Of a stretch of 64,000 bases of DNA, positions 1 through 64,000 are shown piece by piece. The position numbers and the translations under genes were made by a program. Origin of the DNA: Methanobacteriota archaeon (GTDB lineage: Archaea; Halobacteriota; Bog-38; Methanoflorentales; Methanoflorentaceae); contig OY970393.1 of NCBI GenBank assembly GCA_963720465.1, forward strand, positions 1,920,001 to 1,984,000. Reading direction: 5' to 3'. The notes beneath the pieces were generated by a model. It had not been told where the DNA came from. It made no database searches and saw only the letters and a list, made by a program, of their open reading frames with translations. Every line of letters begins with the position of its first letter. Position 1 is the stretch's first letter.

Positions 1-348
1 GATCTTTTCGAGTTCGATCCATTTCGCGCCGGTTACGCCGTGCCCCACGTGTGGAAATCCGCTCAAATACGCTGCTTCGAAACAAATGAGGAGCACTTGT
101 TTGTCCCACTCGGTGTTGGGATCATACGACACGTAAGCCTTGACCTGCCGAGAGATGGCGACTTTCACGTGCGTTTCCTCATAGCATTCACGCGCAGCGC
201 AGTCGTCCAAGCCCTCGCCGAGTTCCAGCTTGCCTCCCGGGAGTATCCAACGACCGGCCCAGTACCCGCCTTCTTGCTCCACCATCAGCACGAGGTTGCT
301 CCGTATCGTGCACGCCAAGCAGCTGGTCACGTACCTGCCGTTCATCAT
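1..348 (-). CDS. NUDIX hydrolase (runs off the window edge; not in the ORF track)
   Basis: Manual translation from ATG at 348: MMNGRYVTSCLAC...GRWILPGGKLELGEGLDDCAARECYEETHV contains a Nudix box (Gx5Ex7RExxEE); no stop before position 1. Confidence 0.85.
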   Translation of the reverse strand, partial: MMNGRYVTSCLACTIRSNLVLMVEQEGGYWAGRWILPGGKLELGEGLDDCAARECYEETHVKVAISRQVKAYVSYDPNTEWDKQVLLICFEAAYLSGFPHVGHGVTGAKWIELEKI

Positions 349-509
349 TTACAGTGAGTCAGAAGGGGTTTATTAAGTTACGCAAATGGCCTTACAGGAG
401 CCGAACTCGTGGCGAAGCGATGAGGCGCCGAGAAACGGTAGCAAGTAGCACTGCGGCAAACGTCGATGCATATATATTCATATTCGGATCAACATCCTAG
501 ATTGAACTA

Positions 510-758
510 ATGATGGGTCTAGAAGAGATCGAAGTTGACGAAGCCGTTGCTGCGTATATCAAAAAGCAACGAAAGGATTTTAGAGTAACGACGACGTGTT
601 CGGGCGCTCTTATTCTTCCTACGTCCATAAGCCCGCCTAAAGAGACTGATATTTCCATCCGCGTCGGCAACAATACGCTCTACGTCTCTATCTACCAGGC
701 GCGCTGGATCAAACGGATCGATCGGCGCATGCTCTACTACGTTAATTTGCAGGAATAG
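510..758 (+). CDS. small hypothetical protein
   Basis: 82-aa ORF with protein-like composition, TTCSG motif, TATA-like TATATATT near 471-478. Confidence 0.7.
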   Translation: MMGLEEIEVDEAVAAYIKKQRKDFRVTTTCSGALILPTSISPPKETDISIRVGNNTLYVSIYQARWIKRIDRRMLYYVNLQE

Positions 759-821
759 CTGCGCAGCTGCCACGAAGCTGCTGCTGGACGGCGTCCTTAT
801 TATTCGTCCGCCTTTTGCGCG

Positions 822-2046
822 CTATAGACCGATGCCCTCCGTCGTGTGGACCGCGCGCCGCATCTCTTCTTGTAATGCCGGCGGCACGCCTTTGATCTCG
901 ATGTCCAAGAAGCCGCGAACGATGGCAGACGTGGCCTCGTCTTCGCTGAGCCCCCGCGTCATAAGGTAGGTTATCTCTTCTTCTGCGATTTTTCCGACGG
1001 CCGCTTCGTGCGACATGTCGACGCCAGGCACCGCTCCGTCGAGTTCGGGCACCGCAAAAATCCTGCCGTGGTCTCCCAGAAGCAGTCCACGGCATTCAAG
1101 ATGTCCTTTTACGTCAGGGTGCAGCCCGGTAAGATTTCCCCGTGAGATGATCTCGCCGCCGTTCGTGATCGTTCGTGCGATGACGTCTGACTTGCACTGC
1201 GCTGCTTCCAGGATCACCCGTGCACCGACGTCCATGTGGGAACCGTCTGCCGCGTACAGCAGTGAGGATGACAACGCGGTGGCGTTCGAGCCGACGCAGC
1301 GGAGCACGGGGTACATCTGCAAGCTTCGCACGGGCTTCAAGCACACGTAGTTGTTGATGAACGTCGCGTCCTTCTCGATGATGGCGCCGCTCCTCGGGCG
1401 GACTGCCACCTCAGGACCCCAGTTATGGATCATCGTAAAGGAAAGAGTTGCTCCCTCCTTGACAAAAAACTCGGAAACCCCGATGTGGATGCCGTGAGCG
1501 AGCTCGTCCGCGGTTCGGCAGCCCGATATGATGTGCAGCTCTGAACCCTCTTCGGCGATGATGATGTTGTGTACGTTTTGTGACAGGCTCTCTTGAGCCA
1601 GAAACATGCACGCCTGGATCGGCATGATGATCTTCGCGCCCGCTTTTGCCCTTATGAAATAGCCGTTGCTGAACTCGAGGGCCGCCTGGGCGGTGTACTT
1701 GTCAGCGTCAACCGAAACTGCTTTCCACCAGGTCCTCTTTGAGTCCGTCGTACTTGTCGAGCGCGTCGGTCACGCTCAGCACTTCGAGGTTCTCTGCCGT
1801 TGCCTTGGAGTAGACGACGCTTGTGTCAAGCTGGAAAAACGATCCCGACCGGTCGGTCTCTTTGGCATCCACCCCCACACCCAGCGACTGGCTCTGATAG
1901 TTCGGGGGGAGCGTCTGAAGCGTGGGCACCGTCTTGTGAGCCGGGGCCTTTGACGTGTACTGTTCAAGCGGTATGTCGGGCCCATATGCCGCCTTCTTCG
2001 TGCGGGCTTTTTCGGCGCGTTCGGTCAGTTCATCTATCTCGGACAT
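822..2046 (-). pseudogene. sufB: Fe-S cluster scaffold SufB/SmsB, split by one extra base near 1731 (possibly a sequencing error)
   Basis: C-terminal ORF has SufB motifs (KGHLECRGL, SHEAAVGKI, YLMTRGL); the N-terminal ORF MSEIDEL...KYDGLKE continues in the +1 frame as WWKAVSVDADKYTAQ...IMPIQAC; 1225 bp = 3n+1. Confidence 0.85.
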
Positions 2047-2771
2047 TTGACACACTCCTCATAGCCGAGCTCACATATGTCGTGGAGGAGCTCTCCCGGG
2101 TTGCCCGAACACGCGATTTGACCGTCAACGAGAACGTGCGCCTTGTCCGCCTGCACGATCTGTAAGATGCCTCCGGCGTGCGTTATGATGAGCCCCGCTT
2201 TACGTCGCTCGCGCGAGCGTTTGTCCCGCTCGAGCAGCTTGTTTATCGTCTCTCCGACGAGCGCAATATTTTCAAGATCGACGCCCGAATCTGGCTCATC
2301 GAGCAGCACGAGGTCGGGGTTTTGAGCAAGGAGCTGCAGCAACTCCGTGCGCTTCACCTCCCCGCCTGAGAACCCGAGATTGACGTCACGCGTGAGAAAA
2401 TCCGGCGGGATATGAATGGTCTGGGCGACTTCTTCAGTATTAAAGGCACGGTTGCCGTGTTGCGCGGCAATCTCGGTCAGGTCCTTCAGCTTCACCCCGT
2501 GGATGGCCGGCGGGTGTTGAAACGAGAGCCCGATCCCGAGCCGTGCCCGCTCGTTAATGGGCAAATGGGTAATGTCTTTCTTCTTAAACAGGATTCGCCC
2601 CTCGGTTACGCGGTAGCCGGGAAATCCCATAATGGTAAGCACAAGCGTGGTTTTCCCTGAGCCGTTTTGACCGAAAAGCGCGTGGGTCTCTCCTTCGTTG
2701 ATGTTGAGGTCCAATCCCTTCAGTATGCTCTTGCCATCAACATCAACGTGCAAGTTTTGAATATCGAGCAT
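2034..2771 (-). CDS. sufC: Fe-S cluster assembly ABC ATPase SufC/SmsC
   Basis: GQNGSGKT Walker A, RDVNLGFSGGEVKR signature, LLDEPDSGVD; directly upstream of sufB. Confidence 0.93.
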   Translation of the reverse strand: MLDIQNLHVDVDGKSILKGLDLNINEGETHALFGQNGSGKTTLVLTIMGFPGYRVTEGRILFKKKDITHLPINERARLGIGLSFQHPPAIHGVKLKDLTEIAAQHGNRAFNTEEVAQTIHIPPDFLTRDVNLGFSGGEVKRTELLQLLAQNPDLVLLDEPDSGVDLENIALVGETINKLLERDKRSRERRKAGLIITHAGGILQIVQADKAHVLVDGQIACSGNPGELLHDICELGYEECVKCPR

Positions 2772-2822
2772 GTTTTCTTTCCACCTTTGCTTAGTGCTGC
2801 GCGGCAGCCGCGCAGTCTCTCG

Positions 2823-3995
2823 TCACGATCCGTCCTTGTGCGTGTCGTAGGCGGGGTTCAACACGTCTTTGTACACGTCGCCACCGTCTATAACGACCTC
2901 AGGCCAGATAGAGACGCCCGAGTGCACTGTAACGAAGTCATACACAAGGACTCGTGGACCAATGACCGTATTGTTTTCGAGAACGCAATGATCCCCTATT
3001 CTCGTGCCGTTGTCGACGATGGAACCAGAGACGGACGTATGAACACCGATCTTCACATCATCGTAGATGATTCCGGAAAGCACTGACGTATTGTCGGCGA
3101 TGTCGCAGTCGGAGCCGATCGTCGTATAGGGGCTAATCAAAACATTATCGCCTACGGTGGTGTTCGCGCCGATTACCACGGGACCCACGATGGCGGAGTT
3201 TGAGCCAATGCAAACGTCGGTTCCGATTGTCGCGGGGCCATTCAAGCGCGCGTCTTTGATATTGAAGCGCCCGGCGATCTCTGTTCCGCGCAGATTGTCG
3301 AGCAGCCATCTCGACGCTTGCCTGTACGCCGTCGCGTTTCCAATGTCGGTCCAGTGGCCGCGCGCCATCCACGCCGACATGGGTTCGTGTGAACTCAACA
3401 GCTTCGGGAAAAGATCCTTGGCAAAGTCAAATCTCTGCTTGGGGATGTGGTTGAAGAGTTCCGGATCGCACATGTAGATCCCCGTGCTTGCGAGGTTGCT
3501 GAATATCTCGCCTGAGCTCGGCTTTTCCCTAAACCGATGGACGCGATTGTTGACGTCGATGTCGAGGATGCCGTATTCCCGGGGGTCATCGATGGACATC
3601 ACCCCTACCGTGAGCATGCTATCGTTCTTTCGGTGGAACTGATAGAACTCGCGAAGGTTGAAGTCCATGACGTGATCGCCCCCGACGACGAGAAACGGTC
3701 CGCCGTCAAGAGCGTTCTTGGCATTCTTGACGCTCCCTGCTGTGCCGAGCTTCTTTTTCTCGCGAATATAGCGTATTTCCACCCCAAATTTTGCACCGTC
3801 TTCGAGGTACTCCTCAATATTGCGGCCGAGGTACCCGAGCGTGATGACGATGTCATTGAAGCCGTTTGCTGAAAGGTGTTCGACGAGGTGGCCAACGGAC
3901 GGTTTGTTGAGCAGCGGGATGCTCGGCTTCGGTCGTTCGAAGGTCAATGGTCTGAGCCTCGTCCCGGCCCCACCGCACATAATGCACGCTTTCAT
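2823..3995 (-). CDS. NDP-sugar synthase (mannose-1-phosphate guanylyltransferase family)
   Basis: MCGGAGTRLRPLT...PKP, LGTAG, WTDIG and a C-terminal hexapeptide beta-helix. Confidence 0.9.
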   Translation of the reverse strand: MKACIMCGGAGTRLRPLTFERPKPSIPLLNKPSVGHLVEHLSANGFNDIVITLGYLGRNIEEYLEDGAKFGVEIRYIREKKKLGTAGSVKNAKNALDGGPFLVVGGDHVMDFNLREFYQFHRKNDSMLTVGVMSIDDPREYGILDIDVNNRVHRFREKPSSGEIFSNLASTGIYMCDPELFNHIPKQRFDFAKDLFPKLLSSHEPMSAWMARGHWTDIGNATAYRQASRWLLDNLRGTEIAGRFNIKDARLNGPATIGTDVCIGSNSAIVGPVVIGANTTVGDNVLISPYTTIGSDCDIADNTSVLSGIIYDDVKIGVHTSVSGSIVDNGTRIGDHCVLENNTVIGPRVLVYDFVTVHSGVSIWPEVVIDGGDVYKDVLNPAYDTHKDGS

Positions 3996-4112
3996 CGATG
4001 TCCCTCAGCTTCGTTCGTGCCTCGAGTTCGAGAACTTACCCTCGGGGTCGTCAGTTTCATAATAGAGATGCATTTATGAGCCTTAAAATATTGCCTTTAT
4101 GGATGGCATCGA

Positions 4113-4604
4113 TTAAAAGATGCCGTCTTCATTGATATTATCGATTATGGAATCACGCGCGTTGAGCTCGGCAATCGAATCGACGTAGCGTTCGAGGTGA
4201 ACGATAAAATCCTCAAGCTTGTCGAAAGGAACGATGAAGCAACCGCCCTCACTGAGAAGCGCATCGTCTATCCAACTCACGATGACGGGCACACTGCTGA
4301 GAGAAAACGTCCGATCAAACTCGCTGCAGCGCGCGAGGTGTTTTCGCGCTTGTGCCCTGATGGATGAGCTTCGGGGCCGAGCTTTGCCGTACCGCTTGGC
4401 GTCGATGAGCACGGTGGTATCGAAGCGGTGAGCGACGACGTCGATTTCGTGGCGCCTTCCGGCTGCCACGAAGACCTTCCTGAAATCCGTTGAGAAGCCG
4501 GCGCACTCGAGTACGTCGCGGGTCTGTTCCTCAAATTCCTGCCAGGTAGGCTGCGTGTCTGTTAGATCAGCCGCTTCTTGCTCGCCGAAGAGCGCAAGCA
4601 CCAT
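4113..4604 (-). CDS. restriction endonuclease-like (Mrr-type PD-(D/E)xK) protein
   Basis: WQEFEE...HEIDVVA...LIDAKRY pattern. Confidence 0.75.
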   Translation of the reverse strand: MVLALFGEQEAADLTDTQPTWQEFEEQTRDVLECAGFSTDFRKVFVAAGRRHEIDVVAHRFDTTVLIDAKRYGKARPRSSSIRAQARKHLARCSEFDRTFSLSSVPVIVSWIDDALLSEGGCFIVPFDKLEDFIVHLERYVDSIAELNARDSIIDNINEDGIF

Positions 4605-4607
4605 GGG

Positions 4608-5015
4608 TTACTCCGTGTCTTCTCCCTCATCTTCCGCGTGCTCGTCTTCAATGTCTTTTGCGGCGTTGCGGAGGCTCGTGGCCATCTCATTTTTCAGAAT
4701 TGCAATCTCCTTGTCGACGTCCACCATTGGCTTTGGCACGTCTTTGTGAGATTTGACTGGCACTTTGGTCGGTCGTCGCCTGCGTCGGGTGCGTGTGTCG
4801 GTACTACCCTCTAGGTCGGCAAGCTGTTCGACGGCCGCCTTAAGTGCTTGTTTGGCGAACGAGAGGAGCGTATCGTTGAACCTGCCGCGTGATGGCGGTT
4901 CTTCTGTTTTTAAGAGTTCATACACGACGAGCATGCGAAGCTCTTTGATATCGCTCTTGAGCTCGCGAACCTCTTTGATGAGCGTGTCAATTCTTTCGTC
5001 GTTGGCAGCGGCCAT
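4608..5015 (-). CDS. hypothetical protein
   Basis: 135-aa ORF with coiled-coil start and acidic tail; ATG overlaps the cdc6 stop (TAATG). Confidence 0.7.
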   Translation of the reverse strand: MAAANDERIDTLIKEVRELKSDIKELRMLVVYELLKTEEPPSRGRFNDTLLSFAKQALKAAVEQLADLEGSTDTRTRRRRRPTKVPVKSHKDVPKPMVDVDKEIAILKNEMATSLRNAAKDIEDEHAEDEGEDTE

Positions 5016-6190
5016 TACGTATCCGTCCCCGCAAGCACGCTGAGTACATCCTCCGGCTCGTACCTGAGCTGAATCTCTCGCGTTCGCCCGCGTGTTCCTC
5101 TCCCTGTAAAATCGGTATTAATGAGTCGAATTGAATCAAGCTTTGAGATAATGTCATAAAATCGCGTGTAGCCGAGATGCGTCTCTTCATTGAACTTCTT
5201 GTAGAGGTCCCCGGCCTTTATCTTTGCCTCCTGCTCTGCTATCAGTTTGAGGAGGTCTCGCTCTTCCGCGCGCAACGAGTGTATGGAGTATGTGAGGTGT
5301 ACGAGGCGCGATTTTTCGTGTGAGTGCACCACGTCGTCTGCGGCGATATATTTTCGAGCGCTTATCTCCGCCCGCACTCCCGTTTTTCTTAGGAGGTCGA
5401 TCCCGACCCGCAGGTCACTTGACTCCTCTACAAGATCAACGACCATCTCGAGCACGTCGTCCGGCACCACGTTTGCATAGAATCCGTGCCGCACGCGGTC
5501 TTCCAGTATGTCGTGCACCTCGGCACGCTTGTACAGCGGGAAGTATATCTCCTCGGGAAGAAAGACCGACATCACGCGTGGATCGAGCGCCTTTGACATC
5601 TCAACGGACAGGTCGCTTGATATTGCGATGACCCCCACCTTGACCTCCGCTGACACCTCGTGAGCCCGCAGGAGCGCATACAAGACCTTGTTTACCGTGT
5701 TCTCATAGAACAGATAGTTGATATCATCAAGCGCGACAATGAGCACCTTTTCCTGATCGATGAGATATTTGGTAATCTTCTTGAAGACGCGCTTGAATGA
5801 AACCCCCGAGTCGGGCGGCGTATACTTGAAGAGTTTCTTATAAATCTCTGAGAATATCGCAAACCGAGTCGCATCGATCTGACAGTTTACGTATACCGGC
5901 ACGACGCTGTCGGTGTAGTTTTCGATCTCTTCGAATACCTTCAGTACGGCCGTGGTCTTTCCGGTGCCGTGAGGCCCTGAACACAGACAGTTGATGGGCC
6001 GCGCACCCCGCAGTGCCGGTCGGGCGGCGATCTTGAGCGCGCACATCTGCGTGTCTCGATGAGAGAAGTGTTCTGGAATGTAGTCTAATTCAAAATAGCG
6101 CTCATCCTTGAAGAGCGTCTGATCCCACTGCAGCAAATCCTTTGACGGTAGTTTCTGAGGCACGTCACTCGTTAAATGGTCACGTTGCAT
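5015..6190 (-). CDS. cdc6: Orc1/Cdc6 DNA replication initiator family protein
   Basis: DYIPEHFSHR, GPHGTGKT Walker A, VYVNC, ALDDIN, C-terminal winged helix with GRGTRGRTREI. Confidence 0.93.
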   Translation of the reverse strand: MQRDHLTSDVPQKLPSKDLLQWDQTLFKDERYFELDYIPEHFSHRDTQMCALKIAARPALRGARPINCLCSGPHGTGKTTAVLKVFEEIENYTDSVVPVYVNCQIDATRFAIFSEIYKKLFKYTPPDSGVSFKRVFKKITKYLIDQEKVLIVALDDINYLFYENTVNKVLYALLRAHEVSAEVKVGVIAISSDLSVEMSKALDPRVMSVFLPEEIYFPLYKRAEVHDILEDRVRHGFYANVVPDDVLEMVVDLVEESSDLRVGIDLLRKTGVRAEISARKYIAADDVVHSHEKSRLVHLTYSIHSLRAEERDLLKLIAEQEAKIKAGDLYKKFNEETHLGYTRFYDIISKLDSIRLINTDFTGRGTRGRTREIQLRYEPEDVLSVLAGTDT

Positions 6191-6309
6191 GCTATTTAAT
6201 GTTATCCTGCCCTACGTGGAGGTATTCTCCGCTCCAGGCGAATGGCGCCAATTAAGAAGCTCCAAAGGCGTAAAAATTCCTTTCACGTGATTTCTGAACG
6301 GGTAAGCGG

Positions 6310-6341
6310 AAAAAAACGACCGAATGCCCGGCGGGGCATTC
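6310..6341 (-). terminator. hairpin plus T-tract, putative terminator
   Basis: GAATGCCC-GGCG-GGGCATTC perfect 8-bp stem (6322-6341); on the minus strand it is followed after 5 nt by T7. Confidence 0.45.
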
Positions 6342-6613
6342 ACCGAGCATGCCACGGACCATCACAGACGTGAATGCCATTACTTTCACAGCGCTCGTGC
6401 CATGCGCTTATCCTTCATAGCTACGTCGGCATATTCGGTGAAGATCCATGGTAAGTGAGACTTTTCGCGGGCTTATCGAACGTGCGGATTTCTATGCAAG
6501 GCGGGAGAAGTTCCGCTCACGTGACGAACGCCGTCGTGATCTGGAAGGGACGGAACGTCCTGTACTCGTTCATCCGTAGCCGCCGCCACGTTTCGGTTTA
6601 GACCGTTAATCTC

Positions 6614-7723
6614 CTATATCAAGTTCTCTTCGCGTGTGATCCACTTCTCGGGCCGGGCTACCTCTTCGAGCGTCGGTACATCGTGCGGAGAGCGCCAGAC
6701 CCTGTTAACGAATTCGATCCCCCGACTCGTTGCGATGTGCGAAACGAATCGCTCTCCAAGAACATACTGCTCCATCTTCAAGCCAAGTCCCGTTGCGCGC
6801 TCAAAGAGCATCTCTCTCCCGCTTTTGCGCCTTCTACGGAGTTCAAACTCACGCTTCATGTAACTGTACGTAGCGAGCATCTCTTTGCCGACCTTGTCCA
6901 TGACAAAATCCGAATAGCCCTCGATTACGCTCATCAGAGCTTGAATCTGATTGATGAGTCCTATCTGCTCGCTCGAGAGCGCCGCGTGCATAAGTGAGAC
7001 CTGTCTCCGCCGCGCGTAATGACTCGCGACGGCGCGGGCCCGCGACTGGAGCCCTTCTGAAGTGAGCCCATCATTGGTCGCCTCTAAGTACCGTTTGAGA
7101 AGCTGGTTTAGATGGTCATTGAGCCACGGCACCGACTCGAAGACGACCGCGTGAGTGGCTTCGTGGATGGCTATCCACCGTCTAAAGTCATCTCCTGAAA
7201 ACGACAGTTGGCGCTCGACGATCTCTATGTTAGGCTCCACAAAATAGATTTGGCCACTCACAATTTCGCGGCCGAAAAGGCTCGGGTCATACTGGCCGAG
7301 CACTTTCTTTGCGAGGTAGCCGAGAAGAAGGCCGAGACCGACCGTCGAGATGACCTGATTCGACTTGTATACGCCTTTGCTTATGAGCGAACCACTTTTT
7401 TGCGTCACGAGCGCTTTTTCCAGCGGGGCGAGCTGGTCTTCGAACGCCGTGATGTTCGTATTGATCCAGTCATATCGGTCGAAGACCCGTACCTCGCGAA
7501 CGCTCGGCGCTTGAAGCCCTGTTAACTCAACGATCTGGGGCGTTGGCTCGCTCACGAAAGTTTCGTAGGTCGGCAGAAGCCGTCGTTTCTCTTCATAGGT
7601 CCACCTTTCAGCGTCGCCGACGTTTGCCGCATTTTGTGCGACCTGCCTCCAGTCAATGGGGCCTTCGGGCGAGCGCAAGAATTGGAGACCGGTGTTTAAT
7701 ACCAGTTTGGGAATGTCCACCAT
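6614..7723 (-). CDS. zinc-dependent metalloprotease, zincin-like (DUF2342/F420-associated type)
   Basis: VLGQYDP, WIAIHEATH (HExxH), MSVIEGYSDFVMD, KMEQYVLGERF. Confidence 0.85.
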   Translation of the reverse strand: MVDIPKLVLNTGLQFLRSPEGPIDWRQVAQNAANVGDAERWTYEEKRRLLPTYETFVSEPTPQIVELTGLQAPSVREVRVFDRYDWINTNITAFEDQLAPLEKALVTQKSGSLISKGVYKSNQVISTVGLGLLLGYLAKKVLGQYDPSLFGREIVSGQIYFVEPNIEIVERQLSFSGDDFRRWIAIHEATHAVVFESVPWLNDHLNQLLKRYLEATNDGLTSEGLQSRARAVASHYARRRQVSLMHAALSSEQIGLINQIQALMSVIEGYSDFVMDKVGKEMLATYSYMKREFELRRRRKSGREMLFERATGLGLKMEQYVLGERFVSHIATSRGIEFVNRVWRSPHDVPTLEEVARPEKWITREENLI

Positions 7724-7836
7724 ACTTATCTACTCATTGTGATCCGAGACGTGTCACGGACAGCGGTTTTGAGCCCGCATTGCGCGTCAAAGTCCGTCGC
7801 GACGTGAGAAAGCGCTCGGGCCTGTGACAGGAGCTG

Positions 7837-10800
7837 CTACATGAAGTCGACCAGACCCATCTGTTTTGAGGCATCGCTCTCAAACAGAGAGTCGACCGAC
7901 ATCTCAAGGAGCATAAGCCGTTGACGCGTGTACTTTGAGACGCCATAGTCGTTGGCAATCTGGATCGAGCGTGCCATATACTTTGTCACCGTGCCTTCGT
8001 GAACGGTGAGCACGATCTTACCGCCGCATTTTGGACAGTTGCCGCTGATGGGCGGCCGCCGTACCTTGTAATTACATTTCACGCATCGCACCTTCTGGCG
8101 TGAGAACGCCCTAAGATTGCCAATCAGATCGGGAAGGAAATGCGTCTTGATAACGCGCTCTGCGACGTCGCGCTGGTCTACCGCCCGTATGCGACGAGCG
8201 AGCTCAAGCTGGGCCTCCATCTTATCCATCATCGATTCGAGCACCTTGTAGGTGCTGTTTAGGGGACCGAGCGAGATCGACGAGGATTCATGGGTAAACC
8301 CAAAGCCGGTGTACTCGGCGTCTGTGCCCAACCGAGACGCCACGGTCGCAATGTGAACGCGCTTCGGATCTTCAAAGCCTAGCGTAGCGCGGTAGAACTC
8401 GAGCGGGTAGTGGTCGCTTATGTCGAGGTTGTGCGCCTCAGCATCGATCTCCTTGGGGTCGATCCGCGTGGTCAATACTAGTGGGGCGTCCATCTTGCCC
8501 CCGCGACGATCAGGAAGATACGACAGCGAGAAATTCAAGAGCCCGTCGAGAAGAAGCACGACGCAGTCTTCATCGCCGTCACAGTTTCGTCGCTTTGACG
8601 CGTGGAAGAACGGATGAGCGAAGCCTGCCGAAGCGGGGGTAAAACCTATGACGCGGCCTAGTACGCCGGCGCTAGTGTGCGGCGCTAGTCCGATCACTAG
8701 CGAACCGATGAGATCCTCTTTTGTTTTTGCTTCATAGTAAGGGGGCTGTCTATAGTACTTCACGAGCAGATCGTCGATGAAGTTAGACACGCGGACAAGC
8801 CACTCGCCACAATCTTGGGAAAGGATGAGGTCTTGTGGCGCAAGTTCGACGACATCGTCATCATCCGTCACGTCGTATCCTAAGTCGCGAAGCTTGCTCG
8901 TCGGAACTGAGATCTCCCGTGGCGTGAAGTGTGTGGTGGGCAGGTCGGTCAAATCGTACCTGCAGGTCCCGTCCTTGAACACAAAGATTTCGTGTTTTGC
9001 GCGCAACACGCCTTTTTCTATGGGCTCAGGCGTTTTGTTCTTAGATATTAGGCCCAATACACCTTTAAATCTGTCAAATCGTGCCGTTTCGTCAAGTCGA
9101 ATGAGCGCCTGCTGGTAGACTTTTCGCAGGTCGATGGACTGGATCCGATGACTCACTCCCTGTCTGTGACACTTTGGACACGTGGTTCCGTTCCGCAGAT
9201 CGCGCGAACACGTCGGACAGAACGTGACAGGCTCCGCGAATGCTCCGCATTCGCAGCGCGTTTGGTAGGTTTCGTTCAAGCACGTCGGACAACGGCGGAC
9301 GCCTATGTCTACGTCGATTATGCCGAGGTACTGCACGTCGATTTCCGACGCGCGTTCGGCGGCCGCTTTTGATGAACCCGCCGCCCTTCGAAGGGATCGG
9401 TCGCGCCCGCCTGCATTACCGATAGGGAAAAGCACGTGCGGGGGAGGCTTCATCTCCCGGGCTTTTGATTTCTCCGGTCGCCCCATCCGTCCTCCGATCC
9501 TTGAAGGCGCCCGTTTTCGGACTTCGATCCCGCTCAGGAGCGTTACGGCGTCAATCGGAGATTTGATGCGGGGGCTTTTTAGTGAAAACCAGTCCTTGCT
9601 AAGCGACTCACTGAGCCCAAGATTCGTGATGAACGCCGCTGCGTCCTCAATCACCACGCTGCCCTCAGCAACGACGTGAGGGACGAGGAGCGCTTCGAGC
9701 AGTTCCTGTGTCTTGGGGTCGCCAGGCACGATGAGTTCGACCGGCATGTCAGATGCATCTGCGGCGTCCCCCGATGGGGTGCCCCCTGCTATTCTACCCG
9801 TTTGGCTGACGACCTCGGCCAGCTGCGCGAGCTCATTGAGCGTTATGTCGTGCCACAAATAGGTAAACTTCGGGTGCAGCGGGATGCCGAAGTGCCGCGA
9901 AAGCTGCAGCGCGCGGGACGCGGTAAGCTCCTTTACGTCAACGGCGGGGACGGCCTCGTTCAAGCGTGTTGCCGCCTCCTCCATATCTTGTATCCACCAT
10001 TCGTGCACGTAGGGTGAAGGAATCAGTGGATGGTTATTGCCGAGGAAGTCCCCATAGTTTACGAGAATCTCTCCGAGGTCGAGTATCTCGTCGATGTCGT
10101 TTTTATGCGTAAGCGCCGCTTCGTACGAATCGATGCGGACGACGGTTCCGTTGTAGAGTTTTACGGTCGGTCCTTCGATTGAATCGACTGAGGAAATCCC
10201 GGCAGCCTTACCGGGCCGCTCCATCTTCAGTTGCGTTCCTGGTGCTAAGAATTCACCGAGCACGACCATCGTCGCGGGGTTGATTCCTGCAGAAGCAAAG
10301 CCCGTGTTGCGCGCTCGTCCGTACCGAAGCCGAAAGCCCCCTTTGCGCGAAGGATGCGAGAACACGGGTCGACCTGCGATGATGTCTTCCATGTACGTCC
10401 AGCTTGGGGCAATTTTGGTCTCGCCGGCGCGCTTCTTCACTTTTGAGCTTCTTTCTCCCTCTTCTTCGGCCACCTTAGCGGGAATAATTTCGTCTAGCCA
10501 CTCCCACCCGTCGAGTCCGAGCTGAGATACGTACTTCTTGAGCTTTGGCGCTTTCTGAGCCAGCCCCTCTGCCAAAACGAGCGCCATGCCGCCACGAACC
10601 GCGTTCGTCTTTACCCTGTCGAGGTTTCGAAAGCCTGAAACCTCCTCCTGTTCTGTTCCTTCGCCGTTGACGCAGATGGGACAATTCGTCACGATGGTTC
10701 TGATGTCACTGGCCGAGGGAGTATATTGCAGGTTTACGAGCGTCTTGTAGAGTGGAATCTCTTCCACATATCGTTCAACCTCCTCGTCCCGCGGCACGTA

Positions 10801-11307
10801 TCGGTCAATCCCGACCGCGCGCCGTACGTAGTCGGCGACTAACACGGAAAGCGCTTGGGCGGTTCCGCCAGCACTTCTGATGGGGCCGGAATAAAAAATT
10901 TGCAGGTAATCGGTTCGATCGTCGTTCATGCCGAGTTCCACCCTTGCGATCCCCTCAATGGGGGCGGCGACGACCCCTTCGGTCAACATCGCGACTGCGG
11001 TTCTCACTGCCTTTTCCACCACTTGGACTTTGCTCTCGTACGAGCCGAATTCGTTATTTGCAAAGCCTAGACCAATCGCGAGTGCCGCCTCCTCGCGGGA
11101 CATTGTTTTGTCAAGCTGCCGTATCCGCTGCGCCAGTCCCGGGATGCCGATAAGGTTCTCAACGCGCTCGGCAAGGTCACGAGCAGGCAGGATTTCGGGA
11201 GAAAGGGAGGGATCCTCGCCGTTTTTCCGCGCCTCTGACGCGATAGTGAAACAGGCCTCAAGCTCAGATTCTAGCCGTTCAAAATAGTGATTAATGTCCT
11301 GGATCAT
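7837..11307 (-). CDS. polC: DNA polymerase D large subunit DP2
   Basis: [40 protein letters not shown] catalytic motif, Zn fingers, C-terminal PIP-like QMGLVDFM; no intein. Confidence 0.97.
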
Positions 11308-11504
11308 TGAATCATCTTGGCGAGTTCGGCGCGGAGCGCCGGCACCTGTCAGAGATGTTGTTGTCGATCCAAGTTAAGCTTTCTCTTATTCGCGCATATG
11401 CTAAAATCGCATAAGAAAAGCAGCGCCGCGCGCAGCGTCGGTGCGGTCTCGAGGCGATTAGAAATAGAGCTAAATACTTTTAGGCGTATCTTTTGCTGGT
11501 TCAA

Positions 11505-11876
11505 ATGGCGAGTATTAACATATTTAAGCTCCACGATATGTACATTTTTAAGCAGTACCTCGGCGATCCTGGGCTTTTTAAGCAGTTGGGCGATTACTAC
11601 AACGGACCCAACTATCGGTTTGAGATCTCCCCAGCAGATCTCGAGAAGGTTCAGGACATCTTGCAGGCAGCGGGTTATGACGTTAACGTGGTGGAAGATC
11701 TCACCGAGTTCCGCGTGACGATAGGGCGATTCCAGAAGCACAAGGAAATTCTCAAGAACAGCGTTGAGGTTGAGGAAGTCGGCGACGACAAGGTCTTCCT
11801 GATGAAGGATAAGGAAGCAGTCGAAATGGCGCTGAGCCAAGGCGCTGCAAAATACGAAGGAGACTTGTTTAGCTGA
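11505..11876 (+). CDS. hypothetical protein
   Basis: ATG at 11505; 123-aa ORF divergent from polC, TATA-like sequences upstream. Confidence 0.7.
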   Translation: MASINIFKLHDMYIFKQYLGDPGLFKQLGDYYNGPNYRFEISPADLEKVQDILQAAGYDVNVVEDLTEFRVTIGRFQKHKEILKNSVEVEEVGDDKVFLMKDKEAVEMALSQGAAKYEGDLFS

Positions 11877-12276
11877 TCTTTCCGCGAGCGCGTCGGATAG
11901 GGAAGAGCTACATCCAACCCCCAAGCAAAAAGGCGACAGGCCAGCTTGTTCTCCTTGCTGAAGTCGCCGCATAGAACCGATTCGCTGATTTTATCTCCTG
12001 TGTCAGTTGCTGGGCTGCCTTTTTTAACGTCTACTGAAGCTCTCGTTCTTTTGCTTGCAAGCACGAGCTTTCGCAAGCGCGTTTGGGTGATTCTGAGGTC
12101 TGGCGCGGGCGTTGCGGTCTATCCCGCGCGCGTCATGCAGACCCGTGGCGCCGCGACACGAGATTTGATGAAAGAGCAAAGCGCACGTATAATATACTTC
12201 CAAGCTTATCGCAGTCATGCCTGTGCGACAGGCACGGAATGAGGGAATCCCCGCGTGAACGGGGGGTTGATATGTT

Positions 12277-13518
12277 ATGAATTCTACGACAGATCTAGGC
12301 GAGAACGATGTCGGGCCGCTGCGGGTGTGCATGGTGACTCCTTTTCCGCCGCGCCACGACGGAATCGCAACATACTCATCTGAGCTGATTAACGCGATGG
12401 AAAGTCTTGGTCACACGGTCTACGTGATCAGTCATACTGATGAGGACGTGGGCGGACACGAATCACAGACAAACGTGTTCGGGATTATAGATATTTCGAA
12501 GCCTGACTGGGAACGCGTCATTTTTAAGAAGATAATGGATCTGAAACCAGACGTCGTACACATTCAACACGAATACGGCCTATACGCGAATATGGGAGAC
12601 TATGGGATTAGCATCATCGATTTACTCTTTCTACTTTTCGTCGCGCGTGTGCCTGCGGTGATCACGTACCATTCGGTATACAGCACGCTTGGCCGAGAAG
12701 AGGCCATCTTTACCAGCTTGAGTCTAGATACCGTTGACGCGGGCATCGTGCACGAAGAATTTCAGAAGATCTTTTTGCCGGCGAACTTAGGGAGGATACC
12801 AAACAACGTTTTCGTTATCCCGCACGGGGCAAAGACTGCGGTCGCGGAAGACGTCCCCGACGAACGAGAGGCGAAGAGACAGTTCGGATACGAAGGCAAA
12901 AAAGTCGTTTTGTGTATCGGGTGGTGGGAACCAAACAAGCGGTTCGAAGACGTGGTGGCCATATGGCCTGGGGTGCTCGACAAAGCCAAGAATGCGGTTC
13001 TCGTTATTGCGGGCGACGCAAGACCGGGGTCTCCTAGTGGGCTCTATTACAAGCCGAAGCTGCTCGAGGCCATTTCAGAATCCCCGGTTAAGGACAATAT
13101 ACGGGTTATCACCGGGGCTTTCACGCCGAGAGAATACGACTCACTACTCAACTTGGCGGATTTCATCGTACTGCCGTATGATCGAGCGTCGCAGAGCGGG
13201 AATCTTGCACACGCGTTTGCGCTGGGAAAGCCTGCGGTGGTAACGGCGGTCGAAGGCCTCAAGGCGGAAGTCGAAGCAAGTCAAGCGGGCGCAACCGTCC
13301 CACTCGGATCGCTTGAAGATTTAAAGGCTGCTATACTCTTACTTCTCAGAAATAACGAGTTGAGAGAGCTTTTCTCTAAGCGAGCGCTTGAGTACGTGCA
13401 GAAAAAGATCGGGTGGTCTATCGTCGCAAAAAAACATATCCTTCTTTATGAAATTGCCATGCAGAAGGAAAGGATGAAAGTCACTCCTGCGTCAGGACTT
13501 GACGTAAGCCGCGGCTAG
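12277..13518 (+). CDS. glycosyltransferase family 4
   Basis: PFPPRHDGIATYS, PDVVHIQHEYG, VIPHG, LPY..ASQSG..AHAFALGKP. Confidence 0.9.
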   Translation: MNSTTDLGENDVGPLRVCMVTPFPPRHDGIATYSSELINAMESLGHTVYVISHTDEDVGGHESQTNVFGIIDISKPDWERVIFKKIMDLKPDVVHIQHEYGLYANMGDYGISIIDLLFLLFVARVPAVITYHSVYSTLGREEAIFTSLSLDTVDAGIVHEEFQKIFLPANLGRIPNNVFVIPHGAKTAVAEDVPDEREAKRQFGYEGKKVVLCIGWWEPNKRFEDVVAIWPGVLDKAKNAVLVIAGDARPGSPSGLYYKPKLLEAISESPVKDNIRVITGAFTPREYDSLLNLADFIVLPYDRASQSGNLAHAFALGKPAVVTAVEGLKAEVEASQAGATVPLGSLEDLKAAILLLLRNNELRELFSKRALEYVQKKIGWSIVAKKHILLYEIAMQKERMKVTPASGLDVSRG

Positions 13519-13675
13519 GGCCGTTGATCTTGAACTTCGCGGCGTGACGACGAAGAAACAATCGATGCAGGCTCAAAAGCCAGCAATAGCTCTTCGCGCG
13601 GGCTGACGAAAGATATATACGCTTTATTACTGTAGTAAGGCGTAATCGCCGCCGAACCAGAGGCGCTGAGGTTTT

Positions 13676-15451
13676 ATGCCAATTTCCCCCGATGACATAA
13701 CGATAACGAGTTTTCCGAAGCTGTTCGAGCAGATAGTAGACGACAAGCAAAAGGTCGGTTTGAATCCTATCCAGAACAATCCACCGGATTTGTTGGAGCG
13801 CGCAAAACTCTACGGAACGCAGTTTAGAAATGGGTCGTGGAACTGGGCATCAAACATCTGGAACAGAAGCGCCGCAGGCAGCGTCGTAGTTGAGCGTGAA
13901 GATGACCTGCGCGTGGAGCACCGACTGTTGATGCTTCGCGTGCTGGAGCACATTCTTGACCAGCCGATGATTCAGGCAGACGCAACGCTCGGGCAAAAAG
14001 GTTCAAAAGGAGAGATGAAATGCCGGCTCTACTGCGACGCGCAATTTCCTGACGTCGCATACCGCTGGCAAGCGGTCAATTTCCCAGGAGATCCGGACGC
14101 ACAGCCTGACGCGCAGCTTTTTATGATCCCCCACTATCTTGAGAACCCCAACGTGCCAGGTAAAAACGAGATGCTGAAGGTCATCCGTTTTCCCTTCCAC
14201 AACTACACCATCGTCGCCGCATCGTCGTACATGGGAGAAGCGAAGAAGGGATTCCTTTCGCACTGGATTTATGAGATCTACAAGAGAGGGGGGACGGGCG
14301 AGCACGCTTCGCTCAAGGAGTTTACGGTCAAACGCGTTGACGGCACAAGCAAGAACATAGTGATGTCGGTCTGGGGACTGACCGGCAGCGGAAAATCCAC
14401 TCACGGGCACTACGTCTACGACGAGAAGATCGCGCAGATCTACATCGACAAATTTGGAATCAACCCACTCGAGTTCATTTCTACCCAACTCATTCGAAAT
14501 GACGACGTGGTCGCGGTATTTGAGGACTGCGTTGTCAGCCCCGAACGCGGCTGCTGGACGAAAACAGAGGATGTCGACGTAACGCAGCACGCCATCTACA
14601 ACGCCGGAACGTCGCCGAACGCGCTCCACGAAAACACGGAATGGGACGAGCACGGCGACGTGAGTTTCCGTGGCGAGATACTTCAATATCACGGAAAACT
14701 GAATCAAAACGCGCGGAGCATCATCTTCTTGGAAGACACCGGCTACTTCGACGGAAATGTCGACTCATCCGGACCGCTCAACATGGCCGTGTTCATCAGC
14801 CCCGGATATATCTCGGACTATGCCTGGGTGAAGCTGAACGATCCTGCGTTCGCCGCCAAGGTGCTTGCAGACGGCAGAACGATCGGCCACCCCGCGCAAG
14901 GTCGAGAAGGCGTCGGCGGCGAGAAGTATGAATCGAGGTATTGTCTGCCGTTCACGATGGGCGTCGGGAACGCCGCCCACACCCACCGGTTCTACGAGTT
15001 TATGAAGGAAAGGGCGAAAACTGATAATCCAATCGAATCGTATCTCATCAACACGACCGGCCGCGTCGGTGCCAGGTACGTCTGGGCCGATACACACCTT
15101 GGCGACGAACCCATCTGGCTCGCAAAGACACTGTTTGAAGAAGTGGACGGCAAAAAAAAGCCTGTAGGGGGGACCGGCCCGACCATCGAAGAGACGCAGG
15201 TGTTCTTGATCCAAGCGGCGCGTGGTGCAGTTGACTACGAGCCACATCCGCTGTGGGGCGATAAAGTGCTTGTCCCGACGCGAGTGGAGGGACTGCCAGA
15301 AGAACGCTTAAAGCAACTCGATCCGTTTACGTATAGGACCGCTGAAGAGATGGAGGCGCTGCTCAGGCAGCAGATTGCTCAGAGTAAGTACTATTTGAAA
15401 GCCCAGTGCGCGCGGCTTAACAAACGGATCCTGACTGCAATGGACTTCTAG
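13676..15451 (+). CDS. phosphoenolpyruvate carboxykinase (ATP)-like protein
   Basis: YMGEAKKG, HAS, GLTGSGKST P-loop, NDD, ERGCWTKT, EN, NAR, YLINTTG. Confidence 0.75.
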   Translation: MPISPDDITITSFPKLFEQIVDDKQKVGLNPIQNNPPDLLERAKLYGTQFRNGSWNWASNIWNRSAAGSVVVEREDDLRVEHRLLMLRVLEHILDQPMIQADATLGQKGSKGEMKCRLYCDAQFPDVAYRWQAVNFPGDPDAQPDAQLFMIPHYLENPNVPGKNEMLKVIRFPFHNYTIVAASSYMGEAKKGFLSHWIYEIYKRGGTGEHASLKEFTVKRVDGTSKNIVMSVWGLTGSGKSTHGHYVYDEKIAQIYIDKFGINPLEFISTQLIRNDDVVAVFEDCVVSPERGCWTKTEDVDVTQHAIYNAGTSPNALHENTEWDEHGDVSFRGEILQYHGKLNQNARSIIFLEDTGYFDGNVDSSGPLNMAVFISPGYISDYAWVKLNDPAFAAKVLADGRTIGHPAQGREGVGGEKYESRYCLPFTMGVGNAAHTHRFYEFMKERAKTDNPIESYLINTTGRVGARYVWADTHLGDEPIWLAKTLFEEVDGKKKPVGGTGPTIEETQVFLIQAARGAVDYEPHPLWGDKVLVPTRVEGLPEERLKQLDPFTYRTAEEMEALLRQQIAQSKYYLKAQCARLNKRILTAMDF

Positions 15452-15790
15452 AGGCCGCCGCCCGATCAAAAAGACCTTGTGCGATCACTAAAGCGGTCGG
15501 TCTCCGCGCCATCATCATCAGATTTTACCTTGAAATCGTCAACGCGTTAGAGTTCCCGCGCAAAAATGATCAGTCAGGCGATCACTCGGCCGCTGAAAAA
15601 TCGCTGCAGCGATTTAGCATTTCTGGACTGTCGCCAGCCTTTCTTCTTCGACTGGCGGATCCAAGCATCTGCGGAAATCACAACTCAATTTCCATTTTTC
15701 ATATCGGACGTTGGAGTATTCTGATTCGGTTTTTGAGTTAAACCCAATCACAAGCTTTATTGCCTTGTTGCGATATCTTAGATCGAGTTT

Positions 15791-16180
15791 ATGACTGATA
15801 CAAAGTTCTGTAAGTCATGTGGGACGACCCCAAGTCCCTCCGCGCGTTTCTGCAGAGAATGCGGAGCTGTTTTGGCCGAAGAGCCCAGCGTCGATCAGAG
15901 TGCATCGACCGCAAAGGAGCAAGTCAACGAAGGCATTGCTCTGTACCGACAAGGTGACTATCAAGGCGCCTTGGGTAAGTTTGGGAAGGCAACCGAAGCC
16001 GATCCGACGCTCGCAGCGGCCTGGAGTGACAAAGGCTGCGCCTTGGGGCGTCTTGGCGAGCGCGACGCGGCTTTGGAGGCGTTCAACAAGGCGCTTGAGA
16101 TCGACCCAGACAATCGAGAAGCTCGCGAAGGCAAGGATCTGTGTCTGCGCATGCTTGGTTTTTCTCAGGAAGCAAGCTGA
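15791..16180 (+). CDS. zinc-ribbon plus tetratricopeptide repeat protein
   Basis: FCKSCG...ARFCRECG ribbon followed by TPR motifs (AWSDKGCAL, ALEIDP). Confidence 0.85.
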   Translation: MTDTKFCKSCGTTPSPSARFCRECGAVLAEEPSVDQSASTAKEQVNEGIALYRQGDYQGALGKFGKATEADPTLAAAWSDKGCALGRLGERDAALEAFNKALEIDPDNREAREGKDLCLRMLGFSQEAS

Positions 16181-16569
16181 GAACCACCGCTCGGCGGGAC
16201 TTTACGTCGCGCGACGTTAATCCGGGCTGGGCGAGCTTGGGCTTGCTACTATTTCGTTCGGGTGTTTGGCTAGCTGCTGTTACGTTCCCGAGAAGCAGGC
16301 CGAGCACAGGTCGATAAGAGATCTCTGCTGAGAGCGATCTCTGTGGCCCAGACGTGCGGACTAAGGTCTTTACGGCAAGCCCCTAGCTCCCGATTTTCTC
16401 GAGCCCCTTCTTTCTTGGCATCTCGTGGACGGGAGTGCTCGCTCTTTTTTGATTGCTGGTTCAAGCGAAGTCAACGTAATTCAAAAGGTATACGATCTTC
16501 TACAATTAGTTTGAATAGGCGGCGCATCGCTTTATCGAGAACGCGGATCGTTTGAAGGGGTAGGCAGCA

Positions 16570-17682
16570 GTGAGGATATTTGACAGCAAACCTGACATTG
16601 CAAAAATGCTCGCTAACGGCGACGTCGAAAACTTAGCGCGCACGGTAGAAATCGGTGGTCCAGATTTCGATCACGACGAGAATACGCGCAGGGAAGCCGT
16701 TGACGCGCTTGGCAGTCTAGCCGATCAAAGAGCTGTTGACCCTCTGATTGGGGCGTTGCAAGACGAAAATGAGCGTGTACGCTTGAGTGCTGTAGCCGCG
16801 CTTAAGAGGCACGCAGCGTTTGGCCCCCTCGTCAACGCGATGCACGTGAATGATAGCAGGGTGCGTCGAGCCGCCGCCGAAGCCCTCGGCCAGCTCGGCA
16901 ACCCCCGCGCCGTGCAACCCCTCACAGAGATGTTAGCAGATGACGATCGGCGTGTTCGGGCCGCCTCAGTCGAGGCGTTGGCAAAGCTCGGCGAACCATC
17001 CATAGACCCTGTGATCCGTGAGCTCCAGGTGACAAATAGCCAGGCGCGTCGAGCCGCCGCCGAAGCCCTCGGCCAGCTCGGCAACCCCCGCGCCGTTTTG
17101 CCGCTTATAGCCTCCCTCAAGGATCAGGACTGGCACGTCAGCTTTGCTGCCGCGTGTGCGCTTAAGCAGCTTAACGATCCACGCGCATTAGAGCCGTTCA
17201 TAGAAGTGCTGAGCGACGGAGCGACGGACGTGCGACGGGTCGCCGCCGAAGCCCTCGGCCAGCTCGGCAACCCCCGCGCCGTTGAGCCGCTCGTCCGCAT
17301 GCTATACGCCGAAAACAGTGACGTGCGACGGGTCGCTGCCGAAGCCCTCGGCCAGCTCGGTAACCCCCGCGCCGTTGAGCCGCTCGTTGAAGCGCTGACT
17401 GATAGCTATAAAAACGTGCGCGAAGTTGCCGCCTGGGCGCTCGGTCAACTGAGCAACACACAAGCCGTAGAGCCCCTCATAAAGGCGCTGGAAGATCCAT
17501 ACAGCGATGTGCGCGAAGTTGCCGCCTGGGCGCTCGGTCAACTCGGAGACTCTCGGGCGTTGAACCCCCTTAACGAAGCGCTGAAGGATAACAGTCAGCG
17601 CGTGCAAAAAGCCGCTGCACACGCTCTCAAGAAAATCGCCAGCAAATCCTCGCATGACAAACACTCGATTACCGTAACTTAA
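16570..17682 (+). CDS. HEAT repeat (PBS lyase-like) protein
   Basis: about ten VRRxAAEALGQLGNPRAVEPL-type repeats. Confidence 0.9.
   Translation: MRIFDSKPDIAKMLANGDVENLARTVEIGGPDFDHDENTRREAVDALGSLADQRAVDPLIGALQDENERVRLSAVAALKRHAAFGPLVNAMHVNDSRVRRAAAEALGQLGNPRAVQPLTEMLADDDRRVRAASVEALAKLGEPSIDPVIRELQVTNSQARRAAAEALGQLGNPRAVLPLIASLKDQDWHVSFAAACALKQLNDPRALEPFIEVLSDGATDVRRVAAEALGQLGNPRAVEPLVRMLYAENSDVRRVAAEALGQLGNPRAVEPLVEALTDSYKNVREVAAWALGQLSNTQAVEPLIKALEDPYSDVREVAAWALGQLGDSRALNPLNEALKDNSQRVQKAAAHALKKIASKSSHDKHSITVT
16873..17543 (+). repeat. near-identical DNA repeats inside the HEAT gene
   Basis: GCCGCCGAAGCCCTCGGCCAGCTCGGCAACCCCCGCGCCGT at ~16873, 17056, 17242 and 17335 (2 changes); GTGCGCGAAGTTGCCGCCTGGGCGCTCGGTCAACT at ~17416 and 17509. 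Confidence 0.9.
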
Positions 17683-17879
17683 CCTGCCTCGAATCAGAGC
17701 TGCGCGTAGTTGCCGCCCAAGCTTTCCAGGAACGGAGCCCCTAGCAAGGCTGATTCCAGGTGCTCGTGCAACGACAGAGCGGCGCCCGAGGGCTAGCCGG
17801 CTACCGCGTGCATGCGATTGAGCGCGAGCCCATAAGTTTCGGGCTTAGGAGCTATACGCGTAACAAGACAGCTTCGCGC

Positions 17880-19172
17880 TTAGTTCGCACTCAATATACG
17901 CCGTTTTGACAGGAGATAGAAGGCCGCTATCAGATAAGCGAAGATGAGTGTGATTGCCGCACCTAGAATGCCAATCAGTGGAATCAGAACCACGTCAAAA
18001 CCGACGAGCACAATGAGCGCGATAACACTGCTGAGGGTGTTCACTTTGGCTCCGCGCGTACCTTCTGAAGCCATAAGCCAGCTAAGAGCTTGATAAAAAA
18101 AGGCCGCTATTGCGGCAATAGCAAAAACGAGCGCAAGTTCCCAGCTGAACGGATACTGGCGCCCATAAAGAAAGAAGATTATCCACTCTAACACAAGCAC
18201 TAATGGCGCGATCGTGGCAGCAAGGTACGGCGTTGCCTTGTTTACGCGCCCTAGAATGGCCAGCTTATCTTTGCTCTTGGACGCATAAGGGAAAAAAGCG
18301 GCGTTAATGATCATCCAAAGCATGACAGCTACAGTTATTGATGGCATGAAATACGCGTTGTAAATTCCTACATCCGCAGTCGTCATGAACTTGTTGATGA
18401 GTATTCTGTCGACGCCCATGAAGGTAGCTGCCACACCTCCCGGGAGGGCAAGAACCGCGTAATGCATGATATTTTTCGCCCAGGACGGGTCAAATCGAAG
18501 CTTTATGTATTCTCTGAGATAAATGACCAAAATGAAGCCGATTACTGCGTAGGATAGGAAATACGAGTACGATGCCGATTCCCACGACTCCATGTCCCTG
18601 CTGATGAATGTGAAAAACACAACAAGCAGTACGACCGATTGAGCGGCAGTCAGAAGTGCATACGCTCTCATTTTGAAGAAGATTCTGAGTGAATTTGTGG
18701 TAAACTGATAGAACGCAGAAGTAACGGCGAGAAAAAGGGCGAAAAAGAAAACGTCTGCTGGTACTCCAAACAAGTAAGATAGCGGCGCAGAAAAAAGTAC
18801 GTAGGCGCATATCGAGGCTGCAGTCAATAGTGCTAACAGAATGTACGACGTGGAGATGATGCTGACCTGTGCAAAACCATCCTGCACTTCTGAACCATAT
18901 TTGATCATCGGCGTAGAAGTTGCTATCATTGAGATGGTGAGAATAGTGCCAACTGTCGTGACAAGTCCGAGAACGCCAAAATCGCTTGGTCCCAGTACCC
19001 GTGCCGCAATGATGCTGAAGGCGAGCGTGAATAAGGCTCCGACCAGCGTCCCAATCCCCACGTACGAGGTACCTAAGACGAACGTCCGCGCTTGGGCGTC
19101 CATTTTCTCCTTAAAAATTAGCTCATAGGGCGCACTGAGCAAACGCAAGCCAAGTTCCTTGAGCGACATCAC
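17880..19172 (-). CDS. oligosaccharide flippase (Wzx/MOP family)
   Basis: ARVLGPSDFG, DRILI..F...DVGIY, LIPLIGILGAAI; many transmembrane segments. Confidence 0.88.
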   Translation of the reverse strand: MMSLKELGLRLLSAPYELIFKEKMDAQARTFVLGTSYVGIGTLVGALFTLAFSIIAARVLGPSDFGVLGLVTTVGTILTISMIATSTPMIKYGSEVQDGFAQVSIISTSYILLALLTAASICAYVLFSAPLSYLFGVPADVFFFALFLAVTSAFYQFTTNSLRIFFKMRAYALLTAAQSVVLLVVFFTFISRDMESWESASYSYFLSYAVIGFILVIYLREYIKLRFDPSWAKNIMHYAVLALPGGVAATFMGVDRILINKFMTTADVGIYNAYFMPSITVAVMLWMIINAAFFPYASKSKDKLAILGRVNKATPYLAATIAPLVLVLEWIIFFLYGRQYPFSWELALVFAIAAIAAFFYQALSWLMASEGTRGAKVNTLSSVIALIVLVGFDVVLIPLIGILGAAITLIFAYLIAAFYLLSKRRILSAN

Positions 19173-19260
19173 GGGGTAAACCTAGGTGGAAGTAATTGCG
19201 AATTTATATATAAGTTCCATTGGTACAGTCAGCACTCGCACTCTCTATCTAGTGAGCTGT

Positions 19261-19803
19261 ATTTCAGAGATCTGTCTCTCGCAATGGTTCAGATTCTACA
19301 GGCACGCGAAAAAATTGGGCGTTTTTAAAGATGCTCGTTTTTCCAAGAAGATTCAGCTATAGGATTATAAGAAGTGGGAGGAGCGATTTCTCGATCATCC
19401 GAACGCAGCTTCGGCTCAAGACATTCATCAGAATTAAGGGGACTATGTTTTCCGCTGCGATTTCCACGAGCTCACACAACTTATTAATATAAAACCTGAA
19501 GTCGGGAGCTGCTACATTCGAAGCACCTGTGAACCATTCGACGAGGATAGTGAACTCGACGAAGAAAAAGTGAAAAACTCGTTGAGGCACTTCAACCTAC
19601 GCCCGTACACCCAAATTCATGCATCTGGACACTTGGGCTACGACGAAATTAAAAAGCTCATAGAAACAGTGAAGCCAAAAATAGTGTTCCCCGTCCATAC
19701 GCAAAACCCGGAAATGTTCCTCAGTTTGCACGATAACGTGATCACCCCTCAAGGGGAGTTGAGTATACATTACAGCCAGTCAGCGAGCTCACTCGGCTTT
19801 TAA
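19261..19803 (+). pseudogene. 5'-truncated RNase J-like (MBL/beta-CASP) gene remnant
   Basis: One frame reads ...QL*DYKKWEERFLDHPN...HQN*GDYVFRCDF...YIRSTCEPFDED...QIHASGH...VKPKIVFPVHT; in-frame stops at 19360 and 19435; no MBL N-terminus; left boundary approximate. Confidence 0.75.
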
Positions 19804-20093
19804 ATCTTAATCGCTTCTGTCTCTGTCCGTAAAAACAAAGATAAATATGGGCTTTCGAGAGCTCTGTAGGACCAAGAATAGTAATTAGTCTTTTCTTGAC
19901 AGACGGCGATGTTTCCAAGGTGCGAAACTGAGCACTACTCTTCGCCTCGTGAACCTATACAAGTCGCAAAACTATTTTAACAATTACCTCTCTTATTTTT
20001 AGCAGAGTCCTGCTAGCTGCTGCTGTTCAGAATTCGCATATTATTCGTGCTGGCGCAGCGTTTACTCTGCCGTGAAAGGGAAATCTTCAAAGT

Positions 20094-21308
20094 GTGAATC
20101 TGTCATTGAAAGAGGTGCTCGCGATCAGAACTGGATTAAGATTTGTACATCTCAGCGACAGTCACTTAGGTTACAGGCAATATGGATTAAAACAACGTTT
20201 GCAAGATTGGAGTCATGCAACACAAGAAATTATCAACTACGCCGTCGAGAACAAAGTTGATTTTGTTCTGCATAGCGGCGACCTCTTCAACTCAAATTTG
20301 GTTGACCATACCACTCTCATTCATGCCATCAAAATACTGAATCCATTAAAAGAAGCCGAGATTCCATTTTTCGTAATAGATGGAAATCACGATAGGAGAA
20401 AAGGCTCTCAGAGCGACACAGCTAATGACGTACTCCAGCACTTGGAATTGTGCGACTATCTTGCCCCAGAAGGCGATAATCTCGATAATGCGATTAGACA
20501 AGTCGGCGAAACAAATATCATAGGACTTGGGTATCACGGCATCTATCTGCGGTCAAAAATTGAGAATTTTTTCAAACAAATGCCGGATGCACTTAATATC
20601 ATATTGTTGCACGCTGCTGTTGAGCATCATATTGCTGAAGGGCATCCAGATATTACATTGTCAGAGCTTGAAATGCTCAGACCAAGAGCTGCGTATTTGG
20701 CGCTCGGACACTCTCACAACAAGTTTAAGATAAGTGACTGGATTTTCAATCCAGGCAGCCCAGAATACTACAGATTTTCTGATCAAGACAACAAAAGGAT
20801 CTTTTATGATGTGGTGTTAGAAGACGGGAAAGCCGAGGTTTCGGAAATCGAAGTTCGTAGCGCTCGCCGCATGTTTGGTCTCAACGTCGAGCTATCTAGT
20901 ACCGATCAAGCGACCGAAAAGACCCTTGAATTGTTAGACAGGGAAAATGCGGACAATCAAATTGCCGACTCTCTTGTAAGAGTTGTGTTTGGAGGACAAG
21001 CCCCTACCGATCTGAGTTTGACCGAGTTAAAAGCAGCAATTGAGGTCCGCTACTCACCACTTTACTGTTTGGTAATAGACAATACTTCGCGTCAGGAAGA
21101 CGCATTTTCTGAAATTGAGGGTTCAATGGATGAATTCGAACTCAAAATGTTTCAACACACTTTTTCCGGTTATGATGAAGAAGCGCTAGAAGTTGCTACG
21201 TTTGCGAGAGGCATAATGAGAGAGATTATCGACATAAGCCCTGCAAGTGCCGAAGATGCCGAAATGATAGCGCAGCAAGTCTCTAGTTTCCGAAGAGATA
21301 ACATATGA
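20094..21308 (+). CDS. mre11: Mre11/SbcD DNA repair nuclease
   Basis: HLSDSHLG, GDLF, GNHD, LH, GHSH, NPGSPE phosphoesterase motifs; start codon uncertain. Confidence 0.92.
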   Translation: MNLSLKEVLAIRTGLRFVHLSDSHLGYRQYGLKQRLQDWSHATQEIINYAVENKVDFVLHSGDLFNSNLVDHTTLIHAIKILNPLKEAEIPFFVIDGNHDRRKGSQSDTANDVLQHLELCDYLAPEGDNLDNAIRQVGETNIIGLGYHGIYLRSKIENFFKQMPDALNIILLHAAVEHHIAEGHPDITLSELEMLRPRAAYLALGHSHNKFKISDWIFNPGSPEYYRFSDQDNKRIFYDVVLEDGKAEVSEIEVRSARRMFGLNVELSSTDQATEKTLELLDRENADNQIADSLVRVVFGGQAPTDLSLTELKAAIEVRYSPLYCLVIDNTSRQEDAFSEIEGSMDEFELKMFQHTFSGYDEEALEVATFARGIMREIIDISPASAEDAEMIAQQVSSFRRDNI

Positions 21309-24046
21309 AGATCGATAGCATTCGCCTTAAGAATATAAGGACATTCGTTGATTCTGGCGAGATATTGCTTGGCGACGGTACGGTATCTATCTATGGGGAA
21401 AACGGCGCGGGAAAGAGTACCATTGTAGATTGCATTGGGCGAGCGATTTTTGGCTACGACCCGCAAGGCATAAAACCCGCAGTAATTGACTACAGAGGGA
21501 CGAAACACAAGCAAGGCGTGGTAGAATATCTTCTTAGGAAAGGTGAGACTGACGGCTTAATTGAAGTCAAATTCTCCAACAAAGGAAAGGCGTTCCACGT
21601 TGTAAACAGACTATCCCGCACAGCGCCGCAAACCTGGGAGCTTTATATCGACGAAAGAAATCCCAAGCTGTTCGGAAAGGATGAGATCCACCAGCGAATC
21701 GTGGATGAGCTCGGTGTTTCGGCCGACTACAGTGAATCAGCCAGCAGTTTGTTTGCAAATATTATTTGTGTTCAACAAGGCAAAATCATAAACGAGTTTG
21801 AGTACAGCGCTCAAGCTCGGAAGGACCATTTTGATCGGGTGCTAGGGCTATACCGTTACAGGCAAGCCTACGATGATTCGAAGCACGTCAAGAACAATTT
21901 CAAAGAGAAAGCGACTAAGCAGGAGGGCGATGTTCGCGTAGTCAATTCGAGCGTTGAACACCTGAGCCAACAAATCAAAAGCTTGAAAGAACACGAAGAT
22001 GAAGCGAGTATCCTAGACCGCGAGCTCGAAGACATCGACAAACAAATAACTTCACTACGCGGACGCAAACAAGTTTTTGACGAGCTAAGTGAAAAAATCA
22101 GCAAACTTGAACTCGAGCTTAATGCCAATGAGACTCAAATAGGTGCTCTGAAAATCAACCTAAGTAATATCGAGAGAGAACTGAAAGACAGTCGCAGCGC
22201 AAAGCAGATAGTTGAAGCTAATCATCAATCTTTCCTACGATATGGCCAAATCTCAAATGAGCTTCAAGAGGTGCGAGGGTATCTTCGGCAAATTGCAACA
22301 CTTCAGGGAGATCTTTCCGTCAAACAAAGGGAATATGATCGTCTTGAAAATGAAAAGCAAAACAAAATAGTCGACCTAGATAATTTTCGAAACTCCCGGC
22401 AAAGAGCAACAGACCTCAAAAAGCACTCTGACGATTATCGTAGGCGTCAGACTGAACTGGAAGCATTAACGAGTAACCAACTGAGATATGAGACCCTTTT
22501 GAATAAGCTAAAAGACGACCAAGAAGCACTAAACGAAGATGAATCTGAGATCAAAGCAGCTGAGCTGCAACTTCAAAGCTACGAAGCTCTAAGAACCGAA
22601 GCTGATCTTCTGGAGGGTTTAAACAGGGAATATAATACAATAACTGCGCTTCTGGGAGAACGAAACGGTCAGAAGCTACAACTTGAGAAGGAATTGGCAG
22701 ATCTGTTAGAAGGGATCTGTCCTTACACCCATGAGACTTGCGAATCAATCCAAGAGCTCGGCCAAAAGCAAAAGCAAAAAGTAGAACAAATTCAGCGAGA
22801 TCTAGTCAAACTGGACTTCAAAAAGAGACAAAAATCGGAAGCAATTAAGCAAGCTGCTGAATCTGAAAAGACGCTCCGCATACTCGAAAAGAAGAAACAC
22901 GAGCTAGATCTTCTAAAGAACGAAGTGCACAACGTCAACACTGATATCAAGGGCCTGGTCGCCGAGATTAACCACTTAGGCGATTCTTCTGAAGCAATCA
23001 AAAACACAAAAGCGCGCCTTGATGAGTTAAAACCAGTAGCCGAGGAGTTTAACTCGCTATGGTATTACATTCAAAGGTTCGATGAAGATGTGACTCTACA
23101 AGAGATTACTAGCGTTGACGAAAAGCAATCTCGACTGGCGCAGGCTCTCGAAAGAATTGATGAAGAAACGGCGAAGCTTTCTGAAGCAGGCGGGAACGAA
23201 GAAAACGAAACGAGGCTAACTGAGGAACTGAAAGAAGTGAAATCTGCTTATGATCTTTACTTGGCGTCTCTAAACAACGCAGAGAAATTGGAAGAAGCAG
23301 AAATCAGTTATGATGATCTGCGCAGCAGACTTCAGTCTTTAGAGGGTCACCGAGAGGAATTAGATAACAGAGCACTCGAAACGAAAATTATCTACGATAA
23401 ACAGGAACATCAGAGAATCCTGGAAGAGCTAGATGAGAGACAGGGAATCTTCAAAGAAAAAAAAGGGGTCCTAACGCAATTACTCAAACAGATTGATCAA
23501 GAAAAGTCAATCGAAAGTGACGTTGAAGAGAAAAAAGGAGAGTTAATGGCCGCTGAAGTCGAACTTAAAGAAATCAAATCCGATGCTGCATTTTTTGACG
23601 AGATTCGGGCTAGTTTTAAGAAATTGAGTTCCCTGCGTCCAGTCTACACGAGAGAGATAAGTAAGCGCGCAGCACGTTACTGGTCAAGTCTCGTCGGTGA
23701 AGGATCTCAACTGTTTTGGCAAGAAGATTACCTAATCTACAAAACAATAAACGATAATGTAATCTCCCTGTACGAAATGAGTGGTGGAGAGAAAATTTCA
23801 GCGTGCCTCAGTATTCGCCTAGCGCTTCAAGAAGTTATCGGCGGACTCGGCCTTTTCATTCTTGACGAACCTACGATACATCTTGATGAGGAACGCCGTA
23901 ACAACTTGGCAAACCAAATAGGTGGAATTAAAGGATTAAGCCAAGTCATCGTTATAAGTCACGACAATGCTTTTCATTCGCACACAAGGCAACAAATCAC
24001 TATTCAAAGAGAATCTGAGGGCGGTGGCAGCTCTGTAGAATGGTGA
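21305..24046 (+). CDS. rad50: Rad50/SbcC SMC-family ATPase
   Basis: GENGAGKST, QQG, long coiled coil with central CPYTHETC, MSGGE, ILDEPT, SHD; ATGA overlap with mre11. Confidence 0.93.
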   Translation: MKIDSIRLKNIRTFVDSGEILLGDGTVSIYGENGAGKSTIVDCIGRAIFGYDPQGIKPAVIDYRGTKHKQGVVEYLLRKGETDGLIEVKFSNKGKAFHVVNRLSRTAPQTWELYIDERNPKLFGKDEIHQRIVDELGVSADYSESASSLFANIICVQQGKIINEFEYSAQARKDHFDRVLGLYRYRQAYDDSKHVKNNFKEKATKQEGDVRVVNSSVEHLSQQIKSLKEHEDEASILDRELEDIDKQITSLRGRKQVFDELSEKISKLELELNANETQIGALKINLSNIERELKDSRSAKQIVEANHQSFLRYGQISNELQEVRGYLRQIATLQGDLSVKQREYDRLENEKQNKIVDLDNFRNSRQRATDLKKHSDDYRRRQTELEALTSNQLRYETLLNKLKDDQEALNEDESEIKAAELQLQSYEALRTEADLLEGLNREYNTITALLGERNGQKLQLEKELADLLEGICPYTHETCESIQELGQKQKQKVEQIQRDLVKLDFKKRQKSEAIKQAAESEKTLRILEKKKHELDLLKNEVHNVNTDIKGLVAEINHLGDSSEAIKNTKARLDELKPVAEEFNSLWYYIQRFDEDVTLQEITSVDEKQSRLAQALERIDEETAKLSEAGGNEENETRLTEELKEVKSAYDLYLASLNNAEKLEEAEISYDDLRSRLQSLEGHREELDNRALETKIIYDKQEHQRILEELDERQGIFKEKKGVLTQLLKQIDQEKSIESDVEEKKGELMAAEVELKEIKSDAAFFDEIRASFKKLSSLRPVYTREISKRAARYWSSLVGEGSQLFWQEDYLIYKTINDNVISLYEMSGGEKISACLSIRLALQEVIGGLGLFILDEPTIHLDEERRNNLANQIGGIKGLSQVIVISHDNAFHSHTRQQITIQRESEGGGSSVEW

Positions 24047-25191
24047 AATTAGATCCCTTCTGGATGTACAGCGCAGTTGAGTCTCGAGTTGACGATCTCT
24101 CACGCATCTACTTTAAAAAGAAAGAAGAATGCGAGGCGCTGCGCTCTCAGTTTGAAAACGCATTGAAACTTGACCCACAGGTGATGTTTGAAAGTAACAA
24201 CGCCGAGTATCCGACTATACCCCTAGAAAATCGATGGATTAGCTCAATACGTCCAGATTTCAAATCAATTGAAGAAATGATGGCTTGGGCCCACGGCGTA
24301 CTAGAAGGCAAATTGGTTGCTGCCGTTGATGGTAGTCAGATACCGTATGACAGGGCAAATTCGATACCGACCGCGCTATGCCGCAGTTTTTTGTTTGCAA
24401 ATAAGCATGATGGCTCTTGCATTACCAAAGATTGTTGTAGATGCCTCTTGCCACAAGACAGCCTTGAAATGTCCAGAGATGAGACCATAATACTCCCCGA
24501 TCTGAGCTTTCGCAGATTCGCTTCTGAGATCGATATTGCTTTGAACAACCTGTCGCTGGAGATGGATGTGCTGTTGCTCGATGGGCCATTGATCATGTCT
24601 TTCTTGCACTTGTATAGAAAGAACGTATACAGATCAAGATACATTGGAAAGCTTCTAGCACTCCTGAAAAGCGCTGAAAAAAAGGTCGCGCTAATAGGCT
24701 ATCTCGACGTGTCACACGCTAAGGACTTGACAAAGACAGCTGGTTCCTTATTCGGACTGAATACGAGCAACTTAACTGACCCAGAACTACTCAACGATTA
24801 TCTTGGCGTATTTGATCGGACTTGCGCATTTCTTTCTCAAGATTCGATTCTTCAGCAATACAGAGGTAACGTGGACGGAAAACGCGTAGATTACTCCAAT
24901 CAGATGTGCTTTGCTTATTTGAGGGTTAACTCGCAAAGACCTGTAAGAATAGAATTCCCTCGTTGGGTCGTTGCGGAGGGAAAGCTAAACGATATCACAC
25001 GCTTGATTTGCGCAAGCTCCGCAATTGGAGCTGGTTATCCGTACGAGCTATCGAAGGCCCACGAGAACGTGGTACTGGGCTCCGAAGATCAAGCTAATTT
25101 CCAAAGAGTTGTAGAAGCGATAGCGAGTCAAAATGAATTCGAATTTGCCGCATCGCTCAAACATATTAGAAAGGAGAATCCGGTACAATGA
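24040..25191 (+). CDS. nurA: NurA 5'-3' nuclease
   Basis: AAVDGSQI, LLDGPL, RIEFP, GYPYELSKAHE. Confidence 0.9.
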   Translation: MVKLDPFWMYSAVESRVDDLSRIYFKKKEECEALRSQFENALKLDPQVMFESNNAEYPTIPLENRWISSIRPDFKSIEEMMAWAHGVLEGKLVAAVDGSQIPYDRANSIPTALCRSFLFANKHDGSCITKDCCRCLLPQDSLEMSRDETIILPDLSFRRFASEIDIALNNLSLEMDVLLLDGPLIMSFLHLYRKNVYRSRYIGKLLALLKSAEKKVALIGYLDVSHAKDLTKTAGSLFGLNTSNLTDPELLNDYLGVFDRTCAFLSQDSILQQYRGNVDGKRVDYSNQMCFAYLRVNSQRPVRIEFPRWVVAEGKLNDITRLICASSAIGAGYPYELSKAHENVVLGSEDQANFQRVVEAIASQNEFEFAASLKHIRKENPVQ

Positions 25192-25772
25192 CTCTAATTG
25201 GAGAAATAATGAGAGTTGATTCGGTTCTTGATTGGTTCGGCGAGGTGTATCATGAAAAGGCGGTTACCAACCCTCCAAAAAGAGACGATTATAGCTACGG
25301 AACGTTCGTAAGAGTTGAAGCTTTGGATGTCAAACTCGTGGCCATTATCAATAACGCACACATATATAACCCAGATTACGGGCTTCCGAACATTAAGCCG
25401 CTGTTACCACAGCAAAACAAAGTTATCTTTCCGGACTTTTTCAACGAAATCAAGAAACTGATTAGCTTATATTGCCTAGGTTACATAGATGGGGGGAGGT
25501 CGAGCCACGATTATCCGACAGTTGTCCCAGAATTGCATGACAAGATTTTCAAGATGTCACACAACGAGATTCGCGAATTCCATACACGGGATGGAAAATT
25601 GAGCTTGAGCTATTTGCCGCGCGTATCCAATTTTCATGATTATCCCTACATGCTAGACAAAATAACAACAGTACTGCGAAAAGTTTGTCCTGAGTCTTTA
25701 GAGCTTATTGACAAAGTGCAGAACGAATGCCAGTTTGGAACTTGCATTCAAGGGATGGGGCGAAGGCGATGA
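25188..25772 (+). CDS. uncharacterised protein, putative stand-alone HAS-barrel
   Basis: ATGA overlaps on both sides; IGEI...PP...YGTFVRVE...LVAII...LGY...PELHDKIF parallels the HAS barrel of HerA N-termini. Confidence 0.75.
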   Translation: MTLIGEIMRVDSVLDWFGEVYHEKAVTNPPKRDDYSYGTFVRVEALDVKLVAIINNAHIYNPDYGLPNIKPLLPQQNKVIFPDFFNEIKKLISLYCLGYIDGGRSSHDYPTVVPELHDKIFKMSHNEIREFHTRDGKLSLSYLPRVSNFHDYPYMLDKITTVLRKVCPESLELIDKVQNECQFGTCIQGMGRRR

Positions 25773-27301
25773 CATTCATAGGTAGGGCAAAAGGTCCTGG
25801 TCACCGCGCAGGAGAGTTTGCTTTTGTAGCGAACCGGCTGGATGATGCACAACTTGGGGAGTTTGTATGTTATGGAGCGGAAAGAACGCTGCTGGCTAGA
25901 ATTTTAGAGAGGGGGGATTACGAAACTTTTCCAAACAACTTTTTGAACAGCCCCAGTCATTCTCCGCACGAGATCGCAGAAGTTTTTGGCGCCGAATCGA
26001 CGAGCAATGTTGCATCGTACACCATCATAGCTAAAGTCCTTGGAGAATTCAATGCAGAAAATCGTACGTTTAAAGGCACTCGGAGACTCCCACAAGTCGG
26101 AGATCCCATCTATCTCGCAAATAGCACTCTTCTAAACGACGTGCTGCGGCCTGGGAAGGAAACAGGAATCATAGAAATAGGGACTCTTGCGACTCGAGAT
26201 GAAGGAGTGGGAGTTAGTCTCGATCTAAATGAAATAGCTTCTCGCCATTTGGCTGTTTTAGCCTCGACCGGAAGTGGCAAGTCTTACACGATTGGTGTAA
26301 TCTTAGAAGAACTGGTAGGTGCTCAAAATCGCGGATCTGCAGTTTTGTTCGACATACACGGTGAGTACAAGGACATGCCACTTACTGCGAGTTTTGAGGA
26401 TCATTTCACCGTAGTACGTCCGTTTATTAAGATACGGGACCTAACAGTTCAGGACTACAGCAATATATTCGGGCCTGATTTTTCAGGCAAGATGAAGGAG
26501 AGGTTATACCCAATCCTTAAAGAACTAAAAAAACAAGCTGAAAACTTCGATTTTAGTGACGTCTTAGGTAAATTAGGTAACGACACTAATGATGCTACTG
26601 ATGCCGCGATCAAGTGGCGATTACGATCGCTTAAACTGAAAAGCTTATTCTCTCGTGATCAGGATACACCGCTAACGCTGATCTGCAAACCAGGACACGT
26701 TTCGATAATTGATTTGACCGATCTGGACGAGGCAGAGGCTCGGATAGCCGTAGGATACTTAAGTTGGAAAGTTTTGCGTGCACGACAAAACTACAAAAAT
26801 GGCAAAGCATCCCTTGATACTCTTGAATTTCCTGTCATACTAGTGATTGAGGAAGCTCACCAGTTTGCACCATCAAAGGAAGACATTCCCTCAGGGCGTC
26901 AGCTAAAACATATAGCACGGGAAGGCCGGAAATTCGGCGTCGGTTTGATAATAGCAACGCAGAGGCCTAGCCGATTGGACGAAGACGTGCTATCTCAATG
27001 TAATTCCAGCATCATTATGAAGATAAACAACTCCAGCGATCAAGATTCTATTAGACGAGGAGTTGAATCAGTGAGCGACGATCTCATAAGCGACTTGCCT
27101 AGCTTGGAAGTGGGACAAGCAGTTATTTGTGGGGTTTGCACAAACACTCCTGCTCTTGTATCAATCAAATCAAGAAAAACTGCACATGCTGGCACGACTC
27201 CCGATTTTGCTGGCGAGTGCCGTAAGCGCTACGAGGATCACGCAAAAAAAGTCGAATACCATTCAAGGCCTTATCAACCAACAGAGCGAAATGAACTGTG
27301 A
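25769..27301 (+). CDS. herA: HerA helicase/translocase
   Basis: ATG at 25769 overlaps the previous stop; HLAVLASTGSGKSY, FDIHGEY, IEEAHQF, IAREGRKFG, TQRPS. Confidence 0.93.
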   Translation: MTFIGRAKGPGHRAGEFAFVANRLDDAQLGEFVCYGAERTLLARILERGDYETFPNNFLNSPSHSPHEIAEVFGAESTSNVASYTIIAKVLGEFNAENRTFKGTRRLPQVGDPIYLANSTLLNDVLRPGKETGIIEIGTLATRDEGVGVSLDLNEIASRHLAVLASTGSGKSYTIGVILEELVGAQNRGSAVLFDIHGEYKDMPLTASFEDHFTVVRPFIKIRDLTVQDYSNIFGPDFSGKMKERLYPILKELKKQAENFDFSDVLGKLGNDTNDATDAAIKWRLRSLKLKSLFSRDQDTPLTLICKPGHVSIIDLTDLDEAEARIAVGYLSWKVLRARQNYKNGKASLDTLEFPVILVIEEAHQFAPSKEDIPSGRQLKHIAREGRKFGVGLIIATQRPSRLDEDVLSQCNSSIIMKINNSSDQDSIRRGVESVSDDLISDLPSLEVGQAVICGVCTNTPALVSIKSRKTAHAGTTPDFAGECRKRYEDHAKKVEYHSRPYQPTERNEL

Positions 27302-27542
27302 CGGACTCTCTTGCGAACAAAGGCATTCTCTTTTAGAAACGGCATTCGGGCCCTCTCAACCATTCAGACGGAAAGTGCTGTAGACTAGGGTGGTTAAGCG
27401 CGAGCTGTCAAGTTAAGTTGGTGGTATGACCCTTAGTGCTTCTTTGAATTAAGACGTAAGCCGCGACGACTACTCAGTCATCTTGTTACTTTTAGGCCTG
27501 TAGGGCAAGACGATAACTCAAGTTGGGAGTGTCCCACTATCA

Positions 27543-27610
27543 GGTTCTGTTAAATCAAGAGTTGTTAAATCAAGAGTTGTTAAAAGTGGGTTGTTAACAA
27601 GAGTTGGTAA
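27543..27610 (+). repeat. left terminal inverted repeat with TGTTAA subterminal repeats
   Basis: TGTTAA at 14-15 bp spacing four times, including a perfect 15-bp tandem TGTTAAATCAAGAGT x2 (27548-27577). Confidence 0.85.
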
Positions 27611-27676
27611 AGCACACTTTGTTGCGTCGATTTAAAAACATTTAATAGCACTTGATTTCTCGTTACGCCATGGTTT

Positions 27677-28336
27677 ATGTCGGAACGTAACGAGGGGTTA
27701 CAGTACGCAACAATCGACAAAGCGTACGAGCAAACATCAATAAGAAAAAGAATCGAAGCGTTATTCCTTGACAATATCGGCAAAATTGTAACGCATGAGC
27801 AAATAGTGCAAGTTGCGAGAAATCCAAAGACGGGTGTAGACCCTGAAGATTGGCATCAACGTTTATCGGAATTAAGGACTGACGACGGTTATACTATCTT
27901 ATCGTACCGAGATACCCCAAACTTAAAAGTAAGCGAATATATGATGCCCTCGCGGGAAAGGCGGCCAAAAGCTGATAAACGGGTGCAACCTGAGAAAAAT
28001 ACGTGGCAACAAGTGCTTGAACGCGCAAATCATCAATGCGAGTGGGCAGAAGACGGGATGCCTTGTCGGCTAACAGAAGGGGATGTTGACCCGGTTAGCG
28101 GGGGACGTGTCAAACTTACGCCTGACCACAAAACCCCACACTCAACGAACCCGAACGCTGACCGAAATAACCCGCATGCGTGGCAGGCAATGTGTGGCAG
28201 GCATCAAGTAATGAAAAAGAATTATTGGGATAATGAAACTGGAAAACTGAACGTAATTGCCATTATTCAGTCTGCGTCCAAAAAAGACAAGCGAGCCGTA
28301 TATAATCTTCTAAAAGATTACTTCGGCGAGTCCTGA
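27677..28336 (+). CDS. HNH-family (restriction) endonuclease
   Basis: N-terminal wHTH-like WHQRLSELRTDDGY, then CEW...C...TPDHKTPH...WQAMCGRHQVMKKN; convergent with a methyltransferase. Confidence 0.75.
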   Translation: MSERNEGLQYATIDKAYEQTSIRKRIEALFLDNIGKIVTHEQIVQVARNPKTGVDPEDWHQRLSELRTDDGYTILSYRDTPNLKVSEYMMPSRERRPKADKRVQPEKNTWQQVLERANHQCEWAEDGMPCRLTEGDVDPVSGGRVKLTPDHKTPHSTNPNADRNNPHAWQAMCGRHQVMKKNYWDNETGKLNVIAIIQSASKKDKRAVYNLLKDYFGES

Positions 28337-28345
28337 ATGTTGTCA

Positions 28346-29125
28346 TCATGACTTCAAACGTTCAATTCCCAGGCGGTCTTCGACCATTTTGATGCGTTCC
28401 TCGTTCTGGTCACAAAGGATTGCACGCCTTCCTAGCTTTCTACATACTTCCCCCGTTGTGCCTGTGCCACACATTGGGTCTAAGACTAAATCCCCTTCTA
28501 TCGTAGTCATTTTAATGAGGGGTTCAATCACTTTAGCAGGCTTTTGAGCTGTTTTTGAGGGGTTCCCTATCTGTTCATTTCTTCCAACGAAGCCAATAAG
28601 GAGGGCTGATTCAATCACCGTAGGTGGCCCGGGAATATACCGTAACTTGTTGCTGTGATATTTCTCAAGTTGCACTTCATTCATGAAATGTTCAGGATAC
28701 AGCTTTGCAAAGAATTTGGCGATATGCAGACACGTTAATTGGGCAGAACGCCAACCACGTATTACCGTTGGGCAGTTCTTGTAGTACCACGTCAGCCATG
28801 CCACGAGTTCGGTTCCTTCAGGTAACGTATCGAGCACTTTGTAAACAATCTCAGGAAAACCCCATACAAGAATGTGGTCTGAGACTTTGCTCGTCTCAGC
28901 TATTACTGAATTGAGCCACGGAATATAATCCTCTCGCTGGCCGCCGACTCCTTTGTTGTACCACGGGTCAAGTAAGGTGGCAGTGACGTGCGTATTGATG
29001 CTTGAAAGTGTATCAAATACGTCCTGTGGGGGTAGTATGACTATATCACCCTCTTTAAGTGCCTCGCTTACTTCCTTTTGCACGGTTTGCTCTCCGTTCA
29101 ACAACAGAGATTCTTTCATATTCAC
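28346..29125 (-). CDS. site-specific DNA methyltransferase (N4-C/N6-A, beta order)
   Basis: DPWY catalytic motif precedes QKP and the VLDPMCGTGTT SAM-binding motif. Confidence 0.88.
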   Translation of the reverse strand: MNMKESLLLNGEQTVQKEVSEALKEGDIVILPPQDVFDTLSSINTHVTATLLDPWYNKGVGGQREDYIPWLNSVIAETSKVSDHILVWGFPEIVYKVLDTLPEGTELVAWLTWYYKNCPTVIRGWRSAQLTCLHIAKFFAKLYPEHFMNEVQLEKYHSNKLRYIPGPPTVIESALLIGFVGRNEQIGNPSKTAQKPAKVIEPLIKMTTIEGDLVLDPMCGTGTTGEVCRKLGRRAILCDQNEERIKMVEDRLGIERLKS

Positions 29126-29310
29126 TCTTGTGTTGTGCCAGAATGGACAGGACTGACAATAATTATCAGTTCTCCGTTTCTTACTTCAAGCTTCCAGCTT
29201 AGCGAATCTTCGCTTGTTAAGTCAAACTGTTTGACAATACTTCTCGGTACGGTTGTTCTCAGCGACTCCTTTTTCGACGTTGCTGGAGTAAGTTTTGTTA
29301 ATTCGCTCAT
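29122..29310 (-). CDS. AbrB/MazE/SpoVT-type DNA-binding protein
   Basis: SLRTTVPRSIVKQFDLTSEDSLSW; stop overlaps the methyltransferase start (GTGA). Confidence 0.8.
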   Translation of the reverse strand: MSELTKLTPATSKKESLRTTVPRSIVKQFDLTSEDSLSWKLEVRNGELIIIVSPVHSGTTQE

Positions 29311-29312
29311 AG

Positions 29313-29402
29313 TTTACCTCTTAATAGGCATATACCTCCTTCTGTATAAATTTACCTATTAATAGTCCTTCAGTGTTACCTAAGAATATATGAATAGGTA
29401 AA
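29313..29402. promoter_or_regulatory. putative operator repeats in a divergent promoter
   Basis: TTTACCTCTTAATAGG (29313), TTTACCTATTAATAG (29351), TTACCTA (29376), inverted AATAGGTAAA (29393). Confidence 0.55.
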
Positions 29403-29407
29403 GTATT

Positions 29408-29693
29408 ATGATAGCAAGAACCCAAACTTTGGGGCCGAGAATCTTTAAAGGCTATGAATTTGTTGCTACTTAGCATCGCATAACGCTCACTCTTTTTTAA
29501 CGCCTCTCAGTCCAGCGATACGCAGTACGAAGTCCACATTTCAGAGTAGGAAAGTAGCTACACCCGTCCCGACCACGTGCCGAAAACGCAGTGCAAGCAC
29601 ATTGTAGCTGTAAGATTATGGCTTGCGCTTAAAGACAAGTTAGTGGCTCGCGCGCAACGAGCACTTTTAAAATTTCTAAATTTAGATATCTAA
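29408..29693 (+). pseudogene. decayed N-terminal SWIM zinc-finger region of an archaeal IS6-like transposase
   Basis: MIARTQTLGPRIFKGYEFVAT*HRI..., frameshift, SQSSDTQYEVHISE*ESSYTRPDHVPKTQCKHIVAVRLWLALKDKL matches SQS..Y.V...CxCPD...CKHIxAV with the first two Cys lost. Confidence 0.65.
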
Positions 29694-29764
29694 AGCTTTA
29701 AGATATTTTTTTGTTCTTATTCTAATCAGTATTGTGAAGGTTTATGAAGTGTATTCCGCACACC

Positions 29765-29813
29765 ACCCCCTTATTAACAACCCAAAATTAACAACCCTCA
29801 TTTTAACAGCTCC
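29765..29813 (-). repeat. right terminal inverted repeat
   Basis: TTAACAACCC twice, then TTTTAACAGCTCC, mirroring the left end. Confidence 0.8.
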
Positions 29814-29880
29814 GAATAAAGAGGGGGTATGAATAAAATGCTATCGAGTACCCCCACAGCTTCATCAAGAAATAGCAAAA

Positions 29881-30516
29881 CTAGGTGATCGCGCACGTGC
29901 ACTCGAGCACGTCTTCAAACCGATCGTTCACCATTTCCCAGTTCACGATGTTCCAGAACGCGTCGACGAATTTCGGCCGCTCGTTCTTGTAGTCGAGATA
30001 GTAGGCGTGCTCCCAGACGTCAAGAACCATAACGATGCGGAAGTTTGGATAGACGTTGACATTGTGCTTCTCTATTTGCATTATTATGGGCCTGTTTGTC
30101 AGCTTGTCGAGCGCCAGCGCTGCCCATCCTGACCCTTCGGTGGTTGCCGCAGCTTTGCTAAACTCCGCCTTGAATCGATCAAAGCTGCCGAACTCGTCGT
30201 TTATGGCATCGGCCAACTTGCCTTTAGGGCCCCCGCCGCCTCCTTTGCCGGCAGGCGCCATCGTGGGCCAAAAAAGTTTGTGGAGTATGTGGCCGCCGAT
30301 GTTGAACGACAACTCCTTTAGCGTAGCCTTAGCGTCTAGGTCTGCGTTGCTCTTGCGTGCAGCATCGAGCTTCTCAAAGGCCGCGTTAGCACCGTTTACG
30401 TACGCGAGATGGTGTTTGTCGTGGTGAATCCTGAGCTGTTGCTCAGAGATATAGGGCTCTAAGTCGTTATAGCCATAGGGCAGATCTGGCAAGACATAAA
30501 ACTTGTTCGCTTCCAT
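29881..30516 (-). CDS. sod: Fe/Mn superoxide dismutase
   Basis: [32 protein letters not shown]; likely start MEANKFY at 30516. Confidence 0.95.
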
Positions 30517-30642
30517 AGGTCTCATCTCCTTCTGATTGCAATCAGGCTTTAACCTCTGCGAAGGCAAGATATTTACGCTTAATCCTCTTTAACCAAGGCT
30601 TTCTACCAAAATAAATGTCGCCACGTCTCAACCAGCATTAAC

Positions 30643-32025
30643 TCACAAACTATGACGCGAGAATGCGCCACGCAATGCGTCGCCGATGGCGTGTTGTACG
30701 GGGCCCAGAACGAAGCCGAGCTGCTTCTTTGCGAGAGCCCGCCGCAAGTAGGACGCTCGCACGTAAAAACCAAAGTATGCTTTCAAAAACCACCGGTGCA
30801 GTTCAGCTGTCGAAAGGGCACTCGTACGAACCACGGGTTTTGTGAGGGTAAACTTACTCCAGTCATCCAAGGTAATCTCGAGATCGTAGTTGTCGATGTT
30901 GTCGTACAGCTCAGTTCCCGGATAGGGCGTGGTGACCGAAAACATTGCGAAATCCGGCGTGACCTGTTTTGCGAGGTTGATCGTGTCGACGACCTTCTGC
31001 TGGTCATCCCCGGGCAATCCGATCATAAAGGACGCCGTTGTTGCGTAATCGTAGTTTCTAAGCACGTCAAAGGCGTTAATCACCTGATCGGTCGAAAACC
31101 CTTTCTTGATGAGCTTCAGCGTGTCGTCCGAGGCAGACTCAACGCCAAAAAAGAGCCCGTTGCAGCCGACTTCGCGCAGCCTGCCGAGTAAGTCATCATC
31201 AATGGAGTCAACACGCCCTGTGCACGACCAGCTAAACTTTAGGTTGTTTGCCTCTACCAGATCGGCAAACTTGAACGCGCGCTCTTTGTTGAGAATGAAA
31301 TTGTCATCGAGCATTGTGACGTTTTCGTAGCCTTGGCCAACGAGCTGAGCCACCTCCTCGAAGACGTTGTACGCGCTCCGCGACCGAAACGTCTTGTGGT
31401 ACATATTTGAGGAGGCGCAGAAAATACACCTGAACGGGCATCCTCTGCTCGATATGACTCCGGTGCTGCGAGGCGGCGAGTACTTTCCCATTGGGAGCAA
31501 GTCCCTCGCGGGAAACGGAATATCATCCAAATCGGCGATCAGCTTTCTGTCTGGGTTTCGAATTATCGCGTCAGCGTCTCGCAGGGTGATACCCTCAACG
31601 TCGTGCAAACTGCCTGACTCGATGGAAGCTGCGACGTCGAGCATTGTGGCCTCTCCCTCCCCCCTAACAACGGCGTCAGCCGCTGATTTCTCGAGACACT
31701 CGCGGTCCAAAAAAGTTGCCTGTGGACCGCCGAGAACTACCTTCGTACCATTGTTCGATTGTTTAATGAGGTTCGCGAGCGCAAGGGCTGAGCTGTAAGT
31801 TGGTGCAGTCGTCGTGATGCCGACGAGGTCCGCCGTCCGCACGCGCTCCGTAATCTGCAAGTTGCTCAGCCGGTCAACTTCAGCATCTATGATAGCAACG
31901 CGATGACCGTGCTCTCTGAGAAAAGCGCCCATATAAGCGAGCCCAATCGGCGGCGAGCAGATATTCAGCTTTCTGACGTCTCCCTTGCTAAACGGCGGTT
32001 GAATAAGCGCAACGACGATACCCAT
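30643..32025 (-). CDS. cobalamin-binding radical SAM protein (class B methylase type)
   Basis: PPIGLAY B12-binding domain, SRGCPFRCIFC, FGVES, TPYPGT. Confidence 0.9.
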   Translation of the reverse strand: MGIVVALIQPPFSKGDVRKLNICSPPIGLAYMGAFLREHGHRVAIIDAEVDRLSNLQITERVRTADLVGITTTAPTYSSALALANLIKQSNNGTKVVLGGPQATFLDRECLEKSAADAVVRGEGEATMLDVAASIESGSLHDVEGITLRDADAIIRNPDRKLIADLDDIPFPARDLLPMGKYSPPRSTGVISSRGCPFRCIFCASSNMYHKTFRSRSAYNVFEEVAQLVGQGYENVTMLDDNFILNKERAFKFADLVEANNLKFSWSCTGRVDSIDDDLLGRLREVGCNGLFFGVESASDDTLKLIKKGFSTDQVINAFDVLRNYDYATTASFMIGLPGDDQQKVVDTINLAKQVTPDFAMFSVTTPYPGTELYDNIDNYDLEITLDDWSKFTLTKPVVRTSALSTAELHRWFLKAYFGFYVRASYLRRALAKKQLGFVLGPVQHAIGDALRGAFSRHSL

Positions 32026-32438
32026 GACGATCCGACCAAGCTTCGAGCTATTCTAGCGAAAACTCAAATGGCTGCCATCGAGGTCTAGTTTTCTCTGCTG
32101 TTCCCAAAGAACTAAATATGTTAATAATTTAGCTATGCAATTATTTAGCTCTTTGTCATTCCTAAACGAATAAAAGAGTCTAAAATTGAGTTTTCTGTGG
32201 TGGTCGTAGTGTGCCAGGCAGCGAGTGCCGTCCCACGCAGTCGCTGGAGGATCACAAGACGATCTTGTTGCTGTCCTGCGGGCACCACCTAAGCGATCCA
32301 AGGCCAAACCGCGTCGACGGCGTGAAGCTGCCAAAAGCGCTCGCGCACCGTTTCAACGCAGAAGTGAGGATATAAATAGGAACAAAGCAGATTATTGGAA
32401 AGTGATTATTCTCCGTCGAAGGGTTAGCAGGTGATCAC

Positions 32439-32993
32439 ATGGACGAGAGACGAATGAAAGGTAGAAAAATGACCACGAGAGAAAATTGGATGCTGGATAC
32501 CCTTGCTGATGTCAGACGCGCACTCGACGCTGTGCTTGCGAGCGCTGAGGACCTCTACAAGAGGCTTGTTCCGGAGCCGCAGCGCTCGCGTGCTGAGCAC
32601 TTGTACAAAACGTACGTACCCGATTTCATACCAATGCCTCGAGGGCCGGTTAGGACCCCAGACGTAGATATTATCGACGTCGGGACAGAAATTCACCTGG
32701 TGGCTGATCTGCCAGGGGTCAAGAAAGAGGACATTGACATCAACCTCACGCCAGACACCATAGAGATTAGTGCCGAATCAAAAGCTGAAATAGCACGTGA
32801 GCAGCAACCGTACGCTCGTCGGGAGAGGGGCTATATGGCGTACAAGCGAAGAATGTACTTGCCAGCTTCAGTGATTCCAGACAAAGCTAAAGCGCGATTC
32901 AACAACGGGGTCTTAGAGGTTACAATGCCCCGAAAAGAGCCTGTCGAAAAGGTTACAGGCGTCAAAGTGGATATCAAGAATACGGGTGAATAG
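32439..32993 (+). CDS. small heat shock protein (Hsp20/alpha-crystallin)
   Basis: VDIID, ADLPGVKKEDI, ARFNNGVLEVTMP; exact start uncertain. Confidence 0.92.
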   Translation: MDERRMKGRKMTTRENWMLDTLADVRRALDAVLASAEDLYKRLVPEPQRSRAEHLYKTYVPDFIPMPRGPVRTPDVDIIDVGTEIHLVADLPGVKKEDIDINLTPDTIEISAESKAEIAREQQPYARRERGYMAYKRRMYLPASVIPDKAKARFNNGVLEVTMPRKEPVEKVTGVKVDIKNTGE

Positions 32994-33011
32994 ATTTAAA
33001 ACGCAGAAAGC

Positions 33012-33039
33012 CGTCCTTTCCATAACGTCCTTTCCATAA
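33012..33039 (+). repeat. perfect 14-bp tandem duplication
   Basis: CGTCCTTTCCATAA x2 just after the Hsp20 stop. Confidence 0.9.
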
Positions 33040-33311
33040 ATACGGACGTGCACGGCTCTGTGTCAGATTGCTGCAAACGTGAGATAGTTTCGCTTTATTA
33101 ATTTTGGCCTGCGCGCAGGTCTCACGTTTTTGCTAGTGGATCAGCTGGCAGTAATTTGCGCACACCTAGGAAGCTCCTCCTCATAAGCTTCTGGTGCGTG
33201 GCGCGAATGTCGAAGGTCAATAAAATCCACGCGCTTAATAGAATACGGCTTCATCATCTTATATTCCTTCTCGCAAATACATATACAAGGAACGGTGACG
33301 TTGAATAGGCG

Positions 33312-35918
33312 TTGCGCAGAGGGGTTGTTTACTCTCGACAGACACGTTTTTCTGGTTGGAGAACGTCACACAGGAGAACCACCGACGTGTCATTAGCTCA
33401 TTATCCGGCGTTTTTTACGCCGACAGAAGAAGAGAAGCGTCTTCCCGAGCTAACTGTCTCGATAGGCATCATTGACTCGCAAGTGCGCTTCGCCTTCAAT
33501 CAGAACCGCGTTGCTGATTTGCCGCCAGCGATTCAGGCACAAGTGCGGCAGATGCTAGGTCAGTTTGAACGTGATTTTGCTACGTGGGTTTCCTTGAGTC
33601 ATAATCAGCCAGCGCGAACGCTCCCAGCGCGGGTAGTCCTTGCGACCAGTTCGCCGGCTCTCGACGTTGACACAAACAGCATAGCGTTAGCAAGCGTGGA
33701 CGACAGTGTCATTTATCTGAGCTATGCCGTGCTGCGAGAAGGCGTGCCCGTGGGTTTTCGACTCGGCGTGTTTGCGTACGTGTTTGACTGCCGTGCGCGA
33801 AATGGAAACAACAGAAACCGAGACGAACTCCTCGATGAACTCTCACTGCCGCTTCTCAAAGATCAAGTCAACGTGTTGGGGGCGCCTGAGCGCTATGCGA
33901 TGTTCGCCGACGAAGACTGGTTGGACGCATTGTCCGCGCATTTGGCGAAGAAGCTCTCGCATTTGGGCGTGCAAGCGCCCCCGCTCGCCACCTCAAAGCC
34001 CACTGCGCTTGGCAAGCGAGAAACGCTTTCGCACGAGCCCGATACTGAGCTTTCGGAAGAGCAACGTCAGCGGATAGCCGAGTTAGCCGCGAGAAATAGA
34101 ATAGACAAGGCCCTCCTCCTCAAGAAGATGCGCACGCTCGTGACCATTATCTCAACGGGACTGGGTGAGGATGTTGACATCAGCGTCGTTCCTGGCGAAT
34201 GGTGGGCTTTTGACTATGAGAGTAACACCATAACCTTCCCTCTTGTCGACCTCGTCACAGCACCGCCAGAGAAAATCATCGGCTCCTTGTTGCACGAAAT
34301 CGGCCACTACCAGGTAACGCGTGTCGACGTGAAACATCCGATCTTCATGCGTCTTCTTTCGAGCGAATCATTGCGCTTACTGCTCAACACGTTCGAAGAT
34401 CCGCGCGCAAGTAACTGGATGAAAGCCACGTTTAAAGGAACGGCCCCCTATTTTGATCTCATTTACGACGATCTGTTGTTAGAAGACCTCAGCGTGACAG
34501 CTTACAGCCACAAATTACAGAAGGAGGTGCAAAAATACGCGAATTCAACGATTCAGGCGTACCAGCTGTTCCCGCATCTCGAGTATCTGTTGTGCGTTCT
34601 GTACTTTTGGCGGTTTGGCAGGCTTCCTTCGTACGTGATAAGTCCACAAGTGAGCGCCGCTCTCGAAAGCACGGCTCAGTTTTTTCAATCAATCTTCGAC
34701 CACTATCCCCCCAGTCGCGCGACAGAGCAAGACAAGCTTCGTTACGCACTGGAAGCGGCCGGACAGATACAGAGCCATATTCTAGAGCCGTACGAGAAGC
34801 TGCTCAAGCAAGCCGCCGACAACCTTGCGCTAACTATAGAGCGCGGGCAGCAACCTCTCGGCGAAGGTGAAAACCCGTCTGAAATCAACCTGCAACCACT
34901 GGAGCAAGAAGCGCAGGAGATCCTCGACGAGCAAGCCAAGGAACTCGCCGATCGGTTGTCTGCTAAGCGAAATGTGCCCGAATCGGTTGATGCAGATGTC
35001 CTTGAACAAAAAATTGGGGAGAACAGGGATAGCCTTGAGCACGTGCGGCTCTCAGCACACAAGCCGCACTCCGAACTCACCCGAAGAGATCTTATCGCCC
35101 AGCGCCGGCACCTCGAGTTCGAACGCAGCCGCCGTATGAACGAATACCACCGGGCGTACGCTGCGGTGTCGGGATTGCTGCATATCCTCGTCGGAACGCT
35201 CGAAAATGTGCTCGCAAAGAATCGCAAGCCAAAGTACGAAGGCTACTATGCTTCTGGCCAAAAACCAGATTTGCGTCGTGTGATGGACGTTACGCGCAAG
35301 ATGCAACAGGGCTTGCCAACGACCAAGAAAGATTTCGACGTATTCCTCAAGCGTAGGCGGCCGACTCGGTTGGATCACCGGATTATGTTGCTTTTAGACG
35401 AATCAGGCTCCATGCAGGAACCAAAGCGAACTGCTGCACTGCAAGCGCTTTTACTCTTCATGGAAGCGTTCGATTATCTGGGAATCAACTACGCGATCAT
35501 CGGCTTCGCGGACGCGCCAATCATCCATAAGCCGTTTGGAGATACACTGACTCAGCGTGCTCGTGAGGATGTGTTTGAGGACGTATCTCAGTTTATTCCG
35601 CTCGGGGCAACGGCAGATGCCGACGCGCTCGCGTTAGGGATCGACCTATTCGATCGAGAGCTAGAAGATGTGTATCGCCTCATGATCGTCATATCCGACG
35701 GGGAAGGAAACGTCAACACGACTGGCATAACGTTCAAGGAACTACAAGACGTGGCGGAAACAAAAGCCATAAGCTTGATCGGCATCGGTATCGGCGAACA
35801 GGCAAAAACGATAGGCACGCGGTATGACCATCCGATACAGGTCGCTACTGTTGACGAGCTGCCGTTGACGTTGGGCCGCGTGCTGCAGCAAGAGGTGACG
35901 AGTGATTCATCCTCATAA
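33312..35918 (+). CDS. VWA-domain protein with HExxH metallopeptidase-like (CobT-type) region
   Basis: LLHEIGH...LLNTFEDPR; C-terminal MIDAS LDESGSM...GATAD...ISDGEG; start may be GTG at 33387. Confidence 0.85.
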   Translation: MRRGVVYSRQTRFSGWRTSHRRTTDVSLAHYPAFFTPTEEEKRLPELTVSIGIIDSQVRFAFNQNRVADLPPAIQAQVRQMLGQFERDFATWVSLSHNQPARTLPARVVLATSSPALDVDTNSIALASVDDSVIYLSYAVLREGVPVGFRLGVFAYVFDCRARNGNNRNRDELLDELSLPLLKDQVNVLGAPERYAMFADEDWLDALSAHLAKKLSHLGVQAPPLATSKPTALGKRETLSHEPDTELSEEQRQRIAELAARNRIDKALLLKKMRTLVTIISTGLGEDVDISVVPGEWWAFDYESNTITFPLVDLVTAPPEKIIGSLLHEIGHYQVTRVDVKHPIFMRLLSSESLRLLLNTFEDPRASNWMKATFKGTAPYFDLIYDDLLLEDLSVTAYSHKLQKEVQKYANSTIQAYQLFPHLEYLLCVLYFWRFGRLPSYVISPQVSAALESTAQFFQSIFDHYPPSRATEQDKLRYALEAAGQIQSHILEPYEKLLKQAADNLALTIERGQQPLGEGENPSEINLQPLEQEAQEILDEQAKELADRLSAKRNVPESVDADVLEQKIGENRDSLEHVRLSAHKPHSELTRRDLIAQRRHLEFERSRRMNEYHRAYAAVSGLLHILVGTLENVLAKNRKPKYEGYYASGQKPDLRRVMDVTRKMQQGLPTTKKDFDVFLKRRRPTRLDHRIMLLLDESGSMQEPKRTAALQALLLFMEAFDYLGINYAIIGFADAPIIHKPFGDTLTQRAREDVFEDVSQFIPLGATADADALALGIDLFDRELEDVYRLMIVISDGEGNVNTTGITFKELQDVAETKAISLIGIGIGEQAKTIGTRYDHPIQVATVDELPLTLGRVLQQEVTSDSSS

Positions 35919-38900
35919 CTCGTCAAGACGCGACGCTCCAAGGGACAGGCGACGGCCTTCTGAAGTCACCGGCGATAGGTTCACTGCCGCGCTCGGAGCA
36001 TTAATCGCTGCCGTTTATCTCAAACTTAAGCATGACTTTCCCGACTTTTTTACAATTCGGGATTTGAAACGGGCAACTGAAGCAGTGACGCTGTTCCTGG
36101 AGTCTGGCTTAAGCGAGAAAGATGCGTTTGTTGAAGCGTGTCGCTATGGATTCATGCGGGTACGACCCGAGAATGAAAAGATCATCCGTTCAATAGTTGA
36201 AGAGCAACAAAACATCAAAGAAGTGCTAACGGATTTTGAACCGTTGGATCTCACTTCGCAAGCTCCACAGCTGCCCGCGCTGCTCACTTCTCTTTCCGAA
36301 GGCGCGAACTCTTTCGTAGAGATTCTCATCACCTTTGCTGCAAGTCCTCGCATTAAGCCGCTCTTGAGCGCGCTTTACGCGTTAGTGAGTGCATCGGACA
36401 AACAGACCCAGATCGTCGGACGCAAGATCGCATATCAAGTTCTTGTCGCTGATTTTTTGCGCGAGATTATTGTGGAGGAATTGGAAGGCGATTTAACCGA
36501 TGCAGCATGGACTGCACGCCAAGAAGCCGTCGCCGTTCTGGCCTCCGTGTACACGGAGCGCATCAGGGAGGGAAAAGCCGTCGACACGAGTCTTCTCGAG
36601 CTGTTGCTTCGCGATGAATCGTGGGCCGTACGGCAAGCGACCGCCGAAGCACTCGGCACCGTCTACGCAGCACTCATCCAACGAGGCACGGATGTCGATC
36701 TCAAAGCTCTTGAAGCGGCTCTCAGTGATCGATCCTGGGTTGTACGCAAAACAACCGCGAACGCACTCGGCACCGTCTACCCAGCGCTGATCGAACACGG
36801 GAATGCGGTTCAAATGGCCTCTCTGCAGCGCCTGCTGACTGATCACGACACAGAGGTGCGCCAAGCCGCGGTGCGGGCTTTAGGTGTGTCTTATCCAGAA
36901 CTTGTCAAACGCGGCGAGAGCGTTGACATGGACGCGCTCGAGGCCGATCTTGGAGATCGTGACGAGAAATTTCAAGTGGCGCTCATGAATACCCTCGGTC
37001 GCGTTTATGTTTCGCTGCTCGACCGAGGAGTGGTGCCCTCATTATCAAAGCTTGAGCGCGCGCTTGACAGCGAGTTCCTCGGAGTGCGTAAGATGGCAGC
37101 GCAGGTTCTGAGCGCTGTTTATCCGGCGTTCATAAAGCATGACGTGCAGATAAACTTAGCTCAAATTGAACGGGGCCTGGACGGACTGATCGATTACATT
37201 CGGCAAACGACGATAGAGGCCATCGGTATCATCTATCCGGCGCTGATTGAGGTAGGCGTAGCGATAGACGTGTCACGCTTAGAGACTGGGCTTACTGATG
37301 AATATTGGGCCGTACGGCAAGCGACCGCCGAAGCACTCGGCACCGTCTACGCAGCACTCATCCAACGAGGCACGGATGTCGATCTCAAAGCTCTTGAAGC
37401 GGCTCTCAGTGATCGATCCTGGGTTGTACGCAAAACAACCGCGAACGCACTCGGCACCGTCTACCCAGCGCTGATCGAACACGGGAATGCGGTTGACAGC
37501 ACACTGCTCGAGCGCCTTTTGTCAGACTCAAATGACCAGATGCGTCGGACTGCGGCTAGTGCGATGAGCCGCGTTTGCCTCGCCCTAACTGAGCGCGGGA
37601 CCGCCGCCGTAAACGTAGCGCCTCTAGAGCAGCTGCTTACTGATCACGACCCGGGCGTGCGTCGGACAACGATAGAAGCGCTTGGCGCGATATATCCAGC
37701 GCTGCTTCAAAGGGAAGCGGCCTTCGAGGTCAAAGAATTAGAGAAATCGATACACAGCAAACACTCAGGAGTTCGCGTGGCAGCGGCCGAAGCTCTAAGC
37801 AGGGTCTACTCAGCACTCATCGAACGCGGGACCGCCGTAAACGTAGCTCCTCTAGAGCAGCTGCTTACTGATCACGACCCGGGCGTGCGCCGGACAACGA
37901 TAGAAGCGCTCCAACGAGTCTATCCGCGACAAGTCAGTGAGGGCAGGGCCACGCCGCTGCGCGAGCTGGAGCGCGCGCTGGACGACGAGGCGGCCGATGT
38001 TCGCGCTGTCGCGCAAGACCTTTTCGCCAGCGTTGCGCGCGTAGTGTTATCGGGCCAGGAGGAAGCAGGGTTTGCGGAGGCCATTGAAAAGCTGGGGGAG
38101 GAGCTAAACGAGCCATTGTCTGCCCCACTTTCTGGTGCCTATTCGTCTTTTGTTGTGTTGGGAAAAGACTCCCTTCAGGTAGGCCGTCTGACCCTGAAGA
38201 AGAAGCAACTACGCACCAGCACACCGCCGTGCATCGTGACCAAGGCCTCGTACGAGATGCTCTACGCTATCGCTTCAGCGTATCGTCTGCACCACCCGCT
38301 CTTGCTGATGGGGCCGACGTCTACGGGGAAGAGCTTCTTGGTCAAGTGGCTAACTGAGGCGCTGGGCAACCAACACGTCTCGTACACGCTCAACCCGTAC
38401 ATTTCCAAGTCAGAACTCATAGGCGGGATAAAGCCAAACAAACGAGGCATCTTTGCCTGGCAGGATGGGATCATACTCAAGGCAGCCAAGCGCGGCATGT
38501 GCCTCGTTCTCGAAGAGCTCAACCTCGCGACCTCTGAAGTCCTTGAGATACTGAATGACTACCTGATCACCGGCAAGTTTGTCTATTCAGAGGATGGCGA
38601 TCAACGCGTTGTCGAACCATCAAACGAATTCCGGCTGTTTGCCACAGCGAACCCACTGAGTTACGCGCAAAGAGAACGGCTTTCGCAGGTGTTTGTGTCG
38701 AGATTCAAAGTGCACTATCAACCCGAGCTGAGCGAAGAAGACCTCATTGAGATTTTGAGCGGGCTATTCGACATTCCCGCTCATTTGGCGTACTCGGTGG
38801 CGTTTTTCCACACTACCCTGCAGGAACAAGCGGACTCGAAAGTCATCGGCAAGGAGGAAAAAGAGCCATACATATTCAGTTTGCGCGACTTGATACGGCT

Positions 38901-39729
38901 CGGTAGGCGATTAACGCCGGCTATACAGGCGAATGTGCCCGAACCAGAGCTTTTGCAGCTCTTCGCTAGAGAACTATCAGATATTTATGTGGCACGCGTT
39001 CGAAACGGCGACGAACGGGAAGCTCTTGTAAAGCTTGTCGACACGCTCTTTGGCCTTAAAACTAAAAGCACGACCATTGAGGACGTTCTTGCTGTCGGTA
39101 TTGAGCAGCTGGAGCAGTTCTTAGCGGACTTGTCGGTTACTCGCGGTCGCCACCTTATCCCTGGCCAAGAGGCTAACATTGTCCCGACCAAAACCCAGAG
39201 ACATACGCTCGCGAGCGTTGTCAAAGCGCTCTTTTTCAATGAGCCGATTCTTTTGGTTGGCTACCCTGCTTCAGGCAAAACGACGTTGATACGCTACCTT
39301 GCACGAGAGAAGAAAACAGACCTCTACTACGTTAACCTGTCATCAGACTCAGGTCTCGAGGAGCTCTTGGGTGGCTACACGCAAGGCCGCAGCGGCAAAT
39401 GGCACTACAAGCGAGGGCTGCTTTTTAAGGCTATTAAGAAGGGCGCGTGGCTTTTGATTGACGAGGCAAACCTCAATCCTCTCTCTGAGTATCTCAACAC
39501 GTTATTAGACTTCGGCTACGTTGCCGATGAAAAGGGGACCCTCTTTGAACTACATCCCAATTTCAGGTTGTTCTTTTCCATCAATCCTCCTAAAATTCAC
39601 CCGTCGCGAAACGTGCTCTCTCCCGCGCTGCGCACCAGGTTCAACGAGATTTGGATCGAGGAAATCACTGACCCAGAAGAACTATCAGAATTGGTCGAGA
39701 GCTGGAAGCACGCTCAATCGCCGATGTGA
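35902..39729 (+). CDS. HEAT-repeat protein with two dynein-related (midasin/MoxR-like) AAA modules
   Basis: HEAT array, then GPTSTGKS/FAWQDG/LEELNLA/FRLFATANP/SRF, FSLRDLIR linker, then GYPASGKT/IDEAN/HPNFRLF/LSPALRTRF. Confidence 0.88.
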   Translation: MIHPHNSSRRDAPRDRRRPSEVTGDRFTAALGALIAAVYLKLKHDFPDFFTIRDLKRATEAVTLFLESGLSEKDAFVEACRYGFMRVRPENEKIIRSIVEEQQNIKEVLTDFEPLDLTSQAPQLPALLTSLSEGANSFVEILITFAASPRIKPLLSALYALVSASDKQTQIVGRKIAYQVLVADFLREIIVEELEGDLTDAAWTARQEAVAVLASVYTERIREGKAVDTSLLELLLRDESWAVRQATAEALGTVYAALIQRGTDVDLKALEAALSDRSWVVRKTTANALGTVYPALIEHGNAVQMASLQRLLTDHDTEVRQAAVRALGVSYPELVKRGESVDMDALEADLGDRDEKFQVALMNTLGRVYVSLLDRGVVPSLSKLERALDSEFLGVRKMAAQVLSAVYPAFIKHDVQINLAQIERGLDGLIDYIRQTTIEAIGIIYPALIEVGVAIDVSRLETGLTDEYWAVRQATAEALGTVYAALIQRGTDVDLKALEAALSDRSWVVRKTTANALGTVYPALIEHGNAVDSTLLERLLSDSNDQMRRTAASAMSRVCLALTERGTAAVNVAPLEQLLTDHDPGVRRTTIEALGAIYPALLQREAAFEVKELEKSIHSKHSGVRVAAAEALSRVYSALIERGTAVNVAPLEQLLTDHDPGVRRTTIEALQRVYPRQVSEGRATPLRELERALDDEAADVRAVAQDLFASVARVVLSGQEEAGFAEAIEKLGEELNEPLSAPLSGAYSSFVVLGKDSLQVGRLTLKKKQLRTSTPPCIVTKASYEMLYAIASAYRLHHPLLLMGPTSTGKSFLVKWLTEALGNQHVSYTLNPYISKSELIGGIKPNKRGIFAWQDGIILKAAKRGMCLVLEELNLATSEVLEILNDYLITGKFVYSEDGDQRVVEPSNEFRLFATANPLSYAQRERLSQVFVSRFKVHYQPELSEEDLIEILSGLFDIPAHLAYSVAFFHTTLQEQADSKVIGKEEKEPYIFSLRDLIRLGRRLTPAIQANVPEPELLQLFARELSDIYVARVRNGDEREALVKLVDTLFGLKTKSTTIEDVLAVGIEQLEQFLADLSVTRGRHLIPGQEANIVPTKTQRHTLASVVKALFFNEPILLVGYPASGKTTLIRYLAREKKTDLYYVNLSSDSGLEELLGGYTQGRSGKWHYKRGLLFKAIKKGAWLLIDEANLNPLSEYLNTLLDFGYVADEKGTLFELHPNFRLFFSINPPKIHPSRNVLSPALRTRFNEIWIEEITDPEELSELVESWKHAQSPM
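36622..37494 (+). repeat. 189-bp identical internal duplication (36622-36810 = 37306-37494)
   Basis: Direct sequence comparison; a second ~79-bp near-identical pair lies at ~37604-37682 and 37832-37910. Confidence 0.9.
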
Positions 39730-39965
39730 AACAATAGGCCCTTGGTCGGGGTTTGCCTTAATCGAACCCGTCCTAAGACTCTTGCGAGGGATCTGTTTGC
39801 GACGTGCTGGTTGGCTGATTTCTTAACGGGCTTCGGCGCCGCTGTGCTCAACCCGTCAGGCCCGAACGATGGTCGAGTGTGATTATCGCTGGGTTTATTC
39901 TACGATGCGTGCGGCCCTCCCCTAGTGCAATAACGCTTAAGTAGCCGCCCAGTCACGTTGAGGTA

Positions 39966-40523
39966 ATGACTGAAATTGCGCTCATTTGGGATCGGCCCCT
40001 TCTTTTTGAGAAGCTATTTGTGGAGTACGGTTTCGCGTGCGAGCGCGTCTCTCCATTGCAGGTCGGCAGCGCGTACTCGCCCAAGTTCGAGGTGGCAATA
40101 CTCCCTGTAGGCTTTGGGAATCCCGCTTACAGCACCGTTGCAAAATCAGTGAAAAGCCTGGGAACGCCGCTTCGCGAGTTCGTGCGAAAAGGGGGATCAC
40201 TGGTCGCGTTCAGCCCGTACGTTGACGATTACGACTTCGGGTGGCTTGGTCTTCCGTGCCGGTTCAGGCTGCTACCGCGAGATGAGCTCGTGAAAATGGC
40301 TATGAAGAGGGAACATGCGGCAACACAGATCGTTGATGTCCTTGAGGCCCACACAGATGGCTACCTGACCGGCGCGATAGAACACGACGTGATTCTAGAG
40401 ACAGAAGACGGTGCCGTTTTGACGGTGACGTCGTCAGATAATGGGCGCTTCATATTGTCGACGATTCACGAGTTTCCAGCAAGGCGATTCATCGCGTGGG
40501 CCCTCGAATCAGCGCGAGCATAG
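39966..40523 (+). CDS. hypothetical protein (class I glutamine amidotransferase-like fold possible)
   Basis: ILPVGFGNPAYS, FVRKGGSLVAF, STIHEFP. Confidence 0.7.
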   Translation: MTEIALIWDRPLLFEKLFVEYGFACERVSPLQVGSAYSPKFEVAILPVGFGNPAYSTVAKSVKSLGTPLREFVRKGGSLVAFSPYVDDYDFGWLGLPCRFRLLPRDELVKMAMKREHAATQIVDVLEAHTDGYLTGAIEHDVILETEDGAVLTVTSSDNGRFILSTIHEFPARRFIAWALESARA

Positions 40524-40542
40524 CCTGAAAGAGGCATCATCT

Positions 40543-41712
40543 CTAACGGCGTCGCCTGCTGGCGCGCAAGAACCCCAAACTCGCTGCCACCCCGACAGCG
40601 ACTATGACCGGCACCGCCAGCTCACTTACGACCCTCTCGCTATCAAATGTATTCATTTGATCGTTAATCACGCCGCCGTGTGCCATCTCTTGAGACATGA
40701 CTCCCTGGCTCGAGGCAGCTGACGTGCTGACCACGTGCAATGTCGAAGTATCGCGCGGGAGGGTTGCGTCTGAAGATTCGTTGATTACTACGCGCCCGGT
40801 GTCACTTGTGGCGTACGTTTGAATCAGCGTATCTGTAACGTCGCTTGAGTCCGTTCCTACGGCCACTCGCACGTGATGATCGTCAACAAAGCCCAGCGTT
40901 TGTTGTGGTTCGTAGGGCACCCATCCTATGTCAGGATAGTACACCTCGATCCAAGCGTGCGGCCCGGCGTTCCAAGTATAGCCGTACGTCGATAGGTAAC
41001 TACTTATGGTGATATCTCCGCCCACGAGGTAGCCGCTCACATAGCGCGCTGGAATTCCGACGCTCCTCAGCAGTGCCAGTGACAGCTGCGCGTAGTTCTC
41101 GCACGTTCCCCGCTTATTGTAAAATGTCCAGGCCGCGTCGTGGTTCGTCACGCTAGAATCGTATTTGAGATTGTTACGCACCCACAACATTATGGACGTC
41201 ACTGCGGCACTCTCGTAGTGAGCGTTGCTGATAAGGGTTTCCGCGGTTTTTTTGATGGCTGAATCGTTTGATTGCACGTACTTCGAAGGGGCGAGGTATT
41301 CGCTAGCGCTCTGATCAGAAGAATTGAGCCTTATCGGTAGCTGTGAATCTGAGTTCAGCCCCGCAACCTGTACATCGATGGTCAAATTGGCCGCTATCGT
41401 GTAGCTTAATCTTGGTGGCGGGTTTAGCCACGTGGCAGCAATCCCTCCGTTCGTAGCCGTTGCCTGGTCGGGTTTCGTGCTATATGAAATGCTGAATGAC
41501 AGCACTCTCTGCGAGTAGGCGAAGAGACTCGCATTCAGCGCCGTTGGAATCTGGACCACTACCTTTTGAGTTCCTTGGGGAACGATGATGTCGCGCGTTG
41601 TGGTATAGTGTACAGTGCTAGCCATGGCGCCCTGGCAAATCAGGGCGTTTCCCGATACTTGCAGTGGCGCTAAAAAAGCAATCGCAATAAGCGCGCAAGC
41701 AATGATTTTCAT
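40543..41712 (-). CDS. secreted, membrane-anchored transglutaminase-like protein
   Basis: Signal peptide MKIIACALIAIAF, GTCENYA, GIPARYVSG, HAWIEVY, C-terminal TM segment plus RRRR. Confidence 0.88.
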   Translation of the reverse strand: MKIIACALIAIAFLAPLQVSGNALICQGAMASTVHYTTTRDIIVPQGTQKVVVQIPTALNASLFAYSQRVLSFSISYSTKPDQATATNGGIAATWLNPPPRLSYTIAANLTIDVQVAGLNSDSQLPIRLNSSDQSASEYLAPSKYVQSNDSAIKKTAETLISNAHYESAAVTSIMLWVRNNLKYDSSVTNHDAAWTFYNKRGTCENYAQLSLALLRSVGIPARYVSGYLVGGDITISSYLSTYGYTWNAGPHAWIEVYYPDIGWVPYEPQQTLGFVDDHHVRVAVGTDSSDVTDTLIQTYATSDTGRVVINESSDATLPRDTSTLHVVSTSAASSQGVMSQEMAHGGVINDQMNTFDSERVVSELAVPVIVAVGVAASLGFLRASRRRR

Positions 41713-42081
41713 TTGGTGGGTACACGGCACAATAAGGGGCAGTCCGCGCATGGAGTTTTTTTTGTACGTACTTAAAGGTTGGGCCTCGAATTGCCCGTTG
41801 GTGCCACGTCGCGGGCTTAGTTTTTGAGCCTTATAGGAGTATCCTATGTTAGCTCATCGGCTTTCGGGGTCAACGATCGAGGCTGACCTAAAGCGGTTTG
41901 TTGCGCACGGAGAACGGTTGCCATATCGGAATGCTTATAACTGTAGTTTATCGTTTTTTATCTAGAACGACCGAGGCAATTGTGCTTGAACGCTTGTGCA
42001 ACGATTGTCGTAAACTTCACGTAAGCGGAACGCTAGGTCCGAACCCCGAATTCAATGTTCCAGGCATGAAAGGTCTCTCAC

Positions 42082-44214
42082 ATGACTTACAAAAAGCTTG
42101 CTGCGATCCTCCTCATCGCTTTAATAGCGCTTTCGGTGAGCGGAGCCATCATCCAGCAAAGTAGCTCCGCGGCCGCTTCCTCGATAAATGCGACAGGCGC
42201 GCTAAATACGTGGAGCCAAGCGCCGATAAATCCCGCATTCGCTCAGTATCTGAAGAATCAAGCGGCGGGAAACGCGACGACCACCGTGAGCGGGCACCAG
42301 GAAAGCCTAGTCCCGTCGACTATTAATTTCTCCACCCTTGCAGGCCAGAGTGTGCGCGCGGCGGCCGTTCCCCTCGTTGGATATCCATCGTCCTATGATC
42401 TGCGCGCGCTCGGCAAAGTCAGCCCCGTGGAGAGTCAGGGCACTGCACCTGCGTGCTGGACGTTTGCCACATACGGCTCGCTTGAGTCGTATCTACTCCC
42501 GGGAACGAAGGCAAGCTTCTCAGAGAATAACATGAAGAACTTGGCCGGATTCGATCTGACGTGCGAAGATGGAGGAAATCAGCAGATGGCGACAGCGTAC
42601 CTCGCCCGGTGGGGCGGTAGTGCGCAGAGCGGCCCGGTTACTACCGCGTGCGATCCGTTCAACCAGAATTCGTGCACCGATACGTCGTTGTGCTCCGTGC
42701 AACAGCACGTCCAAAACGTGCTCTTTCTGCCATACAGAGCTAACCCAACCGATAACAGCAACATAAAATGGGCACTGCAGAATTATGGCGGCGTTTATGC
42801 CGTCATGTGGTTCGACCCGTCCACGAGCTCGAACTATAACTCAAATACCGCGGCTTACTACTACAGTGGCAGCACCGCTCCCGATCACGCCGTGACTATC
42901 GTCGGTTGGAATGATTCCTACCCCGCCAGTAACTTCGCCAGCCGCCCGCCGGGGCCGGGCGCCTTTATCGTAAAAAACAGTTGGGGCACTTCTTTTGGAA
43001 AATCCGGTTTCTTCTACGTTTCTTACTACGACACTCAGTTCGCCACGAATTCTCAACCGCCCACGGTCTTCACTGCTGAACCAACAACGAACTACAACAC
43101 CAATTATCAATATGATTCGTTAGGGTGGGTGACTAATATCGGTAGTACTAATATCGGTAGTCTCTCCTCCAATACGGCATGGGGCGCGAACGTATTTACC
43201 GCCACGTCTAACCAGCGACTGTCCGCTGTCAGTTTCTACGCTGGTTCAGTGAATACGAATTATCAGATATACGTGTATACCAATCCGACCTCGGGTCCCA
43301 TTGGCGGCACTGCGTACACTGGCCCTAACGGCACGATCGCCACGCCCGGCTACTATACCCTCCCGCTTAATACGACCGTCCCGCTGACGGCAGGTCAGAA
43401 GTTTTCCGTTGTCATAAAGATTACCACCCCTGGAAGCAACTACCCCATCCCCGTGGAATCTACTCTACAGGGCTACAGCTCGGCAACGGGGCAACCAGGA
43501 CAGGGCTACTTGAGTGCAACTGGGAGCTCGTGGACGGATGCAACGCGGGTCAGCGCGAATATGAGTATCTGCATAAAGGCGTTTACGATGAAGCCCCAGA
43601 CCAGCGTCACCATCACCCCGTCCACCACCACCGCCACCGTCAACCAACCGGTCAATTTCACCGCCACCCTCAAGAACGGCACAGCCCCCCTCCCGTCTGA
43701 GTCCGTCACCATCTACCACTATCTCAACGGCGTCCGCTACAACGACACCACCAAGACCACCAACGCCATCGGCCAGATCACCCTCACCACGAGCTTTGGC
43801 TCCCCCGGCACACGCACCTACTACGCCACCTTCGCCGGCGACAGCTCCTATAAAGCATCGACAAGCAGCGTCGTCACCGTCAACGTCACCGCCCGGACCA
43901 ATGTCACTCTCGCTGCGTCTCCCACCACCCCCGCCGTGAATCAGTCCGTCACCTTCACCGCAACGCTCTCGTGGTGGAACCCCGCAACCGGCAAATGGAT
44001 CGTCGTCGCGACGAGCGGCAAGCCGATACAGATCTGGCACACCCTCAACGGCATCCGCTACAACGACACAACGACATACACCAACGCGAGCGGCACGGCT
44101 ACGTTCACACAGAAGTTTGCGTCAGCCGGCACACGCACCTACTACGCCACCTTCGCCGGCGACACATGGTATAATGTGTCGACGAGCGCGGTCGTGACGA
44201 TAAGCGTGCATTAG
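42082..44214 (+). CDS. secreted C1 (papain-family) cysteine peptidase with lectin-like and two Ig-like domains
   Basis: PSSYDLR, QG..ACWTF, DHAVTIVGW, KNSWG, YQYD..GW...CIKAFT, two TRTYYATFAGD repeats. Confidence 0.92.
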   Translation: MTYKKLAAILLIALIALSVSGAIIQQSSSAAASSINATGALNTWSQAPINPAFAQYLKNQAAGNATTTVSGHQESLVPSTINFSTLAGQSVRAAAVPLVGYPSSYDLRALGKVSPVESQGTAPACWTFATYGSLESYLLPGTKASFSENNMKNLAGFDLTCEDGGNQQMATAYLARWGGSAQSGPVTTACDPFNQNSCTDTSLCSVQQHVQNVLFLPYRANPTDNSNIKWALQNYGGVYAVMWFDPSTSSNYNSNTAAYYYSGSTAPDHAVTIVGWNDSYPASNFASRPPGPGAFIVKNSWGTSFGKSGFFYVSYYDTQFATNSQPPTVFTAEPTTNYNTNYQYDSLGWVTNIGSTNIGSLSSNTAWGANVFTATSNQRLSAVSFYAGSVNTNYQIYVYTNPTSGPIGGTAYTGPNGTIATPGYYTLPLNTTVPLTAGQKFSVVIKITTPGSNYPIPVESTLQGYSSATGQPGQGYLSATGSSWTDATRVSANMSICIKAFTMKPQTSVTITPSTTTATVNQPVNFTATLKNGTAPLPSESVTIYHYLNGVRYNDTTKTTNAIGQITLTTSFGSPGTRTYYATFAGDSSYKASTSSVVTVNVTARTNVTLAASPTTPAVNQSVTFTATLSWWNPATGKWIVVATSGKPIQIWHTLNGIRYNDTTTYTNASGTATFTQKFASAGTRTYYATFAGDTWYNVSTSAVVTISVH

Positions 44215-44393
44215 CCTATCGATCCCCATCCACTTATTCACCGAGAAGAGTTCAAGCAGCCCTGGGTCTGTTTTTTTTTGACGAGTCGTGATTCTGACCC
44301 TATCTAAACAATCACTTGGGCGGGCCGCATGAACTTAGGTAAACAAAAAAAGCGGCCGGAGCTTACGTGGTCAAAAATTAGTAGTGATGGCCC

Positions 44394-44654
44394 TTAGACA
44401 ACAATCCCGAGCACGAACAATAGTATTACAAGCAACGCTCCGGGTATCCCCGCCAAGGCGCAAATAATTATGGTAATCAGGTTTATGGGTACAGGAAGTC
44501 CAACGAAATTCGCCAAAAGTAGAACGATGATACCGAGTATCGAATTCACTGCCAAGTACTTCCCATATCTGGCCCCCAGCTTGACGAGAAGGTACAGCAC
44601 GATCAGGACCAGAATAGCTACGACGAGCAATCCTATCGCACTAGTGACGTCCAT
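44394..44654 (-). CDS. BofA-like small membrane protein
   Basis: NSILGIIVL...PINLITIIICALAGIPG. Confidence 0.8.
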   Translation of the reverse strand: MDVTSAIGLLVVAILVLIVLYLLVKLGARYGKYLAVNSILGIIVLLLANFVGLPVPINLITIIICALAGIPGALLVILLFVLGIVV

Positions 44655-44886
44655 CAGGCCAACTTACGTAGTCGGAGAGAAATAGTTTTCGATCTCGGCT
44701 TTTTGGTTGAAAGATGGGCTGGCGTTAGATTGGATTCAGCGATTGCTATTTAGGCAGCGTGGGAATCGAGGCAGACCGAACGTTACCCGCTGGTTCTTAC
44801 GCAAGGCAGTGTATTGACATCCGTCCCGTCGCACGTTGACGCCGCGAGTTGCCCGCGACCACTGGGCGTTGAATATCACCTAGCAA

Positions 44887-45495
44887 TTAAATGTTTATGA
44901 AACTAGCGTAAACAAAACCTAGCCCAAGTATGGACAAGAAGACGCCACAGCTTATGAGAACAAATTGATAGGTGTCACCAGCAATGGCGGCCCCTCTGTC
45001 TGCAGAGATGGAAACGAATCCGTACCACGAGAAATCCGAGGCCCAGTGACCAATGAGAAGCGCAGTCAGCCCAACCAATCCGGCGAGTCTGAGACCCTCG
45101 AACACAAACGCCGCTCCGACCGTAAACCACCACATGAAGAAGAACGGATTCGACAAGCTGGTTATTATGCCGTTGTAAATAGGCCCGTATGCAAGCGTCG
45201 GTTTTTCGGCAGTCGTCTGGATGGAGGTCTTCCCTTGGCCGCTCTTTATCAAATTGATGCCCATGGGCACAAGAAATGCTCCGCCAATAACGCAAATTGC
45301 AATAAATGAGGCTTTCAGTCCTATGATCTGGCTGAGGCCTAGACCGAGCAGCACGACTATATTGGTCTCAGCTACTACGTGACCGAAAACCACACTCGTT
45401 CCGGCCTTGTAACCCTTTTTGAATGATTCGGTTATTGAGACCGTAAGCATTGGGCCTGGCACGATAGCGCCAGAAAAACCTACCAGAAACGCTGT
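44887..45495 (-). CDS. LysE-family translocator (5' end damaged or uncertain)
   Basis: AFLVGFSGAIVPGPML, GH...E, SLSNPFFFMWW, GHWASD; no clean start codon upstream of the first helix. Confidence 0.75.
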   Translation of the reverse strand, partial: TAFLVGFSGAIVPGPMLTVSITESFKKGYKAGTSVVFGHVVAETNIVVLLGLGLSQIIGLKASFIAICVIGGAFLVPMGINLIKSGQGKTSIQTTAEKPTLAYGPIYNGIITSLSNPFFFMWWFTVGAAFVFEGLRLAGLVGLTALLIGHWASDFSWYGFVSISADRGAAIAGDTYQFVLISCGVFLSILGLGFVYASFINI

Positions 45496-45795
45496 GAAAC
45501 CAAACCTAGAAGTTCAACTATCGTCTAGACCACCTATCTAGCGTTTTCCGACCTTCTGCCCTCGTAGCGTTTTTTCGAAGCGCGGAAGCGCATAGTAGTT
45601 GGCTTTATACAGCCTGTGCAATTCTTGCTTTGCTCGGCTATAGGTTCGTCGCACGCAACCCCGCACGCAAATTCTCGGAATCTGCAGGGTTGGCTCTTGT
45701 CATGAAAGGGTTAACAAGCGATGGCACGTCTCGTGACACTGAACAGAACAAGACACAGACGCAAGTTGCTGATCAAAGTCGAGTTGCTTCCGTTT

Positions 45796-46338
45796 TTAAT
45801 TAGTAGCCGTGAAGTACGGCTTGTCGGCAGGGACACGAGAACCTTCAAGGCCAAAGAATTCGTACTTTGAGGTGACATATAAGTGCTCCGCCTTTTGCGG
45901 CTCACCTCGTGTCGCAACAACTTCTCCGACAAACACAGTATGGTCGCCTGTCTCGAACTGCCCGACTACTTTACATTCATGTGCAACGGTCGCTCCTTCA
46001 ATCGTTGGCACCTGGACCACACCAGAGTCGATCAATGAGAGCCCCGCCTCTTTTATCTTATCGATATCTCGTCCCGATCTCGTGCCGCAAAACCACGCGG
46101 CTTCCGCCTGTTCCGCACTTGGATAGTGCACCACAAACTCCTTGTGAAAGTCAATTCCCGCATGCGAATAGCGCGAATGATCAATGGAGATCATCAGCAA
46201 GAAAGGGTCAAGTGACGTGCGCGTCACCCAAGATACGCCGAGTGCGTTCGGTCTTCCGTTTGTGTCCAGCGACGTTACCAGGCTGTAGATCATTGGCGCA
46301 GCGAGCGCAACGCCCTGATTAGGGGTCAATGTTTGCAT
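45796..46338 (-). CDS. flavin reductase family protein
   Basis: CGTRSGRDIDK, ECKV, GDHTVFVGEV. Confidence 0.9.
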   Translation of the reverse strand: MQTLTPNQGVALAAPMIYSLVTSLDTNGRPNALGVSWVTRTSLDPFLLMISIDHSRYSHAGIDFHKEFVVHYPSAEQAEAAWFCGTRSGRDIDKIKEAGLSLIDSGVVQVPTIEGATVAHECKVVGQFETGDHTVFVGEVVATRGEPQKAEHLYVTSKYEFFGLEGSRVPADKPYFTATN

Positions 46339-46768
46339 GCTTTAACTCCTCAGGGTGAACATGTCGTCTCTGACTTATGAGGTCTTCCGTCTAGGATGGA
46401 GCTCTCGGCGTCCACTACAACGTATGAACAGCTTGAATGGTTCTCACAAACCTCGATCTGCTCGAGCACGACGCGGGCGATTAGCACCCGTCAGCGGTTT
46501 GACTGCTAGATCTGCAGCTACTCGGCACTGAATCACGAGGCAAGGTACGCCGACTCAATCTTTGCCGAGTGGATCGTGGCTAGAGATGCTTGAACGGACG
46601 TTGCCAGCTAGTTCCACAAGCGGCGCACGCTCTCCAGGACAACGCACGAGCAAAGAGGCGCGCGCTGCGTTCTCTATTTGATTCAACATGACGAGTCCGA
46701 CAACTGGTGATCCTGAGAAGAGGAAAATGATAATTATTTACAGCGCTCAAGAAGACGCGGTGATTTGA

Positions 46769-46990
46769 GTGAACGTTCCCGACACGCTTGACAACGCAAA
46801 CCTGTGTCTCTGTCCGAGTTGTCCGACGCGAAACGAGTGCATGAAGCGCCAGGAGCAGAGGTTGTTCTGTGCGCGCGGAAAAACAGACTGTGATTTTGCG
46901 CGTAAAGGGTGTTTCTGTGGCGGATGTCCGTTAGAAAACGAATACCAGTTTTCTGGACTCTATTTCTGCGAATCAGGTGCGGTCCAATAG
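46769..46990 (+). CDS. DUF2769-type Cys-rich small protein
   Basis: CLCPSCPT..ECM...LFCARGK..C...GCFCGGCP...YFC. Confidence 0.8.
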   Translation: MNVPDTLDNANLCLCPSCPTRNECMKRQEQRLFCARGKTDCDFARKGCFCGGCPLENEYQFSGLYFCESGAVQ

Positions 46991-47095
46991 GTACCTTTTA
47001 AGCAGCTACCGCCTCTGACAGGTCTCAACCGGCCCGCGTGAGCGGTCGGCGTGCTGCACAGCGCCCTGCAGTTTGACAGCTTAGAAAATAGGACG

Positions 47096-47746
47096 CTATA
47101 CCCAGTCACTCATCGCGGATTGAAAATCAGTTGTGAAACCAGTGTGCGCAGTGACCATCAGAGATATGTTCTTGAGTTGTGCCAACTTTTTTACTGATTC
47201 GGTTTGTGTCGCAATGTCCATGTGTATCATATCTCCCAGGTGCAGCCTTGAGAAGGGACGAACCTTCCCGTCTTTTAGAGCTAGCGTATCGCCAACAAAC
47301 AGAATGGAATCATTGACCAGGTAGGACATTGAGCCTGGAGTGTGGCCCGGAGTTGCTAGCGCCTCTATTTTCGTCTGTCCCGCCTGGACAATATCCCGGT
47401 TTTTGAGCAGTGTGTAGCTTTTCTTAAGCGGTGGATTGTACACGAAGCCTAAGAACCGCGGCGTGGTTCTATTAACCATCTGCTCTTCATCGATCGACAA
47501 GTACACGTCGGCATTTTTGAATAGATTCAGGCCGCCCACATGGTCGCGGTCGGTATGGGTGAGAAACACGTACTTCACGTGCTCAGGCTTGAAACCAAGC
47601 GCATCAAACTCTCGCTTGACGGGCCCCTCACTAATGCCCGTGTCGAAGCAGATTGGCGAATCATCTGTCGTGTACACGAACATACTGACTGACCTCGATT
47701 TGACCTCATACACGTTATCGGCGATCCACATTACTAACAATCCCAT
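47096..47746 (-). CDS. metallo-beta-lactamase fold hydrolase
   Basis: DTG, THTDRDHVGG, TPGHTPGS, GD, TAH. Confidence 0.88.
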   Translation of the reverse strand: MGLLVMWIADNVYEVKSRSVSMFVYTTDDSPICFDTGISEGPVKREFDALGFKPEHVKYVFLTHTDRDHVGGLNLFKNADVYLSIDEEQMVNRTTPRFLGFVYNPPLKKSYTLLKNRDIVQAGQTKIEALATPGHTPGSMSYLVNDSILFVGDTLALKDGKVRPFSRLHLGDMIHMDIATQTESVKKLAQLKNISLMVTAHTGFTTDFQSAMSDWV

Positions 47747-48175
47747 ATTTTTAGTCGTTTTTGCACGAATTTGTGAGATGGTTCTCGCTATATATCCTTA
47801 TGTGCACCCACTAACAATCGGACAGCAGGTCTAGCAGTCAATGAAACGTTCGGTCGGAGAGCACAATATTCCGACACCCTATGTGAATGGCTCACCTCTC
47901 GATGCAACTGCCGCAGTCGCACGCGCATTCAGATCGTGCGCGAAAACTCGCAGACGTTGGACACGGCGCCGGGCGTTATTCTGCTATTGAATGTACTCAC
48001 GAGCCTGAAGGAAATTCGGGCGACACGGCGATACCGTTCGAAGGGGAACTCATCTTATCGGGCGTAGAAGCTCAGCGTCAATGGGGTTCTGCTCCTATCT
48101 GAGCTCTCGCGACACGCACACGCGAATGATGAGACACAATGCCGTATTAATACTCGTGAGTGAAACCTATCACTT

Positions 48176-48838
48176 ATGACGCACGTTTCACCCTTCACCA
48201 ACCAGGACAATGCGATCCTTGACCGAATTCTCGAATCACGGCGTTCAGTGAGGTCGTTCGCGCCAGATATTCCTCGAAAAGAGGATATTGTGAGAATCAT
48301 ACGGGCAGGATTGCTCGCTCCATATGCGGCGCAGGCCGTTGCTGGACAGGACTTCCGGCGATTTTTTGTGTTCCAAGAGGGGAGCCCCCAACTTGCACAC
48401 GTCGCCGAGCTTGGGAAGCGCCAGGCGAAGTTCATGGCGCAACAGCTGCGCGATGAACTGGCGGCTAATCCATCATTGGAAGACCAAGCCCGGGGGTTTG
48501 TAACAAGACTGGAGCAACTCGCAGAGATGGGTGTACCAGGTATCGGTACCGCTCCCTACTACATCGTCGTGGCAGAACGAAGAGGCATCCCACCTGCCGA
48601 GCAGCAATCACTCGCTCACTGTCTGGAGAACATGTGGCTGAAGGCAACCGCTCTGGGCCTGGGATTTCAGCTCGTGTCAGTGACTGCTCAGATGGGACAG
48701 GAGAGGGAGTTCTGTTCAGTGCTAGGCATACCACACAGCGAATTTGGAACCAACGGATGTGCGATTGGCTATCCAATGAAGCGCTTCCCAGCTGTCGAGC
48801 GTCCCGATGCTCGCGAAGTAACCAAATGGATCGACTGA
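48176..48838 (+). CDS. nitroreductase family protein
   Basis: RRSVRSF, LAP, ENMWLKATALGLG, AIGYP. Confidence 0.88.
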   Translation: MTHVSPFTNQDNAILDRILESRRSVRSFAPDIPRKEDIVRIIRAGLLAPYAAQAVAGQDFRRFFVFQEGSPQLAHVAELGKRQAKFMAQQLRDELAANPSLEDQARGFVTRLEQLAEMGVPGIGTAPYYIVVAERRGIPPAEQQSLAHCLENMWLKATALGLGFQLVSVTAQMGQEREFCSVLGIPHSEFGTNGCAIGYPMKRFPAVERPDAREVTKWID

Positions 48839-49426
48839 CTTTGAACACTTCAGCTCCGTTAAAGTCATCTCGCTTAGATCGGTGTGTGCATAATCGTACA
48901 ATAAGTGCTCGCAGTTCTGATATTCCGAGATGATACGATGGAGGAAGTGTGTTAGAGTCTGAGATATCTCAGTCGTCTAACCTCCACCTGATAGCCAGAG
49001 GCTTGCGAACGTAACGCTAGGAATGGCAGTTGCCTCTGTGATCTGCATCTAGCGATTGACCAGGGGCCGCTCGTTCTGAATGCGTCTAGATTAATGATGC
49101 GGTCAACAAGTCTGTATTACGGAAGACGAAAGAATCAGTCATTCACTGCGCCACGCATCGTCATTGAAGGTCGCGCCAACAACGTCGTGCACATCGCGTT
49201 GAGTCGCGTCAAAGAAGACCCACCCGAGACGATCTTCGCCGTCAAGCTCAAAGCCTCTCCCGGACCCCCTTAGCTTAAACGGCTTATCCGACAAAGATAG
49301 ATATATAAATCAAACCTCACAGAAGGAAGTCGATTCGTCTGCGCGCGCTGCGGCTGCGAGAGGCACGAGTAAGACAAACCTTAGCGATTGTCCGCGAAAA
49401 TGGGTCGGTTCGACTCAGGAGTTCGT

Positions 49427-50155
49427 ATGAAAGATGATGTCTGCATTCGCGACCTTGAAAAAGACTTTGGTGGCTTCAAAGCCGTAAACAAGCTGTCGCT
49501 CCGGGTTAAGCACGGCGAAATCTACGGGTTGCTAGGCCCAAACGGCGCCGGAAAAACGACCGTCATCAAAATCCTCTGCGGGTTGTTGCGGCCATCGTCA
49601 GGGGAAGCGTACGTGCTTGACATGAAGGTCCCCGATCCGCGCACTGCTTCGCGTATCGGCTATATGCCGCAGGAGTTGGCAATGTACCGGGGTTTGACCG
49701 TGCACGAAAACCTCGCGTTTTATGGCGAGGTGTTTGGGCTCAGCAAACAGCGGATTGATACACGCGAACAAGCGCTTCTCAAGCTTATCGATCTGCAAGC
49801 TTTCAGAGATACACTGGTCGATCAGTTGAGCGGCGGCATGCAGCAACGCACCTCGCTCGCCTGCGCTTTGCTCCACGAACCGCAACTCCTGTTTCTTGAT
49901 GAGCCGACGGTAGGCGTCGATCCCGACCTACGCGCGTCGTTCTGGCAGTACTTTGAGGAGCTGCGGGATTCGGGAATTACTATCCTAATCACTACCCACT
50001 ACATGGACGAGGCGCGCCATTGCGATCGCATTGGCTTTATGCGCGAAGGGCGCCTTATCGCCGAGGGCTCTCCTCAGGAGCTTCTCGAGTTGACGCACAC
50101 CGACTCGCTCGAGGACGCGTTTTTGTCGTATTCCCGGACTGGAGGATCCACATGA
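49427..50155 (+). CDS. ABC transporter ATP-binding protein
   Basis: GPNGAGKT, LSGGM, LDEPT, TTHYM. Confidence 0.93.
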   Translation: MKDDVCIRDLEKDFGGFKAVNKLSLRVKHGEIYGLLGPNGAGKTTVIKILCGLLRPSSGEAYVLDMKVPDPRTASRIGYMPQELAMYRGLTVHENLAFYGEVFGLSKQRIDTREQALLKLIDLQAFRDTLVDQLSGGMQQRTSLACALLHEPQLLFLDEPTVGVDPDLRASFWQYFEELRDSGITILITTHYMDEARHCDRIGFMREGRLIAEGSPQELLELTHTDSLEDAFLSYSRTGGST

Positions 50156-51282
50156 AGGTCTCGCGCGTGTTTGCGGTGACAAAGCGCGCGTTGCGGGACA
50201 TTAAGAACGATCGCCGCACCCGTGTCCTCATTTTTGTGGCCCCGCTACTCGTAATGATTCTCTTCGGCGTCGCGTTTACGGGCAACGTCAAGGACGTGCG
50301 GGTGATCGTGGTTAACAATGACACGGCAGCGGCGAGCAGCTCACTGTCAGATAAGATCATCTCAAATTTCGACACCAGCACTCTCAACGTTGCGTACTCG
50401 AACAGTGAGAGCGATGCCATAGGCCAGGTACAAAACGGGAGTGCATCTGCTGTTATCGCGTTTCCCTCGACCTTCACCCAATCAGTAGAGGCCCGGGCCG
50501 CGGGTCAAACGTCCATCCCGCAGGAGAACGTGACTGTTAGCATTCTCGCGGACAAGAGCAACGTTAACGTCGCCAACCCGATCATCGCGGCGGTCAACAA
50601 CGCGGTGGTGCAAACTACGCAGGGCCAAGGCCATCAGCCACCGGTCTCAGTTGACTCAAGCAACGCTATTTACGGCGCGAACGCGCAGTTCATCGATACC
50701 TTTGTGCCAGGCATCGTCTCGGTGGCTGTGTGGCAGATTACGATGCTTCTCACGCTCATCGCGTTCGTCGGTGAACGGACGTCAGGAACGCTCTCTCGGC
50801 TGCTTGCATCCCCGCTAAAGGAGAGCGAGCTGGTCGCGGGGTACGCTGTCGCGTTTGGTGCGATTGGCGCCGCCCAGTCTGCGGTGCTGCTTGCGGTTGC
50901 CGTGCTGCTGTTTCACATTACCATCGTTGGAAACGTTTTTCTGTCATTCGGGGTCATCGCGCTCCTTGCGATCGTGGCGGAGGGGCTCGGCATACTGCTC
51001 TCGAGCTTTGCACGACGGGAGGCCCAGGCAGTCCAGTTTTTGCCATTCGTTGTATTGCCTGCATTCCTCCTCTCTGGAGTTTTTTGGCCCATAGAAGCAA
51101 TCCCAGAGTGGCTGCAGCCCGTGTCGTACCTCCTTCCGACGACCTACGCGGTAGAGGCCGTGCGCTCTGTGAATTTGCGTGGATGGGGGCTCGATAAGAT
51201 ATACCCCGACGTTGTCGCATTGCTCATCTTCGCCGGCGTCTTTCTCGTCCTGGCGACGATCTTGTTGCGGCGAAGAGAGTAA
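50152..51282 (+). CDS. ABC-2 type transporter permease
   Basis: ATGA overlap with the ATPase; ERTSGTL..L.ASP, LLSGVFWP, LPTTYAV. Confidence 0.92.
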   Translation: MKVSRVFAVTKRALRDIKNDRRTRVLIFVAPLLVMILFGVAFTGNVKDVRVIVVNNDTAAASSSLSDKIISNFDTSTLNVAYSNSESDAIGQVQNGSASAVIAFPSTFTQSVEARAAGQTSIPQENVTVSILADKSNVNVANPIIAAVNNAVVQTTQGQGHQPPVSVDSSNAIYGANAQFIDTFVPGIVSVAVWQITMLLTLIAFVGERTSGTLSRLLASPLKESELVAGYAVAFGAIGAAQSAVLLAVAVLLFHITIVGNVFLSFGVIALLAIVAEGLGILLSSFARREAQAVQFLPFVVLPAFLLSGVFWPIEAIPEWLQPVSYLLPTTYAVEAVRSVNLRGWGLDKIYPDVVALLIFAGVFLVLATILLRRRE

Positions 51283-51520
51283 GACGATGCGTTGGCTTCA
51301 TAGCTCTCTCTTTTTGTAGGAGTCCTTTCCGATTATGCACTTTGCGTCCGACTCTTCGTTCTTTTGGTTCGTTTTGGTAGTTGTTAGTCCGGCTGAGCTG
51401 TCTGGTTTGAGAGACAAATAGAATTAGAGGCACCGATCTACTGTGAATCGCCGCCTTGATGAGAACACGCGTCCCGTTTGAGTGCGGTGTCTCACTACTC
51501 GCCGCTTCCCGGCCGCACGG

Positions 51521-52171
51521 TCAAACCGATGCATTCAAGGGTGCGTAAAGGAGCAACACTCTGAGCGCAACCGCTGTCAGCACAAAACCGAGGATGGCCC
51601 CCGTGATCGCCTGCGCGACCGTATGCTTCTTGAGGTAGACCCTGCTCCAGATAACGGGCGGCAAGAGCAATCCGAGTAGCACGCCCCAATAACCGAAGAC
51701 GAATATGAGAACAGTCGTTGGTCCTGCGATGCCCATCGTGTGGATGCTGATCTTCCAGTACAGATTGATAAAGAAAAGGCAGAGCGTTCCAGCAAAATAG
51801 CCAAACATGAGGGCGGTCGTAAGCAGCGGCGCATGTGCGGCAATCAATACGACAGTCCCGATGAGGTATGATGTGCAGGCGAAGAGCAGCGGATGGCTCC
51901 TCTCTGTTCTCGCGGGAACGTCAAGGTCAAACTTCGCCTTCGTTCTCGTTTCCCAGATCAGCAACATGCTGAGGGGCACAATTGCCGCAAACAGTGTGGT
52001 GATACACGTGACCGCGACAAACGGAAATCCCCGCAACAAGGAATAGTTAATGAGTGAGAACATGAGCACAGCAATGACTGGAGGGATCGTCATATCCGAG
52101 ACGAAGGAAGCCCATTTACGTTTATTACTATCTCCGTCCGAGACGCGACTGTTTTGCATCCGCCCCCCCAT
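51521..52171 (-). CDS. PAP2-superfamily membrane protein
   Basis: WKISIH, WSRVYLKKHTVAQ, multiple TM segments. Confidence 0.8.
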   Translation of the reverse strand: MGGRMQNSRVSDGDSNKRKWASFVSDMTIPPVIAVLMFSLINYSLLRGFPFVAVTCITTLFAAIVPLSMLLIWETRTKAKFDLDVPARTERSHPLLFACTSYLIGTVVLIAAHAPLLTTALMFGYFAGTLCLFFINLYWKISIHTMGIAGPTTVLIFVFGYWGVLLGLLLPPVIWSRVYLKKHTVAQAITGAILGFVLTAVALRVLLLYAPLNASV

Positions 52172-52472
52172 AAACGCTGCAGTGGTATAACGCTTCTGTT
52201 TTTTTTAGCTCCGTTCTGCGTAGTGGAAGGGCCCCATCCATATTCAGCGCGCGGTCGCCGCTCTCGTTTGTTGCTTTGGTCTCTCTCGCACCGGCGACGA
52301 TATGTTCCGAAGGAAAGAGCAGGGCTTTTTCTGGCTTGTTCGGGGGTTCTCTTTTTTTACGAAGCTAGTCTCCTGCGACGCGTCAACGACTTGGTGCAAC
52401 GAATACATCTTGAAAAGAAAGAAAAGGCCCAGCATCGTATCAGCGGAGCGAGGCTAGCATATTGTATATAGG

Positions 52473-53174
52473 TTGAAGAAGAACGCCCATGCGGTTGAAC
52501 GAATGGTTAAGCTCACCGAGTATAGCGCAACAAACCTTTTCGCCGAAGCTCACGTTGACCCGGAAAAGTGGAATCTACTGCCGCCCGACAACGAAGTGGC
52601 CCAGACGGTCGAAGCAATAGCGCTGCGCGGTATAGCGGTAGTTCGCGCAAAAAATGGAGAAATCGCCCTCGAAATATTAAAAGACCTGATTCCGCCAGAG
52701 GCAGAAGTGATGTACGGCTCGTCGACTACCTTGGCCGAGATTGGCTACGATGAATATGTGAATAGTGACGAATCACAATGGAACGATCTTCATCGCGCTA
52801 TCATTGCCGAAAATGACGAAGAAAAGAGACGTGCGCTAAGAAGGAAATCTGTGACGGCTGATTATTTCATCTCGGGAGCCAATGCCATCGCGCAGTCAGG
52901 CGAAATTATTGCGTGCGACAAGGTAGGGAGCCGGGTCGGAGCGTGGCCCTATGCGGCAGCTCACCTAATAATCGTGAGCGGCACTAACAAGATCGCCCCC
53001 ACGCTTGACCTCGCCTTACGCCGCGTCTGGGAGTATGCTTGCCCTCTAGAAAATGCCCGCGCACAGAGGGCATATGGGGCCTCGAGTGAGATCGGAAAAT
53101 GTGTCATTCTCGCGAAAGAGGAAATTGAGGGCAGAGTGACCCTGATTCTCATCGATGAGCCTTTAGGGTACTGA
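52473..53174 (+). CDS. LUD-domain (lactate utilization/YkgG-like) protein
   Basis: GSSTTL.EIG, ADYFISGANAI, GSRV, GTNKI, DEPLGY; start uncertain. Confidence 0.85.
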   Translation: MKKNAHAVERMVKLTEYSATNLFAEAHVDPEKWNLLPPDNEVAQTVEAIALRGIAVVRAKNGEIALEILKDLIPPEAEVMYGSSTTLAEIGYDEYVNSDESQWNDLHRAIIAENDEEKRRALRRKSVTADYFISGANAIAQSGEIIACDKVGSRVGAWPYAAAHLIIVSGTNKIAPTLDLALRRVWEYACPLENARAQRAYGASSEIGKCVILAKEEIEGRVTLILIDEPLGY

Positions 53175-53441
53175 GTGCAAGCGAAAAAAGCCCCCCGACA
53201 CGTGCCCCAAACAAATGCCGGGTCTGACGATATTTCGTTGGCGGGTGCGTGTTCCAGCAATCATCCTTGTTGCACATTAGTGAGGTTACCGTAGGCAGAT
53301 CGATACGTTGTCTGGTTTTTGGAGACTTGCACGCGTGCCTCATATTGCTGGTGATCTTTTTTGCGCGCGCGAAGAAACGTCGGTAGGAAGACTTGCTAGC
53401 ACGGGAAGAATTATTTATAACAATCCGGCCGTGAAAAATAT

Positions 53442-54875
53442 GTGAGGCTAAAACACGCACTGATAGCTATCGTTCTCGTTGCGGTGCTCGTCGCCGTCAG
53501 CGCCAGCGGGTGTACGTCGACAAATAACTCGACAAGCTCAGGAGGCGCCGTGCTAACCGCAGAGCCAACGGGCGGAAGCTGGAAGACGTTCGTCTTAAGT
53601 TCAAGCGATGAGATACGTTCCCTGCCGCCACCTTCGCAAGGCTCGCCACAATTCACTCAGGATGTCAACGAGCTGCTGGCGCTTCAGCTGAACCGAACGG
53701 CGGTGGTTAACCAAAGCATCGCTTATTGGAATAACGGTTCAGTTGTGTGCTGGAACGCGATCGCGCGCAGCCTTATCATAAAATATGGCACCTCAGCGCC
53801 CATGGCCTCACGCGTCTATGCGCTGGTGAGTGTGGCGCAGTACGATGCGCTCGTCTCTACGTGGAATAACAAGTACACATACAACCGGTCGAGTCCATAC
53901 GACCTTGACTCAAGCATTCAGCCTGCTTTGCAGACGACTAGCGACCCGGCGTACCCGTCTGATCACGCCGCTGTCGCCGGCGCATCCGCGGCGGTGCTTT
54001 CGTACCTGTATCCCAATGAAACCGCTTGGCTGAACAAACAAGCGGCTGCAGACGATGAATCACGGCTTGAGGCAGGAGTGAACTTCCGTAGCGATATCAC
54101 CGCCGGCAATGCGATCGGCCTCACCGTCGCACAGGACGTCATCAACCGTGCTAAAAATGATGGCTCGAATGTCCCTTGGACTGGCACAATCCCCACCGGT
54201 GCAGGAAAATGGGTTAGCACGACATCGCCACCGACGCCGCCCCTCTTGCCAAACTGGGGCAATGTCACCCCGTGGCTGCTTAATAAGTCGGACCTGATCA
54301 TGCCACCACCACCACCGGGATTTGGCTCTGCGCAATTCGAAGCGGGTCTCAACGAGGTCAAAGAGATCGCCAACAATCGGACGGCGGACCAACTGCAGAT
54401 CGCTCAGTTTTGGGACGATGGCAACGGGACGGCAACGCCCACGGGCCACTGGAATGCGATTGCGTGCGGCCTCATTCAAAACTATTCGCTCGACGAACTG
54501 CGCGCCGCGCGGACGCTCGCGCTAATGAATACTGCGACAGAGGACGCTGGGATCTGCTGTTGGAAAGCTAAGTACGAGTATTGGGAACTCAGGCCCATTA
54601 CGGCCGATCCGACTATCAAGACGGCCTTCGCCACTCCGAACTTCCCCTCGTACACCTCGGGTCACTCTGACTTTTCAGGCGCGGCGGCCGGGGTATTGAG
54701 TTACATCTTTCCGAAGGAACAGAGTCAGTTAGAAGCCCAGGCGCAACAAGCGTCTCTGTCTCGCGTTTACGCAGGTATCCACTACCCATTTGATTGCGAT
54801 CAGGGGCTAAAGGTCGGCAGCGAGGTCGCCCAGGTCGCAATTCAACGCGGGGAACACGACGGCTCTCCGCAATAA
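53442..54875 (+). CDS. lipoprotein with tandem PAP2/vanadium haloperoxidase-like domains
   Basis: Lipobox SASGC; KAKYEYWELRP, FPSYTSGHS, SRVYAGIHYPFD; N-terminal copy YPSDHA, SRLEAGVNFRSD. Confidence 0.85.
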   Translation: MRLKHALIAIVLVAVLVAVSASGCTSTNNSTSSGGAVLTAEPTGGSWKTFVLSSSDEIRSLPPPSQGSPQFTQDVNELLALQLNRTAVVNQSIAYWNNGSVVCWNAIARSLIIKYGTSAPMASRVYALVSVAQYDALVSTWNNKYTYNRSSPYDLDSSIQPALQTTSDPAYPSDHAAVAGASAAVLSYLYPNETAWLNKQAAADDESRLEAGVNFRSDITAGNAIGLTVAQDVINRAKNDGSNVPWTGTIPTGAGKWVSTTSPPTPPLLPNWGNVTPWLLNKSDLIMPPPPPGFGSAQFEAGLNEVKEIANNRTADQLQIAQFWDDGNGTATPTGHWNAIACGLIQNYSLDELRAARTLALMNTATEDAGICCWKAKYEYWELRPITADPTIKTAFATPNFPSYTSGHSDFSGAAAGVLSYIFPKEQSQLEAQAQQASLSRVYAGIHYPFDCDQGLKVGSEVAQVAIQRGEHDGSPQ

Positions 54876-55017
54876 GCATCATAATGGCCGACTCCCCGCT
54901 TAGCGGGAACGTACGCGCGCCGTTCATCGTAACACGAAGATTCACGCCGTGTCGTTCGAGCGGGAAATCGCAGGTGCGCCCTCCGGGGTGCATCCTGCTG
55001 TCGCTTGGGCCAACAGC

Positions 55018-55473
55018 TCAGCGGCGCTCCTTCTTGTTTTTTATCATACTATCAAAATAGTCTTCTAGATAAAATACGCGAAGATAGTCAGGCAATGAAT
55101 TCATGCGCCTGTTCATATCTTTGACCTGTAACTCCGTCGGCGGCGTTATGGTCTTTGCAAGTTCGGCACGTATCGCACGGCGTTCTTTTGCACTCAAACG
55201 AGCACTTTCAATGTTCAAGTCTGCGGTGAGCCAAAATACGAAACGGCTAAACGGGTCCTCTACACACTCTTCGATTATTTTGCCCAGGACAAGAGTTGCT
55301 TTGCGAGTCCGCCCCCCCGCGTCTGCGTAGGGATATACGAGGGTTGCCACTAGTAAGTTGTGGCTGAAAACGGTACCGATCTTTTTCCATTCGATGACAT
55401 AGTCAGGTGGGACCCCCTTTCCCACTCTGGGGCCCGTTTCCGATAATTGCGCACCTACCCCGTCACGTGTCAT
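55018..55473 (-). CDS. hypothetical protein
   Basis: 151-aa ATG ORF with no recognised motif. Confidence 0.55.
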   Translation of the reverse strand: MTRDGVGAQLSETGPRVGKGVPPDYVIEWKKIGTVFSHNLLVATLVYPYADAGGRTRKATLVLGKIIEECVEDPFSRFVFWLTADLNIESARLSAKERRAIRAELAKTITPPTELQVKDMNRRMNSLPDYLRVFYLEDYFDSMIKNKKERR

Positions 55474-55764
55474 TATCTCACGCCTTTGGAATCAACCGCG
55501 TTTCACCGCACCGTGCTTTATACAGATACCCACATACATTTAACTTAGTTCGCTGATGCGAGAAAAGGAGCAAAGAGCTTATTGGCCTTCGAGAGCCGGA
55601 TCTAAATCAGCAGTTGCTACATAGACAGCAAAATCGGGCAGCAGCGGTGCGTCAAAAGAACGATTGGTAGTGCCACAGTGGTAGGCGTTGTCCGGTTAGT
55701 AAGACAAAGCAACAAAGCGTCGGGGCGAACAAAGAAGCTTTGGCAAAAGAAGAGGTACGCAGTT

Positions 55765-56433
55765 ATGGATGTGATAGATGCGCTGCACGCCCGCTCGACC
55801 GTGCCTGCTTACAAGCCTGATCCAGTGCGGAAGGACACGATTCTGAAGATTCTGAAAGCTGCAACCCGCGCGCCTTCTTGGGCTAATACCCAGCCGTGGG
55901 AGATTTTTGTCGCGGGGGGAGAGCCGCTCGAGAGGCTGCGCACGGCGTACGTGGGGCGCTATCAGGAACGCGTGCCACCTAATCCGGATCTCTCGGCACC
56001 GCAGACGTGGCCGCCCGTCATCCGACAGCGTATGGCCGAATTGATGTCTGCGCGGGCTCGACTAAAACGCACTGACAGAGAACGCGACGGTGCCGCTGTT
56101 CGACAAAGCTTGTTCGAATCCAACTATCGGTTTTTTGGTGCGCCGGCCGTGGTTTTTCTTTGCATGGATCGTAACCTTTCGTCCTGGTCATTATTTGATA
56201 TGGGACTGCTGGCGCAGAGCATCATGCTGGCGGCACAAGAATATCAGGTGGATTCGGCACCCGCTTTCCTTTTCGGATCATACCCTGACCTTGTTCGTGC
56301 AGAATTAGATATCCCCACAGAGTTATCGATACTCATCGGATTGGCACTTGGTTACGCTGACATGAACCCGCAGAACCAGTATCGAAGCGTTCGGCGGTCG
56401 ATTGAGGACGTCGTTCACTGTAAGAGCCTTTAG
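55765..56433 (+). CDS. nitroreductase family protein
   Basis: MDVIDALHAR, RAPSWANTQPW, FFGAP, QSIMLAA, ALGYAD. Confidence 0.9.
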   Translation: MDVIDALHARSTVPAYKPDPVRKDTILKILKAATRAPSWANTQPWEIFVAGGEPLERLRTAYVGRYQERVPPNPDLSAPQTWPPVIRQRMAELMSARARLKRTDRERDGAAVRQSLFESNYRFFGAPAVVFLCMDRNLSSWSLFDMGLLAQSIMLAAQEYQVDSAPAFLFGSYPDLVRAELDIPTELSILIGLALGYADMNPQNQYRSVRRSIEDVVHCKSL

Positions 56434-56513
56434 TTGCAGAAATAGAAAGTACTACCAGTTCACAGCGCGGCTGGGACTCTTTTGCAAGCATTTCAACCGA
56501 GAGCAAGAGAGCT

Positions 56514-56801
56514 TCAAAGCGCTTCTTGCTGATCTCTAAGCTGTTTAACATAGTTAACTCCTTGCGCCGTAAGCGTGAGGGACGCTATCTTCCCGCCAAG
56601 AATGGGATGCGCTGTCACATATCCTAACAGGTCGAAATCCATCGCGTAGCGGTACACCTCTCGTTCATTGAAGCCCATTTTTTTAGCAAGGCTATAAAGT
56701 TCGCCGCGCTCTATGATCTTGCTGCCGTTGGATTCAGCTTGGTCGGAAAGGCAGATGATAAAGTCATTCTCGCGTTGCGGCAAATCCAAAATGAACACCA
56801 A
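56514..56801 (-). CDS. hypothetical protein (winged-helix-like)
   Basis: LLGYV...LTLTAQGVNY wing-like pattern. Confidence 0.5.
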   Translation of the reverse strand: MVFILDLPQRENDFIICLSDQAESNGSKIIERGELYSLAKKMGFNEREVYRYAMDFDLLGYVTAHPILGGKIASLTLTAQGVNYVKQLRDQQEAL

Positions 56802-57004
56802 ATGTCAGAGTATTTCTGAGAAAGGATTATACTTTCGCTCTGATCGGCTTCATATTCTCTCAGTTTACCGCTATTGGCGTGATAATCGCTCCTGACGCAC
56901 GTCTTCGAAATCACGCTCCTTGCACTCGTCTGCGGTCTTCTATTTTCCTTTATTCGGGAACAAGGGTTATTAAGCTTCAGTGGCAAAATGATTAGTGATT
57001 CATT

Positions 57005-58519
57005 ATGTCGACGCACACCGAGCATTCCGTAAGGAGTCGGCAAATCAACTCACAAGAGTCAGAACCGCTGTACTCGGCCCTCAATACGGTGAACGTCTTG
57101 TTGGGCAATGTCCTCATTCGAAAGGCAGTTCACGGCATCTGCGTCGACGACAAGCAGGCGATCTACGAAGCCTTGAGCTACTACAGCGGCCAAAGCGATC
57201 TACGCCTCTTAAAGAAGCTTAAGCTGCTGCCGATCTGTGCGTTCGTCGAACTGGGAAGAATGTCCTTCCACGTGGACAGGTCCAAGATGCAGAGGTACTT
57301 CAGTCAGCAGGTGACGCGACGCGGCCTATCGAATATCATTAAGAGCATAGCGGAGTACGGCATCAGCAAGCCCCTCAAACTTCAGGCGCCCTTTTTGGTC
57401 GTTTGGAACTACACGGATGCGTGCAATCTGCGCTGCAAGCACTGCTACCAACGTGCAGGCAAAATGTCAAAGGATGAGCTCAGCCTCGAGGAGCGGCTCA
57501 ACATCGTCGATCAGCTCGCTGACAACGATGTCGTCGCTATTGCGTTTTCTGGGGGCGAGGCGCTCCTGCGGGACGACTTCTGGGAAGTCGCTCGTTATGC
57601 TTCAGGCAAGGGGTTATACCTCTCATTGGCGACCAATGGCACGCTGCTCACAAAAGACGTCGTCCGCCGGCTTAAGGACGTTGGGGTTCAGTACTTCGAG
57701 ATAAGTCTTGACTCAGTTGATCCGGCAAAACACGACGCGTTCCGGGGTGTTGCAGGCGCTTGGGAACGCACGGTAGCGGGGATCAAAAATGTCGTGGCCC
57801 AAGATGGCGCGTACTCGTGCATCGCCAATACTCTCACGAATGAGAACTACCGCGAACTGGATGACCTCGTCGCCTTCAGCAGGAAGCTTGGCGTCAACAG
57901 GACCTTGATCTTCAATTTTATCCCTGTAGGTCGAGGTTCAGATATCATCGACATGGATTTGCCCCCGGAAGCACGCGAGCACGTTTTGCAGCAGATGTAC
58001 GGGTACTTGAGTGGGCAAGACGAGAGCTTTGAAATTCTGACAACGGCCCCGCAATTCTCACGCGTGTGCATGATGAACTCACAAAATGGCGTTATTTCAC
58101 TCGCACACGTTGGGGCAGCGGGTTTCAGCGACAAGGTGGGGTTACTCGCTGAGTACATCGGAGGATGTGGGGCCGGCCGCATGTACTGCGCCATTCAGCC
58201 GAACGGAATCGTTACCCCGTGCGTCTTCATGCCGATACCTGTAGGCGATTTGCGAACAGAATCATTTATCGATATTTGGAAGAATGCCGAGGTGATGCAG
58301 TCACTCAGGGACCGGCACGATCTTAAGGAGCACTGCGGGTCGTGCGACTACAAGAACGTTTGTGGCGGTTGCCGCGCCCGCGCGTATGCGTATTTCAACG
58401 ACATCAAAGCCCCGGACATTGGATGTATTAACAACCTGGCCGCGTACAACGCGCTAAAGGATAAATCGCGTGTGCCAAGCGTCGCGGAGACAAAAGAGGC
58501 GGCCGAATCAAGCTTTTGA
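57005..58519 (+). CDS. radical SAM/SPASM protein, putative GMGT synthase (Gms)-like
   Basis: N-terminal extension then APFLVVWNYTDACNLRCKHCY, SGGE, TTAPQF, AEYIGGCGAGR...TPC...CGSC...CGGCRARA. Confidence 0.88.
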   Translation: MSTHTEHSVRSRQINSQESEPLYSALNTVNVLLGNVLIRKAVHGICVDDKQAIYEALSYYSGQSDLRLLKKLKLLPICAFVELGRMSFHVDRSKMQRYFSQQVTRRGLSNIIKSIAEYGISKPLKLQAPFLVVWNYTDACNLRCKHCYQRAGKMSKDELSLEERLNIVDQLADNDVVAIAFSGGEALLRDDFWEVARYASGKGLYLSLATNGTLLTKDVVRRLKDVGVQYFEISLDSVDPAKHDAFRGVAGAWERTVAGIKNVVAQDGAYSCIANTLTNENYRELDDLVAFSRKLGVNRTLIFNFIPVGRGSDIIDMDLPPEAREHVLQQMYGYLSGQDESFEILTTAPQFSRVCMMNSQNGVISLAHVGAAGFSDKVGLLAEYIGGCGAGRMYCAIQPNGIVTPCVFMPIPVGDLRTESFIDIWKNAEVMQSLRDRHDLKEHCGSCDYKNVCGGCRARAYAYFNDIKAPDIGCINNLAAYNALKDKSRVPSVAETKEAAESSF

Positions 58520-58543
58520 ACGATCCGTCAGACTGCGAGGACT

Positions 58544-59974
58544 TTACTGATTTTCGGAGTGCGGGTCAACTGCCGTGCCGAGAATGGGCGTTGATTTCAT
58601 CTTAAGCGCGCCTTTGAACACTTTGTACATTACCAGGGCGAACAGAAGCTTGTCTCGGCTTAATTGCTTGAAGAGATAGTTTGGCCTCAGGTAGAACTCT
58701 TTGAATGCCTCTCTTTGAGTGTCCTGAAGCTCTCTGAGCGTAAGATCAACGGATTCAATGACCGGCGTGAGCAGCGTGAAGTGCGTCCAATCTTTTATTC
58801 TAATGAGGCCCATCTTGCTCGCGAGCTCATAGAACTTGGTGCCAGGGTACGGTGTGGCGAGCGAGAAGAGTGCGTAGTCAGGGTTCACCCATTTTGCGAA
58901 GCCAATTGTCTCATCGATAGTAGTTTTGTTCTCGCCGGGCATTCCTAGAGTCATTGAAGCGATCGTATGCATGCCGATGTCTTTTGCGGTTTTGAAGGCT
59001 CGTTTGGCCTGTGCCACTTTGGTGCCCTTTTGGACGTTGTCCAGGATCTTTTGATTCCCGCTCTCAACGCCAAAAAGCAGCGTTCGGCAGCCCGCCTTCC
59101 ACATCTGCGAGAGCAGCTCTTTATTGAACCGATCGACCCGCGCCGTGCATCCCCATACAACATCGATTCCGCGGCTGATTATCCCTTTACAGAAGCTGTA
59201 CACCCACTTTGGAAACAGGGTGAAGGTATCGTCCATGAAGCCGACCATTCTAACTTTGTAGTCATCTACTACCTGTTCCATCTCGTCTGCAGCGTTTTCT
59301 GGCGATCTGAAACGGACTCGTCGCCCGTGCATCGCACTTGACGCGCAGAATGAACAGCCCATCGGGCATCCTCTGCTGCAGATCATGGTGGCTAAGACCT
59401 GTTTGCGTCCGAAGAGCATGTATTCGCTCATCGGAAGTAGGTGACGCGCAGGGAACGGCAGGGCATCGAGATCTTCGATAGGCCTTCGTTTAGGGGTTTC
59501 CACGATGCGGTCGCCGTCGCGGTAATTGATGCCATCAATGTTGCGCAGAGGCTTTTCTTTCTCTATAGCGTCGACGAGCTCGAGGGTAGCGTATTCCCCC
59601 TCATTCCTGACCACGACATCGACGAAGTCGTTTTCACGCAAGACCTGCTCTGGCATGAAGGTGGCGTGATATCCTCCCATTGTGACTGTGCACTCAGGGT
59701 TGAGCTCTTTGGTAATTTTGCCCACTGTGAGGGCTTGCTTGATCGTCGGCGTCGTCGTCTGCACCCCGAGCAGATCGACGTGCTTATTTGCAAGCTCTCG
59801 GCGGTAGCCCTCGAAATCCATATCGAGCGCCGGCGCGTCTAAAATGGTGACCTTGACGTCGTTCTCTTCCAGTACGGCGCCGATGTACGCGAGACCTAGG
59901 GGAGGCGCGGTAAGACCTAACACATCCTTATATTTGGATGCGATGTCGGGAGGATTAACAAGGAGGACTTCCAT
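58544..59974 (-). CDS. cobalamin-binding radical SAM methylase, putative Gmm-like
   Basis: NPP...APPLGLAY, GGYHAT, SRGCPMGCSFC, FGVESG, TPYPGT. Confidence 0.88.
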   Translation of the reverse strand: MEVLLVNPPDIASKYKDVLGLTAPPLGLAYIGAVLEENDVKVTILDAPALDMDFEGYRRELANKHVDLLGVQTTTPTIKQALTVGKITKELNPECTVTMGGYHATFMPEQVLRENDFVDVVVRNEGEYATLELVDAIEKEKPLRNIDGINYRDGDRIVETPKRRPIEDLDALPFPARHLLPMSEYMLFGRKQVLATMICSRGCPMGCSFCASSAMHGRRVRFRSPENAADEMEQVVDDYKVRMVGFMDDTFTLFPKWVYSFCKGIISRGIDVVWGCTARVDRFNKELLSQMWKAGCRTLLFGVESGNQKILDNVQKGTKVAQAKRAFKTAKDIGMHTIASMTLGMPGENKTTIDETIGFAKWVNPDYALFSLATPYPGTKFYELASKMGLIRIKDWTHFTLLTPVIESVDLTLRELQDTQREAFKEFYLRPNYLFKQLSRDKLLFALVMYKVFKGALKMKSTPILGTAVDPHSENQ

Positions 59975-60080
59975 CGCGATCTCTCAATAGGTAAGGGTGC
60001 CGAAAATATAAGGTTAACCGCGGAAGGGAGCAGTTTGGGATACAGCGTCTCATTTGACGTGCGCGTGAAACGCCATGCCA

Positions 60081-60680
60081 TCAAGTCTCGCTGACGGCTT
60101 CTTTCTTAGTGAGTCGTTGCTCGAGCAGCGCCAAATGCTCCCGTTTGCCCTTTGTGAGAGCGGTTAACTCTCGCTTCGAGAGCGCTCTGAAATAGCACGC
60201 GTCGATACACGCCATGTTTTCATACCCTTTGCACCTGTCGCACTTGTATGCTCTTCGTGTGGTTTTTCGCTTTCGCGTGCGTTCGGTCTCAGCACTCATC
60301 GCTTTCCTGTCAAAGAGCATGTGCAAAACGCTTCGCTCGCGCGCTTCAGGCGCCGGCGCGGCGGGGCTCTCTTCGATGAAGATCGCATTGAACGGGCAAC
60401 TGCTCGCGCACCGGCCGCAGCCGATGCATTTGGCCTCATCGATGGATATGACGTCGTTCTCCCGCACAATAGCCTTCGGCTTGCACACCTCGATACACGC
60501 CGGGTTTTCACATTGCTTGCATACGATAGGGAGCGCTTCATCATCGAATATGAGCCCCCTCGACTGTAGCACGTCTTTCACTTTCAGGCGCGCTTTTCCG
60601 CCGTGCCGTTCCGCGCACGCCATTTCGCACACGCCACAGTTTTCGCACCTTTTCAGATTGACGGTCACTACCTCAGTCAT
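60081..60680 (-). CDS. 4Fe-4S dicluster electron transfer protein (HycB/HydN-like)
   Basis: CENCGVC..AC, CKQC..PAC..VC, CIGCGRC..SCP, KCDRC...AC..AC. Confidence 0.9.
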   Translation of the reverse strand: MTEVVTVNLKRCENCGVCEMACAERHGGKARLKVKDVLQSRGLIFDDEALPIVCKQCENPACIEVCKPKAIVRENDVISIDEAKCIGCGRCASSCPFNAIFIEESPAAPAPEARERSVLHMLFDRKAMSAETERTRKRKTTRRAYKCDRCKGYENMACIDACYFRALSKRELTALTKGKREHLALLEQRLTKKEAVSET

Positions 60681-60708
60681 AGAGTCACTCTTCTCTTCGC
60701 GCGGACGT

Positions 60709-61656
60709 TCAATAGCCGACGACAGTTTGTAGCCCTTCTTTCAATAAGTATTTGTAGGCGCCTATCGCAGCCTTTGCGCCCTCCCCAGCTGCGACGATGA
60801 TTTGTTTTTCGGGAACGGTGGTGACGTCGCCCGCTGCGTACATGCCAGGAACACTCGTCGAACAGTCGTAGTCGACGACAATCTCTCCATTCTCGTTGAG
60901 CGTGACAAGGTCCCTCACGACGTCAGAATTCGGAATCAGGCCGATTTCGATGAATATACCCGTGACCGGAAATGACACCAATGAGTTGTCAGAGAGGTTC
61001 TTGAAGACCGCTGCATTGACGGTGTCATCTCCTTTCACCTCGATGAGCTCATACCCAACAAGTAGGTCTAAGTTTGCTGCCTCGCGAATTTTCTCCAAAT
61101 ATACCTCATCAGCCTTCCAAGGGCTTCGGTTGATGAGATACACTTTGCGCGCAATGCGTGTCAGCTCGTATGCGGCGGTAAAGGCTGAGTTCCCGCCGCC
61201 GAGTACCGCGACGTCTGTATCCATAAAAAGTGGCGCGTCGCATGTAGCGCAATAACTAACGCCGCGACCAACGAATCTCTCCACACCTTTAGCATTGAGC
61301 GTTCGTGATCTTTTTCCCGTAGCAATAATAATCGTTTTTGAGCGATACTCGTCGTCTGTCTCGGTGCGCGCTACAAATGCGTCGCTTTCTTTCTCGACAC
61401 TTTTTACTTGCGCAAATGTTCGTGGCACGTTGTACTTTTCGACCTGCTTTTCAAAGCGATCCATCAAATCCGGGCCCGATATGAACTGATAGCCCATATA
61501 GTTTTCCACGTTGAGGCTGTACAGAACCTGACCGCCGATATTCTGGGTAATCAGCAGTACATTCAACATCTTTCGAGTCGCGTAGACTGCTGCGGTCAAC
61601 CCTGCTGGGCCGCCGCCGACGATTATCAGGTCATATAATACAGTGCTCTCTTTCAT
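60709..61656 (-). CDS. trxB: thioredoxin reductase
   Basis: GGGPAG, GVSYCATCD, GGGNSA, AAGD, KQIIVAAGEG. Confidence 0.9.
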   Translation of the reverse strand: MKESTVLYDLIIVGGGPAGLTAAVYATRKMLNVLLITQNIGGQVLYSLNVENYMGYQFISGPDLMDRFEKQVEKYNVPRTFAQVKSVEKESDAFVARTETDDEYRSKTIIIATGKRSRTLNAKGVERFVGRGVSYCATCDAPLFMDTDVAVLGGGNSAFTAAYELTRIARKVYLINRSPWKADEVYLEKIREAANLDLLVGYELIEVKGDDTVNAAVFKNLSDNSLVSFPVTGIFIEIGLIPNSDVVRDLVTLNENGEIVVDYDCSTSVPGMYAAGDVTTVPEKQIIVAAGEGAKAAIGAYKYLLKEGLQTVVGY

Positions 61657-61784
61657 GGCGGGTTTGGAAATGAGATTTGCGCCAAAGTGTTTAAGAATAT
61701 TGCTTGTTACCGGCGGTCATCAGGGACTGAAATGAGCTGGGGCTGCATTGAGAAAAAGTGGCGGGTGCCGTTAGCACGTCTCAT

Positions 61785-62276
61785 CTACTCGTTGGTAGGA
61801 CCACTTTCGTTATCTGCAGATGGCGTTTGGCGGGGATCTTCAGCTTGAGGCGTCGATTCCCGACTCTCGCGTGCTACGCTGCTGGAAGTCTGTCTCCCAT
61901 TTGGTCTTGGCCGACGTTTTATTTCGCGCTCGCTCATCGTATCTCGAGAAAGCCTGTCCGTCACTACCGTGTCCCAAACCTTGCTCATGGTGATCGCGGA
62001 AACCGGGCAAATCATCGCGCACTCACTACAAAATACACAGTGTCCGACGAAGATGCGCACACTTTTCTCAGAGGCACTTGTGCGCAGTGCGATGGCTCCG
62101 GCAGGGCAGACTTTCCCACAGCGTCCACACAAGATACATTTTTCGGGATCAATAATCGGCGTACCACGGTAGGCCGCCGGGACTTCGACCTCAGACGCGC
62201 TCCGCACGGTTGCCGTCTTGCCGGCTAAGCCGACTGTAAAGGAACGTATTAAATCTTTGATAAATCCGGAAGCCAT
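61785..62276 (-). CDS. membrane hydrogenase 2x[4Fe-4S] subunit (NuoI/MbhN-like)
   Basis: YRG, CILCGRCGKVCP, CVFCSECAMICP; ATG at 62276. Confidence 0.88.
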   Translation of the reverse strand: MASGFIKDLIRSFTVGLAGKTATVRSASEVEVPAAYRGTPIIDPEKCILCGRCGKVCPAGAIALRTSASEKSVRIFVGHCVFCSECAMICPVSAITMSKVWDTVVTDRLSRDTMSEREIKRRPRPNGRQTSSSVARESRESTPQAEDPRQTPSADNESGPTNE

Positions 62277-62277
62277 T

Positions 62278-63213
62278 CTAGAGCCCCGCCCATCCGAACA
62301 GGAAGTGCATGTACCTAACGCCTGCAACGTACAAGATCAGGTCCGTGACTGCGAGTAGGGTAGGAATCGTCCAGTAATACCTGAGCACGCGGGTAACACG
62401 GGTTCTCCCGGTAGTCGCCTGCCAAAACGCAATGAAGGCACTGACGAGCAATGCAATGATCGCGAATTCAATGATAAGATTTATACCGGTCCCGAAGTGG
62501 TAGATGGCCGTTCCAAAGAACACTACTACTATAAGCGACGCGTAGAGAAATGTCTTAAGCCACTGCCCAAGTTGCAAAAGGGCGAGATTCGGTCCTGAAT
62601 ACTCGACGTATGGGCCAGAAACGATCTCAGTCTCGGCTTCAGCGATGTCAAAGGGTTGAACCGCCGCTGCGGCAGGCAATGTCCATATTGCAGCAATCGC
62701 TGCGAGCGGCAAGACGGTGATCCACGCTGTCGACGATATCGTAGTTAACTGGAACGATCCTGCCGCGAGAGCTACCGTCACCATGGCGACGATGAATGGA
62801 ACTTCGTAGGCAATGAGGAGCGCGACCTCGCGTGCAGCGCCAATGGCGCCGTATGGGCTTCCGCTGGCCGAACCGCCGAGGATCAGTGCAATTGGCGGTA
62901 TTGCGAGGAGGTAAATCACCAATATGAGGTCGCCCGCACCGACTGCAGACGCAGAGGCGGCTAAAGGTATCACTAGTGCCGCAAAGAGCATAGAGGCGAC
63001 GCTGAGGATTGGCGCGAGGTTGAAGAGCAGGGGGCTTGTCACATTCGGTGTCAAGCTCTCTTTGCCCATCAGTTTGAAGAAGTCGTAAAACGCTTGGAAG
63101 ATGCTTGGACCTTTGCGAAACTGACTGTGCGCCACGACGATACGGCGAATCCCCTGCAGTAGCAAGGCAGCAACAAAGGCATAGACCAGCACGACGACTA
63201 TTGAAGCGACCAT
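62278..63213 (-). CDS. membrane hydrogenase subunit (NuoH/MbhM-like)
   Basis: RKGP...FYDFFKLMGKE, SPYGAIGAARE, PFDIAEAETEIVSGP..EYSG. Confidence 0.9.
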   Translation of the reverse strand: MVASIVVVLVYAFVAALLLQGIRRIVVAHSQFRKGPSIFQAFYDFFKLMGKESLTPNVTSPLLFNLAPILSVASMLFAALVIPLAASASAVGAGDLILVIYLLAIPPIALILGGSASGSPYGAIGAAREVALLIAYEVPFIVAMVTVALAAGSFQLTTISSTAWITVLPLAAIAAIWTLPAAAAVQPFDIAEAETEIVSGPYVEYSGPNLALLQLGQWLKTFLYASLIVVVFFGTAIYHFGTGINLIIEFAIIALLVSAFIAFWQATTGRTRVTRVLRYYWTIPTLLAVTDLILYVAGVRYMHFLFGWAGL

Positions 63214-64000
63214 CAAATCCTCCCTGTTTTCAATTCCTGTGCACTGACGATCTTACGTCTGCCGTCCTTTATCACGGTCACCCGATCAGGTACAGCTAAA
63301 GCAGGGATCGATTGATGCGGCGATGATAGGGATATCGGCTACTTGACATCCGATGAACTTCGGCACGTAGGAGGGGATATTGGCGAGCGTCGGGGATCTG
63401 ATTTTTATTCGCTCGAAGAATCTCGTGCCATTTGTCTCGGTGTAGTGGATGAGTTCACCACGGGGGGCTTCAACTCGACCAACGCTCCGCCCTGGCGGTA
63501 TCTCATGGTCCTCAACTTGGAGCGCCCCCTCAGGCAGGTTCGCGATAAGCTCCTTAGTGAGCTGAATTGATTGTTTGAGTTCTGCTAAGCGCACCAGTGC
63601 CTGAGCCACGACATCTCCGTCTTTCGCTATCTGTGGCTCGAGATCGAAATCGCCGTACGCTGCGTACTTGCACATCACTCGCGTGTCTTCGGGAACGCCG
63701 CTCGCACGTGCATTCGGGCCCACTGCCCCTAGACGGATCGCGTCCTCTTTGCTCAGGCAGCCGACGCCCTTGCCTCGTTCTGCGATGCTGCTGTCTTTTA
63801 GAACTGCTTTAGTGATCTTCTCGGCAGTGGTGTCGAGATAGCCGAGGACACCGAGCGCGGAGCGTGCTTGTTCATCGGAGATATTCCACTTGACGCCGCC
63901 AATTTTATTGCATCCGTGCATGACCCTGTTCCCGCTCAGCATTTCGAAGAGATCCATCACCTTTTCCCGCTCGCGCCAGGTGTACATGAACAAGGTATGA
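63213..64000 (-). CDS. group 4 [NiFe]-hydrogenase large subunit (MbhL-like), 5' part outside the window; extra base at ~63289 gives an apparent stop at 63286
   Basis: GGV, GP.ARASG, EAPRGE, RSPT, SIDPCFSCT; +1 frame continues DRVTVIK...GRI* ending in a TGATG overlap with the next gene. Confidence 0.9.

Follow-up and report, generated by a model that had tools for sequence, protein, structure and literature searches.

The 2.3-kb segment at 27543-29813 of the window, the 64,000-nt stretch of archaeal DNA that was analysed, is very probably a decayed, non-autonomous member of an archaeal unit-transposon family built on an IS6-type transposase, and this assessment includes the steps proposed below for its origin. 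Inverted multi-site ends surround a type II restriction endonuclease (REase), a DNA methyltransferase (MTase), an AbrB-fold gene and a transposase relic (Table 1). The element is a previously undescribed kind of archaeal transposon, related to IS6 and equipped with restriction-modification (R-M) cargo. An earlier sequence-only reading of the same DNA, which saw in it a transposase-less, IS6-like element delivering an R-M system, is supported and was largely right.

Table 1. Features of the element, with coordinates in the window
Feature	Position	Strand	Description
Left end	27543..27611	+	terminal GGTTCTGTTAAA at 27543-27554; GTTGTTAA at 27561, 27576 and 27590; GTTGGTAA at 27604
Type II REase	27677..28336	+	219 aa, full length; PADLOC REase_II PDLC03503, E 2.6e-91
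DNA MTase, N6/N4 class	28346..29125	-	259 aa; Pfam N6_N4_Mtase PF01555, E 9.6e-20; PADLOC MTase_II, E 1.2e-21
Predicted AbrB/MazE-fold gene	29122..29310	-	62 aa; PF04014 18.4 bits, under the cut-off of 24.7
Divergent intergenic region between AbrB gene and transposase start	29311..29407		conserved with intact elements
Transposase relic	29408..29696	+	residues 1-85 (weakly to ~105) of a 372-aa SWIM/IS6-type protein
Right end	29760..29813	-	terminal GGAGCTGTTAAA at 29802-29813; GTTGTTAA at 29788 and 29774; third site degenerate

Architecture of the Element Ends

Each end of the window element consists of a terminal GGxxCTGTTAAA followed inward by GTTGTTAA sites, and an inverted-repeat search recovers the two ends as a 43-nt pair with 79% complementarity. 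Both termini, GGTTCTG on the left and GGAGCTG on the right, have a GG start and a G at position 7. The three GTTGTTAA sites of the left end are spaced by 14-15 bp, and a 15-bp tandem duplication gives this end one more site than most relatives possess, while the third base of the right terminus is an A, found in no other end seen. The description of imperfect inverted ends with site arrays, enclosing a nuclease, an MTase, an AbrB gene and a transposase relic, therefore holds as it was originally given.

The terminal 12-mer by itself is weak evidence, being observed twice in the window against 0.63 expected, a count that 15 of 100 shuffles reach. For GTTGTTAA, six matches are observed against 1.21 expected, which 1 of 100 shuffles reaches, and five of these six fall inside the two ends. 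Across the whole genome (2.31 Mb) there are 68 copies of GTTGTTAA and only three clusters, namely the two window ends and a solo end at C1:1298440-1298493. A profile built with nhmmer on 12 ends recovered all 12 at E 4.7e-05 or better, and its best other match in the 2.31-Mb genome was no better than E 5.5. ARAGORN found no tRNA genes in the window.

Distribution of the End Family in Genomes and Metagenomes

The same type of end occurs in 5 of 23 related genomes, or in 6 of the 24 genomes of the class when the window's own is counted. No partner lies within 17 kb of any of the nine ends from related genomes. In metagenomes, 64 distinct loci yielded 59 family-type ends, all of which begin GGT(T/G)CTG; some of these loci are near-duplicates (for example L058/L069 and L048/L083) and so not independent.

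Convergent pairs of ends lie 2.65-4.8 kb apart on five metagenome contigs. Perfect 8-bp target duplications abut the terminal GG in four of these pairs (L042, L061, L063 and L064), L032 being the sole pair without one. Hence, GTTGTTAA-type ends are true transposition termini. The IS6 literature gives such 8-bp duplications as a hallmark of the family (PMC7986276), and their presence in four of five paired copies upholds the view, first taken from the window alone, of a unit transposon with multi-site ends.

Three of the five pairs hold a 372-aa transposase and, divergent from it, an AbrB gene, along with cargo that varies, and L063 has no transposase, yet shows a perfect 8-bp target duplication. 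Altogether, the paired-end elements of 2.65-4.8 kb carry the AbrB gene and 2-5 further ORFs. Intact members measure 4.2-4.8 kb and have 8-bp target duplications on both sides; each end extends over ~55 bp and comprises GG(T/A)(T/G)CTGTYAAA, 2-3 GTTGTTAA sites at 14-15-bp spacing and GGTTGG. Their cargo occupies two slots, of which one separates the left end from the AbrB gene and the other the transposase from the right end. Neighbour counts rest on those 32 family ends whose sequence extends inward by 3.5 kb or more. A transposase lies within 3.5 kb of 16 of them, as anticipated for an end motif that flanks transposases elsewhere; tblastn located AbrB at 0.8-2.9 kb inward of 16 ends in this set, and 12 have neither gene within 3.5 kb.

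A quite different view would have the repeats serve as arrayed operators of an R-M locus that is fixed, or be inverted repeats due to chance, in either case unrelated to mobility. Taken by itself, the 12-mer does not reach significance in the window, and AbrB-fold proteins are DNA-binding regulators. This explanation is scarcely credible and already contradicted: target duplications flank four of five end pairs elsewhere, the ends flank transposases and unrelated cargo, and a reversed control pattern gave 0 matches across the 24 genomes.

Transposase Relic and AbrB-Fold Partner

The cognate transposase of L042, L061 and L064 (371-372 aa) combines an IS6-type DDE core with a SWIM finger at the N-terminus and a 4-Cys zinc ribbon. 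In addition to SWIM, Pfam DDE_Tnp_IS240 (PF13610) is matched at E about 3e-20. The L042 and L064 proteins score 133.6 and 132.7 bits on the NCBIfam IS6 model NF033587 (cut-off 125), and residues 95-124 of both match a 4-Cys zinc domain in NCBIfam. With a SWIM module and an IS6-type core in one protein, the SWIM-DDE transposase postulated for the element is confirmed. This SWIM/IS6-type family comprises 884 protein clusters at E <= 1e-10.

Judged by its remaining residues, the window relic is derived from such a SWIM/IS6-type transposase. Its tblastn match to the 372-aa protein (E 3.2e-17) shows 72% identity over residues 32-85 and 67% over residues 1-21, with one TAG and one TAA in frame. There are two frame changes, both SWIM CxC cysteines are lost, and the zinc ribbon and DDE core are deleted. 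In blastn, window 29147-29650 is 72-73% identical to L042/L064/L033, and DNA homology stops at 29650. With both ends kept and a functional transposase absent, the window copy has the make-up of a non-autonomous derivative.

The family's AbrB-fold gene encodes 58-67 aa and is situated upstream of the transposase, in divergent orientation. The window protein is 74.5% identical to the L064 homologue, which scores 26.7 bits on PF04014. The gene is found also in copies without R-M genes (L061, L064 and L017), and this distribution marks it as one of the family's core genes. Its divergent position upstream of the transposase in cargo-bearing copies agrees with the earlier suggestion that the element has its own regulator gene. 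Beside the more distant SWIM-IS6 transposases (L094-L112), tblastn detected no AbrB at E <= 1e-3, a result of little weight given so short a query. The intergenic region is 72-73% identical to that of L042/L064/L033, and 85% identical to that of L034 as far as 29406. The AbrB stop overlaps the listed MTase start by 4 nt, so the pair is probably co-transcribed, and an AbrB promoter may drive the methyltransferase. At the repeated end sites, the transposase N-terminus, the AbrB protein or both may bind.

Restriction-Modification Cargo

Like type II R-M enzymes, the window REase fits the 218-position, REBASE-derived PADLOC model PDLC03503 end to end (positions 8-215), and it has 1414 homologues. 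Its N-terminal part is a winged helix and its C-terminal half is rich in Cys and His; the invariant residues of the protein are C121, C130, D150, H151, C173, H176, Q177 and N182. The winged helix matches NaeI (Z 8.0), and fold searches (Foldseek, VIA-align wide) aligned only residues 12-98, that is, this winged helix. Pfam gave no match up to E 10 and NCBIfam none, phmmer and profile searches of the PDB returned nothing meaningful, and Foldseek nothing at E <= 0.001.

The label 'HNH', which had been attached to this nuclease, found no confirmation by any tool. The invariant Cys/Asp-His/His-Gln/Asn pattern is at most compatible with HNH. The spacing D150-H151...Q177 equals that of D148-H149...Q175 in KpnI, and the REase is possibly an R.KpnI-type HNH enzyme, although no tool links it to the HNH fold or to KpnI. 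In a scan of 6-bp palindromes in the host genome, the lowest observed/expected ratio was 0.80, and GGTACC, at 0.94, is not avoided.

The REase and MTase genes, which fill the left cargo slot of the window copy, are convergent, with 9 bp separating their stop codons, and both ORFs equal their homologues in length. Adjacent and intact, the REase and an MTase of cognate class are predicted to form a type II R-M system. The MTase is 94.6% identical in amino acids to the L034 copy, and window 27749-29406 shares 85% DNA identity over 1662 bp with the L034 REase-MTase-AbrB module, which sits in a duplication-flanked, transposase-bearing element on another contig. L042 carries a different methyltransferase and a weak EcoRII-C-like protein; R-M genes other than those of the window, in L042 and L018, substantiate the notion of internal defence cargo.

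IS5-Type Sister Elements

The same ends also adjoin an IS5-type SWIM transposase, an association that the sequence-only reading had not foreseen. This transposase accompanies 7 of the 32 metagenome family ends and is found at L017, L019, L022 and L023 in the genus, the fragments at L022 and L023 being of IS5 type. In L017, L019 and L034, GTTGTTAA-type ends are nested immediately within IS5-type ones. End type and transposase type are not paired exclusively.

These sisters of the IS5 family (NF033579; L017, L019 and L034) resemble the IS6-type elements in their N-terminal SWIM module (49% identity over ~70 aa), AbrB partner, repeated subterminal sites and R-M cargo. They differ in an unrelated catalytic core (DDE_Tnp_1), in GGCTTTGT... 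termini and in other repeat words, and 9-bp duplications are a feature of their own. GGCTTTGT-like termini and a 9-bp duplication are features of the IS903 group. The window's genome contains only four GGCTTTGT-type termini and gave no match to an IS5-type transposase.

The closest cargo relative, L034, has an IS5-type backbone, with GGCTTTGTTGCA... termini, a 9-bp duplication and an IS5-type transposase. The segment could accordingly be the remnant of an L034-like IS5-type composite, whose GTTGTTAA arrays were internal and whose outer GGCTTTGT... ends were lost; the 85% identity of the cargo module, the nesting in L017, L019 and L034, and the fragments adjoining such ends in L022 and L023 speak for it. 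This origin is nevertheless very unlikely, since the relic shows 72% identity with the IS6-type N-terminus (residues 32-85) versus 49% with the IS5-type protein, and L034 homology stops exactly at the transposase start, 29406. Moreover, none of the four GGCTTTGT-type termini lies inside the window, and GTTGTTAA-type end pairs alone are flanked by 8-bp duplications in four of five cases.

A broader and tentative proposal, possible though given a less than even chance, is that a portable end-recognition module, consisting of the SWIM N-terminus, a divergent AbrB-fold partner and subterminal repeat arrays, has been joined to unrelated IS6- and IS5-type DDE cores. Members of the resulting modular archaeal system would insert beside or just inside one another's termini and, recombining at the AbrB/SWIM region they have in common, would swap cargo (R-M, toxin-antitoxin-like and other) and in this way build defence-gene arrays.

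Insertion Site and Mobility of the Window Copy

The window copy has no target duplication: its flanks, CACTATCA on the left and GAATAAAG on the right, differ, and over 8 as well as 9 bp they agree neither with one another nor with the flanking DNA of the solo end. The host genome, a single contig that is 91% complete by markers, contains no other IS6-type transposase homologue besides the relic. Lacking both a target duplication and another transposase homologue in the genome, the copy looks immobile. The claim of immobilisation is thereby sustained, with a relic only, no duplication and neither transposase type elsewhere in the genome.

The left flank (window 25700-27542) has no DNA match in 23 relatives. 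Left-side DNA at 21305-27301, encoding SbcC-like, NurA and HerA proteins, is strain-specific, and right-side DNA is core. On the right, synteny breaks 48-70 bp beyond the element's end, and in the sequencing runs relatives' contigs break at 29882-29887. No empty site occurs among the 23 relatives, and no contig in four sequencing runs skips the element. As the left flank is missing from all 23 relatives, there is no empty site to compare, and for this reason insertion of the window copy as one unit is what we infer. Four sequencing runs match the stretch in full and may be its source, five match 5-6% of its words, and none among those listed is RNA.

These flanks bear on an alternative in which the two ends come from different copies, brought together by recombination or by IS6-style intramolecular or cointegrate events, so that nothing was ever inserted as a unit. 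It is unlikely, though to be taken seriously. The missing target duplication, the strain-specific left side beside a core right side, and the different numbers of sites in the two ends fit it well, as does the movement of the IS6 family through cointegrates, with copies that may lack duplications (PMC7986276). Against it, the order and orientations of left end, cargo, AbrB, transposase and right end are those of intact L042 and L064, and the only further end in the genome has a flank that pairs with neither window flank.

Mobilisation of the copy in trans in its present host is highly improbable. The transposase-less L063, with its perfect 8-bp duplication, offers a precedent. However, the single-contig genome holds no homologue beyond the relic, the right end differs from all others seen by one base and its third site is degenerate, and four sequencing runs contain 0 contigs skipping the element.

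Under the preferred reading, that of a decayed unit transposon, the element would have arrived by transposition, and its target duplication may have been lost by later rearrangement, or it may never have been a simple insertion. An internal deletion has taken the transposase from about codon 85-105 to ~110 bp short of the right end, and the copy is presumably immobile now. Its intact R-M genes, whether useful or addictive, may be the reason why it persists.

Relation to Known Elements and Significance

The family resembles IS6/IS26 elements (IS26, IS257 and archaeal members) in its DDE core, which matches DDE_Tnp_IS240 and passes the NCBIfam IS6 model. It shares with them termini with a GG start and a G at position 7 (PMC6807381) and an 8-bp target duplication (PMC7986276, PMC6807381). 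It is unlike them in its 372-aa transposase with SWIM and 4-Cys zinc-ribbon extensions, in ends of ~55 bp with 3-4 repeated sites as against inverted repeats of 14-20 bp, and in the addition of an AbrB-fold gene and 1-3 kb of cargo. At 2.65-4.8 kb, it also exceeds the length of about 0.8 kb of IS6 elements (700-900 bp, a single transposase gene, no cargo). Because of this size, the AbrB gene and the 2-5 further ORFs, it is an IS6 variant and not a typical member. Single copies with duplications fit movement by cointegrates or by simple insertion alike.

According to one review, the IS6 family consists of uniform ~800-bp elements that carry cargo only as pseudo-compound transposons, with ISDsp3 as the one passenger-gene member, and clades h and i (Clostridia) possess N-terminal zinc-finger extensions with CxxC motifs (PMC7986276). 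ISDsp3, compared by its description, is similar in having a passenger gene, and clades h/i in having an N-terminal zinc-finger extension. Unlike both, the present family has a SWIM finger (CxCxnCxH), archaeal hosts, several passengers and complex ends. SWIM goes unmentioned in the portions of the IS6 reviews covered. Literature searches, with ISfinder outside their scope, found no paper on a SWIM-bearing IS6 element. By analogy only, several transposase-binding repeats per end and distinguishable left and right ends recall Tn7 and Mu; there is no homology to these, the element is much smaller, and neither an accessory ATPase nor a target selector was seen.

An IS6-type lineage of unit transposons, widespread in archaea, would broaden the picture of IS6 as uniform elements of ~800 bp. 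The combination of SWIM with IS6-type and with IS5-type cores represents a natural experiment in transposase domain shuffling. Furthermore, the window element accounts for a strain-specific R-M system at a variable, defence-rich locus, and the transposon family gives R-M systems a concrete way to spread among uncultured archaea.

Ends of the element and their relatives

The element at window positions 27543–29813 is bounded by inverted ends carrying arrays of the 8-mer GTTGTTAA (table below), as the sequence-only reading had described. The terminal 12-mer, observed twice in the window against 0.63 expected and reaching two in 15 of 100 shuffles, is by itself no better than chance. The 8-mer count exceeds chance: six copies against 1.21 expected, a number reached by one shuffle in 100, and five of the six fall within the two ends. 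The terminal CTGTTAAA seems to be a degenerate version of this 8-mer, and each end would offer three to four binding sites. These would most likely be bound by the transposase through its N-terminal part, perhaps together with the AbrB-fold protein.

Features of the window element and of the IS5-type sister transposons
Feature	Position	Strand	Description
Left end, terminal 12-mer GGTTCTGTTAAA	27543–27554	+	
Left end, repeats GTTGTTAA	starts 27561, 27576, 27590		
Left end, innermost GTTGGTAA	start 27604		
Restriction enzyme (REase)	27677–28336	+	219 aa; PADLOC type II REase model PDLC03503 matched end to end, E 2.6e-91
Methyltransferase (MTase), N6/N4 class	28346–29125	−	259 aa; Pfam E 9.6e-20; PADLOC MTase_II
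AbrB/MazE-fold protein	29122–29310	−	62 aa; Pfam score under cut-off
Broken transposase gene	from 29408	+	three pieces (tblastn with L042 and L064 transposases)
Right end, repeats GTTGTTAA	29795–29788 and 29781–29774	−	
Right end, terminal GGAGCTGTTAAA	29813–29802	−	
Sister transposon	L017:13496–17035		SWIM + IS5-type DDE
Sister transposon	L019:2954–8079		SWIM + IS5-type DDE
Sister transposon	L019:8089–13550		SWIM + IS5-type DDE
Sister transposon	L034:112–6503		SWIM + IS5-type DDE

The window's own genome (2,313,764 bp) holds 68 copies of GTTGTTAA and only three clusters, namely the two window ends and a solo end with three sites (G000:C1:1298440–1298493, equal to L007:10441–10494). The solo end adjoins a gene for a 155-aa coiled-coil/transmembrane protein; by eye, a shorter gene of similar sequence lies just outside the transposon of locus L034. 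Among only 24 species genomes of the host's class, own genome counted, the end pattern is present in six and a reversed control pattern in none; none of nine ends in related genomes has a partner within 17 kb.

A metagenome scan yielded 64 distinct loci. They bear 59 ends of the family type, besides 11 matches that are unrelated. Convergent pairs, 2.65–4.8 kb apart, occur on five contigs, and in four of these a perfect 8-bp duplication lies directly outside the terminal GG: CTCGATCC in L042, ATCGTTGG in L061, AACAGAAA in L063 and AAATCGAG in L064. The fifth pair, L032, shows no duplication. L063 has both ends, the duplication and two AbrB genes without a transposase. Gene content was counted at the 32 ends that have 3.5 kb or more of sequence on their inner side; some of these loci are near-duplicates, so that the counts are not independent. 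Half of these ends (16/32) have a transposase within 3.5 kb inward, with an IS6-type catalytic region at nine and an IS5-type one at seven; a transposase or AbrB gene lies near 20, and neither near 12. The end motifs do flank transposases elsewhere, and the L042, L061 and L064 pairs each enclose one. Judged from sequence, the family is shown to transpose by its GG...CTGTYAAA termini, generating 8-bp duplications.

Intact members and their cargo

The unit transposons that had been postulated, with multi-site ends, a SWIM-DDE transposase, an AbrB gene and other cargo, are found intact as L042, L061 and L064. Their transposases (371–372 aa) combine a SWIM finger (residues ~43–72), a four-cysteine zinc-binding domain (95–124) and a DDE_Tnp_IS240 core, and an AbrB-fold gene of 58–60 aa lies just upstream in divergent orientation. 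AbrB, placed at this divergent promoter, would probably regulate the transposase. The cargo comprises an MTase with a weak EcoRII-C-like protein in L042, ParE/YafQ-like and SocA/Panacea-like proteins in L042 and L061 (all under Pfam cut-offs), and a DUF4143/AAA_14 pair in L064. Another variable component is a 270–282-aa protein resembling a proteasome subunit, with a Pfam match in one copy (L020). The family is shown to couple variable cargo with an IS6-type transposase bearing extra, predicted zinc-binding N-terminal domains.

Separately, an end in a related genome (L018:3020–5314, G009:C9) accompanies restriction-modification (R-M)-like cargo, a 281-aa N6_N4 MTase and a 208-aa ORF without a family assignment, with a frame-shifted AbrB remnant. 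The layout is like that of the window copy, and the genes are unrelated.

The restriction-modification module of the window copy

The genes enclosed in the window are those claimed earlier: a nuclease with a type II REase match, an MTase, an AbrB-fold gene and a broken transposase. The AbrB homologue in L064 is 74.5% identical and scores over the Pfam cut-off. The AbrB stop overlaps the listed MTase start by 4 nt, as in the related L034 copy; here AbrB would probably also drive the MTase gene that it overlaps.

The REase has 1414 homologues, for the most part bacterial and ~60–67% identical, some named 'restriction endonuclease' by NCBI. Its catalytic half has no profile-library match and the protein no PDB sequence match. 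Its AlphaFold model (mean pLDDT 80.7) matched known structures only via an N-terminal winged helix (27690–27960, residues ~12–98), most closely the winged-helix domain of the NaeI REase (Z 8.0; 74 residues at rmsd 2.2). Profile, PDB-sequence and structure comparisons did not confirm the 'HNH' label. The invariant residues (C121, C130, D150-H151, C173, H176-Q177, N182) are compatible with a zinc-bound HNH site, and their spacing is presumably that of R.KpnI.

IS5-type sister elements and the possible source of the module

Window 27749–29406 aligns with L034:4621–2968 at 85% DNA identity over 1662 bp, spanning most of the REase, the MTase, AbrB and the intergenic region to the transposase start. 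Divergence within the R-M pair (27677–29125 against L034:3250–4687) is uneven, with 94.6% protein identity for the MTase and 77% for the REase. The L034 module is part of an element of 6.4 kb, which has GGCTTTGTTGCA... termini and is flanked by a perfect duplication of 9 bp, TTGATTTGG. This element's SWIM + DDE_Tnp_1 transposase is 92% identical to the L017 protein, which scores 148.3 bits on NCBIfam IS5 model NF033579 (cut-off 140). IS6-type and IS5-type transposases have only the N-terminal ~70 residues in common (49% identity, E 4e-16). Because the window/L034 homology breaks off right where the transposase begins, recombination between the two backbones seems to have joined them in the AbrB/SWIM region.

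The sister transposons have GGCTTTGT... termini, subterminal repeat words of their own and 9-bp duplications. Two stand in tandem in L019, where one and the same 9-bp repeat, TAACTCTTA, is found at each of the three flanks; the element at 8089–13550 encodes an EVE-domain protein along with a type IIG-like R-M enzyme of 826 aa. In the window's own genome, an 86-bp element (G000:C1:2040230–2040315) is nothing more than a pair of GGCTTTGTAAAA-type ends bearing TGTTAAAAAAGT repeats, between 9-bp direct repeats CCAATTTGA, and is a MITE of the sister family.

In L017, L019 and L034, GTTGTTAA-type ends lie ~10 bp inside GGCTTTGT-type ends, and 11 of 42 distinct ends sit 7–10 bp outside a GGCTTTGT-type terminus. 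Many other ends (L023, L026, L042, L046, L057, L060, L061, L073, L074 and others) have a conserved CGTTAAYA.TATAAA... 8 bp outside, with the intervening 8 bp varying; this motif could mark a favoured insertion target or else be the end of a further element. Together with the common repeats of L019, these spacings suggest that elements may insert beside one another's termini.

Relation to the IS6 family

A review of the IS6 family (PMC7986276) describes its elements as having 8-bp repeats, an average length of ~800 bp and short inverted repeats. According to that review, ISDsp3 alone carries a passenger gene, and zinc-finger extensions appear only in clostridial clades; 'SWIM' and 'subterminal' each occur zero times there. 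Harmer and Hall (PMC6807381) give GG and G7 as the near-universal terminal bases, and 'SWIM' is absent from that paper also. Full-text literature searches turned up no description of SWIM-bearing IS6 elements, ISfinder entries lying outside the comparison.

The SWIM/IS6-type transposase family comprises 884 clusters at E <= 1e-10, one member being labelled 'IS6 family transposase' by NCBI, with relatives in Thermoplasmatota MAGs (52–56% identity) and one in a Nitrosopumilaceae MAG (37%). The proposal of IS6-like ends is borne out by the GG...CTGTYAAA termini and by cognate transposases over the NCBIfam IS6 cut-off of 125 bits (L042, 133.6; L064, 132.7). The family agrees with IS6 elements in its catalytic core, termini and duplications but is not a simple IS, and is classed here as a variant of the IS6 family. 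It may move through cointegrates, as IS26 does, or by simple insertion.

Insertion site and fate of the window copy

The flanks differ (CACTATCA left, GAATAAAG right), so there is no target duplication at the window element. On the right, the alignment of relatives begins at 29861–29883, at the 3' end of a superoxide dismutase gene, and their contigs in sequencing runs break at 29882–29887. On the left, NurA, a 194-aa ORF and HerA (24040–27301) have no DNA match among 23 relatives, which have a diverged SbcC-like gene (64–68% identity), no other counterpart, and the dismutase directly after. The element thus lies at the edge of a ~10-kb variable region of lower GC (0.40–0.47, against 0.50–0.57 right of the element). 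The expected coincidence of synteny breaks with the end motifs holds only in part: the right break is near but 48–70 bp outside the right end, and the left flank has no counterpart among the 23 relatives. No empty site was derivable from these relatives or from sequencing-run contigs. The host itself has a full-length archaeal SSU rRNA (1583 bits).

Directly left of the element, a tightly overlapping operon (21305–27301) encodes an SbcC/Rad50-like ATPase (913 aa), NurA, the 194-aa ORF and HerA, with weak PADLOC matches to mad3, mad8 and LmuB; the operon is possibly a defence or repair island peculiar to this strain.

The transposase relic is spread over three frames in tblastn: 29408–29470 (residues 1–21, 57–67% identity), 29470–29505 (residues 24–35) and 29493–29651 (residues 32–85, 72%). 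It has an in-frame stop, and both cysteines of the SWIM CxC motif (CTC) are gone, the site now reading Y-T-R. In a whole-genome search the similarity continues, more weakly, as far as residue 105 and includes one TAG and one TAA. DNA of 29147–29650 is 72–73% identical to intact elements; since homology stops at 29650 and ~110 unmatched bases lead to the right end, the zinc ribbon, DDE core and any 3' cargo are deleted. Searches of the own genome found no IS6-type transposase match besides the relic, and none to the IS5-type relative. With a relic transposase, no target duplication and no second transposase of either type in the genome, the window copy looks immobile, as had been supposed.

It would have lost its transposase through internal deletion and point decay, and is to all appearances an ordinary, dead member of the family. 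What was probably delivered as transposon cargo would now be a fixed R-M locus, for which putative selfish, post-segregational retention is plausible.
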